DNA from: Malacoraja senta
Taxonomy: Eukaryota
Assembly (NCBI GenBank): GCA_038087875.1
Contig: CM075988.1
Coordinates: 11,966,001 to 12,030,000, forward strand
Reading direction: 5' to 3'
DNA: 64,000 nucleotides
The stretch's first letter is position 1. The number at the start of each line of letters is the position of its first letter. The position numbers and the translations under genes were made by a program. Shown here one piece after another: positions 1 to 64,000 of the stretch. The notes under the pieces were generated by a model. It saw nothing but the letters and a program-made list of their open reading frames with translations. It did no database searches and had not been told where the DNA came from.

Positions 1-105
1 CAAACATGAATGTAAAATTGTAGTATTGTTAAAGATCCTTTATTTTTGAGCCCTGTTTAAAACAAAACTATGCATTTTGAAGAATGCATTTTGAAGAACT
101 ATGCA

Positions 106-198
106 GTCTGAAGAAAGGTTTCGGCCCGAAACGTGGCCTATTTCCTTCGCTCCCTAGATGCTGCTGCACCCGCTGAGTTTCTCCAGCACTTTTGTCTA
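106..198 (+). mobile_element. Solo PLE-derived mini-element with hammerhead-like core
   Basis: GTCTGAAGAAAGGTTTCGGCCCGAAACGTGG...GATGCTGC...CTGAGTTTCTCCAGCACTTTTGTCTA; flanked by direct repeat ACTATGCA at 98-105 and 198-205. Confidence 0.8.
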
Positions 199-397
199 CT
201 ATGCATTTTGAGTTGTCTATAGTTCACTAGATTTAATTTGATAATTGACTTTAATGTTGAACACCTGTGAGTAATTAAAAACTTTTCTTCCCAAATATTA
301 CGAGAAGCCTTTTACAAATTAAGAGCAGTGATCTAGCGTTATCACTTTCGGGAAGGAGCTTCGGGATTTTGTCCCTTCTCGCCCAAACCACCCCATC

Positions 398-796
398 CCA
401 GGTACTTTCCCCTGCAACTGCAGGAGATGCAACACCTTTCCCTATACTTCCTCCCTTGACTCTGTCCAAGGACCCCGACAGTCTTTTCAAGTGAGGCAGA
501 GGTTCGCTTGCACCTCCAACATCTACTAGTCCAGGTGTGGACCCCAATATATCAGCGAGACCAAGCGCAGGCTTGGCGATCGTTTCACTGAACACCTCCA
601 CTCAGTCCGCCTAAACATACTTGATCTCTCGGTTGCTGAACAATTTAATTCCCACTCCCACACTGACCTTTCTGTCCTGGGCCTCGTCCATTGTCAGAGT
701 GAGGCCCAGCACTAATTGGAGGAACAACACCTCATATTTCGCTTGGGCAGCTTACACCCCAGTATTATCAATATTGACTTCTCTAACTTCAAGTAA
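398..796 (+). pseudogene. Penelope-like element C-terminal GIY-YIG endonuclease remnant (2 internal stops)
   Basis: Manual translation: PGTFPCNCRRCNTFPY...FACTSNIY*SRCGPQYISETKRRLGDRFTEHLHSV...FNSHSHTDLSVLGL...LEEQHLIFRLGSLHPSIINIDFSNFK*; Cys knuckle, YIGET-like, R..EH, E..I and GMN-like motifs of PLE endonucleases. Confidence 0.88.
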
Positions 797-1103
797 CCCT
801 TGCTTTCCCTGTCTCTCCATACCTTCTCCATCCCGGTTCTCTGACCAGTCTGATTGTCCCCGATTACATTTTATCTCTGTTTGCTTTGTTGTCACCTTTT
901 AGCTAACAATGATCTATTCTACATTATCCTTAATCCTAATCCCCTTTGATGTTTCATTCTCACATCTTACTCTTCCTTATCTCCGTGTCTCCCTCTCCCC
1001 TGACTTACAGTTTGAAGTAGGGTTTAAACCTGAAATGTCGCCTATTCCTTCTGCCCAGAGATGCTGCCTGTCCCGTTGAGTTTCTCCAGCATTTTGTGTC
1101 TAT
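797..1103 (+). mobile_element. PLE 3' UTR / pseudo-LTR ending in degenerate hammerhead unit
   Basis: Pyrimidine-rich tract after the GIY-YIG stop, then TTTGAAGTAGGGTTTAAACCTGAAATGTC...GAGATGCTGCCTGTCCCG...CCAGCATTTTGTGTCTA. Confidence 0.8.
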
Positions 1104-3879
1104 CTATTTTGTTCTGCAGATTTGCTGTGATAGGAATTGAGTGAGAATTAGTTGACTATAGATCTGCAGTTCTGTGGACTGTGGATGCTTAGTGCACTCG
1201 ATTTAGCAGGCACTTTGGGACACCTTTTAAAGTTCAAAGTTAAGAATAGCACAACATTACTGAAAGTGCATCGATGTACTTCGATTTTTTTCCCTCTCTC
1301 TCTATTATACCTCGTTTTCCCTTTAAATAGCATCTGAGAACTCTATTAGATATTTCACCAGACATAATGTTTGGATTTTGCAGAGGGCTTCAATAAATTG
1401 TTCTATCCAGCATCCATTTTGGTGTAATTAAAACAATGTCGAGATATCGTAATTTCCCCCCCTAATATTTAATACCTCCGTGAATGGCAGTTCAGAAGTG
1501 CAGGGATAAGGTCAAAAAGGCATTGGGTCAAAGAGTAAGTTTTTGGAGCTGCAAGTTTAAGTATCATTCATTTCATAACTTCCCTTGTTTCAAACCTTGC
1601 TTTACCCTTTTTTGGGGGGTATCGCAGGATTAGCAAGTTTGAAGTCTTAGCTAATGTAAAGCACAGAGAGTAAAGGTTAACAGGGCTAAAATAATGGATG
1701 AGAATGCGCAATACAGGCAACCCCCATGTTACGGAGTGGTCCATAGACAAAATGAATTTTAAAATTATTTTTAAATTATGAATATTTTAATAATCAGTTT
1801 TGTATTCATTTATTCCATATTTTTGCTAAAATTCTGTGAGAGCCAATTTTATTCAGTGGCTCAAAATTTTGAGTCACGATTTGCAAATTTGGTTAGGCCA
1901 AATTATCCATCACCTGACCAGCTGTAACTTGGGGGTTGGCTTAAATACTAAGTGCAGATAATTTTTTTTAAATATATACAATGTTCAACAAAGTGTTGCT
2001 GTAATATCTTTTATTCATGGCTGTATGCCATGCAAGCCCAGATTAGGGACAAATGTCTCGGACAGCAAAAAACAGAGCTATATTAAGTGGCCCTCTATTG
2101 GGTCCCATTTTTACTGAACTTAATTTACACATATGATAGCCTACATTATATTTCTAATTTCATTGATCTTTTGTGCTTTCTTTACTAATTCATCCTCACT
2201 GTACATGGGGAGCGGGAGGGGCGATGCTATTATTTAGCTGCTTGCTGCTTTATTTGTCTCATTCACTTTTTTTGATTTCTTGTTGACTGGATAACTATTG
2301 GCAATATCTGTCATTTTTGAACCAGCCATATACGAACTCCCAGGTAGCAACTGTGAGCTTTTAGTTGTAATTCCTTTTCATGCAATTCCACCTGCCATCC
2401 TTTCTGTAAAGGTAGAGCACCCGAGAGATCTCTCCTCTTGGTGAATCAATTTGGTGATCCAGAATACAATTCTACTGTGTCACCTGTGCTTTTGCAATTC
2501 TTTTGTCTTGACAATACGAAGGAATAAGCAATGGCTTCAATCGCACAATGCTTACAATTGAATTATTTACACTGTTTTTGAAGGTGAATATTTTCCCTTC
2601 TCCAAAATCCAATTCCCAAAGTTGTCCTGATTTTGGATTGATGTGTTACTGAATAATGTTGCAAGAAATCCCTTGTGAGAAGAGTCTGAGAATTACTGTG
2701 TAAGAATATTAACAATAAAGTGCCTGTTAGTTATAAACTGCCTAAAATTTGGACTTCATGTTTTGTTATGCACTTTTGTGTTAATGTAAGTTTTCACAAT
2801 GTTGAGTGGTCAGCACTAACAAACTTTGACTATAAATTGCTGTTTTCAGATTGATAGCTCTCTTTCCAAGTACTGATTGTTGTCAAACCATTATCTTCAG
2901 CCCTATCTCCTGTACCATCACCAAGAGCATTTGCTCGAAGCCCATGACTGCGTCACTAAGATGGTGACCATTTACTGCTGCTGTACACCTCTCTTTCCCC
3001 AAGTTATTGGTATAAACTGCCCTTAAGGATCTTTCCTGTCCAGACTCTGAATTTTGTCCTCATCTCATTCCCCATTGATTGTCCCCACCCCCCCCCCCCT
3101 TCCAACTTTTCTTGGTGATGAATTAGACATTTTGCAGCCTTGAGTCAATTCCAATTCAATTGCTCACAATCCAACGTCCCTGCCAGTCTCGCTTTTTAGT
3201 TGCTGTTGTTAACTGTTTTTGAAGCGTATCATTCCCTAACACTTCGAAATCTGTCATTGTTACATCGCATAAAAAAACAGCCAGCACACCTTCTCTCCAG
3301 CCTTGTAAACGGCTGGCCTACTTTCAAACTTTTTCTTCTTTTAAGGCCCCAAATCACAACCTATGTTTCCAACTCACTCAGATGCTGGAACAGCACTCAA
3401 CTGAACGGTGTGACCTGGTGTCAACAACATTTGTAAACTGTTCATCTGCTGAAATCTCAAATCAATTATCTCTGGAATGAAGTTCCTTAAATCACTGACC
3501 AGAATTTTGTGACATCTCCTCAAAGTTGTTGCTAGATTGTGGCTATTAATGTTTCTGTAAACAAACACTGCAAGGCATCGGATATTTCTTTAAAGTCTCA
3601 ATAAAAATTGATTTTGTTCACTATAATTTCATTCGGAGTCATTAATAAGTGTCCTAAAGTGTTAACACTCAACCAACAAACGAGTATTTTTATGGGATAG
3701 TTCAACTGTGAACAGTTGAGGAATTCCAGACCATTGCAGGTATGCAGGCTACATTTATTTTATCCATGGTCATTAACAACAATTACCATAAGTTAATAAT
3801 TTGTTTGCTCTGATTCTCCTCACTATGTCAAATGCAAAATGTCTTTGTTCATAACAAAAGAAAAGTCGGACATTCAGCC

Positions 3880-5465
3880 CATTGGAGAGTTGCCAATGTT
3901 ATTCCTTTGTTGAAGAAGAGGTAATCCAGGAAATTATAGATGGGTGCACCTCACGTCAGTGGTTGGGAAGCTATCGGGGAGGTTTCTTCAGGATTGGATT
4001 TGCATGTATTAACAAGGGTATGATGTAATGATGAACAGTCAGTATGGTTTTATCCATGGGAAGTCATGTCTTACAAAATTAATATAGTTTTTAAGGAGGT
4101 GACAATGGTGACCAATGAGTGGATGGTGTCACATGGATTTTAGTAAGGCATTTAATAAAGTCCCTCATGGTAGGCTAATCCAGAACATTAAGATGCATGA
4201 AATCCATGGTGGCGTTGTTGTTTGCATTCAGTTGACTAATAGAAGACTGAGGGTTCTTCTGGAAAGGTGTTAATCTGACTGGAGGTCTGTGACTGGTTCT
4301 ATAGAGTTCTGTGCTGGGGCCTCTGTTGTTTGCGACATATATATGATTTGGACTTTAATGTAGATGAGTAACTTTGTAGACGACACCTAAATTGGTGGAG
4401 TTGCAGACGTGGAGGAGGATAACAGGTGCAGGAGTAGGCCATTCGGCCCTTCGAGCCAGCACCGCCATTCATTGTGATCACGGCTGATCATCCACAATCA
4501 ATACCCTGTTCCTGCCTTCTCCCCATATCCCTTGACTCCGCTATCTTTAAGAGCTCTGTCTAACTCTCTCTTGAAAGCATCCAGAGAATTGGCCTCCACT
4601 GCCTTCTGAGGCAGAGAAGTCTAAGTATATCGTGGGATATAGATCAGCTGCAGAAATGGGAAAAGAAATGGCAGAGAGAGCTTAAAATGAGCAAGTGTCA
4701 GATGTTGCACTTTGCGACATTGAATGCAAGGGAAAAGTGTGCAGTTAATGGCAACTCTAAACAACATTGATGTACAGAGGGATCTTGGGGTCCAAGTCCA
4801 CAGTTCCCTGAAAGTAGTAACTCAAAGATAAACTGGTAAAGAAGCCATGTGGCATGCATAGGTTATTGGTGTGGTATGCATTGATTATTAGACCCAGCAA
4901 GTCATGATTCAGCTTGATAGGACATTGTAAGGCTGCATTTGGAATATTGTTGCAATTCTAGTCGCCCCAATACTTGAAGGATATGAAAGCTTTGGAGAGG
5001 GTTCGGGCGAGGTTTACTAGAAATACGCCTTGATTGAAGGGTATTATCTATAAGGAGAAGTTGGGAAAAACTGATTATGTCTCTGGAACAACAGAGATTG
5101 ACGGGAGACCTGATAGAAAGAAGATAAAATTATGAGAGGCATAGATAGGGTGGACAGTCAAAACCTTTTCTCCCCACAGTGAAGATATTATGAACTGGGG
5201 GGCAGAGTGTTAAGGTGAGCAGTGCAAACTTTAAAGGTGATATTCAGGGCAAGTTTATACACAGAATAGTGGGTACCTGGAATGTGCCTCCAGGGATGGT
5301 GGTGGAGGTAAATATAATAGTGGCTTTTGAGAGACTTTTAGATAGGCACGTAGATATCCAGGGAATGGAGGGGTACGGATCATGTGCAGGCAGAGGAGAT
5401 ATGTTTAATTGGCATCATTTTCGGCATGGACATTGTGGGCTGAAAGGCCTGTTCCTGTGTTGTCC
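3880..5465 (+). mobile_element. Decayed CR1-clade (HER1-like) LINE, RT domain to 3' tail
   Basis: Broken frames give WRVANVIPL, YGFIHGKSCLT, MDFSKAFNKVPHGRL, SVLGPLLF, FVDDT; ends GGGCTGAAAGGCCTGTTCCTGTG tail. Confidence 0.9.
4419..4618 (-). mobile_element. Younger CR1 3' fragment nested antisense in the CR1 above
   Basis: Near-identical to 59650-59840 (GGAGTAGGCCATTC...CTGAGGCAGAGAA); interrupts host RT just after the FVDDT motif. Confidence 0.85.
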
Positions 5466-5644
5466 CTTTCATTGCATCTTTGATGGTTTAAAGAACACAT
5501 CCATTAATCATCTGCTGACATCTATTCCCCTGCAAACTATTCTTATTTGCTTATCAACTCCCCTCTCCCATTTCTCACCTGAGCTGGTCAGTTTACAAAA
5601 GCATTTAACCCAGTGACCACACCAGAGCACTCAGAAGAAACATG

Positions 5645-5800
5645 TTTAGTTTAGTTTATTGTCACGTGCACCGAGGTACAGTGAAAATCTTCTTTTGGTG
5701 CATGCTATCTAGTCAAAGAACAGACTATACATGATTTTTAATCAAGCACTCCACAGCGTACAGATAAATAAGGATTTTAAAGAGTGAAGCAATTGTTATG
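5645..5800 (-). mobile_element. 3' end of Rex1/Babar-type retroposon family
   Basis: TTTAGTTTATTGTCACGTGCACCGAGGTACAGTGAAAA..., shared with 12308-12510 and 51222-51395. Confidence 0.65.
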
Positions 5801-5920
5801 TATGATAGCCGACCCTCTTCTGGGACTAGCACGCAAAGAGTCGCCTGGGGCTGGCGCCATCCTTAGGTTGGAGTGGCCACAGAGAACATGCAAACTCCAC
5901 ACTGACAATTTGCAAGTTGA

Positions 5921-6016
5921 AGATAGGCACAAAATGCTTGAGTAATTCAGCAGGACAGGCAGCATCTCTGGAGAGAAGGAATGGGTGACGTTTCGGGTCG
6001 AGACTCTTCTTCAGAC
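5921..6016 (-). mobile_element. PLE mini-element with intact hammerhead core nucleotides (5987-6014)
   Basis: Minus strand reads GTCTGAAGAAGAGTCTCGACCCGAAACGTCACCCATTCC... Confidence 0.85.
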
Positions 6017-6271
6017 GATGGATTCTGGGTTGTTGGAGCTGAGGCATTGAACTAGCTACTGCACAACTGTGCCACCTTGACAATGAATGTGTCATCACAT
6101 GCCGTAGTATTAACGTTGCCAATCCAAATTATTGGCATTGTAAAGCAATATTTATTCAATTTGCACAAATAGTACATATTTAGAGTTAATGCCTTTCAGT
6201 ATACAGTCAATAACAATCAGAGGAGGTGCATATTTAATAACCTTGTAATTATAAAAATGATTCAGTGTCAC

Positions 6272-6620
6272 CTGTGACGCGGTTGGTGGCACCTGCTTCT
6301 GAGTCAGAAGCTTCTGATGAGCTGTTTCACTGTTGGAAGTGACACATCTTAGAGAAGATGTTGAACCGTTCCCACTGCTCTGTCAGCTTCATGTAGATAC
6401 ATCCCATGGACTCTTGAATGCAAGACTGGTGAAGTTACTTATTCAACTTAACTCTAATATAATAATTTGCCATTAGCATACCGGGGTTTGAATACAAATT
6501 GGCTGCCACATTTCTTGCATCACAACAGTGACTTCAATTCACAGATGCTCAACTAGCTTTAACTGGCTTGGGGATATCCTGAATTGCCTGCAAAAGGTGG
6601 AATCCAACTTCCAGTCTTTT
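6272..6620 (+). mobile_element. Ancient Deu-SINE (SacSINE1-like)
   Basis: TCTGAGTCAGAAG head, GATGTTGAACCG, ATCCCATGG, CAAATTGGCTGCCACATTTC..CATCACAACAGTGACT match recalled SacSINE1/AmnSINE consensus blocks in order. Confidence 0.7.
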
Positions 6621-6701
6621 CATTTTAATGAGGTTCACATGGACTAATATTTCAATTCAAAAAATATTTATTTATAAACACTCTTAAGGAATCTATTCTG
6701 A

Positions 6702-6830
6702 AGTCTGAAGAAGGATCCTGACCTGAAAAATCACGTATTCACGTTCTCCAGAGATGCTGCCTGATTCGCTGAGTTACTACAGCATTTTGTATGTTTTTGT
6801 TTTGATAAACAAACATCTGTAATTCTTTGC
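6702..6830 (+). mobile_element. PLE mini-element (degenerate hammerhead)
   Basis: AGTCTGAAGAAGGATCCTGACCTGAAAAATCAC...GAGATGCTGCCTGA...GAGTTACT. Confidence 0.75.
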
Positions 6831-8169
6831 AATTCCAAGCAATATATTTTCTATTTGTAGTAACCATCTAACTCAATTTTGTATCCGAAAGGTGTAATGC
6901 AAACATGTTTTGAGAGAATAACAATTCGTCAATCAACATTAAATGCGATATTATTTTACGTTGGTTTGTGGAATAACCATTCTGCGTCATTACAGCAGTT
7001 GTCCATGCATTCCCTCCATATTATTATGGGAGATTTGCAGGTTTTATTCAATTATTGACACATTTATACTGTAGAGGTTGGAGTGTGGTCAAAAACATGT
7101 CTTTCTTCCATAGTTATGATATGAATAGCACATTATTTCACACAGTTATTCTGTTTTAATACCCTATTAACCTTCAAGCACAGTTCCAAGAATTAGCCTT
7201 TGTAGTTATAAGAGTCCACCAGCACGTATTTTGCAATGGTACTCTCACAGGTAGTAATTAATGTTCTTTCATCTGTTTTCGATGAGGCTTTGTGAGTCTT
7301 CCAGTGGAGCCAGAGCATAAATGAGTCAAGAAACATTGACGTGGTTTGAAAGCACATCTGAATCAATCCTGGCTATTTTCCTGCAGGTTCTTCTTTTGAA
7401 TAAAAATGTGCTCGTTGGACATATGTCCTCTTTGGACTTATCTTGTCCTAAGTTTTGAATTATAGCAGGTACATCCTAAAGAAAATTCCACACAGCAGAT
7501 ATTTCACAAGCTCGGATGTACATAAATGACAGCTTTGAATTATTTTTAAATAGGATGATCACCCCTTGTGTGTTTAGAAAAAATATTAAGATAAATTATT
7601 GTGAATTAATTCAGCTTTTTTTCAGTTTAGCATAATTAAATATTTTTCTATTTTTAGATTCAGCCAGTTAGCACATTGCAATTTTTTTCCCATGAGTGCT
7701 GATATTTATTGCAGATGGAAGCCATCCTGTAGTGCACCCTTCAGTAAACTCTGACCACTTTCCCCCGAAGTTCCGTGTCAATCCACCACATTTGATGCCT
7801 GGATGACGAGGAATCTAATAAAGTCCATTTATTTCCTTGTGTGTTGCTTGATCTTGAGAATTTCATGGGTCACATCGTCCATCTCCAAGACTGCCTGTGA
7901 AATACTTCATCCAATATCGTTGAAGTTCGCATTGCATCATTTGAAAGTCAATGGCCTGGATTTTACAGTAATAATGGCAAAACTAAAAGTGTTTGCTGTC
8001 ATTATTCTGTGCAACTAACAGATATTTATGTACGTGCATAGTTTACCAGTTGTGATTGTAACCACAGGCTGGAAATATGGTGCTTCCAATGTTGAAACTA
8101 ACTCCGGAAATGCTCTTCCAGGTACGTACTTCTATAATACATTGGTGAGAAGAAAGTGAGGTAAACTTA

Positions 8170-8276
8170 AGATAGACACAAAATGCTGGAGTAAATCAGC
8201 GGGCCAGGCAACATCTCTGGAGAGAAGGAATAGGTGGCGTTTCGGGTCAAGATCCTTCTTCAGACTAGAGTCAGGG
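8170..8276 (-). mobile_element. PLE mini-element
   Basis: Reverse copy of the unit; cleavage triplet mutated to GCC. Confidence 0.8.
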
Positions 8277-8301
8277 TTCCTTAATGTTGGTTAACTCAAG
8301 A

Positions 8302-8498
8302 TCTGCAGGTGCTGGTTTAAATCATAGATAGACACACAATGTTGGAATAATTCCGTGGGACAGGCAGCATCTCTGGAGAGAAGGTATGGGTGACGTTTCG
8401 GGTCCAGACCATTCTTCAGACTGAAGAAGTCTCAACCCGAAATGTCACCCATTCCTTCTCCAGAGAGGCTGCCTGTCCCGCTGAGTTATTCCATTTTG
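8302..8498. mobile_element. Palindromic (inverted) PLE mini-element pair
   Basis: Reverse unit 8302-8419 abuts forward unit 8421-8498 at TTCTTCAG-A-CTGAAGAA; minus core 8392-8419 intact. Confidence 0.85.
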
Positions 8499-8811
8499 GG
8501 CCTATGTTCAAGATTTCTTGACAACATTTGGGAATTGGTCTGGTTTTTTCAGTAATGGTACTGCTTTGAATATGCTGTGTGAGATCCATGTTTTTCCAGG
8601 GACATTCCATCTTACTGACCGGGCACTCTGCCACCTTTGTACTCATTGAATTCTTCAACTTCAGATAAACTGCTGTCTCATAATTTCCCATCATGCTAAT
8701 ATCCTTTTCTCACCTCTTTTCCATAAACTGTCTCCCATTTGGTCAGCACTCATGTTGCTTATTACCTAAGCTACCTTCATCAATCTCCATGTAGGCTTTT
8801 ACCTTGCACTT

Positions 8812-9645
8812 CAAATTACACTAAGATAGGTGGTACTGTAGACAGTGAAGATGATTATCAAGAATTTCAGTGGGATGTTGATCATCTGGGCAAATAGACC
8901 AAGGAATGGTTAATGGTATTTAGTTCAGATACGACTGAGGTGTTGCATTTTGAGCTGCATACCAGAGCAGGGCCTTTACAGTGAAGGGTGAAACCATGGA
9001 GAGTGTTGTCATGCAGAGCGATCTCGGAGTACAAGCACAGTTCCCTGAAAGTGGCGTTACAGGTAGTGAAGGCTTTCGGCACATTGGCCTTCATCAGCTA
9101 AGGATTTGAGGAGAGTAGTTGGAACATTATGTTACATTTGTACAAGACATTGGTGCAACCTTACTTGGAGGAATGTGTTCAGTTTTGGTCACTCTGCTGT
9201 AGGAAAGATGCCATTTAAGCCAGACAGGGTGCTGAAATTTAAGAGGATTTGGCCAGGACTTGAGTGCTTGATATATGGGGAGAGCTTTGGCAATCTAGGA
9301 CTTTATTCCTTGGGGTGCAGGAGACTGAGGGGTGATCTAAGGTAGATGCATAAAATCATCAGGGGAATAGAAAGTGAGAATGTACAGAGTATTTTTCCCC
9401 CAGAGTAGGGGAATCGAGAACTAGAGGGCATAGGTTTAAGGTGAGAGTGAAAAGATTGAATAGGAATTTGAGGGGTAACCTTTTCACGCTGAGGCTGGTG
9501 GGTATATGGAATGAACTATAAGAAGCAGTAGTTGACATGGGTACAATAGAAACATTTATAAGACATTTGGATAGGCACATGGAGCATCTTGGTTGGCATG
9601 GACGAGTCGGGCCGAAGGGCCTGTTTCCATGTTGTATAACTCTGA
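8812..9645 (+). mobile_element. Decayed CR1 LINE 3' part
   Basis: TKIGGTVDSEDD, LYKTLVQPYLEECVQFWS, LGLYSLGCRRLRGDL; tail GGGCCGAAGGGCCTGTTTCCATG. Confidence 0.9.
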
Positions 9646-10239
9646 GTATGTGGCTCTGACCTCACTCCTCCCCCCAGCTGTTTTAAAATCTGTTACCTCT
9701 TCACTCTTCCCCATGACCCAAAACATTAACTAGACGCTGCTTGACTCTTGAAACCATTTCTGTCTTTGACTCAGATTTGGACAGATGCAATTTTATTTAT
9801 TTTTCACTTGAGTTTGTTCAAAGCCTCTGCCAAGTAGTTTCTGACCTGGGAGGATAAAAGACAAGGGTAGTTGATAACCGCCAATACATTTCCTTGCCAC
9901 AAGACGCTCCTTGCATCTATTCCTTCCTGACTGTTCATCACAACCTCTGTCCAGACAGGGTGCTTGTAGGAATGGTAATGGAGATGTCTGCGGCATTGAG
10001 TCTAAATGTGATGATATGAAACTGTAGCTGGCCAGTCTGTTAGACTGTTCTCCCAGTTGGGTATGTCCCTGGATATTCTTGAGTGCGACCTTGCATTGTT
10101 AAGTGGGAGAACTGAACCCTTTCAGTTAAATTGAGAAGCTGGGATTGACTGACCATTAGACTGTTTTAGGGTGCTTTGAGGCAATTGAGTATCTTGACGG
10201 GTCATTTCATGGAAGATTTAAAGTTACATTTGACCCACA

Positions 10240-10450
10240 CTTGCTGCAGACAACAGATTTAATTCGTGAAACTACGTTGATGAACACAATTGTCTTGGAA
10301 ACCCATCTGGCATTTTTGCATTCACTTTTATCAGCACTTGTTTTTCCAGATTCAATTAGTTAATGGACTACATTTTCCAGCTGCCTTTGTGGAATTTGAA
10401 TGTTTTTTGAACACTCGTCAAGACCACTCGTTAGGAGGCCAGTAACAACT
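10240..10450 (-). mobile_element. Highly decayed ancient chondrichthyan SINE-like repeat
   Basis: CCAGATTCAATTAGTTAAT...CCAGCTGCCTTTGTGGAATTTGAA resembles the reverse of a tRNA-like head (TTCAAATCCCAC..GGCAGCTGG). Confidence 0.35.
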
Positions 10451-10903
10451 ATGCTGAACGATAATTAAATTGGCCCATAACCGTTAGAACGAATGCTAGC
10501 TGTTCTTTTTTTCTAGATTAAGAAATAAATTTGATTTAATTCTTGTTTCGAGGGCACATGTTCCAGAAAGCAGTTGAAGAACGATTGTTAAGTGAGAATC
10601 ACATCCTTAAAAATAGTTGGTTATTAATGAGCGAGACTGATTGCAGCTGATTATGAGGACCTGTGCAAAGCTTAGTACTCAGTTCATGTATAATCTCAAG
10701 GAGAGTTTTAAGTGGAACCATTTTTAAATTCACGGAAGAATCAAATGTGCACGAAGATAGTAATTTAGAACAATTTCACTCCAAGCTGATTTGGTTCAAT
10801 CTGGTTAAAAACGGAAGCAAGAGCAAGTTTCAATTAATCACACTGTCATAGCCAAGGTGGGCAGCTTAAATGTTTTTTTAAAACTATTAACTCAATGAAA
10901 AAA

Positions 10904-10995
10904 TCTGATAAAGGGTTTCGACCCGAAAAGTCACCCATTCCTTCGCTCCAGAGATGCTGCCTGTCCTGCTGAGTTACTCCAGCATTTTGTGTCTA
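10904..10995 (+). mobile_element. Solo PLE mini-element with TSD
   Basis: TCTGATAAAGGGTTTCGACCCGAAAAGTCACCC...; direct repeat TAACTCAATG at 10888-10897 and 10994-11003. Confidence 0.85.
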
Positions 10996-11764
10996 ACTCA
11001 ATGGAAAAACTGCATACCTGGGGATATATCTGTAATAATGTCAAATCTCCTGTTTCCATTTCAAAAGATAAATCTGCAGGGCATTTGAATGTAAAATCTG
11101 ATGAATGCAACAAGCCGATTACATATTAAAATTGTAGTTTTACGTGGAAACACTATTACATGTTAGCAAAGACATCAGGAAGGGTCAGTCGCTATTCCTG
11201 TACACTTGCTAATTGGGGATGGGAGGTATTCTCCTGGACTGTTCAAAAGGAAAAGAATTGTACTGTGTTAGCAATTAACATTTGTGACAACAAAAGCACC
11301 ATTCACCATTTTTGCAGTGGTTGACCAGAAAAAGTGCCAGGGGAAATACATTCCTCCTCCTATAAGGTTTGTGCTGAAAGTCTTTACAGAAATTTCAGCA
11401 ATATTTCTGCAAAAAAGGATGCTCGGGAACAGATTGCATGCGCTGTGCCTATTGTTATTCTGCCAGCTGTCATATATTGACCAAGTTTGCCATTTTGTAT
11501 AGATGAAGATCTAACTTAATTTCCTTAAAATCGACTTCCATTATTGAAAGCTGTAAGCGGGAGATTATTTAAGAACCAATTGCTTACTGCAATTTATTTA
11601 TTAATTGAAAGATTGCCAAGAAATTAAAGCCCTTGAATGGGTTTAATCCCTGCAATAGACAGAGCCAGCTGCTAAAATCATATGTAGAAATCACCCATCA
11701 GCACATTGGTGTCTTTATTTGATCCGTCTCTTCCTTATAAAGAGAGAGGGAGAATGCTTATGAT

Positions 11765-11905
11765 TCAGGTGAAAGACCCTTCAACTCATGAAAGGTTTTG
11801 ACTGCAGTATGTTAACTGTTTCTCCTTGCTAATGCTGCCTTGCTCACTGGCAATTTATAGCATTTTCTGCTTGTTTTTAAATTTCATATTTCTGGCATCT
11901 GCAAT
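11765..11905 (+). mobile_element. Older PLE hammerhead-unit subfamily, decayed
   Basis: CTCATGAAAGGTTTTGACTGCAGTATGTTAACTG...ATGCTGCCT...AGCATTTTCTG...GGCATCTGCA. Confidence 0.55.
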
Positions 11906-11994
11906 TTCATTTAACATATCCATATCCTATTCATTGTTCTTTTCCCACTGCAATAATACCACTGCTTTATACCACTGCAGTTACACCACTGCAC

Positions 11995-12173
11995 TTTTCA
12001 AGAGAGAGTTTGGTTTAGCTCTTAGAGCTAAAGGAATCACGGGATATGGGGGAAAAAGCAGGAACGGGGTACTGAATTTAAATGATCAGCCATGATCATA
12101 TTGAATGGTGGTGCTGGCTTGAAGGGCCGAATGGCGCACTCCTGCACCTATTTTCTATGTTTCTATGTTTCTA
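11995..12173 (+). mobile_element. CR1 3' end with (TTTCTATG)n tail
   Basis: GATCAGCCATGATCATATTGAATGGTGG...GAAGGGCCGAATGG...CTCCTGCACCTATTTTCTATGTTTCTATGTTTCTA. Confidence 0.85.
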
Positions 12174-12307
12174 CACATAGCTCAATCCCCCACCCTTTCA
12201 TCCTCCATCCATCCTACAGTGAGAACGTGACTATGATGAACTTCTGGAAACCTTTGCTCTTGCTGATGTTATTGGAAGTCTCAGATCAATTGTGTGTGCT
12301 GAAATTT

Positions 12308-12510
12308 GTTTAGTTTAGTTTATTGCCAAGTGTACCGAGTTGAAATGAAAAGCTTTTTTGTTGCGTGCTGTCAAGTCAGCAGAAAGACTATCCATGATTA
12401 CAATCAAGCCGTCCACAGTGTACAGATACAGGATAAAGAGAACAATGTTCAATGTAAGGTAAAGTCCAACTAAAGGTAGTCAGAGGGTCTCCAGTGAGGT
12501 AGATGGGATG
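12308..12510 (-). mobile_element. 3' end of Rex1/Babar-type retroposon family
   Basis: Same family as 5645-5800. Confidence 0.65.
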
Positions 12511-12603
12511 TCATGTGCAAGCAATGTACGCTGCAGATTTATAGTTGAACCTCCAACACCGTTATCACTCATTTACTGCTCTATATGTTCTCCCTATCAT
12601 TTG

Positions 12604-12904
12604 TTTAGTTGTTCGCTATACAGTTTTTAGATAAACAGGCACTTCGGCCCATTGCGTCTGTGCCAATCAGCAATCCCCGCACATTAACACTATCCCACGC
12701 ACACGAGGGACAATTTACAATTATGCCAAGCTAATTAACCTACAAACCTGTACGTCTTTGGAGTGTGGAAGATAACGGGAATTCTTGGTGAAAACCCACA
12801 CGGGCCATGGGGAGAACGTACAAGGTCCGTACAGATAAGCACCCGTAGTCAGGGTCGAACCCGGGTCCCTGGCACTGTAAGATGGCAACTCTACCACTGT
12901 GCCA
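12604..12904 (-). mobile_element. HE1-type V-SINE
   Basis: Minus strand: TGGCACAGTGGTAGAG (A box), GGTTCGACCC (B box), V-domain GTACGTTCTCCCC...CACACTCCAAAGAC, CR1-type tail. Confidence 0.88.
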
Positions 12905-13813
12905 AGGAATTAGAGGATGCTGGCAAAAAGGACGTTGTTCATTTTTTAGTGATATTTTTTCCTCAAAGGAAACGAGCAAACAATATCGATGAGAGAATTT
13001 GCAAACGCACTTTATTTCACCATCAACAGTGACAAAGCACTATTTGCAAAGGGACCTGCGGTGAATATAAGATCACGGGACTAAATCAGGCAGATGGCTG
13101 GCTGACTCATTGATCTTCCCGCTGACCTTTCTTGGGGTGGATCAGAGTGTTAAGCCAAATTGAGCATTGCCTGTGCCAGAGTATCCTTCCTACTATCTTT
13201 AGCCATTTTCAGAGTGTGCCTGCATCGATTGATTTATCATAACTGTCACAGATCTTCTTAGAAGCCAGCATGGACATAAATCAGGTATGTCCCGATAAAC
13301 ACATTTTTTGTTCCATCTCTAGATTTGTTTTAGCAGCTGTTGACTTGCCATTTCACCACTCAAAGAAAAAAAAGCTCCCATATACACTGCAAATCTTCCT
13401 GTAAACAACATCCTGGAGAAGATCTGATGAAATATCTGGTGCATTCAGTTATTAATATCGATTATGGACTGTGGTCTTCTGCTTGACTTACAGACCATCT
13501 GTGTTTTGCTTCTGTCTTATCGCATCTCTTCCATTTGGCTTCTCGTGGATTTATTAACCCTTTCTCTGCCGGGCAGTTATGATTACTTCGCAGAAAAATT
13601 AAGAGAAATGGGCTGTTTAGGTTATTAGTAACTCTTGTAAACAACAGGACTATAACTTTCCCAGCACTCAGTATGGGGTAAGGATCTTGAAAATATCCTT
13701 TCTGTGTAAGCTATCTTGAAAATAGCTTAAAATCCAAAGTGCATTGTCACTGCAGTTTGAAGAAGTGAATGATTTCTTACATCTATTGGCACTTTGTTTA
13801 TTTTGTCACAACA

Positions 13814-14123
13814 GTTTAGTTTAGAGATACAGCACGGAAACAGGCCCTTCTGCCCACCGTGTCCGCACCGACCAGCGATCCCCGCAAATTAACACTATCC
13901 TACACACACTAAGAACAATTTACATTTATACCAAGCCAATTAATCTACAAACCTGTACGTCTTTGTAGTGTGGGAGGAAACCGAAGATCTCAGAGAAAAC
14001 CCACTCAGTCACGGGGAGAACATGCAAACTCCGTACAGAGAGCAACCGTAGTCGTGATCGAACCCGGGTCTCGGGCACTGCAAGCGCTGTAAGGCAGCAA
14101 CTCTACCGCTGCGCCACCGTGCC
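13814..14123 (-). mobile_element. HE1-type V-SINE, full length
   Basis: GGCACGGTGGCGCAGCGGTAGAG...GGTTCGATC...GGAGTTTGCATGTTCTCCCCGTG...GGGCCTGTTTCCGTGCTGTATCTCTAAACTAAAC. Confidence 0.92.
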
Positions 14124-15164
14124 ATCCTGGCATGTGATGTAAAATAAATTATTGCATCTGTTTCCGGAGCCATGTAGCAGGAAAACCAGCCCTTCGGTTC
14201 ATGGTGTGTGTGTCGAGTCTTCAGCACCCATTGACACTAATCCTACCACACTAATTGTATTTTGTTTTCCCTATATTCTCAAAATTTTACTGTGTTTTTC
14301 CTTGAGCATTGCATTGTTTTTACTGCAGCGTGTCAGTAATTGAAAAATTAATTCCCCACTCATTATACTTAATATCCTATTATCAGTGACACAACTCCAA
14401 GGCTTATTGTACCAGATCAGGAGATGATATTGAAGTTTGTGCATGGGAGATCTGGGATGCATTTCTGTATACTTCCCCTATCTCAGTGATATATTTCTTA
14501 CCACTTTCCTCTCTTAATCCGAAATTTATTGACACAACTTTGGGTTCAACATCAGTCGATGGGTATCAAATGTGCTTCACTTCATGGATAACATTTATTT
14601 GCTGCACTGTGAACCTGATCTTGCCATGAATTTTAGAATTGTGGCAGGCAATGTTTTGAACTGAGTCTAGGAACAAGGTTTCAGCAGCACTTTCTTCCAA
14701 TCCAAGTGTGGTTTGTTAACCCGTGATGTACCACCTCAATATGCTTCCTTCAACCATTCATGCCCCTTCTTCTCCTAACAAATCTCAATACAGGAAAATA
14801 GTGAGTGTAAAGTATTTGGGATGTATCCCTAAACGTCATACCTCAACTATCCTCAGAGAAAAAGCTCAGTTCATTAGTAAGCTTTTTAAGAAATATTTCT
14901 TTTTCTAAATGGCTGCATTTTTATTCCCTGGTTTCTACTTTATGGACATTTTATCCTTCCAACAGAAATGATAAGTGCATTAAGAAACCATGGAGACAGA
15001 AAGGCAAAGGCATAATTACTTGAAGGTGGTTCCATCCATTAATATTGGGTGGAAATTTTTATTTTTGTACTGATGAATTTGCAAACCTCCTTAGTTTCCC
15101 CGTGCGTATTGGTTGTTTAATTCTGCTGAATGAAGTGTTGAAATAGAGGCATTTTTGTAATAAA

Positions 15165-15305
15165 CTACAGAACAGTGCAGCACATGAACGAGACCTTTGG
15201 CCCACAATGTCTGTGCCAAACATGATGCCAAGATCATCTCTTATCTATAATTCATATTCCTCCATTCCCTGCTTTTCCATATGCCTATCCAAAAATCTCC
15301 TAATT
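15165..15305 (-). mobile_element. CR1 3' tail fragment
   Basis: AGAACAGTGCAGCAC...TTTGGCCCACAATGTCTGTGCC...CCTCCATTCCCTG. Confidence 0.7.
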
Positions 15306-15635
15306 GCTAGCTATTTTAAGCACTTAATCTGTCAGTGTGTACGTTCAAGGTAGTCACTTCACTATTTGACTGATTATTTATTAAGTTATTAATCTTCAGG
15401 ACAATATGCAGCAGTTAACTACCATAGCTACAATCATATAAATCAGAAATGCTTGTATCAATGTTCAAATCCATTCATTAATGTTTATTCTTACATTTTT
15501 TTTGTGATGCTTGCAATGGAGTTGCTGTATCGGGCTACTCGTACAAAACCTGGACTTGGAAATCAATGTTTTGTCTGTCTTCATGCAGAAGTTATTACAA
15601 AACAGTATTTAAGCTGTCTTGTCTTTCTGGACTAG

Positions 15636-15798
15636 AATATTGTCCGCGAAAAATATGTGCACATCTGGCAAACGAGTAAAGCTGCTGGCTGCACGTTTCC
15701 GATGGTGAAACCTGCAAAGAAAAAGCTCTGTACATGTTCTGAGACACTAACTGAGAATTTGTTATTGAAGTCCAACTGCTTCTTGAGAAATGAATCCG
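15636..15798 (+). other. Candidate internal exon (unidentified; open phase-0 frame)
   Basis: Acceptor CTGTCTTGTCTTTCTGGACTAG, donor CCG|GTGAGC, 163 nt, one open frame NIVREKYVHIWQTSKAAGCTFPMVKPAKKKLCTCSETLTENLLLKSNCFLRNES. Confidence 0.3.
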
Positions 15799-16699
15799 GT
15801 GAGCATTTGTAATAGGAATAAAGTGGTTCAGTGGAAAATGTTATGGGAATGCGCTGGGCTGCTGAGAAGTTATGGACTGGTTTGGAGGTATTCTGCAGGT
15901 AGTAGAAACTAAAATTGAAGTGATTCCACCACCCAGCATGTAATTCACAGTGGTAAAGCCTTCCGTTATATTACCATCTGTCCTTTTGTGTAATTCTGTC
16001 ATTTTTGCATTGATTACACAACCTATCTCCATAAGTGACAGAAATATCTTGAGTAATTTTCTGTTCCAGTTTAAATATTTAGCCGGCAGATTTCTAAATC
16101 TAATAACAGTTTCATCAATCAAAACCTTAGAGGACATTATCCAACACTGTGTAATATCTAGGTGCAGATAAACAATTTTGTGAATCGTTTCCCAAAAGCA
16201 GATGTTGAGATAATATGTTCCTCGATGAGATTATCTGAAAGAAGCTAAAAAAAAAGATGAAAGGTTTGCCAATGTCAATAACCCTATTTTTAAAAGATTT
16301 GCCAACATTAGCATTGTTTCTTGTATAAAATCCATAGCAACAATTCAGGTTTGTTCCTTACTGTTAAACGTGAGCAAGAATAGACACAAAGTCCGGGCAC
16401 TTGGTTCTATTTTCATTAAATCGGGTCATCTCATAGAGAAGCAAACCCTTCAGCCAAGCATAGCCATGGTGACCATGAAATACTATCCAATTTTCTAGTA
16501 TTTAGCCCATAAACATCAATGGGCTGTTATTTCTGGTTATTTACAGATCTCTTAATGTTACATGAATGTCTGCCTCCAATACCCTCTCATGAAATGCATT
16601 CCAGCTGCCAACCATCATCTGGTTAAAATCATACATCATTGAATCCACCTAATCCACTTACCTCTTATTGTTATCCTATGTCTTTTTGGTTTCGACTGG

Positions 16700-17380
16700 T
16701 CCGGCTGCATTTGGAATATTGAATGCAGTTCTGGCCTATTACAGGAAGGATGTGGAGGCTTTTGAGAGAGAGAGAGCCAGAGAGGTTTACCAGAACGCTG
16801 CCTTGATTAAGAAATGAATTAATAAATGGGGAGAAGGCAGGAGAATGGAGTTAGGAGGGAGAAATAGATCAGCCATGATTGAATGGTGGAGTAGACTTGA
16901 TGGGCCGAATGGCCTAATTCTACTCCTATTCCTTATGACGTTATGATTAGGTGCCATTAACGACAAGGAGAGGTTGGATAAACTTGGATTGTTTTCTCTG
17001 AAATGCAAGAGGCTGAGGGGAGACCTGATAGAAGTTTCTAAAATTATGAGAGGTGTAGTAAGTGTAGGCTGTCAAAACCTGCTTCCTAGTGGAAATGTCA
17101 AAAACCAGAATGCATGGATTTAAGATGATAGGGGCAAAGTTGAAAGGAGACATGTGGGGCAAGTTTTTACACAGTGGTGGTGATGGATGCGTTCAACATA
17201 ATGCCACGGGTTGTGGTAGCGGCTGATACAATATAAGAGGCTTTCTGATAGGTACAGAGATATGCAGTAAATGGAATGATATGGATCTTGTGCAAGCAGA
17301 TTAAATTAGTTTATCTTGCATTATGTTCGACACAGATATTAGAGTAGAAACATTTGTGATGTACTGTCCTATGTTCTATG
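16700..17380 (+). mobile_element. CR1 3' fragment with nested CR1 tail (16826-16946)
   Basis: RLHLEY*MQFWP, KLGLFSLKCKRLRGDLIEV; insert GGGGAGAAGGCAGGAGAATGG...GGCCTAATTC. Confidence 0.82.
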
Positions 17381-17884
17381 TTACGTATCCACTAACTCAT
17401 CCACCTCCCTGGTTATCCTGGCATCCACCTCCACCAGGAGTAATTTACAATTGCCAATTAACTCCACATCTTTGACTGCTTAACTCTTAAAGGAATAATA
17501 TAGACCAGGTACAACTACAGATTAGTTTATTGTCCTCCACATCAGGGTGCAAGAAATTACTGGTGCTCAAGACATTCACAAAGTAAAATGGAAACTATAC
17601 AGCAATGATAGATCAACAATAAGTAATGACCAGAGAAAGCAGCAACATGGTACAAGAAGGCAATGCAAAACCAAACAGTGCAAGGGAATATTGAAGTACA
17701 ATAATAGAAGAACCAATGAGAATACATGGCAGCTCTTCTCGGAATGGAGTGTGAAAGCAATGATTGTTCCACGAATGTGAGCGTAGTGAGCACCTCGTGT
17801 TTTAGCCTCTTGTCGGCGGCAGGAGCAGCAACAGCAGACGATCAGAACGGCTGAAATTAGATTGATGGATGGTGCAATATGCTT

Positions 17885-18040
17885 GTTTTAGTTTTAGAGA
17901 TACAGCGCGGAAACAGGCCCTTCGGCCCACCAGTTCCGTGCCAACCAGCGATCCCCGCATATTAACACTCTCCTACACACACTAGGGACAATTTACACTT
18001 ATACCAAGCTAATTAACCTGCATACCTGTACATCTTTGGA
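17885..18040 (-). mobile_element. HE1-type V-SINE, 3' half
   Basis: TTTAGAGATACAGCGCGGAAACAGGCCCTTCGGCCC... Confidence 0.85.
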
Positions 18041-18260
18041 TTCGTAATGGTGGTGCAGCATTGCTCTAGAATGTTAACACTGACTTGAGATAGGAGACTT
18101 GATGATGTTATTAAGAGGATCCATTCCTGAGGTTAGCCTGATTGAAGTCACTCATTTTACTGAACAGGTTTGCAGGAGCTGATCAGTAGAATTAGTCCAA
18201 TGCCACCTGTTGTTGGCCTCGGGTGATATGTAGACCACCAACAAGATGGTAGAGATGAAT

Positions 18261-18566
18261 TTTAGTTTAGTTTAGATCTACAACGTGGAAGGTGGCCTTT
18301 TTGGCCGACGGAGTTTGTGCCAACCAACGATCGCCCGTACAGTAGGCCTATCCTACACACTAGGGACAATTTGCAAAATGCAATTAACCAACAACCTGCA
18401 CATCTTTGGAACATGGGAGGAAACCAGAGCACCTGGAGCAATCTCACGTGGTCACGGGGAGAACGTATAAACCCCGTACGGACAGCATCCATAGTCAGGA
18501 TTGAACCCAGTTCTCTGGCGCTGTCAGGCCTGTAAGCAACTGTGCTGCTGCGCTGCTGTGCCACCC
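18261..18566 (-). mobile_element. HE1-type V-SINE
   Basis: Tail, V-domain and tRNA head all present; explains ORFs 18262-18657, 18285-18470 and 18317-18535. Confidence 0.85.
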
Positions 18567-18714
18567 TTGACTTTGATATAAATAAAAGCGATAAAAGCAC
18601 TTCTTTCGCAAATGTATTCCAGGTCAGGGGAGGAGAATTGAGTTCAGTGCACCACAAAGCATTGACCAGAAAGCCACCTTTCCCCTTGCCTGAGCATTCA
18701 GTACGGTCTATATG

Positions 18715-18900
18715 ATAAATGAAGAAGCCCTTGGGTTATATGGCTGGGTCAGGTAAGTCAGGGGTGAGCCATGTATCTGTGAAGCAGAGAACACAGCAGT
18801 CTCTGATCTCTCTTTAAAACAGCAGTTTGGCTCTAAGCTTTTCAAGCTTGTCCTTGAGTGGAGTGATTGAACATTAGTTAGAAATATGTGGGTAGGTGGG
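18715..18900 (-). mobile_element. Rex1/Babar APE endonuclease N-terminal remnant
   Basis: IFLTNVQSL, then frameshifted RDCCVLCFTDTWLTPDLPDPAI*P.GF. Confidence 0.72.
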
Positions 18901-19779
18901 GGGGGGGGGGGGAATAAGTCATTAAAGTCGTACCAGTAGCTCCCCTCCCTCACCAATAATGCCACCCTTACTTGTTTTGTTTGTACTCCTGGCTGTGCCA
19001 GTTGTGTCGAGTCAAATAAAGATTTATAGTTCTGAGAGATGCTTTGATTTAGGCGAGGAGACAGGAGATGTTCAGCACTGGAACTGGTAAGAAGAAGCAA
19101 TCATAACACATTGATTAAAAAGGAGCTTCATGTAAAATGTCGCCACAATCCTGCACCATGTTAAGAGGGGGACCCTCATTTGGGTATGCCAACCGAATAG
19201 CATGTTAATTGGATGAACACAGGGAATAGATATATTAATCATCTCTTTAATGCAACAAATGATAAATGTGTCTCTGAAAATCAAGGATGGGACCAGTGTC
19301 CTCAGTGCATGATCTCTGGATCTGTCCACTGCAGCAGAAAATAATTGACAATGGATGCTGAGGATACTCATTTTGAATTGTAAGAACTGGTAAACATGAA
19401 GGATGTTCTTATAATAGGAAAATGCATTTTAGTACAGGTTAAATATGAGTTATTACATCTTGTAAGGAAACATAAGGAGGTTATCTACTATCTGGAAACA
19501 CTAAAATCCAAGTAGGAAAGATGTTGAGAGGTTTAGAGATACCAAATTTAGCTATGCTTTTCATTGACACAACATCGGAGAGAAGCTGAGTCCTTGGGTA
19601 TATTTCAAGAGGAATAAACCTAAGAACAAGGGATTACGCTAATCATAAGATATAGTTGCTTGGAGCACCAGTAATGTATGCTTTAATGAAGATAGAGAAG
19701 CTGAAGAGTATACTGAGAAAAATTGTGTATAATAATAAAAAGGAAGATTTACAATGTACCATTCAGAAACTTTCATGCA

Positions 19780-20085
19780 TCTTATAGTCAACAAATTACT
19801 TAAGGTGTTGTCAAAGGACAAGTTGCAGCCATTTCTTGGTCTGCAAAATTCCACAAACATGAACTGGATAATGTTTTGATATTTTTTAGTGATGTTGATT
19901 GAGGATAGATAATGGTCTGATCTTGAGGGATAGCTTTCTGTTCTTCATCAACATAGTAGCAAAGGGTGCGAGAAGAATAGACATGGCCTTGGTTTGACTG
20001 TCTATCTGAAAGGCAGCACATCCTAAGTAATGCACCAGAGTATAGATTTCTGACGTTGCATCTCTCGCTTGGGATTTTAACATTG
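19780..20085 (-). mobile_element. Ancient Deu-SINE (SacSINE1-like), second copy
   Basis: TTTTAGTGATGTTGATTGAGGATAGATAAT and GCCTTGGTTTGACTGTCTATCTGAAAGGCAGCAC are reverse complements of recalled Deu-domain blocks. Confidence 0.68.
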
Positions 20086-20134
20086 GATCAACCATGTAGC
20101 GATTGCATAATGCAATTGGCGGAACAGCGCTTCA

Positions 20135-20528
20135 TATTTTGCTTGAACAGCTTAGGGTCTAGTGGTATGAATATTGATTTCTCTAACTTCAAGTAACCCT
20201 TGCATTCCCTCTCAGTCCCTCCTCCATCCTAGTCATCCGACTAGTATCACTGCCGTCCTGCTTAGTTTCACTGTTTACAGTATATCCACTCGTTATCACC
20301 TTCTCCACAGCCAACAATAGACCATTGTGGACTCAACCTTTCCTTGATCTGGCTGACTTTGATTTGTTCTTTTCATACCTTTCATTCATTTGTTCTTTGT
20401 ACCTTTTCATACCTTTCCCTCTCCCCTGACTCTCTGAAGAAGAGTCTCGACCTGAAATGTCATCTATTCCTTTTCTCCAGAGATACTGCCTGACCCACTG
20501 AGTTACTCCAGCATTCCGTGTCTATCTT
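20135..20528 (+). mobile_element. PLE 3' end (endonuclease tail, UTR, hammerhead unit)
   Basis: AGTGGTATGAATATTGATTTCTCTAACTTCAAGTAA (SGMNIDFSNFK*) then CTGAAGAAGAGTCTCGACCTGAAATGTC. Confidence 0.85.
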
Positions 20529-20599
20529 GCATATTACAGACCTGGGGACGATGAATGTGCAGAGGATGGACTGTGCTATCATTGTGTACATTATGGATA

Positions 20600-21015
20600 A
20601 TAATAGGTTTAATGTTGTAGTTCCTTCGAGCACGTTTAAACAGCCTGGATCTTTCTTGTGAAAATGGAAGGCTTGAAATTGACTAAATAGAAGTCCTTAC
20701 TTATCATTCTGAGTTTTCTAAATTTAGTTTGATCGAGATAAATATTTCCATGAGAGAAATAATAAAACACGGACATCAGCAAAAAACAAAAAGCAAAATC
20801 AAATAGAATTCAGTCATAACTTCTTTATCCAGAGTATTGTGAGAATGAGCTCACACCCACAGGAAGCAGTTGAGGTGAGTGTTACAGATGCTTTTAAGGG
20901 GACGATAGCTCAGCATGTGTAAGGGATTAGAGGGTAAGCTGCTTGAGTTAGATGATGAGGAGAAATCTTAAGCAGAGCTGAAATCACAACAGGCCTAGTT
21001 CTGTGCTCCATATTC
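20600..21015 (+). mobile_element. Highly decayed CR1 3' fragment
   Basis: AACTTCTTTATCCAGAG..GTGAGAATG...GAAGCAGTTGAGG...GGCCTAGTTCTGTGCT. Confidence 0.5.
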
Positions 21016-22404
21016 CTATAATTCTCTGTGAAGTCTTTGATATCACCAGCCTAAACCTCTTTTATTATTCTGTGACTTGGTGACTGCATTTGGCAATCTC
21101 TTTTCTAAACCATCTTCTTTGCTGTTCTTTAATTTTTCATCATGCTGATTTTGTCTTTGAATCTTTAAGTAGATGACCGCTTTGAACATGCCAACGGCCA
21201 ACTAAGATTTCCTGCCCCCCACCCCCCACCCTCCACCCCTTCCCCCTTCCTTTCCATTCCATGTAAACATTGTTAACAGCTGTTTAAGAGGCCTTAAAAT
21301 ATCAGGTTGCACTTCCTTCTTTCAGATTGTGACTGGTATTTTCCAACACTGGTCCATTCTAATTTCTGGCAATTCAAAATCCATTTGATTATGTTATTCA
21401 ATTAATATTTGTAGCGTGTGTCGATTATGCATTTTCAGCATAAAATCCATAGTGTGAGAAAATTCTCATTTTTGCAATTTGACAATCTTTGTTTGCAATT
21501 GAACAGCAGGCAGTGATTGCTGCAAATTGAAAAAAAAAAGTTTAAAAATAATTGTCAGATTACAGGAACTAAAATTTGCATAATAAATATTTGGCATCAT
21601 GCATTATTTATCTTTTCATATTGGGACTGTGGCAGCATCCTGCAGGGTTTTACTATTCAAGCAATTGACTATTTCCCAATGCTTTTTCCAAACAGTGCCA
21701 AGGTATTGTTTTCCTCAGTTGTCCTTGTCCCCAGTAGGTGAGGAGGCAGGGTGCTTTATTTTTCTTGGAACCATTTGCCATAACTAACGTACATAATGAA
21801 CCTACTTCCCACCATCCTGGTTTCGTGTCAGTTGAGTGCCATCTGTTCAATCCCTTATTTTCGTTTCAATCCCTTATGATTTCTCATTTGAGTGACTTCT
21901 GCTTATTTATTTCCTGCCTTGATGAGCCTTTAATTTTCCTCCCAAATGCATCTTGCAAATATTTGAGATGTGCTCAGCATCGCCATCTCTTTGAAACTTC
22001 AGCTTCAAGCATAACCTTGTAAGAAGTTCACGAAGCTGATCAGTTAGCAGGAGGCCCATTGTGTTCCTGTCTGTGTTTTACGCAGAACAGATTCCTGTTC
22101 CAATCTCCTCGACTGTTAAAATCATTGTCCTTCCTTTCACTGTCCTGTTCCCTTTTTGTAACTCCAAAATGATGCTATGTTCTCTTACGTGGCAAATAAT
22201 ACTGTTGGCCTGCATTTTATTCAAAATATTTCTCCTCCCATTCTGTGACATTAAAAATGTGTCTACCTGTTCTTGAATCTTTTGCTGATGGGGACAGCTT
22301 CCCTCTGTTACTCCATCTGTCGACCCCTTATCAAATCCTCTCATCCTTTCCTGCAAGGATTAAAACCCCCTGCTTCTCCATTCAAATCTTCGAACCCATG
22401 AAGC

Positions 22405-22890
22405 ACGTAGAACAGTACAGCAAAGGAACAGGCCCTTCAGCCCACCATGCCTGCTCTGATCATGATGTCAAATTAAACTCATAGTTTCTGTCTGCATATG
22501 GCCTGTGTCCCTCTAGTCTCTGCCTGTTTGTGTCTGTTTAAATGCCTCTTACCTGCTTCTACTATCTCCCCAAGCAGTCTGTTACAGGCAAGCAGGACTT
22601 TATAAAGGGAAAAAAATACTTGCGTTACAAATCTCCTTTAAACTCACCTTAAAGGTAGACAAAAATGCTTGAGAAACTCAGCGGGTGAGGCAGCATCTAT
22701 GGACAGAACATATGTCTAGTAGTTGACACGTTCATCCCCTGGGAAAAATATGTAGATTATCTGACATGTCTCTCATAATTCTATGCACTTCCACAGGTCG
22801 TTCCACTGTCTCCTAGGCTCCAGAGATAATATTCCAGGTTTGTAGCTAAATTCTTAATGTCTGGAATTATTCCAGTAAACCCTTCTGTTC
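22405..22890 (-). mobile_element. Decayed CR1 3' fragment with nested partial PLE unit (22652-22705)
   Basis: AGAACAGTACAGCAAAGGAACAGGCCCTTCAGCCC tail; insert GGTAGACAAAAATGCTTGAGAAACTCAGCGGGTGAGGCAGCATCT. Confidence 0.7.
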
Positions 22891-23439
22891 CAAATAGACA
22901 TTTGTTTTAAAGCAGTTGGCCTTTTTATTTCAATCCCAATAACAACTAGTGGATGTTAAGACATTTTAAATAATAAGCCAATGTTTTTCCACTACTAATG
23001 TCTGATTTCATTCCCTGGGCAGCTTTCGTGGCTGTCAGACCTAAATGAATAAAAAAGTGTGCATTTGGGCCAAATGAGGTTGTAAGTAGTTGGTTGCCTA
23101 AGTGCAGCTGAAAGCCAGGAATATAGTCCTCATTATTTATTTACATGCAGACAAACCAATTTAAAGCACTTCACTGCAGCTGTGTAGTGTTGAAAAACTA
23201 AATGTGCATAATGCAGTTAGTATTGTTTACTTCATTAATGAACTTTTAATTACAACATGCCTTAACCCCATTTATGCAACATTTTAGTCAAAACTGAGGT
23301 CATCATTCAATGCTATTTTCTCAAATAAAATAAATCTGGAGGGTTTTCTACATTTAAAGGTTGGTTGAGAAAATCAGTAGAAGACAAACTGCTTGGCTTT
23401 CTTTATGCTGGTTCTGACTTAGCTCTTCCTGGTAGAGTC

Positions 23440-23757
23440 GGCAGTCTGAACCGTTCTCTCAGGATGGAAAAATCAAATGCTAGAAGGCGTAGCTTTAAGA
23501 TGAGAGGGGCAAAGTTTAAAGGATTTAACTTTTAACACGGTGGGCGGTGAATGCCTGGAACACATTGCCAGGTTTAGTGGTTGAGGGATATATGATAATG
23601 GCATTTAAGAAACATTTGGATAGGCATGTGGATAAGCAGGAAATGGAAGGATATGGATTACGTGCAAGTAGATAAGAGACAGTCTTGGCATCATATTTGG
23701 CACAGACATTGTGGGCTGAAGGGCCTGTTCGTGTGCTGTACTGTTCTATGTTCTATG
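23440..23757 (+). mobile_element. CR1 3' fragment
   Basis: Ends GGGCTGAAGGGCCTGTTCGTGTGCTGTACTGTTCTATGTTCTATG. Confidence 0.85.
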
Positions 23758-24299
23758 ATCTTCACGTTGAGTCATTGGCAACTTCATCAAGTGCAATCCT
23801 CAGGTTGTACCCTGTAGATATCAGCTAGCAAGTGGAATCAGTACTGAATTCCTGAACCCTAACTTTTCCCTCTGCCTATCTTTCGATGTGACAATATTGA
23901 ATCATTGGTATCATTTTTCATTCCTAAGGCCACTGCCTTCACTTTCTGCCCCATTGAACTTGGTTTGGTCTCATACTAAGTTTCAAACAATGAAGCAGTG
24001 TTGCAATATGAAGCAATATGTGGAGCTACCATGATGAAAATATGATTTCGCCAAGTAGGAGTTCATGGATTATAACATAGAAATTCCTGAGATGGTCACT
24101 TTATAGGAATAGCATTCTTGAATGTGAGCAACTTACTGATGAAGGGTGCTGCCATATCCACCCACAACAGTGTCCTTTTGCACACCCCCACAGACATTTG
24201 TTAATCTCCCTTTCAATTTTTGTCTGAATTGGTGATAGAACAACTAACTTGTAAAATGTTTTCAATAAACCTTCTCGTTTATCTGTTCTGGTCCTTGCC

Positions 24300-25143
24300 T
24301 TTCACCCCACTAGCCTCCGCCTGCATCCAGCATATAATTTCCGCCACTTTCAATTCACCTCAGAGACCACACGTTACACCACCGTTTGGCTCGTTCATCT
24401 CCTCAACCACCTTTCCCCCACCACCCAAGGAACTCTTCCCTGCAACTACAGGAGATGTAACACCTATCCTCTACTGCTCCTTCCTCGTCTCCATTCAACT
24501 ACCCCAAACAGCCTTTCCAGCTGGGACAGAGGTTTGCATGAAACTCCTCCAGCCTAGCCTGCTGCATTTGGTGCTCTCCATCTGACCTCCTCAACATGTC
24601 TGAAATAATGGTTAGACAAGGTGACCACTTTGACAAACACATGCTCCGTCCGCCAGGGCCAGCTGACCTTTCTGTTCAGAACCCAATTGAATTCCCTTCC
24701 TTTCGCAGACTGATCTGTCTAGCTTCCCCAGGTCCCCCTCTTCCATCTACTCATCTTCCACCCTGCCCCCTCGACCTCCCTCATCCCTCCCTCTGAATCA
24801 ATATTTCAGTCTCCACCTTCCTTCCTTCTCAGAGGTTCTGTCTTTCGTCTTTTCCACTTATCACCTCCATCCTTGGTTACTATCTCCCCACCTCTCCCCC
24901 ACTTAACTCGCATGCCAACAACCCCTTCACACATGGACCCACCTATCACTCACTATCTCTTGTTCCACACCTTCACCCATCACCTCTTTCTGCTGGCTGG
25001 CTGCCCTCTACTCTTTAAGTTGGAAGATTGGTACCGACCAGAAACGTCGTCAGTCCATTTCCCTCCACAGCTGCTGCCTGACCCGTTGAGTTCTTCCAGC
25101 AGTTTGGTTTTTGCTCAAAATGTCCGCATCCGCAGTCTCTTGT
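24300..25143 (+). mobile_element. Older decayed PLE (endonuclease region, UTR, hammerhead unit)
   Basis: FPCNYRRCNT remnant at ~24436, GACCACTTTGACAAACAC, pyrimidine UTR, then GAAACGTC...GCTGCCTGACCCGTTGAGTTCTTCCAGCA. Confidence 0.75.
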
Positions 25144-25833
25144 GAATCCCTTAACTTGAAGATCACCATGAAATTTCTATTTTTATGAAGTTTGTGAGTC
25201 TTCCTCAAACCTTTGCCTGGCTTTCTTTCCATCTTGCCTATTTCTTCACCTTCCCCGTGGGATGAATGCCTTTGTGATAGCTTTAAGCGCACTCGTATAT
25301 CTAGCAGCTTGCCCAAGAGCCCATTATTTGCAATGAATTGTGATTGCATGTGATTTCAGATGGTTGGAATTCTGCAGCTCCGTAAATGAGAATATTTCAT
25401 TCCTCCACACCTGCAGTCCAGTGGGAACAGTTTTACCAGAGGAACCTGCACATAATCAAGAGTATTCATTCTCTCTCTTGATTTTTTTTTCTCTTGAACT
25501 TCTCCAAAGTGTTGCCCCAAATGTATAAACTCAGTGAATCTGCAGAGCCTGGTAATAATTCAGTTGTTCAATGTTAGAGCTGAAATCTTGCAGGGAAAAA
25601 TGAAGCAACTTCTCTCAATACACTTAATCCCTGTTATTTACAATGGGCAGGAGCACAAACTACCAATGGATAATAAAAGTGCAGATACTGCCAAGGCCTT
25701 TTATGTACCCAAAACCCCCATAAATACACCATATAATATTATGCAAGTATTAACACATGAATAAACATTAAACCAATTATATATTTAAAATTTAACAATA
25801 TTTTAAAAAAATCACAAAAGGCACATAGATTTT

Positions 25834-26100
25834 GTTAGTTTAGTTTAGAGATGCAACATGGAAACAGGCCCTTCAGCCCTCCGAGTTCATGCTGGCCATC
25901 GATCACCCGATCACGCTAGTTCTGTGTTATCCCACTTTTGTATCCACACCCTATACACCAGGGGCAATTTATAGTCACCAATTAACCTACAAACTTACCC
26001 ATATTCTGCCCGCTCACATGCAAACTCCACACAGCACCCGAGGTCAGGATTAAACCCTTCTCTGGTGCTGTGAGTCACCACATCTACAAACTGTGCTACT
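25834..26100 (-). mobile_element. HE1-type V-SINE (internally deleted)
   Basis: Tail and head motifs present, part of the V domain missing. Confidence 0.8.
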
Positions 26101-26224
26101 GATTATTTACAGTAATCCAAGATGGACCACATGTGGACCTGGATGGGACAATGATATGTGGATACTCCTATTCAGGTGGCATGGTAGATGTGCACGAAGG
26201 AACATACTTGAGGAATAGAAGAAG

Positions 26225-26590
26225 AATATAAGGCCTGGATAGAGTGGATGTGGAGAGAATGTTTCCATTTCTGGGAGAGTCTAGGACCAGAGGCCATAGC
26301 CTTAGAATAAAAGGACATATCTTCAGAAAGGAGATGAGGAGGAATTACTTTAGTCATGGATGGTGAATCTGTGGAATTCATTACCACGGATGGCTGTGGA
26401 GGCCAAGTCAATGGATATTTTTAAGGCGGAGATTGACAGATTCTTGATTAGTATGGGTGTCTGGGGTTGTTGGCCAAAGGCAGAAGAATGAGGTTGAGAG
26501 CAAAAGATAGATCATCCATGTTTGAATGGCAGAGTAGACTTGATGGGCCGAATGGCCTAATTCTGCTGTTGGAATTTATGTACTTTTGAA
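26225..26590 (+). mobile_element. CR1 3' fragment
   Basis: GLDRVDVERMFPFLGESRTRGHSLRIKG; tail GGGCCGAATGGCCTAATTCTGCT. Confidence 0.88.
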
Positions 26591-26595
26591 GACAT

Positions 26596-26688
26596 CTGCG
26601 GAAGAGTTCTGACCCAAAACGTCACCTATTCCTTTTCCCCCAGAGATGCTGCCTGACCCGCTGAGTTACTCCAGCATTTTATGTCTAC
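26596..26688 (+). mobile_element. Solo PLE mini-element
   Basis: GACCCAAAACGTCACC...; imperfect flanking repeat ACATCTGCGGA / ACACCTGAGGA. Confidence 0.78.
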
Positions 26689-27227
26689 ACCTGAGGACAA
26701 AAATGTCAATTTTTGATGATCTGGCTCAAAATCACAGGCTGAAGAAAATAAAACATCGAGTCTGAGGCTGACGTCATGATTACTTGGAGTCGCGGATAAC
26801 AAATCAGCAGATAATCAGGACTGAATACAACAATCTGAAGATACTCCAATGTTGAAATAGTGCTGCTGATGCATTATTCCCACTGAGATTACTTGTGAGC
26901 TAATCAGCTGCAAGCATGAATGACTTCCAGAGAACACCTGGGCAATCTAAACAAATCGAGAATTATCAAATGTTTTTCATTTCTATAATAATTGTAAAAT
27001 ATAATTTCCATGTTTAACTTTGAAGACAAACACAGCTCTTGTACATTTATCCTTCGTGACAGCGTAGCACATTTGTTTACACTGATAAGAACATAAGCAT
27101 ATTAGGAGCAGAATTAGGCCATATGGCCCCTCAAGCCTGATAAAATTTGACAAGAGTTTTCATTTTTCTAAATGATAATCATTTCCATTTGCATAAGGTT
27201 GAAAATACTGCACAAGTATGCTGCAAT

Positions 27228-27362
27228 AAAAGCAGCAGATGCTGGAAACACACATCAGGTCAGGCAGTGTCTGTGGATAGGGAAAACAAGGATAACATTT
27301 CCATACCTCCATTATTTTCTGTCTTTGTTGCAGATCTCCAGCCTCTGCAGTTTTATTTTTGC
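27228..27362. mobile_element. Old inverted PLE mini-element remnant
   Basis: GCAGATGCTGGA ... TCCAGCCTCTGC inverted ends with internal CAGGTCAGGCAG. Confidence 0.5.
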
Positions 27363-28104
27363 TTTTCAATTACATAAATATACACTCAATTTGTTTATAT
27401 GCAATTAATTTCAAGCCTACTTGAATTTTAGTAACTCTTCAGTAGTTTGTAGAGATGCAGCTGACATCAAAATATACATTTCACACCTCTTGAAAGCTCA
27501 ACATTTGTCCACTTGATCCTTGCAACATGATGGAGTTCATAAAAGCAAAAGATAACTGCTTTTAGTGGTGCTTCAGTTTACACAATGTGATTTTATTTTC
27601 AGCAGTTATTTTTGTGGATTTAATCTGAAAACAAGATCAGATTCCTGTTTGTTAATTTTAGGCTGGAATCTTTTCCTTCTACTTTCGCGATCAGAGAAAA
27701 TCTCTTGTCATGTCCCCAAAAGACAGGTTTGTTCTGCAAGGTGACAGGAAGCACATTTGATTATTTTTGGTAGAGTTTGCTTATTTTAACATTCTGGTCC
27801 TTGTACATTACCCAATTCCTTGCATCACCCTTTAAGTTTGCATTTTAGATGCTATCACTTTTGCAAAGTGCATCACCTCAATTAGTGCACCAAAATTTGA
27901 AGCCTTGGGCTGAGATTTCTGATATGACACATTGTGAAGCAATTTCATGCTAAACAATTTTTTCTCCCCTCTTGTGATTGATGTCTATTGGCTTACTGCC
28001 TTCAAGATTTGATAGCTTTAGCCAGAAGGAGAAGAACAGCGAATACATTGGAACACCGATTGCAAGTTACTTCCAACTTGCAACCTCATCTAGACTTGAA
28101 AATA

Positions 28105-28720
28105 TGTTCACATAGTCATAAGATCATGTGATAGGAGTAGAATTAGGCCATTCGGCCCTTCAAGTCGACTCCGCCATTCAATCATGGCTGATCTATCACT
28201 CCCTCCATTCTCCTGCCTTCGCCCAATCACCTCTCACCCGTACTAATCAAGAATCTATCTGTCTCAGCCTCCGCACTCTTCTGTGGCAAAGAATTCCACA
28301 GATTCACAACCCTCTGACTAAAGAAATTCCTCCTCCTTCCAAAAGGAAAGTCCTTTAATTCTGAGGCTATGACCTCTAGTCCTAGACTCTCCCATGAGTG
28401 GAAACACCCTCTTCACATCCACTCTATCTAAGCCTTTCATTATTCTGTACATTTCAATGAGGTTCCCCCTCATCCTTCTAAACTCCAGCACAAAAAGGGG
28501 ACAGTGCCACCAAATACTCATCATATGTTAACCTCATTCCTGGGATCATTCTTGTAAGCCTCCTCTGGACCCTCTCCAGAGCCAACACATCCTTCCTCAG
28601 ATATGGTGCCCAAAATAGCTCACAATATTCCAAATGTGGCCTGACCAGCGCCTCATAGAGCCTCCGCATTACATCTCTGTTTTTTATTAAAAGCCTTCTC
28701 GAAATAAATGCTAGCATAAT
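28105..28720 (-). mobile_element. CR1 3' fragment
   Basis: ORF track: LYEALVRPHLEYCELFWAPYLRKDVLALERVQRR; LEFRRMRGNLIE. Confidence 0.92.
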
Positions 28721-28832
28721 AAATGAATGTTGCTGTTCTATCACTAACACTGGGATAAAATCATCAGACTTAATGATAGGAATGGTGGGAGGATCATAAT
28801 TGACTTCATGTTAAGCAGATCAAGAAGCTAGG

Positions 28833-29218
28833 CAGCTTCACTTGGGCAGCTTACAACCCAATATGTTGAGTATTGATTTCGCTAACTTTAAGTAACCCTT
28901 GCTTTCCCTCTCTCTCTCTGTCCCTCCCCCACCCCAGTTCTCCTACTAGTTTTGCTGTCTTCCTGGTTAATGTTGCTGTTTGTATACCTCGGTGTCAGCT
29001 TCCCCTCAACCAACAATGAACCATGGTATATTTCCTTGATCATCGCTTGCTTAGATCTGTTCTCTTCACACATTAAATGCTCTTTGCACCCTTCCATATC
29101 TCTAGTTTCCCTCTCCCCTGATTCTCAGTCTGAAAAAGGGTCTCGACCCAAAACATAACCCATTCCTTCTCTCCAGAGATGCCCACCCCCCTGAGTTACT
29201 GCAGCATTTTGTGTCGAT
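28833..29218 (+). mobile_element. PLE 3' end (endonuclease tail, UTR, hammerhead unit)
   Basis: LGSLQP..SIDFANFK*, then CAGTCTGAAAAAGGGTCTCGACCCAAAAC. Confidence 0.85.
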
Positions 29219-29459
29219 CAATGAGGATCACTCCAGAGCAAACAGCTATGGATGATGTTATGCACAGACTTGTTCATTTACAACCACATTTTGTCAGATG
29301 TTAAAAATGTTGATGAACATCTTGGAAACATTCCTGATAAAAAATTTCAAACCGTGATGATATTGTGAAGATACAATTTGAGCCTTCACATTTCCGAGTA
29401 ATTTTTATGCTGCCAAATAACTTGCATTGAATAAACACTGGTTGTTGGAGAAAGACAAT

Positions 29460-29737
29460 ATGTTCATAAGTGATAGGAGAAGAATTAGGCCATTCATCCC
29501 ATCAAGTCCACTCCACATTCAATCATGGCTGATCTATCTCTCCCTCTTAACCACATTCTCCTGCCTTCTCCCCATAACCCCTGACACCCGTACTAATCAA
29601 GAATCTTTCTATCTCTGCCGCAGAAATATCCATTGACTTTGTCTCCACAGCCTTCTGTGGCGATGAATTCCATGAAATCACCTCCCTCTGACCGAAGAAA
29701 TTTCTCCTTATCTCCTTCCTAAATGAACGTCCTTTAA
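29460..29737 (-). mobile_element. CR1 3' fragment
   Basis: GAATTAGGCCATTC...ATTCAATCATGGCTGATCTATC, same family as 28105. Confidence 0.85.
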
Positions 29738-30869
29738 CATCCTAACTGTTGTGATTAAGACCCGCACTTCATAACTAGTTGTGCCTTTCGTCGTGCTGCT
29801 CGATTAAAGTTACAACCTTTGCATCCGCTTGACAACGTCAGTAAAACCTTTTGTATAAAAAAGCAGGACAAATTCAATCCCATTAATTACTGCTAAATCA
29901 GTCCACTCTCAATCAGCAAAGTGAAGGAAGCCATCATTGTCAGTGCTGTCAAGTGGCACTTACTCAATATTAACCTGCTCCCAATTTCACTCACAAACTA
30001 ACTCCAGAATATGACCCACTTCCCACGTACAAAAATGCCTACCGTTTCCTGCAAATGTATTTTTATGTCACCCAGGGTGGGGGACATTCTGAAGTTGGTA
30101 TTTGAATGAATTCTGGGAGCAGAGTTTGAGAAACATTTCTCCTCCCTCTGATCAGCGACATGTATGATGGCCGCGCTCTTTGTCATGGCTTGAATCTCAG
30201 GTATTTGATTCCTCAAGGTATCTTACCTTAACTTTGCAGCTATTATTGTTTGTGGAGAATGAATGTCATTGTAGCATCTGGTTTTTGAAGAAAAACGATT
30301 GGTAAGTTATAAACTCCCCAAGATGTGGAATGAACTGAATGACCACTTTCTAATCCTGGCTTTGTAAGTTGAACCGTAATGTACTTGGGGTGATATCCAG
30401 TTGATGAGATGGCTTCCATGAGCTGGTTCTGCATCATTTGATTTCTCTATATTCTGAATACAATGCAATGTCTGGCTGTACGGCTAGATGGCCGCTTTTG
30501 AATCAATGCATGCCTGGAAACATGTTGATTCTATTTGAAAGTGGCAGTTATATGGCTCAAATCCTATCTTTCGCAATCCTCCTTTTACAAACATGCTGCA
30601 ATGTCTTTCAAGTGCTTTTATCATCTCACAGTTGCTCTTTTAAGATTAACTTTTTTTTCTCCGTGGATGAAACCATTCCACTCTCATTTACTGCAGAGTG
30701 TAATTTACTGTGCTCTGAACAATGGATAGTAAATTGCTATCAACCTACACAACAGCATTCTTTGAAAAGATTTGCTCTCTGTAAATATTTGTGCCAATGA
30801 ATTGCATGTGAAAACAAAATAGGTACGCTGGTACCTGGATTTCACAACAGTTTTAAGCATTTGTGAGAT

Positions 30870-31195
30870 CATAACCCATTCAGCCCATCGAGACTGCTCC
30901 TCCATTCTGATCTGCGTTTCCCTCTCCACCTCATTCTCCTGCCTTTTCCCCATAATCTTTGTCACTATTACTACTCGGGGAAACTAATAATCTCCGCTCT
31001 CCAAAAATACCTAGTGGCTTGGCTTCCACAGCCATCTATGGCAATGGATTGCACAGAGTCACCACCCTCTGTCTAAAGAAATTCCTCCTCATCTCAATTC
31101 TGAACGTACGTCCTTTTATTGTGAGGATGTGCTCTCCGGTCCTAGTCTCTCCCATAACCAGAAATGTCCACTCAACCGAGACCTTTCATTATTTG
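30870..31195 (-). mobile_element. CR1 3' fragment
   Basis: CCATTCAGCCCATCGAG...AAGAAATTCCTCCTCATCTC. Confidence 0.78.
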
Positions 31196-31457
31196 GTAGA
31201 TTTACTCAAATTCAAATAGGTTTATCATTCGTTGCTTGATGATTTATCAGTTGGCTAAACTGCAGCTTATGATTCAGCCACATGGTAACCATTTTAATTA
31301 ATTGTCCACCTTTTAGCATGTGAATCAGGTTTTATTTTAATGTAATGCAAGATAAACTAGAAATTTAAATTTGATAAAGCATGTTAAGTTCTATATTGTA
31401 AAATTGAAGGAATTTTAATGTCTTAACGAATAGTCACATTCATTCCACGGCCCTTTT

Positions 31458-31766
31458 TTGAGATACAGCATGGAAACGGGCCCTTCGGGCCACGGAGTCC
31501 GCACCAACCAAAGATCAACCTTACGCTTGTGCTATGTTATCCCAGTTTTGCATCATACACACTAGGGGCAATTTAAAGAAGCCAATTAACCTACAAAAAT
31601 GTGTACATCTTGGGGAAAAATGGGGGGAAACCGCAGCACCTGGAGAAAAACTGACACAGTCACAGGGAGAATGTACAAACTCCGCACAGACAACACCTAT
31701 AATCAGGATTGAACCCAGGTCTCTGGAGCTGCAAGCCAGCAAATCTACTGCTCATCCACTGTGCCG
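31458..31766 (-). mobile_element. HE1-type V-SINE
   Basis: Tail, V domain, GGGTTCAATCC B box. Confidence 0.85.
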
Positions 31767-31988
31767 TGTACTATGTATAACTCAGTGCAGCCGGACCTCA
31801 AAGTATCGAATAGTTGAGCTAATTTGGATCCTATGTTAATATGTTGCGGGATATCCACCAAGGTATGGTGACTGCCTTCAATCAACAAGTGCTTCTCTGC
31901 CTTGTGTTTGAATGAATCATGACAGCATCAAAAATCCCAACTCCCAATCCCCCTCCATTCTCTTTGCCTTATCATGCATTTGTGCTAA

Positions 31989-32206
31989 AGGGTCTGTCCC
32001 ACTTTCACAACTTAATTCACGACCTCTGCCGAGTTTGCCCTTGACTCATACGCGCAGCATGGTCATCACGAGGTCGTAGGTAGGTCATGATGCTAGTCGT
32101 AGGTACTCGTGGCATCAAGTAGGTCGGGGCGTTTTTTTCAACATGATGAAAAATGTCCACGAGTAAAAAAGGTTGTGAATTAGGTCGTGAAAGTAGGACA
32201 GGCCCT
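31989..32206. mobile_element. MITE, PIF/Harbinger-like non-autonomous DNA transposon
   Basis: ~37-bp TIRs AGGGTCTGTCCCACTTTCACAACTTAATTCACGACCT / AGGTTGTGAATTAGGTCGTGAAAGTAGGACAGGCCCT (5 mismatches), flanked by TAA and TTA. Confidence 0.82.
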
Positions 32207-32953
32207 TTAGAGGGTGCCTAGGTTTCTCCCAGCTATGATATTCGAATTTGCTCTACCTTTTGGATCACCAAGTTATTTTCATTACAATTTAAAATAGCTT
32301 CCTATAGCGAACACCCTCTTTAATTTCCCTCTCACAGATCAGGTGACCTGTTAAGTTACATGACAGCTGAATATCTTATCAATATCAACTCTTCCTGTGT
32401 TAACCAATCTCAGCAAGTTTTTATATATTTGTCCCATAGAGTGTATCAAAGTGAGAAAATTTCACCTGGCCATATAAATGTTGAAGTTGAAGCGAAGAGA
32501 TTGATATTTTGAAAATGGGTAAGTACTAGGTACTATTTTGCCTAAATACTGGACAAAATGCAGTCACAGATGATTTATGAAAACAGAACCCAAAAGGGGA
32601 TGGAAATGTTGATTGGATTTGGGTAACTTCTGTGGTCTATTTTATGGTTGTCAGCTTGAAACCTATTGAGATTCATAGAATGGCGACAGTTTGGAAGGCC
32701 ATTCAGTCCATCATGCCTGTGTCAGTGCTCTATCAGGAACAATCGTACATTACAGCTAGGAAATGTCCCTCACTGTACATTTATCAAATTCTGCCCTGTA
32801 CCTCACAATGGAACCCACCAGGACAGGACACACGTGCATGAAGTTCATTTCAGAACTCACCTCCCGCTGTGTTTCAAAATAGAAGTTTTTCAAAGCAAGG
32901 GTTGGGAAGGAAGTTACAGCTTGCATACACATCCTTTGCTGTGAGCTCCACTT

Positions 32954-33046
32954 CTGAAGAAGGGTCTCGACCCGAAATGTCACCCATTCCTTCTCTCCAG
33001 AGATGCTGCCTTGTCCCAGCTGAGTTACTCCAGCTTTTTGTGTCTC
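32954..33046 (+). mobile_element. Solo PLE mini-element with TSD
   Basis: CTGAAGAAGGGTCTCGACCCGAAATGTC; direct repeat CTCCACTTCT at 32946-32955 and 33048-33057. Confidence 0.88.
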
Positions 33047-33977
33047 ACTCCACTTCTAACATCTATGGACCACCAAGATTTGTCGCATGTTGAGAAACTC
33101 GTTATGTTTTTCATTGTATTATCAGCACAAAATGTCACATAACTTTCAAAATATCCCCCATTAGTTGCATGTCAATTTTTTCCCCTTTGATTTGTATGGT
33201 TGAATATCAGTTAATAGTTGGATATCAGTCAATAGATAATTAATGTTAGCATTAGTTGCGAACAAATTACTTGCTTAATTATTTCACCCTTTCTGTGTGT
33301 AATGGGGAATTGATGTACAATTACGAACACCACAAATTTCACAACCAGGCTAAGGATGGATCAGCACAAATCCCCCCGGCAGTTTGTTGAATGTTGAAGA
33401 TTATGGGTTTTGTCTTCCAGCCAGTTTGCATCTCGAAACATTGAGCAGAATTCACATGAATTAGTTGGTAAATTCTGGTTTATAGTTTAATTATTTTTTT
33501 TTAGATCACAAGAATCGAGCATGTCATGCCCTTATTATTCTCACTTATTAAATTGCAATGGATGTGCATTTAGAATTGGTGAACTGTCCAGTTTCTGTCG
33601 TTTTGCATTCTGATAAAACAATAATTTAGACTTCAAACAGATGAATTGCCAGCTAACAGAAGTTGTTTATCCAAGGTTGAAAGACTGTATGGATAGTGGA
33701 ATGAAAGTCCATTGATTCACTCCTTGGAAACGTTTTGTTCCTTTTATGGCAAATCGATGAAGTCCCCATTGCTATCTAAAATCTAGATCGGCCTTAAAAT
33801 ACCTTACAACCATTAAGTTTAGCCTCAGGAATCATGTCTTTTGCAATACCGTGCATTATTTACGTCCCATCCACATCTTGACAGGGTTTATTTTGGGGGG
33901 TTTTCCTTCCACCCTTAGAGAAGGTCTCTTCCTTCTCTTCCTTCATTAAATACCATTGAAGAAAGAAGGACAAACTT

Positions 33978-34285
33978 GTTTAGCTTAGAGATAGAGCACG
34001 GAAACAGGCCCTTCGGCCCATCAAGTCCGCACCGACCAGCGATTCCCGCACACTAGCACTATTCTACACACACAAGGGATCATTTACAATTCTTACCGAA
34101 GCCAATTAACCTACAAACCTGTACCTCTTTGGAATGTTGGAGGAAACTGGAGCACCCGGAGAAAACCCATGCAGGTCACGGGGAGAACGTACAAACTCCA
34201 TACATACAGCACCTGCAGTTAGGATCGAACCTGGGTTTCTGGCACGGTAAGGCAGCAACTCTACTGCTGCACCACCGTGCCACCC
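33978..34285 (-). mobile_element. HE1-type V-SINE, full length
   Basis: All domains present. Confidence 0.9.
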
Positions 34286-34349
34286 CTGTTCTTTTGCCTC
34301 TTACTATTTGGGCATGTGATTCTCATTGGGAATTAATTTGGGCAATATT

Positions 34350-34667
34350 GGGGATGGCACAGTGCTGCAGCTGGTAGAACCCGCTGCCTCGCAGAGACCC
34401 TGGCTCAATCCTGACCTCGGGTGCAGTCTGTATGGAGTTTGCACATTCTCCCTGTGACCGCGTGCGTTTCCTCCAGGTTCTCCAGTTTCCTCCCACATGC
34501 CAACGATGTGCAGGTTCGTAGGTTAATTGGCCTTTGTAAAAAAAAAAAAAAATTGCCCCTTATGTGTGGGCAGTGGTATGACAGAACCACTGTTAACGGG
34601 TGATCGAAGGTCGACTTGGTGTGCCCAAGGGCTTGTTTCCATGCTGTATCTCTAAGCTAAACTAAAC
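34350..34667 (+). mobile_element. HE1-type V-SINE, full length, head-to-head with the previous copy
   Basis: GGCACAGTGCTGCAGCTGGTAGA...GGAGTTTGCACATTCTCCC...CTGTATCTCTAAGCTAAACTAAAC. Confidence 0.88.
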
Positions 34668-34736
34668 AAAATGATATGGGTTTTTCAAATGCTTTAAAAC
34701 AACCTAGTAATAGATGACATGATAACCGAGCAGCCT

Positions 34737-35095
34737 AGTGGCACAGCTGGTAGAGATGCCACCTCACAACTCTCATGCCCTGGGCTGGATGCTTCCCTCC
34801 ACTGTTGTCTACATTGAGTGTACATGGTCTCCTGGTGATTCATATCTTTCCTCCAAAATATCTTGTTTCCTCACACAACTAGATTGGTGGGTTACTTGGC
34901 CACTGTAAATTGTCCCAGAGTGTAGGTGAATGGTAAAATCCAGAAGGAAGTTCAGGGGAATGTGGGGACAATATAATGAGATTAGTATAAATGAGGAGTG
35001 GGGGGGGGGGGGGGGGGCATTGGTGGTCAGTGTGGTCTCATTGGGCCAAAGGGTTGCGTTCTCCCCTGCATCTCACTATGCTCTGATACATCTAA
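34737..35095 (+). mobile_element. Old decayed V-SINE
   Basis: AGTGGCACAGCTGGTAGAG head, TTGGCCACTGTAAATTGTCCC, GGGCCAAAGGG tail. Confidence 0.6.
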
Positions 35096-35194
35096 GATGT
35101 GCTAAGAAAATTGTTTCTCAGCTCCATTAATAACTCTATGACATCAGGTGATACCAAGAACAGATAGAATGATTTAAAAATTCTCTTTCTTCAA

Positions 35195-36560
35195 AAGGTA
35201 ATTTTTTCCCCCATTGTTCTGTTTATTCACGGGGTGGGGTTGGTATTGGGCATCAGAAGTAAAACCATTATTATCACCTTCCCCTAAATGTCCTTGTATA
35301 ATTGGTAGGGAGACATCTTCTTGATCGACTGGAGTCTTCCGAGCAAAGGTACAGCCGCAGCCTTTGGGAAGTAGGTTGTGGATATAGATCCAGCGACAAT
35401 AGAGATGCAACTGTTGATCCAATTGAGCGTATGATTGGAATAGACAGTGGAGGCAGCGGGGTTCCCAGCCATTTCCTGTCCTATATTGTGGAGGTTGTAG
35501 ATTTGGCAGGAGCTGTCAGAGTAGCCGAGATGAGCCACTGCCTTTTCTTTGGTAAATAGTCTATAATCGAATTATTGTGCGCTGGTGAGAGAGGGAGTGG
35601 GCGTTTCGGGAGCTGGATAGTGTACCGAGCTACCCTAGGTAGTGTCAAGCTTGTTGCGAGTTAGACCTATACTCATCCAGATAAACAGAGATTATTCTAT
35701 CACCTCCTGACTTGAACCATCTGAATAGTGGAAAAAATATTTGGTGTGTCAGGAGGTGAATCTTGTGCTGCGGGATTCTCAATCTCTGATCTGCTCCTGT
35801 AGTCGGAAGCTAGGATCAGTTATATCGCTTATCCAACTATAATTGTCGTCAAAGTTGACTTCCAGGAAATTGTTGGTGGAAAACATGATTATGGCGATGC
35901 CACTAAATACCAAGGATAGGGGTTAGATTATCTCTAGGAGACTGCCATTGTCTGGAACCATTGTGGGATCAATTTAATTTACCACTTATCAGCCCATGCC
36001 TGTACCTTGTGTTGGTTTTGCTACATGCAAGCCAAAAAAAAAGAAAAAATTATTGAGGAGTACAAATAGAATTAAACATTGCACAATTCATACATCTGAC
36101 CTCAGATGGAAAGATGACAATCACTGAAATAACTGAAGATGGTTCAACCTTCGACACAGACATAAGGCATACCTGCAGCAGTCTCTTGGTGTGAGGAGCA
36201 TTGATATACAATGACCAGATGATGTGTCTTTGAGATATATGGTTTTGGCCATTGGGGGATCTTCCCTTTGATGCCTTTTGACTTCAGCAGTGTCACACAC
36301 AGTTAAGTGGTGCCTTGGTATCAAGTCAGTGTCATCTTGTCTTCAGAATGTGGATGATTGGTGAAAGCCAATCTAGGCATTGGTGAGCAGGTTTTTATAG
36401 AGTAAATGCTGCCTGATAACACCTTCCAGTTTCCATTGGCTGATAATTGAGATCAGACTGCTAAGGTGATAATTAGTTGATTTATCCGGCTTTTTCTGAA
36501 TAAAATATACTTGAGTAATTTTTCTCATTGTTGGGTTGGTGCTATTGTTACTGCACTGGT
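35195..36560 (-). mobile_element. Ancient decayed LINE (CR1/L2-like), 3' portion
   Basis: 3' end resembles the + copy at 56670-56850; minus-strand remnants include CCAGCTCCCGAAACGCCCACT and GTCAAAAGGCATCAAAGGG. Confidence 0.55.
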
Positions 36561-36714
36561 TCAGGTCAACAAGAGAGAAAATTATGAGCGGTGAAAATTA
36601 AATGACTTCAGCTTCTATACACAGCCTCATAAAATTTGCTGAATTAATTCTGTGAACTTTAACAGATATCTGGATGATATGTGTGATTATTAATTCTTTC
36701 TTCTTGATACTATT

Positions 36715-37215
36715 TTGAGAGTTGTACATCATCTTCAGAAGAGCACATTGGCTGCTTGCATCACAGCCCCGTTCAGTAACTTGAATGCCCAGGAAGGGAG
36801 GAAATTACCAAAAGTGGTGAACACTGCCCAGTCCATCACGGGTACTGACCTCCCTACCATCAAAAGGCCCTGTCTCACAAAGATAGCCAACGTCATCCAG
36901 GACCAAAACCACCCTGGTAACGTTCTCATTTTACTCCTGCCATCGGGCAGGTGGGTATAGGAGCAAGAATACTGTAACATCGAGGTGCAGGAACAACTTC
37001 TTTCCAACAAACTGTTTGACTATTGAACACCATAAACACCAACTACGATCTGCCTTGATTGCACTAGAGACTTTAGCCTTTGTTTTATCCTTGCACTATA
37101 TTGTTTTTTTCTTTATTGAACTTTTTTTTGTTTCTTTATTATATTATAAATTGAGTACTGTTGTACTGCTCCTGGTAAGAATTTAATTTTCCATTTTGGT
37201 ACATATAATAAAATA
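36715..37215 (+). mobile_element. Rex1/Babar LINE 3' fragment
   Basis: STLAACITAPFSNLNAQEGRKLPKVVNTAQSITGTDLPTI...ANVIQDQNHPG...LLPSGR; AATAAA near the end. Confidence 0.85.
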
Positions 37216-37959
37216 CTCTTAGAGAAAAAAAAATATGTAGAGGAGTAGACCATTTGGCCCTTTGAGCCAGCACTCTTGACGACTTCACTCATGACTGGTG
37301 GCCATTGGAACAACCGTGGTGGTGAAGTGCTTTGAGAGGTTACCTACTTCTCTGAGCAATAATAGGTCGATGTGGTTGTTTTTGTAGTTGATCTCCGAGC
37401 TTGATCTCCATGAGGTAGTTGGGTTTTTTAAAGACTTCTAATTTTGAACCACGTTCATCAAATTAATCGTGATCATCTGACAATTACCAGAACACAGCAT
37501 GTCTCATGAAGATTGGGGTTGTCTGCTAAAAAATACAAAGCATCACTTAGAAATCAGAAAGCTGTGATTAAGGAACACTTACTTTAAAATCCCTGTTGGA
37601 ATTCAGGAGGCCTACGACGTGGTGCCTGTGGATTTTATTAATTGCATTTGAATTCCTCCTTGATTCTGATGTACGCGATTGTAAAGATCTTTAATTGCGT
37701 CTTGCTTCAACTGCAAACTATTCAGAAACTTACTTAATCCCATGAGGCGTATTAACATAAAGGAATGTACGAGCAATGATTTGTTACAACATCAATTATT
37801 CACCTTATGGAATCAATGTAGCAATAAAGTGAAGGTGCTAAAAGATTTATTGTGTGACTTCGAAACATGCAAGAGGAGTCAGTTGTTTCTCTGTGTCCAT
37901 TTTTGGTTTGGGTTCTAATGCACGTGTTGGTGCAGTGGCGAGCACAGTGTCCCTTCATA

Positions 37960-38080
37960 TGTGTAGAGGGGGACTGCAGGTGCTGGTTTAAACCAAAGAT
38001 AGACACAAAATGCTGGGGTAGCTCAGCGGGACAGGCAGCATCTCTGGAGAGAAGGAATGGGTGACGTTTCGGATCGAGAC
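37960..38080 (-). mobile_element. PLE mini-element truncated within hammerhead stem II
   Basis: ...GGAATGGGTGACGTTTCGGATCGAGAC. Confidence 0.82.
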
Positions 38081-38128
38081 ACCTGTGGACAGGAAAATCA
38101 AAGAGCTTTGGGCATTTGCCTGTCTAAC

Positions 38129-38595
38129 AATTGAATTGAATTGAATTGAATTGAATTGAATTGAATTGAATGCTGTTTATTGTCATTCAAGCCCAGGCTT
38201 GAACAAAAGTTCATTCCTACAGTTTTGTTTTACATTACAAAAAAAACACAAGACCCACACTTAACACAGTTTACATAAACATCCATCACAGTGAGTCTCC
38301 AACACCTCCTCACTGTGATGGAAGGCAAAGTCTTATCTCTTCCCTTTATTCTTCACCCGCGGTCCAGCAGTCCAACTGCAGCGTCTAGGCGAACTGGGGC
38401 TCCGGTGTTAAAGCCCCCGGCGGACGAGGGTAAGTCCCGTGGCCATTCAGCCATGCCGGGCGATGCTAGGCCCCGGCTCCGCGCCCTTCAAACCCCGCGG
38501 TTCAAGCAGTCCAACCCGCAGTCCAACTGCAGTGTCTAGGCGAACTGGGGCTACGATGTTAGAGCCCCCGGCGGGCGATGGTAAGTCCCGTCCGT
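38129..38595 (-). mobile_element. Non-autonomous retroposon with (CAATT)n tail, hairpin and internal 74-bp duplication
   Basis: (AATTG)x8 at 38129-38171, TTTATT at ~38177, 14-bp stem 38282-38322, repeats 38367-38440 and 38518-38591; hairpin shared with 61455-61494. Confidence 0.7.
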
Positions 38596-39149
38596 GCATT
38601 CTCAAGTGCATGAAAGCAGGATAGCATGAGTGGAAATTGGGGGTAAACTCAAAATGTGACGTGTAAACAGAAGGGAGACACTTTAACTTGGGCATGGTCC
38701 ATACGAATACAGCAGTATCAAGATGCCTTTTTTTTATAGCATGACAATTCTGACTGCTAACTTGCTTTATGAGCAGTTGTGCAATTTTAAACAGTAGTGC
38801 GTGTGATCGTGCACGATGAATACTTAAAACTGTGTGGCACTTTAGTTCTCTCGGACGCTTAACCAATAATGTTTTCCACATATGGGAATGTCAGATGGTG
38901 GAAATATTTCAGAATAGGTCTTCCTTAAGCACCTGATCGGGCATAACACATTTTCAAGAGTCTGATCTACATAAAAGTGTGTCTATTCTGAAGATAGTTG
39001 GCGGGCTGTCGCAATTCATCATCGTTGAAAACATTAGCCATGCAGTGGTGCTGGTTTCCGACGGGAACGGTGACGGACTCACAACACATCTCTGTCCGCC
39101 AGTTCCTGCGGACATCCGCCGCTGGAAGTATAGGATTTTGGTGTGTGTG

Positions 39150-39400
39150 CTTCATCATCAGTCCTTACAATGCTATGTACGACAGTGATCGCAACTTCTA
39201 CTGAAGTGTGGATGGCCGTTGGCTCGCTAGAAGCTCATCCACCCTTTGACAGGTCTTGTTTTTGGTCCTGCTGTGGGTCCACAGCCCCCTCCTCATCTGG
39301 CAAACCATGGGCGACTATCCGACCATGGAGCAGGTAGCACAGGATTGCGTGGTACCCCTGGTGGGGGGGAACTCCCCCCAATCTGAACTTTTAACTTTTA
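39150..39400 (-). mobile_element. Probable RTE-derived non-autonomous fragment
   Basis: Minus strand ends ...GTAAGGACTGATGATGA (RTE-type trinucleotide tail); several hairpins (GCTGTGG/CCACAGC, GTGGATG/CATCCAC). Confidence 0.4.
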
Positions 39401-39566
39401 ACCTGTGAAAGTACAAACTAACCTCTCAGTGGAGGGCCTCAATTGGCCAATGTGGCACATGTTTGTTCATTTACAAAGGGTCTCATGCTTACTTTGGGCA
39501 TGGGTGCAGAATAAGAGTTTCTCTCTTTCCCGGGTGACTGCTACGGTTAGCAATGTACCCAATTTA

Positions 39567-39924
39567 GGACGACAGATGGCGCAATGGGCTAAGTGTTCGG
39601 CTGGCAACCGGAAGGTAGCTGGTTCGAATCCCGCTTGGAGTGCATACTGTCGTTGTGTTCTTGGGCAAGACACTTCACCCACCTCTGCCTGCGTGTGAAT
39701 GTGTGTGAATGTGTGTGAATGTGTGTGAGTGATTGGTAGTGGTCGGAGGGGCCGTAGGCGCAAATTAGCAGCCACGCTTCCATCAGTCTGCCCCAGGGCA
39801 GCTGTGGCTACAGAAGTAGCTTACCACCACCGAGTGTGACTGATGAGTGAATGAATAATGCGATGTAAAGCGCCTTGAGTATTAGAAAGGCGCTATATAA
39901 ATCCCATCCATTATTATTATCATT
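39567..39924 (+). mobile_element. CORE-SINE resembling teleost AFC family, L2-type tail
   Basis: A box TGGCGCAATGG, B box GGTTCGAATCC, CORE TGTGTTCTTGGGCAAGACACTTCACCC, GCCCCAGGGCAGCTGTGGCTACA, tail TGTAAAGCGCCTTGAG..AAAGGCGCTATATAAAT..(ATT)n. Confidence 0.88.
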
Positions 39925-40461
39925 AAATACACCCAGCAAGGCCCAGTGGAGGCTCGTTGGCCATTTCACATCAGAAATTCGACATATTACAGAAGAAATT
40001 GCAAGCATATTAATCATGGATCCAATCTAGTTTTCCTTGAGTTACCACTTTATAAACTGGTGTAAAATTGTGATCTCAGATGGCATTAGCAGGAGGAAGG
40101 TAAAAAAAGCTGCTTTGTTAGATAATATGGGAAGAGCATGAATTGTAAAAGCTTTTGCTCTTCTATACAAGCTGCACTATTGACTCCAAGCATTATAACT
40201 CTGATGGAGTATGTCTTTGCCATATTAAACACACTAACATTTAGATACAATCTCAGCATCATACTGGTCTACACTATTCCTGCTCATCTCCCAAGTATAA
40301 TGAATATTTAAACATTTTATCTCTTTTAAAAATCCATCATATGTGATATTTTCCTTAAACTAAATAAATATGTTGTTAAGTGATCTGCTCTTCCATCATA
40401 CACAATTTCATATTTGAACATAATCAATATAAATGGCTGCAGTAAATACAACTTTATGTCA

Positions 40462-40680
40462 GACCAAAGATAGACATAGAGTGCTGGAGCAACTCAGCGG
40501 GTGAGGCAGCATCTCTGGAGAAAATGGATAGGTGCCGTTATGGGTCGGGACCTTTTTTCAGATCCGAATCGAAAATGTCACCTACACATATTGTACAGAG
40601 ATGGTGCCTGACCCACTGTTACTCCAGCACTCTATGTCTATCTTCTAAACCAGCATCTGCAGTTCATTTTTATTACATTT
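40462..40680. mobile_element. Palindromic PLE mini-element pair
   Basis: AAGATAGACATAGAGTGCTGGAG ... CTCCAGCACTCTATGTCTATCTT perfect inverted ends; imperfect flanking repeat TTTAT..AGACCA. Confidence 0.82.
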
Positions 40681-41274
40681 TATCTAAGACCAGTAATGTC
40701 TGAAAACCATTACTCCTTTCTTTTACATTTATGTATTTTTTTAACTTGTCATATTAAATGCTGTGTAATTTCACACTTTTAGTACCCAAACCTGTTTAAT
40801 CTGATTCCCATGTAATTATTTATTCACAATTCAGTTGAATTGAAAAGTTATTGAGGAAATTGTAACTACTTATTTTGCTGATTCTTATGCAAGTCACTCG
40901 ATGAATAACTATGCCTGAGATATTTGGTTTTGGCTGGTTTAATGCATCAAGAGATTAATTACTATGAACCATAAAGATGTAATTTTGCAACCTTTGAATC
41001 ATGAATGAATATGTATCTTTATTGGGGGTAATACATGCAGCTGTTTATCATGTCTGAGCATTGACATGAAGGATTTGTCAATCTCAGATGGGTCAGAAGT
41101 CACAAATAGAGAGAGAAGGGAGAAAATAAACGAAATTAAATTCTTGCTCCAAAGTTTGTATCTTTTGGATTCTGGGTGAGCAGAGCTTTGAACTTTGTTA
41201 AGGTTGATTTTGACTTGGTTTTGATGGTATGTGCATCTAATTAGATCTCTCTTCCACGGTTAAACAACTCTCGA

Positions 41275-41405
41275 CCCGATATCTGTAGCTCTCATAATTT
41301 TATACAGTTCTATTAGGTCTCCCCATAACCTACAGCATTCTGGAGAAAACAATCCAAGTCTGTCCAACCTCTCCATTCAGCTAATACCCACTAATCTAGG
41401 CATCA
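41275..41405 (-). mobile_element. CR1 fragment
   Basis: CTCATAATTTTATAC..TTCTATTAGGTCTCCCC...GAAAACAATCCAAGTCTGTCCAACCTCTCC. Confidence 0.7.
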
Positions 41406-41415
41406 TGTACATGTA

Positions 41416-41527
41416 TAGACACAAAGTGCTGGAGTAACTCAGGTATTCAAGCCTTACCCAATGAATTACTCCAGCGCTTTGTGTCTATGTTTGGTATAAA
41501 CCAGCATCTGCAGTTCTTTGTTTCTAC
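41416..41527. mobile_element. Collapsed palindromic PLE mini-element (cores deleted)
   Basis: TAGACACAAAGTGCTGGAGTAA ... TTACTCCAGCGCTTTGTGTCTA; flanks CATCATGTACATGTA / CATCACGTCCATGTA. Confidence 0.78.
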
Positions 41528-42014
41528 ATCACGTCCATGTAAACAGTTTTTGTTTCTTCTCTCCAGAGTTACTGTCACTTTAAACAAAAAACTTGTTTTG
41601 TTTCTCATTCCTTTTCACAGTTTTGTGTGTGATTTAAGTCTAATTTAACAATTTTCTGGCTTATATTTGGATTGTTGCAATATGTGTTTTTCGGTATATT
41701 TGAAAGGACTTTATGCCTGCTCAGTGATCCCTTACAGAGGATGCCAAACAGGATCAGACATAACTTCAGTGGAAATTTACACTGAGAAATGTTTGACATA
41801 TGGTCCAATTCTTTAATATGAATAGCAAGTCCAGATATTTTTCATTATTTCTTCTTCAAACTGCTTTGGTCTGATAATAAGAGACTTTGTGAGTGTCTGC
41901 GTATGTTTGCATGCATTCGTGTATCTGTACATATGCCTCGGGAGTGACTGAATCGCTGGTAATTTTGATTCTCAAGATTTGATTTGATGAACCATTAATA
42001 TCCATTCACTTGTA

Positions 42015-42513
42015 TTTCTCTCCTCCCCTTCCCCTTCCAACTACATTCCCTCCTCCAGCTTCAAAATTTGCTACTCTTCAATCCTTGGGTCTTACATATT
42101 TTGCCTTTTAATCTCTGTCCACCTTTGACTCTCAAAACATTGACCTCACCTGTATCAACCAAACACCTGGACAGGCAAGCATCTCTGGGGAGAAGGAATG
42201 GGTGACATTTCGGGTCGAGACCCTTGTTCAGACTGAGAGTCAGGATAGATGGAGATTAGAGATTCTCTCCAGAGATGCTGCCTGTCCCACTGAGTTACTC
42301 CAGCATTTAGTGACTATCTTCAGTGTAAACCAGCATCTGCAGTTCCTTCATATACATCACCTGCCAGGTGTTGTCCTTCCCCTCCTCTCTTCCAGCTTTT
42401 TTTCCCCCCACTTACAATCAGACTGAAGAAGGGTCTCGACCCGAAATATCACCCATTCCTTTTCTCCAGAGATGCTGTCTGTCCCACTGAGTTACTGCAG
42501 CATTTTGTGTCTA
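42015..42513 (+). mobile_element. PLE 3' UTR and hammerhead unit with nested inverted mini-element (42170-42357)
   Basis: Insert flanked by CACCTG (42164-42169, 42358-42363); terminal core CTGAAGAAGGGTCTCGACCCGAAATATC at 42423-42450. Confidence 0.8.
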
Positions 42514-42519
42514 CCCCTG

Positions 42520-42720
42520 AGATCCAGATTCCAGATTCAGATTCAACTTTATTGTCATTGTGCAGTGTACAGTACAGAGACAACGAAATGCAGTTAGCAT
42601 CTCCCTAGAAGAGCGACATAAATATGAGCAGTAAATAAATAAATCTAATAAATCCTGGTGGGAGGAGTGTCCGGGGGGGGGGTGTGATTGGCAGTCACCG
42701 AGGTACAGTGTTGAGTAGTG
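42520..42720 (-). mobile_element. Retroposon 3' end with (AATCTG)n-like tail
   Basis: CAGATTCCAGATTCAGATTCAACTTTATTGTCATTG...ACAACGAAATGCAGTT. Confidence 0.55.
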
Positions 42721-43694
42721 TATATGCCAGCACTTTATGTGTGTTTCCCCCCATTAATATCCAGCTGACCCAATCTGAATTGTGATGCAACGTGTTCCAC
42801 TATCTTGGAAAAAATCTTTTCTTTTTGTGATGATATTAACATTTCCAGAATGAGAATAAAAAGATCTATTAATTGCTGAACCTTTTCTGAGTGAGATGGA
42901 TTGTGTTGATAGGTCATGTCTGCAGGAGGGAGTCATTGTACTCTGGAGAGAAAAGTTTTCTTTCATCTTAGTGAAGTTTAAGTTCTAACTGAGATCATGC
43001 AGGTAAACTCACAGATGTCAACTCACTGCATCATCGTATCTCAGCAGCATGCTTTCAAAAACTCTCTTCAGGCTTTCAAAAATCCTTTAAATTATAATAA
43101 CCCTTCTGAGACACGTAACTCTTATCTCCTTTTGTATGTTAAAACCTTTCCAGCTATTTTATAACACAATTTAAAGAAATTATTTCCACATGAACTCACC
43201 AGATTTTGAGGGCAAGGTTTTATCCTGTGAAGGAAATCAGTTCACAAATCAAGACGATTTCTTTGTTCTTTCCACACTCATAGGGTTCAATCTGGATACA
43301 GTCCATTAAAGCCATTATTTCAACAGTAAGTCAAGGCAAGTAAGCCGAGATATTCATCCCAGTCAGCAGAGCTAAATACACTGTAGAGAAGTGACACTGT
43401 CTTGCAATCGGCTTCCCAAATTTCAGACAGCTCTGGAACTGAATTTTAAAAGTGCACAGGAGGATGTGCAACCTGTGGCACCTGTGCTGTGCTGGGTTTA
43501 ATGCTGGCAACCTGTGGTGAACTTTTAACAGGTATCATTTTAATGGAAATGACTTGTCCATTCTGAATCAGTGGAGGTCAGCTTGAAAATGGGGGAATAA
43601 CTTGTGTATCTCTGAAATCAGAGGCACACGTACCAGCAAAGCTCAATTTACCAGTTTCAAAACTCAAGAAAAGTAAAAGCTGGAAGATTACTAC

Positions 43695-43830
43695 TTTAGA
43701 CTTATGAAATACAGCGCGTTCACTGGTCCAAAGGCCCACCGAGTCCACACCGACCAGTGTTCAACCCATACACTCGCACTATCCTACACACAAGGGACAA
43801 TTTATTTACCAAAAGCAATTAACCTGCAAA
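43695..43830 (-). mobile_element. HE1-type V-SINE 3' half
   Basis: GGCCCACCGAGTCCACACCGACCAG...CTATCCTACACACAAGGGACAATTT. Confidence 0.8.
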
Positions 43831-44137
43831 ATGTTGCATGAAATATTCATTGGTCATTAGTACTTGCCTATAAGGTTATGTAAAATGCAATTGATAACTC
43901 AAGTTTCACAGAAACTTAAAAAGCTTACAAATAAATTTCCATTGCTGAATTTGTTCCTTAGACAACAGCAACTTATAGTCATAACAATTTCAACACAGTG
44001 AAAGCTCTTTTGCAATATTTGACACACATCACACACCTTAATCTCACGTCATTTAATTTGCCATTCCATAAGAAGCAGTAAAATGCACACATTAGTGCAT
44101 CAATGGACATCTATTAACATGTAAACACTGTTAACAC

Positions 44138-44581
44138 CTTCAAAGGGTCATCAACACAGCACAAAAAATCACTGGCTGTCCACTGCCCTCCCTGAAGGAC
44201 ATCTTCAGCTCTCGCTGCCTTGGCAGGGCAGCCAACATCCTGAAGGACCCTTCCCACCCTGGACACAACCTGTTCCACCTGCTGCCCTCTGCAGACGGTA
44301 CAGGTCTTTCAAAACTCGCACAAACAGATTCAGAGACAGCTTCTACCCCATAGCCATACGTGAACTTAACAATGCAAAATAATAAATAACACTCACATTC
44401 AACTGAATGGTTCTACCTCAGCTGCTATTGTTATTTATCTGTAATTTTTCTCTTTATATGTATATATTTTTACCTTTTATTATATATTTAACATTGCTCT
44501 TGTGAATCGTACCATGGGATTGACTTTTAAATTTTGTTGTACAATAGTGCAATGACAATAAAGAGATTACTTACTTACTTA
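44138..44581 (+). mobile_element. Young Rex1/Babar LINE 3' end
   Basis: LQRVINTAQKITGCPLPSLKDIFSSRCLGRAANILKDPSHPGHNLFHLLPS-(1-nt deletion)-RRYRSFKTRTNRFRDSFYPIAIRELNNAK* (stop 44380-44382); CAATAAA and (TTAC)n tail. Confidence 0.9.
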
Positions 44582-45349
44582 ACCCAATTGAAGTACATTA
44601 TTGTAAGTCCATTACACAAATTGTTTTCATTCAAAATTAGCAACAAGGTCAGCAACTAAAACAATGTTTATAAAAGACATAAAGGATAAAGATTGGGAGG
44701 TTTATTTTTCAATGGCTGATTTTTGTTCTACTTTAATATTATTAATAATAATACAAAATAAAACAAAATAATCCAATAGCAAGGTTAGGGATGTGCTGGT
44801 GATCTTAGGGAATTTTCTAACTTGCACCTTGATGTTTCCAAGCAAAGCACGGTTAATATTTTATGAGCCTATTGCAAAGAATTTCATCAGCGTGTGGAGA
44901 GACTCCTCAATCAGTTGTCCGGCGACATTGGGCAAGCACTTTGGAAATTGATGAATGAGAGAAATATTTTTATTCACCTCCTGTACCAAGATATTCCTCA
45001 AGGCCACAAATTAGGTTTGAAGGTTAGAGAACTTGGAATGGTGGAAGAATTAGGACAATGGTTGGCTGTCAGTGTGGATGTGGCTTGCGGGGTGAGGGTC
45101 GAGTTATGATTGTTGCTCAGGAGATGGGCGTTGGGACCTGGTGGTGGTAATTGGGGAAGGAATGGAATGTTCATATGGAGCTCATATGTGTAGGACGGGA
45201 GTGTGTCTGGACTTAGGTGATGTCTATCTTGTTGAGGTCTGTAGGAGTAAGAAAGTAACTTAAGAGGAGACCTGTCGGAGTCAGGTTCCCGGGGCTACGC
45301 TGAGACCAGCCGGGGAAGGTCCTTTCACTCATGCAGTTACAGAGCATAG

Positions 45350-45650
45350 CTGGTGGCACAGCAGTAGAGTTGCTGGCTTACAGCACCAGAGACACTGGCT
45401 TGATCCTGACTATGGGTGGTGTCTGCATGGAGATTGTACGTTCTCCCTGTGACTACGTGGGTTTTCTCCAGAGGTTCTGGTTTCCTCCCACATTCCAAAG
45501 ACGTACAGGTTTGTAGGTTAATTGGCTTCAGTTTAAATTGTAAATTGTCCCTAGTGTGTAGGATAGTGCTATTGTATGGGGATCACTGGCCGGCGCTGAC
45601 TCAGTGGGCCGAAGGTTCTGTTTCTACGCTGTATCACTAAACTAAACTGA
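45350..45650 (+). mobile_element. HE1-type V-SINE
   Basis: GGTGGCACAGCAGTAGAGTTGCTG...CCAAAGACGTACAGG...CTAAACTAAAC. Confidence 0.88.
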
Positions 45651-45653
45651 ACA

Positions 45654-45755
45654 AAACCAAAGATAGACACAAAAAGCTGGAGTAGTTCAGCGGGATAGGC
45701 AACATCTCTGGAGAGGAATGGGTGACGTTTTGGGTCAAGACCCTTCTTCAGACTA
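45654..45755 (-). mobile_element. PLE mini-element abutting the SINE tail
   Basis: GGGTGACGTTTTGGGTCAAGACCCTTCTTCAGACT (G12 of the core mutated). Confidence 0.82.
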
Positions 45756-46311
45756 GCTGAGGGTTATGAATGACCAATGAGAAACTTGTTTTAGGTCAAT
45801 GTGACTTGATTTCTCCCAGCAGCACTCTAAATGAGTGGTGCATTGGATATTACATCATTACTTCAGCATGCAAGCTCAAAATGGCTCATTTGTGCAAACA
45901 TAATTTGTGACAGAAGGTGTCTAGTCGGGTCTTCCAAGTGACATGGTTCAACTTGGGAATGAGAATAATTGCATTGTACTCCAGGAAACATTGATGCTTC
46001 CAATGCTAGTGTTGAAAACGCTGGTGCTGCAAGGCTGATTTCTAGATTTTTTTTTTACGTTCCTTAATTTGAAACCTAAGTTTTGTTTCTTCAGTTTGGA
46101 GCATTAAATATGGATGGATATAAAGAGAACAATAAATGGATAAAAAAATGAAATAAATACATCACAATTTCAAGCAGTTTCAAAAATGTGTGAAGGATAT
46201 GAGAACGCTGGGAATGCAAGCATTGGGGATAATTTGAATGCAATCGTGGACAACAAAGCAACATGATGGAACAGATGGAGATAATTGGTACATTTTGATT
46301 CGCATACAAAC

Positions 46312-46445
46312 ACAAGGGTGCCAGGGGTTGTGGGGAGAAGGCAGAAGAATGGGGTTAAGAGGGAGAGATAGATCAGACATGAATGAATGGCAGAGTAGAC
46401 TTGATGGTCCAAATGGCCTAATTCTGCTCTTAGAACTTATGAATA
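46312..46445 (+). mobile_element. CR1 3' tail
   Basis: GGGGAGAAGGCAGAAGAATGGGG...ATGGCCTAATTCTGCTC. Confidence 0.8.
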
Positions 46446-47129
46446 AGCAACGAGAGTAGAAATACTATAATAGAACATTGCAATTCAGTGGAATTGAACT
46501 GAAAAAAATTAAAGAATGGAAACATTCACTATACAAATGATTGTGGATAATCAAATGCGCCGTAGGAGTTGTGCATTCTGTTTCTTTCCCCGTATTCATT
46601 CAAACTGTTCCACAACTGGAGTATTTATCAAATGCATGCTAATTTCCATTTGATGAATATGTCCATTTTACTGCAATGTAAGCTGTATTTTAGACAATGG
46701 CAACATAACCAAACAACAGGGAATCAATAAAACAAAATAACGCCCCTTATCAGAGAATTCTGCTTTATGTATACCAAATATATTACATTTTAATATGAAT
46801 CATATTGCTTTAGAATTCTGCATGGAAATCATAATGTCATCTACCATCTGTCAGCTGTGAGTGGTATTGTCTTGGCTCCAGGCTAGCTTGATTAAACAAG
46901 CATGAACATAATTCTGGACCATTTTCCATAATGTGTGCTTGTATCTTTTCCTGGAATATACTATTCCAAAATAACAGGTGACGCTGACATAAACGTTCTT
47001 GGAAAAAGATTCAGGCATCAAGTCAAATTCTGGAAATAGTTGAATCTTAGTTCATTGTAAGTTGAACATGATTGTACAGTTCACGAGAAAGGAAAAGGAA
47101 AATATGGGCAATTTGTACTTTATTATTTT

Positions 47130-47224
47130 GTCTGGAGAAGGGCCTCGACCCGAAACGTCACCTATCCTTTCGTTCAATAGATGCTGCCTCACCTGCTGAG
47201 TTTCTCCAGCATTTTTGTCTACCT
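47130..47224 (+). mobile_element. Solo PLE mini-element with 15-bp TSD
   Basis: GTCTGGAGAAGGGCCTCGACCCGAAACGTC; TTTATTATTTTGTCT at 47119-47133 and 47225-47239. Confidence 0.88.
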
Positions 47225-49939
47225 TTTATTATTTTGTCTTGTAGGTTTCTAAACCTGTTGCAATTGTGATATTTTTTTGTTTACTTTTTTTGTCCATTTA
47301 TTGTTGTTCATTTTAATCCATATTTCCTTTGAGAAATATTGGATTCTGTTGTCCCCATTTTTGTGGGTGTTGTACGATTCTTTGGGCTCAAAATGGCATC
47401 CGCAAGGATACTAATAGTTGCAATGGCACTGAGCGCCATATTAGTGAGGACATCGGTCTGCAGAAAAGGCTGGTCGTGGTGGCAGTGTCTAGCACTTTGA
47501 TAACAATGCTCCATTTTTTAAGCTCTTCACTTGAACCTGACTGTCTCTTAAACTCAGATATCTGCTTCTTAATTGCAATGATGATGGTGTTAGCAGGTTC
47601 AGTGTTTGTTTATAAAACAAATACTCCATTCAAAGATCCATGTTTTACTGTACCTTGCTATGCCTGCTCGTGTATTTCCCTAGTTTCAGAATTGCTAAGT
47701 AAATGTAGACTTGGTATTTTGAGATGCATTGTCCTCTATTTCCTTGGATTAACTCTATGCTGAGGGAGATTGGTTTGCTTTATCTGATTTCCAATCCTTG
47801 TTTCCAATAATACCTAATAACCAGTTGCACTTGGCACTTAGTTCAGTACCTGGTGAAAGGAGTCTGTCAGTTGTTGGTGTTTTGTCTCATCAATCGTTCA
47901 ATGATGATCAGATCTAAATGTTCTTGTAGCACTTCATTTTTTTTCCATCCAGAAGTTTAATCTGTGCTCAGAGCTATTCACACAATCTCCTTCAGTACAA
48001 AGAATTTATGCATGCAATATATTTTCTATTTCTTGGACATTTGATTATTGTGCTACCAATCTGACAGTTTAAAGCCCCCACAGGTATATTTTGCATCTGT
48101 TTGAGTAGATAGAACCATCTACTCTCTCACTATTCCATGCCATTCAAATGCAGTATTTTAACTTTAATCTTTATTGCCATGTATTTAAATTCATCTAGTT
48201 TCACTGTGCTACTCATAGTTTTGTGCTTTGGAATAATGATTTGGTTCCTAACGATCTCAGTAATTGCATTATTCCTTATGTTAGTACTCCGTCATGCTTT
48301 CCCACTGGTTTGTATTTACCTTTTATACCTTATGTGCCAGTTTTTTCAGATTCATTCTTCTTCCTAATATTGTGCCTTCCAGTGGAGGTGTCTGTCTTTG
48401 ATTGTTTCCCCAGAATCTGTTATTGAGAATTGCAATTGCTATTGACATACTCCCTCAAAGTCTGCCTTATCGTCTACGATTGACATCAAACTCTGGTTTG
48501 GTCAAATATTTGCTCTCTGTTAATTAATATTGGTTTTAGCTGCAAGCTTGATTGTGGGTTTTATCCAATTATTTAGTGTGATCAATTGCTTATTATATTG
48601 GATAGGATATATTTTTTAAATTCTTCTGTGTCCTCAAGAGATTTTAAAACCTCTCAGTGAGAGGTTGACCTCCTTAAAATAATTTTGGCTTCTATCATAA
48701 TCCCTTGACTTCATTGGTAACCAACTGTTGGTTTTAATAATTAATCTTAGTTGGCCTAATAGTCAATGCTAATAACAAGCTAGTTTTTGTTCGCAGTCCG
48801 CTTGCCTCTAGAAGATTGTAATTTCAATGTTGATTCTAGAGACGTCAATGACTATGGTGAAAGAATGGTACATTGTTAGCAATGCAGTTAATGATAGATT
48901 CTGGTTTCTGATTTCTTGGGACTTGAAACATCTAGAATTCTTTCAAAGAACATAAGGTTTTTGTTGACATTATTGGTAGGATTTATCCCTCAATCACTTT
49001 TGTAGAGAATCCGACCATTATTTCTATTTCTCTACATGAATTGGCTATCCAGTCTCGAATGACTGGTACCTTGAAAGCATCTCTGGCTATAAGTGCTTTA
49101 AATAGTCCAATGAGAAATAGTATAATTTTCCTGCCTTGTAATTCCCTTGATATTCTAAGAAGCTTACTCTTTCTCCTTGAATGTTGATGTAACTAATCTA
49201 CTATTTCACAGTCAGTTTAGTTGGTGGCACCATGAGTGATCTACCAATTTGCTTTTTGCAGGGATAGATGAAATTGGGTACAAGATAAGATTGTAAGACT
49301 ATGTTTCACTCTCTCCCCTATTATCGCTGATATAACTTCTGCTCTCTTTTCCTTTCTGAGGTTTTAACATTGATTAGATTCACTCTCTTTCACTGGAAGC
49401 TTGGAGATGATACATTTCTTCATTGTTGCAAAGTAAACTATTTATAGTGCATTAAAAATTTCTAAAAATATCTCCAAGCCTTGGTAACATGATTTCTGCT
49501 TGGAAATAAATTTGTTTCATACTTTTCTTAAATGTTGTACTTGATAGACTTTGTCGTCATTCTTGCCTCTTATGGTGAGGACCGAATCATCCTGATCTAA
49601 TGCTGACACACACCAGGGCTGGTAGTAGTTCCTGTTTTCTCTTTCTCCTTCATTGCCCCCTTAAATATACTTTCCCTCCATCACTTGATTTCCTATCATT
49701 GGCTCCATAATCTTCGCCAACAGTATTCTTGACCTCAGTATCATTGCATTTGTGTAACACAAGTAACATTGTTTTCTCTCTCATTTGTAATGGTCTTGTA
49801 ATTTTTTCCACAATAATCTCAATCTAAAATGAATCTTATTTCATTGCTCATGAAATCTACGCTGGCTCCCAGAATAAACTCTCATTTTCATCTAATCTAA
49901 TCCTGTTCTCTCGCGTACGTTCATTATCTAACTTCCAAT

Positions 49940-50130
49940 TCTCCCACCACACACTTACACATGGGATAATGGACAATTGCCCATTATCTTACCAACCAAC
50001 ATTTCTTTCAGATATGGGATGAAATCAGACTCACTCTGGGAGAAACTCACAGTCATACCAAAAACTTAAAAATTCTACCCAGACAGTACCAGAGGTCAGG
50101 ACCAAAGCTGGATTTCTGGAGCTTTGAGAC
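49940..50130 (-). mobile_element. Old decayed V-SINE
   Basis: GGGATGAAATCAGAC..GGAGAAACTCACAGTCA...CAGACAGTACCAGAGGTCAGGA. Confidence 0.55.
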
Positions 50131-51221
50131 GCCCATTGGGAACTAATTATCTTCTCTTTCTGAGAGTCAAGGTCCATGCTGACTTACTCCAATTAACCAA
50201 AGAATGGATTTGGAATCTTTTTTTTATTTATTAAAATCCAATTTAGTCCACCAATATGTGATTGTAATTTGACAGTTCACAAAATTTACAATTTACAAAT
50301 TGTTTTCAACTTATTCAGTTAATTCATCATTGTTAGTCTTTTGGAAAGTAGGACCCACATTGATAAACAGAATGCACAAGTGATTTCTCCCCAGTAAATT
50401 CTGTTGCTTTTCATGTTAAAGATTTGTTCATGCAGTTTGCTCGGTGCTCCGATAGCTTGAAGCAAGCATGTTTTGTATTTATTCCTGTATTCGTTTCCTT
50501 CCTAACATTGAACTTATCACATTCATTATGTACACAATAGACTTAGAATTAATGCCGACACTGATATAGGTTGGTGAAAATCTTGCTAATTTTTTTCATT
50601 GCACTACTCCAATGAAAGGCCGAGTCTCAGCAAATAATTAATTCAAGGAGGAATTAAAACAGACTTCCATTAAAAATTACAGCAGAGTGTAAACAGAAGA
50701 TGATTTCTAATTCACTACCAGCTAAAGTGAATTTGCATCCCACTGTATTCATTGCACACAGATTAAAATTAGGTTATTTTACACCTGAAGCAAAGGCACA
50801 GTGTCAGCCCTAAATTTCTAATGCACTGTTATATTTAATACATGATTAGATGGCTGGGATATTTACTTTGGAATTCAGGTAGTCAAGAGTTTGGCAGTGA
50901 CAGATACAAGAAAGTGCCAGAGCAGAATGTTGGAAAGAGTTCTGGTTAATATGGGACTGATAAGAGCAAGAAATGGGGCAGATTGGGAAGCAATTTCTTG
51001 CGGGTAATCACAGTGAGATGGGGTTATTATTGGAACTGCCTCCAGTGCTAAAGCATCTGCTGACAAGAATTTTCCAACTGACTACATGCAGCAGTTCTCA
51101 ACACTTGCACAGTCAAAGTGAAGCATGTTTGGAAAAAAAATCCAAAACTAAAATATTTCTTAAAAAATATATAATTGTAGAATAGCCATTAAATTCTTTG
51201 AGCTTGATCTTACTTTTTTTT

Positions 51222-51395
51222 TGTTCATTGCCACATGTGCCGAGGTGCAGTGAATAGCTTTTTAGTTGCATACTATCTAGTCACAGGAAAGACGAGACAT
51301 GATTGCAATCAAGCCCTCCACAGTGTACAGATACAGGATTAAGGGAATAACGTTTAGTACAAGATAAAGTCCAGTAAAGTCTGATTAAAGATAGT
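51222..51395 (-). mobile_element. 3' end of Rex1/Babar-type retroposon family
   Basis: Same family as 5645 and 12308. Confidence 0.65.
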
Positions 51396-51560
51396 AGTGG
51401 GGTTGTTGTAAACCTATTTTTGGAGATATATTTGCTACATTCTGTAAATATGTTTTAAAAAATGAATGAATGAAAAATGAATTATGAAATATTAAATTAA
51501 TATTCAAAACATTTTTTGCTTAATATTGGGACAATAATCATCGTCATCTGTAATGTCTCC

Positions 51561-51795
51561 TTTAGTTTAGTTTAGAGATATAGCATGGAAGCAGGCCCTT
51601 CAGTCCACCAAGTCCGCACTGACTGGTGATCCCCGCACATTAACACTATCCTACACACACTAGGGGCAATTTACACTTATTCTAAGCCAATTAACCTACA
51701 AACCTGTACGTCTTTGGGCTGTGGGAGCAAACCGAAGATCTCGGAGAAAACCCACGCAGGTCACGGGGATCCGTGCGGACTGAACTCCGTACAGA
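51561..51795 (-). mobile_element. HE1-type V-SINE lacking tRNA head
   Basis: Tail and V domain well conserved. Confidence 0.85.
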
Positions 51796-52334
51796 TTGAA
51801 TCTCTACTGAATAACCGCCCAACATATTTCCAACTGCATATTCAGTGACTTTCTTTTGATGAAGATTTGAAGAAATGTTCTGCAATCAATTCTTCTTAAA
51901 TTCTTAACCATTTCTGCTATTTCCTTTTTCATATTGTGGCTTCGAAATGAATAGGTTGAGAATTTCTGAGACATGCTATACATTCACATTACAGTCGTAG
52001 AATTTCATTGGAAAGCAATCACTCAGTGTGACTGAATACTTGCTGCACAGATGCTGATGGGAGGACCTGTTCCCATCCCTCAGCCCAAAGCTTGAAGACT
52101 CATGAGCCTCCAAAGACCACATGACCTTGCCACCGTGCTCCTGTGAAGCAGGGCTGGCCAGGAACAGGGACTAGACCTGATAGAGTGCAACTGAGGGCCT
52201 GCCTGTTGGTCGGTCTTTATGATCTGCTGGAAGCTCGTGCTGTAAGAAATCCATTTCACTCTGATCATCAAAGACATTTAGAAATGGAAGGAAAATATTT
52301 CAATTATTGAATTGGCAGCGTTGCAAAAGATAAG

Positions 52335-52710
52335 AGTCTGAGAGTCATGGAGCCATACAACATGGATACAGACCCTTTGGCCCAAATTGTGCAAGTTGTT
52401 TAACGGAGCTAATGCCACTTGCTTGCACTTGGCCCATATCCCCCCAAACCTTTCCCTTCCGTCTTTCTGTTTAAGTGCCTTTTGAATGCTGTAATTGTGA
52501 TCGCTGCTATCACATCCCCTGTCAGTGTGTTCGATACATGTAACACCCTCTGGGTGAAAAAGGAGACAAAGTGCTGGAGTAACCGAGCGGGTCAGGCAGC
52601 ATCTCTGGAGAACATGAAGAGGTGACATTTCCGATCGGGTCCTTTCTGCAGAGTACACTCTGGGTGATAAAGTTGTACCTCAGGTCCCTTTTAAAATGTT
52701 CCCCTTTGAC
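52335..52710 (-). mobile_element. CR1 3' fragment with nested PLE mini-element (52563-52652)
   Basis: Insert flanked by CTCTGGGTGA at 52548-52557 and 52658-52667. Confidence 0.8.
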
Positions 52711-52825
52711 TCGCCCATGTTCTTTACAATGCCCGTCAATGTGATCTGGTCCTCTGCAATAAGATCTGGACTTCTGTTAATTCCATTCAGTGCACTTGTG
52801 CAAGCCAATGTCTGACATGGGCCAC

Positions 52826-53130
52826 ATAATAATAATAATAATGGATTTTATTTACGGGCGCCTTATACCGAGGTCTCAAGGACACCATACAGAGATTTAT
52901 AGAAAACATATAATCAGAATTTTAAAAAAATAGGTTATAAAGACCAATACATAAATCAGGGACAGAATTCCTTCCAAAAACACAAAAAAAAGAAAATCAG
53001 AAGCACAACTTGAGGAGAGAGCAGCGGCAATTTAACGCCAGCGTCCACTCCCCCCTCCGACCGCCATCTTGAACACAGACTAACAAATACAATTACAAAC
53101 AATTACATACAAAAATCATCCCCCCACATG
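52826..53130 (-). mobile_element. L2-tailed short retroposon
   Basis: Minus strand ends GGTGTCCTTGAG...TAAGGCGCCCGTAAATAAAATCC(ATT)n; internal AAGATGGCGG. Confidence 0.7.
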
Positions 53131-53759
53131 AGGAGATACGTAAGGAATATATTGCCTCCTTGCAGGAGATGTAAAGGACACCTGCATCCGCAAGTTTCAA
53201 TCCATCAAGTCTCATGGATTGAGACGATATAGGCTGTATACCGTAGCTGATACCCATTAGCCTCTTGCTCTCCCTCAGACCAACCACTACTCCCAACCCT
53301 GCAATGACTGATTTGATCTGTATTTTACTGACTCACCTTCAATTTCATTATGATGGACTAAGTGGAGGAAACATCTTTGAAGGTATTAAATGTACAAAAC
53401 GAGCACTCTTGAATAGATGACCTTGGGGCTCATGCTCTAGAATGTAACTGTGAATGCACAAAATCTGCGCTGATCTGTTGCACGCTGCCTGTTTCATACA
53501 CCTTTCCCAATGTGGAATCATTCCTAAGCATTGTGCTTTACCAATCCACACGGGATTGACATAATAATATTCTTTCCAAACTTAGAGCTATTTATGAATG
53601 AAATTAAACAGCAGTTGATGGTGTAAACTTCTTAGATGAGCATTGGTAAATTATGTCAAAAGACTAGTGGCAATATCCCAAATTTGAACATCTACAGTAA
53701 GGTGGCTGCAGGTACTTTGGAAGTTGATCTTCCTTGTGAGAGGGAGTTAAATCAAAGAA

Positions 53760-53905
53760 AAGGAATACTGGAAATAACCAGCATTAATGAAGAGAGAAAA
53801 ACAATTAATATTTTCACTTTGAGAACCTTTTATCTCTTAAAGCCGCTGCCTGATTTGCTGAGCATTTCCATTGCTTATTTGAGATTTTCAGCATCTGCAG
53901 TTGAT
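53760..53905. mobile_element. Old PLE hammerhead-unit remnant
   Basis: GCTGCCTGATTTGCTGAGCATTTCCA...TTTTCAGCATCTGCAG. Confidence 0.5.
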
Positions 53906-55279
53906 TTTGTTTGCTTTTTTGATGAAAGGAAAGGACTTGACTTAACGTATGTGAACTTTTGATCCTCTTTGACTTGCGCTTAGAGGTGAATTGGTGCCTG
54001 CAAGATGGGGGATGCTGTCTACTCTACATCATCATTGTACTATATGCTAACTATGAAAATTTAATTTCCACCTCACAGTACTTTCATTGCGACTCTATGA
54101 CAATGTGAAGTTCTGGTGGAGTTGTGAATCTCTCACTCACAACCCTGCTGATCAATTGTGCAAATATAATTTACATCAATCCAGTTTTTCTCTATCATTT
54201 CTTGATTTTGTGATTTTAATTTTAGATTATAAACTGGGCACTCTCTTTAATGATTCCCTTGCTGAGTTGTAATGATCCGTTTTGCTGAGTTTGAATTATT
54301 TTAGACATTAATTGCTTGGGTTGTCATTTTAACTACTCATTGAAGAATGACTCAACTACTTTCCATTTGCTCGGCGGCATGGCATGGAATTAGAGAACCC
54401 CGTAACATTAGACCTTGGTTTGGTTTAGCTGCATGTCGGGGTTACATTTACTCTTCATTTGATCACAGGATAGCTGCTCAATTCTACTTTTGCTCCTTGC
54501 CAGGTTTCTCAATGAGTCATTTGGTATCAATCGTAAGATGCACTCTATTGCCTTCAATAACACCTCCTTCATCGACATTCAGCTATCGTGACACATATCA
54601 CAGCCTCTGTTACCACATGGAGAAATGTGATGTTACTTCAGGATCTTGCATGATGGCTTTACACTATCACTTTATTCGAGTCGGGAAAATTGTGTTCAGT
54701 TGTTCTGGCAGATTCTCGACATTTTGGAAGAGGCAGATGGATATTTTTTAAAACATAGCCAAAACATTCCGAACATTGCCCCTTTTTGAGATTATGAAAT
54801 TATTGGCTTAAATTCGCACTGAGGAAATGATACGATTTATTACATTGAACTATTTATGCAGTTTTGCCCAAGGCAAAACTTAAACCAATCAGTGTGAGTG
54901 CTTCAGGGAAAGTTAACTAAATATTTGAAGCAATGCACTGATGGGGCATAGGATTTGATTTTTTGGCTTCACTTAAAAATTGGCATGTTCACAATTTTCT
55001 CGGGTTGATTTTTTTTTTAAAATCAGCATATTTATGGGATTTACATTTAAAAAAAATGTATAAGAAAAGAAAATCTTGCTTTCGGCAAGATTATTAAAAA
55101 TGTCGGGGGAGAGGTATTTTAAGGGCCAATTAACATTAATTCTTGAAGTCTTTCTCGTGATCATTGAAACAGTTATCAGACTTCAAATAGCTCTGCTCTT
55201 AGTGATTCTGATCATTAAACCAGTCTTTGCAGGTATTTGCTTGACTGTAAAGGGATTCGTAAAGACAATGATATAAGGT

Positions 55280-55600
55280 CCCAGTGGGAACATGGGAGCA
55301 GTGTGATTATGGTGAAATTGTATACAACACTTGTTAAGCCACAAATTGTGTATTATGTACGGTTCTGGTCAACATATCACAGGAAGGATGTGTCATGGCA
55401 GAATTGATTTAGGTATAAATTGTATCATTGGAGAAAGGGTGTTGATGAGATTTATGAGCACATTGTCATCATTGAGAATTTGTACCTATGAGGATATATT
55501 TGATAGGTTAGGGAACAGAGGAGGCTGAGAGGAAACTTAATTAAGTTATGTAAAATGATTAGGAGTCTCGGAGAGTAGATCTGAGGGAACTATTTACCTA
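55280..55600 (+). mobile_element. Decayed CR1 fragment
   Basis: LYTTLVKPQIVYYVRFWS; CAGAGGAGGCTGAGAGGAAACTTAAT. Confidence 0.7.
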
Positions 55601-55716
55601 ACGGCGTGATATAATAGTCTCTTTGTACCTGAATGTGAGCAGCAGCAGCAACAACAACTCTGCATAAGCTCAACACTATTCAAGAAGAGACAGCAGAACA
55701 GTAGTCACTTTACTGT

Positions 55717-56013
55717 AGAGACACAGTATGGAAACAGGCCTTTCGACCCACCAACTACGCGACGACCAGCAATCATCCGTACACTAACACAATCCTACAC
55801 ACTAGGGACAATTTCACAATTTTTACCTAAGCGAAATAACCTACACACGTGTGTCTTTGGAGTGTGGGAGGAAACGGGAGCACCTGGCGAAAACCAACAC
55901 AGTCAAAGGGAGAACATTAAAAAACTCCATGCAGACAGCACCTGTAGTCAGGATCGAGCCCGGGGCTCTAGCTCTGTAAGCAGCAACTCTATCACTGCAC
56001 CACTGTGCCACCC
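55717..56013 (-). mobile_element. HE1-type V-SINE
   Basis: All domains present. Confidence 0.86.
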
Positions 56014-56113
56014 TATCTACTGCATTTACTCACTCTGAATAATCAAGCAGCTCCTCCTAAATCTATAAGCACCATCAGCAAGAAGAGCAATGGCATAGGG
56101 AGCATTATCTACT

Positions 56114-56309
56114 ACAGATAGACACAAAAAGCTGGAGTAACTCAGTGGGACAGGGAGCATCTCTGGAGAGAATGAATGGGTGAAGCTTTGAGTCTCGAGA
56201 CCCGAGACATCACCCATTCCTTGTCTGCAGAGATGCTGCCAGTCCTGCCGAGTTACTCCAGCTTTTTGTGTCTATCTTCAGTTTAAACCAGCATCTGCAC
56301 ATTCTTACA
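56114..56309. mobile_element. Palindromic PLE mini-element pair with 11-bp TSD
   Basis: AGATAGACACAAAAAGCTGGAGTAACTC ... GAGTTACTCCAGCTTTTTGTGTCTATCT; CATTATCTACT at 56103-56113 and 56310-56320. Confidence 0.88.
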
Positions 56310-56344
56310 CATTATCTACTGCAGGTTCTCCTCCATGTTGCACC

Positions 56345-56660
56345 ATGTTTCAACTAGTGGGGGAGTCTCGGACCAGATAACATAGCCTCAGAATACAAGG
56401 GCATACCATTTGAAAGGAGATGAGGAGAAATTTCTTTAGCCAAAGGGTAGTGAATCAATGGAATTCATTGCCGCACACGATGGTGGAGGCCAAATCTTTG
56501 GGTATTTTTAAAGCAGAGAGTGATAGGTTCTTGATTAGTAATGGTGTCAAAGTTATGGGGAGAAGGCAGAAGAATGGGGTTCAGAAGGAAAGATGGATCA
56601 GCTATGTCTGAATGTCAGAGCAGATGCAATGAGTCAAATGGCTTAATTCTGCTCCTTATG
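56345..56660 (+). mobile_element. CR1 3' fragment
   Basis: MRRNFFSQRVVNQWNSLP. Confidence 0.88.
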
Positions 56661-56669
56661 AAGTACTGA

Positions 56670-56850
56670 GCCATGCTGGTTTGGAAATACATTGCTAGTT
56701 CTTCTTGTCACTGGATCTAAATCTTGAATGTACTTGCCAACAGCACTGCACCTGTATCAGAATCACCTCAAGGGGAATACATTGAGGGATGGACAACAAA
56801 TGCTGGTCTTAATGGCAATGTCCAAATCCAGAAAATGAATATAAAAAAGA
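56670..56850 (+). mobile_element. Ancient LINE 3' end (same family as 35195-36560)
   Basis: GGGATGGACAACAAATGCTGGTC...TCCAGAAAATGAATATAAAAAA. Confidence 0.55.
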
Positions 56851-57561
56851 TTGTTCATAATAAAGTGTTTGATGAACTTATTTCTGGCTCAATAACTTAA
56901 GCAAGTTTTGAATTTGGTTCTGGGAATTGACTCGGATTAGGTAGGTAGAGCAAGTATCAGTGGGAAAACAATGAAGTAACACACAATGGAAAGATCATAA
57001 TGGCTCTGGAAAATATTATAAACAACTCCAAGGTAAATGTAGTCAGTTGGAGAAGAGCCAGTGTCTCTGAGATCTGCCCTGGGTGAAATGGAATCAAAGA
57101 TTGACAGCAAAAATGCAGTTGAATCGTAAGTGGCCTTTAGATGGAGATGTTTCACCTGACGTCTTGGTACTTTTTCACAAGGAGGAAGATCAGGGAGACT
57201 AGAACTAATCCTCCCAAGATGGCGTAAAGGTTAAAATTAAATAGAGCATTTAAGAGAAATAGGCAAGGTGTTAGTACAAGTAAGAAGCAGAATGATAATA
57301 GAAATCTCAGAAGATAATTGTAAAAGGTGAAAGTGCAAGGTGAAAACTTAATAAGTGGTTGGCAGCAAGCATAAAAATAGTCTGTTAATCTGTAGGTATG
57401 TGAAAATAAATAATATTTTAATAATTTCAGATTGAACATTTTAAGTTAAGACGTGTGGCTTATCAGTGAACATAAAGGAAATTCACTCAAGGAAGCAGAG
57501 GATATGACACTGGTATGAAGTACATTGCTTTAGTCTTCATGGCTATCAGAGACCCAGCAGA

Positions 57562-57785
57562 CAAAATGTGAAAGAAGGAACTGCAGATGCTGGTTTAAAC
57601 CAAAGATAGACACAAAAAGCTGGAGTAACTCAGCGGGACAGGCAGCATCTCTGGAGAGAAGGAATGGGTGACGTTTCAGGTCATGACCCTTCTTCAGACC
57701 CATACATCTCGACCCGAAACATCACCCATCCCTTCACTCCAGAGATACTGCCTGTCCCGCTGAGTTACTCTAGCTTTGTGTGTCC
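57562..57785. mobile_element. Palindromic PLE mini-element pair with 10-bp TSD; intact minus core 57670-57697
   Basis: Minus strand CTGAAGAAGGGTCATGACCTGAAACGTC; ACCCAGCAGA at 57552-57561 and 57786-57795. Confidence 0.88.
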
Positions 57786-58093
57786 ACCCAGCAGAGGAAG
57801 ATGGTGACAGAGTCAAGAACCAGGGGGGGGGGAGACTTGAGCATGACTGGCAAAAGAACCAAAAGGCAAAACACTGCAAAGCTTCTTAAATCAGCAAATA
57901 CTGGCAAATACAAGGTCGTGGAAGCTACTCAATTGTAGCAATCGGAAGGGAGTGGGCTTGGTACTGTATCTTAAAGTGAGGGATTGGAGGAGTCTAGTGA
58001 GAAAGGGAGGAGTGAACAAATAGGTTGCTCTTACATGGAGCAAGTACAGATCATCTCAGATTGGAGATGCATTATACCAGGATGCATATGTTT

Positions 58094-58533
58094 GGGCAGT
58101 GGGCAGGTGCTATAGACCTGCATGGGAAGGTAGACGCTCGGGTCTCAGACAGATGGGGCTCGTCAGCCTGGGAAGGCAGTCCATCTAGGAGAGGGAAAAC
58201 TCTGATTTAAAGCCTCCACTGCCTTGTGGCCATATCCAGTCGTGGAAAAGGCTCCTGGAGTAAACCTCAAGAAAATCTGGAGTCGGAGCCCCTAAGGCAG
58301 TTTGTCGTTGTCTACAACCTCGCTCTGGCAGCTCCTGCGACGGCGCTGGTGCCAAAATGTAACGGCCCTGCTGTTCCTTTGGATCGATCAGTGACGTGGA
58401 GAGGGGAAACGTGCTGCATGGACAACAGTCTGTCCTCCATATGACATTGCCTTGCAGGCTTGCATCCAACCACACATCACCTGCAAACTAGAATGCATCG
58501 CCCATGGTCAGTCATGACCGAGGGGGGCCCACT
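58094..58533 (+). mobile_element. Non-autonomous RTE-derived element (5' UTR plus 3' tail), TSD-bounded
   Basis: GGGCTCGTCAGCC...CTAGGAGAGGGAAAACTCTGATTT resembles recalled RTE 5' UTRs; 3' stem-loop CCATGGTCAGTCATGACCGAGG; ATATGTTT at 58086-58093 and 58534-58541. Confidence 0.72.
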
Positions 58534-58614
58534 ATATGTTTATTTTGAGGGGAAACGGTTAGCAAGTATCTGAGTGATATTTTTGCATCTGAAGGATGTT
58601 TGGAGTTAAAATAG

Positions 58615-58785
58615 ACAGATTGTGGAGGTGGTGGAGGCAGGTATTGTCAGAATACTTAAGAACTATCTGAATTAGCATTGGATTTACCAAGGCATGGAAA
58701 GCGAGGTCCAATGCTGGTAAATAGGATTAGGATAGGTGAACACTTACTGGTGGGCTGAAAGGCCTGTTTCTGTGCTGTATGAGAA
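58615..58785 (+). mobile_element. CR1 3' tail
   Basis: GGTGGAGGCAGG...GGGCTGAAAGGCCTGTTTCTGTGCTGTATG. Confidence 0.75.
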
Positions 58786-58831
58786 CATTATACTTTGTTA
58801 TGTGCCACGAGCATTCTTTAACAATTTCTTT

Positions 58832-58934
58832 TCGAGACCCTTCATCAGTCTGAAGAAGGGTCTCGACCCAAAACGTCACCAGCATTTTGTGTCTATCTTC
58901 GATCTAAGCCAGCATCTGCAGTTCCTTCCCACAC
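58832..58934 (+). mobile_element. PLE mini-element with short inverted 5' core copy
   Basis: TCGAGACCCTTCATCAG-T-CTGAAGAAGGGTCTCGA hairpin, internal deletion downstream. Confidence 0.8.
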
Positions 58935-59630
58935 AATGTCGAAAAACAGTTTGGCTGAATGTCTTATCACTGAATCATTTCCTGAGTTGTAGACCAGTTG
59001 CAGGGAGTTCAACTTTGTGTGATACAAGGACACTGTGCAAAAGATGAATATTTAGTCAACAAATTGGGAAGGAACGATGAATATCTTGAAAACTAATCGG
59101 TTGAATCCAAACCAAGCTGAAATGTAAATTGCAGCCAGATGCAACACTGACACCAGATTCTGTGTTGCATTGATATGAATAAGCTTTGTAGGATGGAAGT
59201 GACATCTGTTTACGAGATCAACATTTTGGCATGTTGTGAATGCATAAGAGTTCAATTAAAAATTGTTTATCCCTATTCCCAAATATCTGTTGGCCCTTGA
59301 ATCATGAACTCATGCCTTCATTTATGAGCATTCTGAGCCCAGAGGATCTAAGTACTTATCAAAAAAACATAATTGATCATTTAAAGTGGTTATTGCAAAA
59401 CCTTTACGGCAAGAACAAAGTCACTGCAAATATCAAAATCTCGTAAATACGGTATACATTGGGTGAAATCAATGAGGATTTGATGCATCATTTTCATTTG
59501 CATGGTTGATCAATAGAAGGTGAAAATTTGGTATATTTTATTGTTTTGTTTAATTTTCTTGTCCACAGTTTTCTTTTGGAGCATTCCTAAAGATGCATCT
59601 TTTACTTCATAGTTTTAGCGCAGGTATTTA

Positions 59631-60612
59631 GACAATAGACAATAGACAATAGGTCCAGGAGTAGGCCATTCCACCCTTCGAGCCATCACATTCAATGTGA
59701 TCATGACTGATCATCCCCAATCAGTACCCCATTCCTGCCTTCTCCCCATATCCCCTGACTCCGCTATTTTTAAGAGCCCTATCTAACTCTCTCTTGAAAG
59801 CATCCAGAGGACCTGCCTCCACTGCCCTCTGAGGCAGAGAATTCCACAGACTCACCACTCTCTGTGAGAAAAAGTGTTTCCTCATCTCCGTTCTAAATGG
59901 CATACTCCCTCTTCTTAAACTGTGGCCCCTAGTTCTGGACTTCCCCAACATCGAGAACATGTTTCCTGCCTCTAGCGTGTCCAAACCCTTAACATTCATA
60001 TATGTTTCAATGAGAATCCCTCTCATCCTTCTAAACTGCAGAGTGTACAAGCCCAGCTGCTCCATTCTCTCAGCATATGACAGCATCCCGGGAATTAACC
60101 TTGTAAACCTACGCCGCACTCCCTCCATAGCAAGAATGTCCTTCCTCAAATTAGGGGACCAAAACTGCACACAATACTCCAGGTGTGGTCTCACTAGGGC
60201 TCTGTACAACTGCAGAAGGACCTCTTTGCTCCTATATTCGATTCCTCTTGTTATAAAGGCCAACATGCCATTCGCTTTCTTCACTGCCTGCTATACCTAC
60301 ATGCTTATTTTCATAGACTGATGTACAAGGACCCCCCAGATCCCGTTGTACTTCCCCTTTTCCCAACTTGATGCCATTTAGATAGTAATCTGCCTTCCTG
60401 TTTTTGCTACCAAAGTGGATAACCTCACATTTATCTGCATTAAACTTCATCTGTCATGCATCAGCCCACTCCCCCATCCTGTCCGTCACCCTGCACTCTC
60501 ATAGCATCCTCCTCACAGTTCACACTGCCACCCAGCTTTGTGTCATCTGCAAATTTGCTAATGTTGCTTTGAATCCCTTCGCCCAAATCATTGATGTATA
60601 TTGTAAATAGAT
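59631..60612 (-). mobile_element. Young 5'-truncated CR1 LINE (frameshifted ORF2 C-terminus)
   Basis: ORFs 60232-60450 (MKFNADKCEVIHFG) and 59721-60284 (LYRALVRPHLEYCVQFWSP...FFSQRVVSLWNSLP); (CTATTGT)n tail; GTATTTA at 59624-59630 and 60613-60619. Confidence 0.95.
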
Positions 60613-60894
60613 GTATTTATTTTTTTATCATTGTTAATAATCTAAAACCATCACATAGCTCCCTAAAAAAATGAACTCACTTGTGAGATCCTGCTGATAT
60701 CACACATGAAAACATTTTGCAAATTGGCTGAGATATTTTCTCCTTGCATCCAGGACATGGATATTTGTCTTTGCATTGTTAAAAGGAACAAGATTGAATT
60801 TCCTCAATCTGATCTTTTGCAGATGTAACAAAATGTATACAGAAACTAGTGCTTGAATAGTGTGAGAACAAGTGCTATGACTGGTGGAGTGCTG

Positions 60895-60985
60895 GATACA
60901 AAGTGGGAGAGTAACTCAGCAGATCAGGCGGCAAGTCTGGTGGACGTGGATAGGTGATGTTTTGGGTCGGGACCCTTCTTCAGAT
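60895..60985 (-). mobile_element. PLE mini-element
   Basis: GGATAGGTGATGTTTTGGGTCGGGACCCTTCTTCAGA. Confidence 0.78.
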
Positions 60986-61335
60986 ATTTCAATTTTGTAA
61001 CATGATTTTGTTGGTTTTTATGCTGATCTGGATCCCAGCAGAGAGATGAACATGAAAAAAACCCCCAAGATAATCACATATTGAGCACTGGATAAAAATG
61101 GAAAATATCTATCCCCTCTTAGACCTCTATTAATTATATTATGAGCATAACGGGCAGCTGAACCTGGAACCTTTGGCATGAACATGATCCTCTGGTCTGA
61201 ACTAGGCCTCTGGTCTAGACTGGGGCCTCTGGTCAGAGTTAGTGTACGCAGTCCCCCAGTAACTGTATACAAATAAGAGGTTGCCCATTTCAGATAGATT
61301 TTAGGGACATTTGATCTGGAGGTAGTGAGTCTATA

Positions 61336-62083
61336 GAATCAAAATCATATTTTATTAGCCAAGTATGTTTTGCAACATACGAGCAATTTCATTTGCCATA
61401 CAGTCATACCAATAAAAAGCAACAGAACACACAAAGTACATGTTAACATGAACATCCACCACAGTGACTCCTCCGCATTCCTCACTGTGATGGAAGGCGC
61501 AAAAATATTCAATCTCTCCCTTCTTTGACCTCCAGCTGTCGGGGGCCTCGAACCTTCCGTTGACAGGACGATCTTACTCCCGTAGTTGGTGGCGGGCCTT
61601 CTTCGCGGGGCGATCAAGTTCCTGCATCGGGGAGGGGGGGGGGGATCTCAGCAGGGCGATCTACCCCAGGTCGGGGCTAGTCGAACGTTGTGCGGCTTTT
61701 GGAGCTTACTGACGTCAGTCTCAACCCGAAACTGCGAGCTCTCGATGGTGAAATCCGCAGGCTGCGGTTGGATCTCAGGAAAAGGATCGGCTCCGCTGGA
61801 AAATCCACGTCCCCGCGGTGGGGCTCAAAGTCAGTCCCGAGCAAGGCCTCCAGCTCCATGATGTTTGGCCGCAGAGCGACCGGAGATACGATCCAGAAAA
61901 CAATCGCATCTCCGGCAAGGTAAGAGATTAAAACAAAGTTTCCCCCGATCCCCCGCCCACCTCCCACATAAAACAAACCAGAGAACATTAACACACACTT
62001 TTAAAATACACTAAAAATAACAAAAAATAAAGACGAAACGGACAGACATACTGTAGGCGAGGCTGCCATCGAAGCGCCACCTG
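61336..62083 (-). mobile_element. ~750-bp CpG-rich non-autonomous retroposon (Rex1/Babar-type ends) inserted in a CR1 remnant
   Basis: Minus 5' end CCAGGTGGCGC..ATGGCAGCCTCGCC, 3' end GGCTAATAAAATATGATTTTGATTC; CR1 sequence on both sides (61270-61335, 62085-62285). Confidence 0.7.
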
Positions 62084-62439
62084 GTGGAATAGGCCAATAG
62101 AAATAAAGTCTTTGAATATTTCTAGAGCAGTGATTGCTAGATATTTCTTAAGCAAGGGATGAAAAGTCACGACAAGGAGTTGGGAACTCACAAGTGAAAA
62201 TACAATCAGACCAGTTGTCATCATATCAAATGTTGCAGCACACTTGAGGGACTGAGTAGCCTACTCTTGCTCCTAATTTGTATGTTTGCATGGCCTGTGT
62301 TTTTTAGGCAGAGGACAATAGCTAGTCATCCCAGATTTAAATTAATTACAAATAAGTTTACTGTTGAGTTGAGGAATTGGTCTGAGAGGGAGGCAGAATT
62401 GTGTTTCTTATTTTCTTTTGGTGCTTTTGAAATTGAATT

Positions 62440-62552
62440 CTGTCCTTGATTTGTGTTATTTAATTTATTCCGATTATGTGTTTTTTGTTTTGTTGTGATT
62501 CTATGCATTGTAAGGTGTCCTTGGGTTTTAGAAAGGCGCCAGTAAATAAATG

Positions 62553-62583
<31 letters not shown>

Positions 62584-62590
62584 TTATTCA
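62440..62590 (+). mobile_element. L2-type 3' tail with (TTA)n
   Basis: TGTAAGGTGTCCTTGGGTTTTAGAAAGGCGCCAGTAAATAAATG followed by (TTA)n at 62553-62588. Confidence 0.75.
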
Positions 62591-62739
62591 CATTTATACT
62601 AAATATCTGCTATGCACTTGAACAATCGGATCAGATGTGCTGTCAACCGAGAGTTGGAAACTGGAACCATTTGTGTTAACATTGGTAGAATGGGCCAAAT
62701 GGTCCCCTATGATTGAAATGGGTCCAGGAACACAGGACT

Positions 62740-63110
62740 TGCCTCATTGACAGATGCCAACTTGTTGAGGTGTTTAAGACAACGAGGGTCCAGAACAAAA
62801 TAGAGGGAAACTTTTGTTTTTGCCCATGGTGAGATGTTAAAAACCAGGGGTCACAGATTTATGTTCAGCACTTTAAATCAAAGATGTGATGCGGCAATTA
62901 TTTCTTCAGCAACAAGCATGTTGACATTTGGATGGCATTGCCTGACCTGGTGATGGTTGCGGATTCAATGGTGGCTTTCAGCAGGAATTAGATTAGCTTT
63001 TGAGCAAGAGGGAGTGAGAGAGAGAATTGCAGAGCTCCAGTGGAGCAGAGTGAAACTAGTTACAGTGTTCTTGCAGTATGACTGCCTCTTATGCACTTAG
63101 CACCATATGC
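62740..63110 (+). mobile_element. Decayed CR1 3' fragment
   Basis: AAAACCAGGGGTCACAGATTTA...TTTGGATGGCATTGCCTGA..GGTGATGG. Confidence 0.6.
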
Positions 63111-63837
63111 TTCCTTGCGCGATTCAGCGTAAGGAGCTGGTTCTGAAAATAACAATATTCTAATTGGACTGTGAGTTCGTAATGGAGGACCTTGTAGAAA
63201 TTGGCAGTGTGGCTTTTAAAACTCTAAAAGGGTTATTGCTAAAGACCATACAAGCATGAAATGAACCCGGGAGAGGCCTTTCATTGATTAACAAAGCAGA
63301 GAAAGTCTCTGAATGAGTTCTCAACTAATACCTTCATAGATTATTGCTGCTGAAGTGATGCAAAAATCACCTGCCACTTATCTGACAGATTCAGAATTAT
63401 TAAATTAATCAGAATGTGTGCTAATCTATATAAAAAAAACTCTCAGAGCAGTGAAAAATAATGCATAAAAGCTTAATATGTGGAATAAGCTAATTACTGA
63501 TTGAATAATGTCTTGAAGCAAACTCGCTGAACTGCCATTTATTAATTGTCTTTTAATTGCACTGTATGATATAATCAAATCAATTTCCAATATAGGAGCT
63601 ACTTTTTTTTGCTGCAATACCCCGCCTGCTCAGATCCCATTCTCCTTTTCTTCAGTCTTCAGTACTCATAATGTTATCATTTTTATTTACGAACAGTTTT
63701 CAACTCATTATGGCAAAGAATAATATATTCTGAACCTTTTTCCCCCACTGTTTGCAGTGTTTGCATTTTACAAATGCATGTAACAAGGATGGGGCTATCA
63801 AAATAACAACCTTTTGATGGTATACTACAGTCAATTA

Positions 63838-64000
63838 AGAGGGACGCAAGGAAATGCAGATGCTGGAATCTTGAGCAAAACACAAAAGTGCTGGAGTAAC
63901 TTGGCGGGTCAGGCAGGATCTGCGGAGAACATGGATAGGTGATGTTTTGGGTCGAGACCCTTCGTCAGATGTTATAGTTGGGGGAGAGTGGGGAAAAAGG
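63838..64000 (-). mobile_element. PLE 3' unit continuing off the window edge
   Basis: GCAGATGCTGGA...GGATAGGTGATGTTTTGGGTCGAGACCCTTCGTCAGA then purine-rich (reverse UTR) tract. Confidence 0.8.

What the first reader, a model, noticed from the sequence alone, without database searches (positions are those of the whole stretch)
39567..39924. Teleost AFC-like CORE-SINE in an elasmobranch background: horizontal-transfer candidate
Seen: an intact, CpG-rich tRNA-CORE-L2-tail SINE unlike the resident V-SINEs, present once in the window. From memory, its blocks GTCGTTGTG.CTTGGGCAAGACACTTCACCC, TGGT.GTGGTC.GAGGG.CC and GCCCCAGGG..GCTGTGGCTACA..GTAGCTT.CCA closely follow the cichlid/percomorph AFC SINE beyond the generic CORE. 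Inference: such similarity across the bony/cartilaginous fish split suggests horizontal transfer with a partner L2. L2 tails of similar form occur at 52826-52890 and 62508-62590.
Basis: partly seen in the sequence, partly recalled or inferred. Interest (0 to 1): 0.7.

Follow-up and report, generated by a model that had tools for sequence, protein, structure and literature searches.

The report
Resident skate SINE with teleost relatives
This is one intact copy of an ordinary tRNA-headed jumping element in a skate genome. It really does resemble bony-fish elements well beyond the shared CORE block, but the pattern of differences fits long-term constraint better than a jump between fish classes, which is not ruled out.

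Summary
Window 39567-39924 (+) is one complete 358-base SINE with a tRNA-like head, a CORE-like block, a short GT-rich repeat, a 98-base body and an L2-type tail.

The claimed likeness to teleost SINEs is real and goes beyond the CORE. A copy in the wrasse Xyrichtys novacula is 75.5% identical over positions 81-354. Peptides derived from the same family occur in a cichlid and a killifish protein, and two sets of unnamed fish contigs in metagenomes carry the family.

Horizontal transfer is not supported:
- Whole-element identity is only 71-76%.
- The head is the least similar part (51-61%).
- The skate lineage is about as far from each other lineage as those are from one another.
- Similarity peaks (84-91%) in a body that folds into a closed multi-stem structure, and the differences fall mainly in unpaired positions.
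- The tail hairpin and (ATT)n end also occur in other elements of this window. The hairpin, without the repeat, occurs in a bamboo-shark locus.

I could not measure the family's spread across cartilaginous fishes.

The scan's first readers flagged this family on several other pieces of this genome. An earlier follow-up (s1-140458) called it resident and abundant. It is an ordinary new member of a known kind.

The parts
39567..39924 (+). Whole SINE copy, 358 bases
   Evidence: Sequence. A profile built from the relatives matches 39567-39927 at E 2.8e-95. It is the only copy in the window.
39569..39643 (+). tRNA-like head. Includes the A box (39577-39587) and B box (39621-39631).
   Evidence: ARAGORN tRNA-Ala (GGC). 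Rfam tRNA 21.5 bits, below the gathering score. Boxes read. This is the least conserved module against the relatives, at 51-61%.
39647..39692 (+). CORE-like block
   Evidence: Colinear with, and 68-76% identical to, the same block in the MDSQ, ERZ and X. novacula copies. Assignment to the CORE domain rests on the literature and my memory of MIR; no reference consensus was available in the tools.
39693..39728 (+). Short tandem repeat, (GTGTGAATGT) x 3.6, inside a GT-rich linker
   Evidence: Tandem Repeats Finder. The relatives have a shorter GT-rich stretch here, 62-69% identical.
39734..39831 (+). 98-base conserved body. It is predicted to fold as an outer stem closing three hairpins.
   Evidence: 84-91% identical between lineage consensuses. 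Fold -43.5 kcal/mol, z -2.2; relatives z -2.0 to -2.7. Over the body and tail hairpin together, 95% of cells pair, against 34-61% when partners are slid.
39869..39894 (+). Tail hairpin: an 8-bp stem with a 10-nt loop
   Evidence: Fold z -3.7. Three of its eight pairs show changes on both sides across the families.
39895..39924 (+). End of the tail: an ATATAAAT motif, a short spacer and (ATT)n
   Evidence: The same order is seen in relatives and in two other elements of the window.
62500..62590 (+). L2-type tail of a different resident element (hairpin, TAAAT, (ATT)n)
   Evidence: Upstream it matches the 52.8-kb element, not the SINE body.
52822..52900 (-). L2-type tail of a different resident element

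Best explanation
This is a fairly young copy of a resident skate SINE of the tRNA-head, CORE, L2-tail kind.

**How it most likely works (inferred, not shown).** RNA polymerase III transcribes it from the internal A and B boxes. The reverse transcriptase of an L2-clade LINE then copies it back into the genome after recognising the 3' hairpin and the (ATT)n end.

**Why it resembles teleost SINEs.** Both belong to an old group of fish SINEs. The functional modules of that group (the CORE, a structured 98-base body and the L2-type tail) change slowly because only copies that keep them can keep spreading. The head has diverged or been replaced. Slow sequence change in cartilaginous fishes adds to the effect.
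For: - Anatomy.
- The family is broad. A profile of its antisense peptides found 35 representative proteins. The named ones come from three different teleost orders.
- DNA copies fall into at least four lineages: skate, MDSQ01 contigs, ERZ contigs and X. novacula.
- Identity by module: head 51-61%, CORE 68-76%, GT-rich stretch 62-69%, body 80-90%, tail 68-79%.
- Lineage consensuses are roughly equidistant in the body and over the whole element: skate-MDSQ 75.9%, MDSQ-ERZ 78.0%, ERZ-X. novacula 71.9%.
- Differences avoid the paired positions of the body, and the tail hairpin covaries.
- Similar L2-type tails lie in two other elements of the window and in a bamboo-shark locus, so a suitable helper probably already lives in elasmobranch genomes.
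- Precedents: SacSINE1 and LmeSINE1 share head, Deu domain and tail between sharks and coelacanth, and the chimaera CmiSINEs combine a tRNA-Ala head, CORE and L2 tail (PMC5499810). The AFC-type CORE2 is shared even with a bivalve SINE (PMC4824008).
- An earlier follow-up in this scan (s1-140458) reports the family as abundant in this fish and its relatives. I did not check that.
Against: - I found no copy in any other cartilaginous fish. The 22 kb of Leucoraja erinacea and 21 kb of Chiloscyllium punctatum I could fetch have none, though that sample is far too small to mean much.
- All named relatives are teleosts.
- The skate body is slightly closer to the MDSQ lineage (90.8%) than to the ERZ lineage (87.8%). 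Strict vertical descent does not predict this if MDSQ and ERZ are both teleosts, which is not proven.
- No L2 element with an open reading frame and this tail was found, so the helper is inferred.
- The predicted fold was derived from the same sequences used to test it.
Confidence: 0.72

Rival explanations
1. Horizontal transfer. The SINE, alone, inside a Tc1 transposon or together with an L2 helper, crossed between a teleost and a batoid ancestor and then spread.
For: - The likeness runs from the CORE to the tail and reaches about 91% in the body.
- All named relatives are teleosts.
- There is no copy in 43 kb of other elasmobranch DNA.
- First readers noted copies inside Tc1 elements elsewhere in this genome.
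- Large screens for horizontal transfer leave SINEs out, so such events would have gone unseen (PMC7070016).
Against: - Whole-element identity is only 71-76%, no higher than between the other fish lineages.
- The head is the most different part.
- The skate end branch is the longest, and its placement is unresolved.
- Differences follow the predicted structure.
- L2-type tails of this form already occur in elasmobranch DNA.
- The copy studied here is a stand-alone insertion, not inside a Tc1.
- The earlier follow-up s1-140458 judged the nested copy to be a local insertion.
Confidence: 0.09
2. Shared module, not a shared SINE lineage. Skate and teleost SINEs each picked up the body and tail from the 3' end of related L2 LINEs, or from another SINE by template switching. 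The likeness would then be inherited through the helper, not through a continuous SINE line.
For: - In the chimaera, two unrelated SINE families share a 160-base 3' module that includes the L2-2_CM tail (PMC5499810).
- The head is poorly conserved while the 3' half is well conserved.
- One metagenome copy (L001) begins just before the body.
Against: - The CORE block and the GT-rich stretch upstream of the body are also colinear in all lineages.
- The 3' half of the head is shared.
- No LINE carrying the body was seen.
- The two other L2-type tails in the window have a different sequence upstream, and a body-only profile finds nothing else in the window, L017 or L018.
Confidence: 0.16
3. Assembly contamination or chimera: teleost DNA placed in a skate assembly.
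For: None beyond the likeness itself.
Against: - The window has no gaps.
- The 358-base element sits between sequence that shares nothing with the fish contigs except the SINE.
- The window carries a batoid-type CR1.
- The head differs from the teleost type.
- First readers saw further copies on other pieces of this genome.
Confidence: 0.01

Closest known systems
AFC SINE (SINE_AFC) of East African cichlids, with its partner CiLINE2
   Same: - Both are tRNA-derived SINEs with a CORE-type domain and an L2-clade tail (PMC9223172, PMC4824008).
- A protein model of the cichlid Astatotilapia calliptera contains an antisense-translated stretch matching the skate body (20/30 residues).
   Different: - AFC is described as specific to East African cichlids.
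- No AFC DNA consensus was available to me.
- The skate head differs from the head shared by the teleost-type copies (51-61%).
- The cichlid peptide (67% identity over 30 residues, 36 bits) matches the skate body less well than the unnamed SRR4029434 protein P0008 does (83% identity, 48 bits).
[quoted passage not shown]
   Same: Both have a head read as tRNA-Ala, a CORE domain and an L2-type tail, and both live in a cartilaginous fish (PMC5499810).
   Different: - Its authors reported it absent from little skate, whale shark and spiny dogfish data.
- No chimaera DNA could be fetched, so no sequence comparison was made.
- The Ala reading for the skate head rests only on ARAGORN's anticodon call.
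MIR, the mammalian-wide CORE-SINE with an L2 tail
   Same: Same three-part design. The tail derives from the same LINE clade (the 'SINE cousins' paper, cited in PMC9223172).
   Different: MIR has a different body between CORE and tail. No comparison was run here.
SacSINE1 / LmeSINE1 (DeuSINEs of sharks, chimaera and coelacanth)
   Same: They are the precedent for a SINE whose head, central domain and tail stay alignable across the split between cartilaginous and bony fishes, with an L2-type tail (PMC5499810).
   Different: Their central domain is Deu, not CORE. They were not compared at sequence level here.

Membership tests
CORE-SINE superfamily | tRNA-derived head with internal polymerase III A and B boxes | tested here: met
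   ARAGORN call at 39569-39643. Rfam tRNA 21.5 bits, below threshold. A box at 39577-39587 and perfect B box at 39621-39631.
CORE-SINE superfamily | Central CORE domain of about 45-65 bases matching the superfamily consensus | tested here: inconclusive
   Block 39647-39692 is colinear with, and 68-76% identical to, the block in the teleost-type copies. No CORE consensus was available in the tools. The likeness to the MIR core is from memory only.
CORE-SINE superfamily | 3' tail shared with a partner LINE (L2 clade) | tested here: inconclusive
   The hairpin, TAAAT and (ATT)n tail is shared with two other elements of the window. The hairpin and the ATATAAAT motif, without the (ATT)n end, also occur in a bamboo-shark element. 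No LINE with a reading frame and this tail was found.
AFC SINE family | Family-level identity to the AFC consensus over the whole element, head included | tested here: not met
   No AFC consensus was available. Against teleost-type copies the head is 51-61% identical and the whole element 71-76%. The cichlid-derived peptide matches only 20 of 30 residues.
AFC SINE family | Distribution restricted to East African cichlids | tested here: not met
   The host is a batoid. Relatives also occur in a wrasse and a killifish.
CmiSINE family (Callorhinchus milii) | Sequence identity to SINE2-1_CM / SINE2B-1_CM and to the L2-2_CM tail | not testable with these tools
   No chimaera DNA or Repbase consensus could be obtained. 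Only the shared design is known, from PMC5499810.
Horizontally transferred element | Divergence between donor and recipient copies far below that expected from the host split, plus a patchy distribution and a tree that conflicts with the species tree | tested here: inconclusive
   The path from the skate copy to the nearest copy is 0.34 changes per site, much the same as between the other lineages. Its placement is unresolved. Distribution in cartilaginous fishes was not measurable.

The most novel reading that the evidence does not exclude
The skate family stems from an old transfer between a ray-finned fish and a batoid ancestor, possibly as a passenger in a Tc1 element or together with its L2 helper. 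The near-equal distances between lineages would then reflect the age of that event and not constraint. A milder novel reading, which I rate at roughly 0.3, is that the 98-base structured body is an undescribed highly conserved SINE domain shared by cartilaginous and bony fishes.
Probability: 0.09. Interest if true: 0.7.

Novelty: new member of a known kind. Interest (0 to 1): 0.3.

Why it matters
As a horizontal-transfer case it would have mattered, because SINE transfers between vertebrate classes are almost undocumented and large screens skip SINEs. The evidence points the other way.

What remains of interest is modest. A skate SINE and several teleost SINE lineages share a 98-base body at 84-91% identity. 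The body is predicted to fold into a closed multi-stem structure and is better conserved than the CORE block beside it. If it is not already catalogued, it is one more conserved SINE domain. It would be a handle on what L2-mobilised SINEs need for copying.

Tried and rejected
- Junctions, copy number and species spread could not be read from sequencing runs.
- **First protein word search.** The skate antisense peptide alone found nothing. An alignment that added the metagenome copies did find relatives.
- **Viral contig scan** with the invariant 20-mer: no match.
- **Paper searches** for sequence strings, for the MDSQ or GCA accession, and for 'tRNA-Core-L2' led nowhere.
  - Pfam and the protein atlas gave nothing.
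  - L009 carries eIF4G3-like exons (my reading of the ORF translations).
  - I treat MDSQ as teleost-like only because its SINE head matches that of X. novacula.
- **Other cartilaginous fishes.** Hypanus and Mobula loci came back without DNA. The little skate and bamboo shark loci hold no copy.
- **Logan contig L019.** It carries the family but is no closer to the skate copy than the others.
- **A Tc1 or inverted-repeat carrier around this copy.** Rejected: the inverted repeats nearby are copies of another abundant repeat.
- **The two other L2-type tails as carriers of the SINE body.** Rejected.
- **Tree.** It has no power to show nesting with a single skate sequence and no root.

Full report
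**What is there**

Window 39567-39924 (+) holds one complete 358-base SINE. Its parts, in order:
- **Head.** ARAGORN reads 39569-39643 as a tRNA with anticodon GGC. Rfam's tRNA model matches below threshold (21.5 bits, E 0.05). An A box (39577-39587) and a perfect B box (39621-39631) lie 44 nt apart. The Ala label rests only on the anticodon position, so I treat the parent tRNA as unknown.
- **CORE-like block**, 39647-39692.
- **Short tandem repeat**, (GTGTGAATGT) x 3.6, 39693-39728.
- **Conserved body**, 98 bases, 39734-39831.
- **Linker**, 39832-39868.
- **Tail.** A hairpin with an 8-bp stem (39869-39894), then an ATATAAAT motif, a short spacer and (ATT)n ending at 39924.

There is no target-site duplication. 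It is the only copy in the window. CpG observed/expected is 0.72 against 0.37 for the window. The copy keeps 11 of the 17 CpG sites of a relative's consensus, so it is not an old, decayed insertion. It is a stand-alone insertion and does not sit inside a transposon with terminal inverted repeats.

**The host**

The window has no gaps. It carries a CR1 reverse-transcriptase fragment at 59724-60284 (-). The best named matches of that fragment are batoids (Hypanus sabinus 79%, Leucoraja erinacea 74%, Mobula hypostoma 72%), followed by bamboo shark at 63%. Earlier follow-ups in this scan call the genome a skate. The elasmobranch background is therefore sound.

**Relatives**

A scan of metagenome contigs with a 20-mer from the body found seven contigs of one assembly, MDSQ01 (GCA_002003405.1). 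They carry a SINE 76-84% identical to the skate copy over positions 40-358.
- *Protein searches.* Translating the antisense strand of the body gives an open frame in all copies. A profile of these peptides found eight proteins in the word search and 35 representative proteins in the exhaustive search.
- *Named sources.* Three of these proteins have named sources, all teleosts:
  - a pentraxin-domain protein model of the cichlid Astatotilapia calliptera;
  - a hypothetical protein of the wrasse Xyrichtys novacula;
  - an uncharacterised protein of the killifish Iconisemion striatum.
- *Teleost DNA.* The wrasse DNA was fetched as L016. Its copy is 75.5% identical to skate positions 81-354.
- *More unnamed fish DNA.* Four ENA metagenome contigs (ERZ137067xx, loci L012-L015) carry another lineage at 72-79%.
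- *Taxon of the unnamed contigs.* The MDSQ, ERZ and wrasse copies share one head type, so I take MDSQ and ERZ to be teleost-like. Their hosts are not named. The only sequence the MDSQ contigs share with the window is the SINE.

All three recalled blocks are conserved in these relatives. The likeness clearly extends beyond the CORE, so that refutation test fails. The element is not an AFC member, though. AFC is described as specific to East African cichlids (PMC9223172). The skate head differs from the teleost-type head. The cichlid-derived peptide matches 20 of 30 residues.

**Pattern of similarity**

| Module | Skate against the others |
|---|---|
| Head | 51-61% |
| CORE block | 68-76% |
| GT-rich stretch | 62-69% |
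| Body | 80-90% |
| Tail | 68-79% |

Whole-element identities between lineage consensuses or single copies:

| Pair | Identity |
|---|---|
| skate - MDSQ | 75.9% |
| skate - ERZ | 71.0% |
| skate - wrasse | 70.7% |
| MDSQ - ERZ | 78.0% |
| MDSQ - wrasse | 79.7% |
| ERZ - wrasse | 71.9% |

In the body, skate-MDSQ is 90.8%, skate-ERZ 87.8% and MDSQ-ERZ 90.8%. The skate lineage is thus about as far from each other lineage as they are from one another.

A maximum-likelihood tree supports only the ERZ group. It gives the skate copy the longest end branch (0.24) and leaves its position open. With one skate sequence and no root, the tree cannot show nesting.

**Structure**

- The body folds as an outer stem closing three hairpins. 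The skate fold is -43.5 kcal/mol with z -2.2, and three relatives give z -2.0 to -2.7.
- On the alignment of ten copies, covering the body and the tail hairpin together, 95.3% of cells form standard pairs, against 34-61% when partners are slid. Five pairs change on both sides, three of them in the tail hairpin.
- Between lineage consensuses, 9 of 66 paired body columns vary against 12 of 32 unpaired ones (p = 0.01).
- The fold was predicted from these same sequences, so this is supporting evidence, not proof. It is what long-term constraint predicts. A recent transfer would not predict it.

**The tail and the helper**

- The tail hairpin, the TAAAT motif and the (ATT)n end recur in two other elements of the window, at 62500-62590 (+) and 52822-52900 (-). 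The hairpin and the ATATAAAT motif, without the (ATT)n end, recur in a bamboo-shark locus at L018:15747-15817.
- The two window elements share an upstream sequence with each other but not with the SINE body.
- No L2 with a reading frame was found, so the helper is inferred.
- Tails of this form are evidently at home in elasmobranch genomes. A co-transferred helper is not needed.

**Comparison with the literature**

- SINE domains and L2-type tails that stay alignable across very deep splits are well documented. Examples are CORE, V and Deu domains (PMC5804259, PMC4824008). SacSINE1 and LmeSINE1 are shared by sharks, chimaera and coelacanth over head, domain and tail (PMC5499810).
- The chimaera CmiSINEs have a tRNA-Ala head, CORE and L2 tail (PMC5499810).
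- The AFC-type CORE2 is shared with a bivalve SINE (PMC4824008).
- The large vertebrate screen for horizontal transfer excluded SINEs (PMC7070016), so the prior for such events is poorly known.

**What could not be done**

- I could not measure the family's spread in cartilaginous fishes.
- The two elasmobranch loci I could fetch, 22 kb of little skate and 21 kb of bamboo shark, hold no copy. Two ray loci came without DNA. No chimaera DNA was reachable.
- First readers of this scan flagged the family on several other pieces of this genome. One follow-up (s1-140458) reports it as abundant in this fish and its relatives. I did not verify that.

**Verdict**

- The horizontal-transfer inference is not supported, though it is not excluded. 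I put it at about 9%.
- The most likely account (about 72%) is a resident skate member of an old fish SINE group whose functional modules evolve slowly.
- A variant in which the 3' module was inherited through the helper LINE gets about 16%.
- Interest is low to moderate. The one feature worth a specialist's look is the strongly conserved, structured 98-base body.

Noticed in passing
window 59724-60600 (-): A CR1-type reverse-transcriptase 3' fragment. The 187-residue open frame at 59724-60284 has its best named matches in batoid proteins. Pfam gave no hit for it.
   Followed up: partly
window 37959-38080, 40467-40663, 41415-41514, 42178-42513: Several copies of another abundant short repeat, in both orientations. 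They produce the long inverted-repeat pairs around the SINE. From memory this repeat is typical of sharks and skates.
   Followed up: no
window 52815-53110 (-) and 62330-62592 (+): Two copies of a different non-coding element. They share about 200 bases with each other, plus an L2-type hairpin and an (ATT)n tail.
   Followed up: partly
L009 (MDSQ01002599.1) 1798-2118 and 3768-4214: A contig filed in a metagenome assembly (GCA_002003405.1) carries eIF4G3-like exons about 2 kb apart. The assembly therefore contains a good deal of fish host DNA. The exons were not joined.
   Followed up: partly
proteins P0005, P0008, P0015, P0026 (run SRR4029434): Proteins in the catalogue marked SRC, which I take from memory to be a soil reference catalogue, are antisense translations of this SINE family. 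P0008 shares a 12-residue stretch with the skate copy exactly. The run therefore holds vertebrate DNA of unknown origin.
   Followed up: no
protein P0036 (UniRef100_A0A3P8NXK1, Astatotilapia calliptera): The first 60 or so residues of this pentraxin-domain protein model are an antisense SINE translation. It is either an exonised SINE or an annotation artefact.
   Followed up: no
L014 384-1937 (-): A 518-residue open frame rich in repeats ending in NQE[VL]L[ED], with no Pfam or atlas match, lies in an unnamed fish contig.
   Followed up: partly
window 38129-38171: A perfect (AATTG) x 8.6 microsatellite.
   Followed up: no
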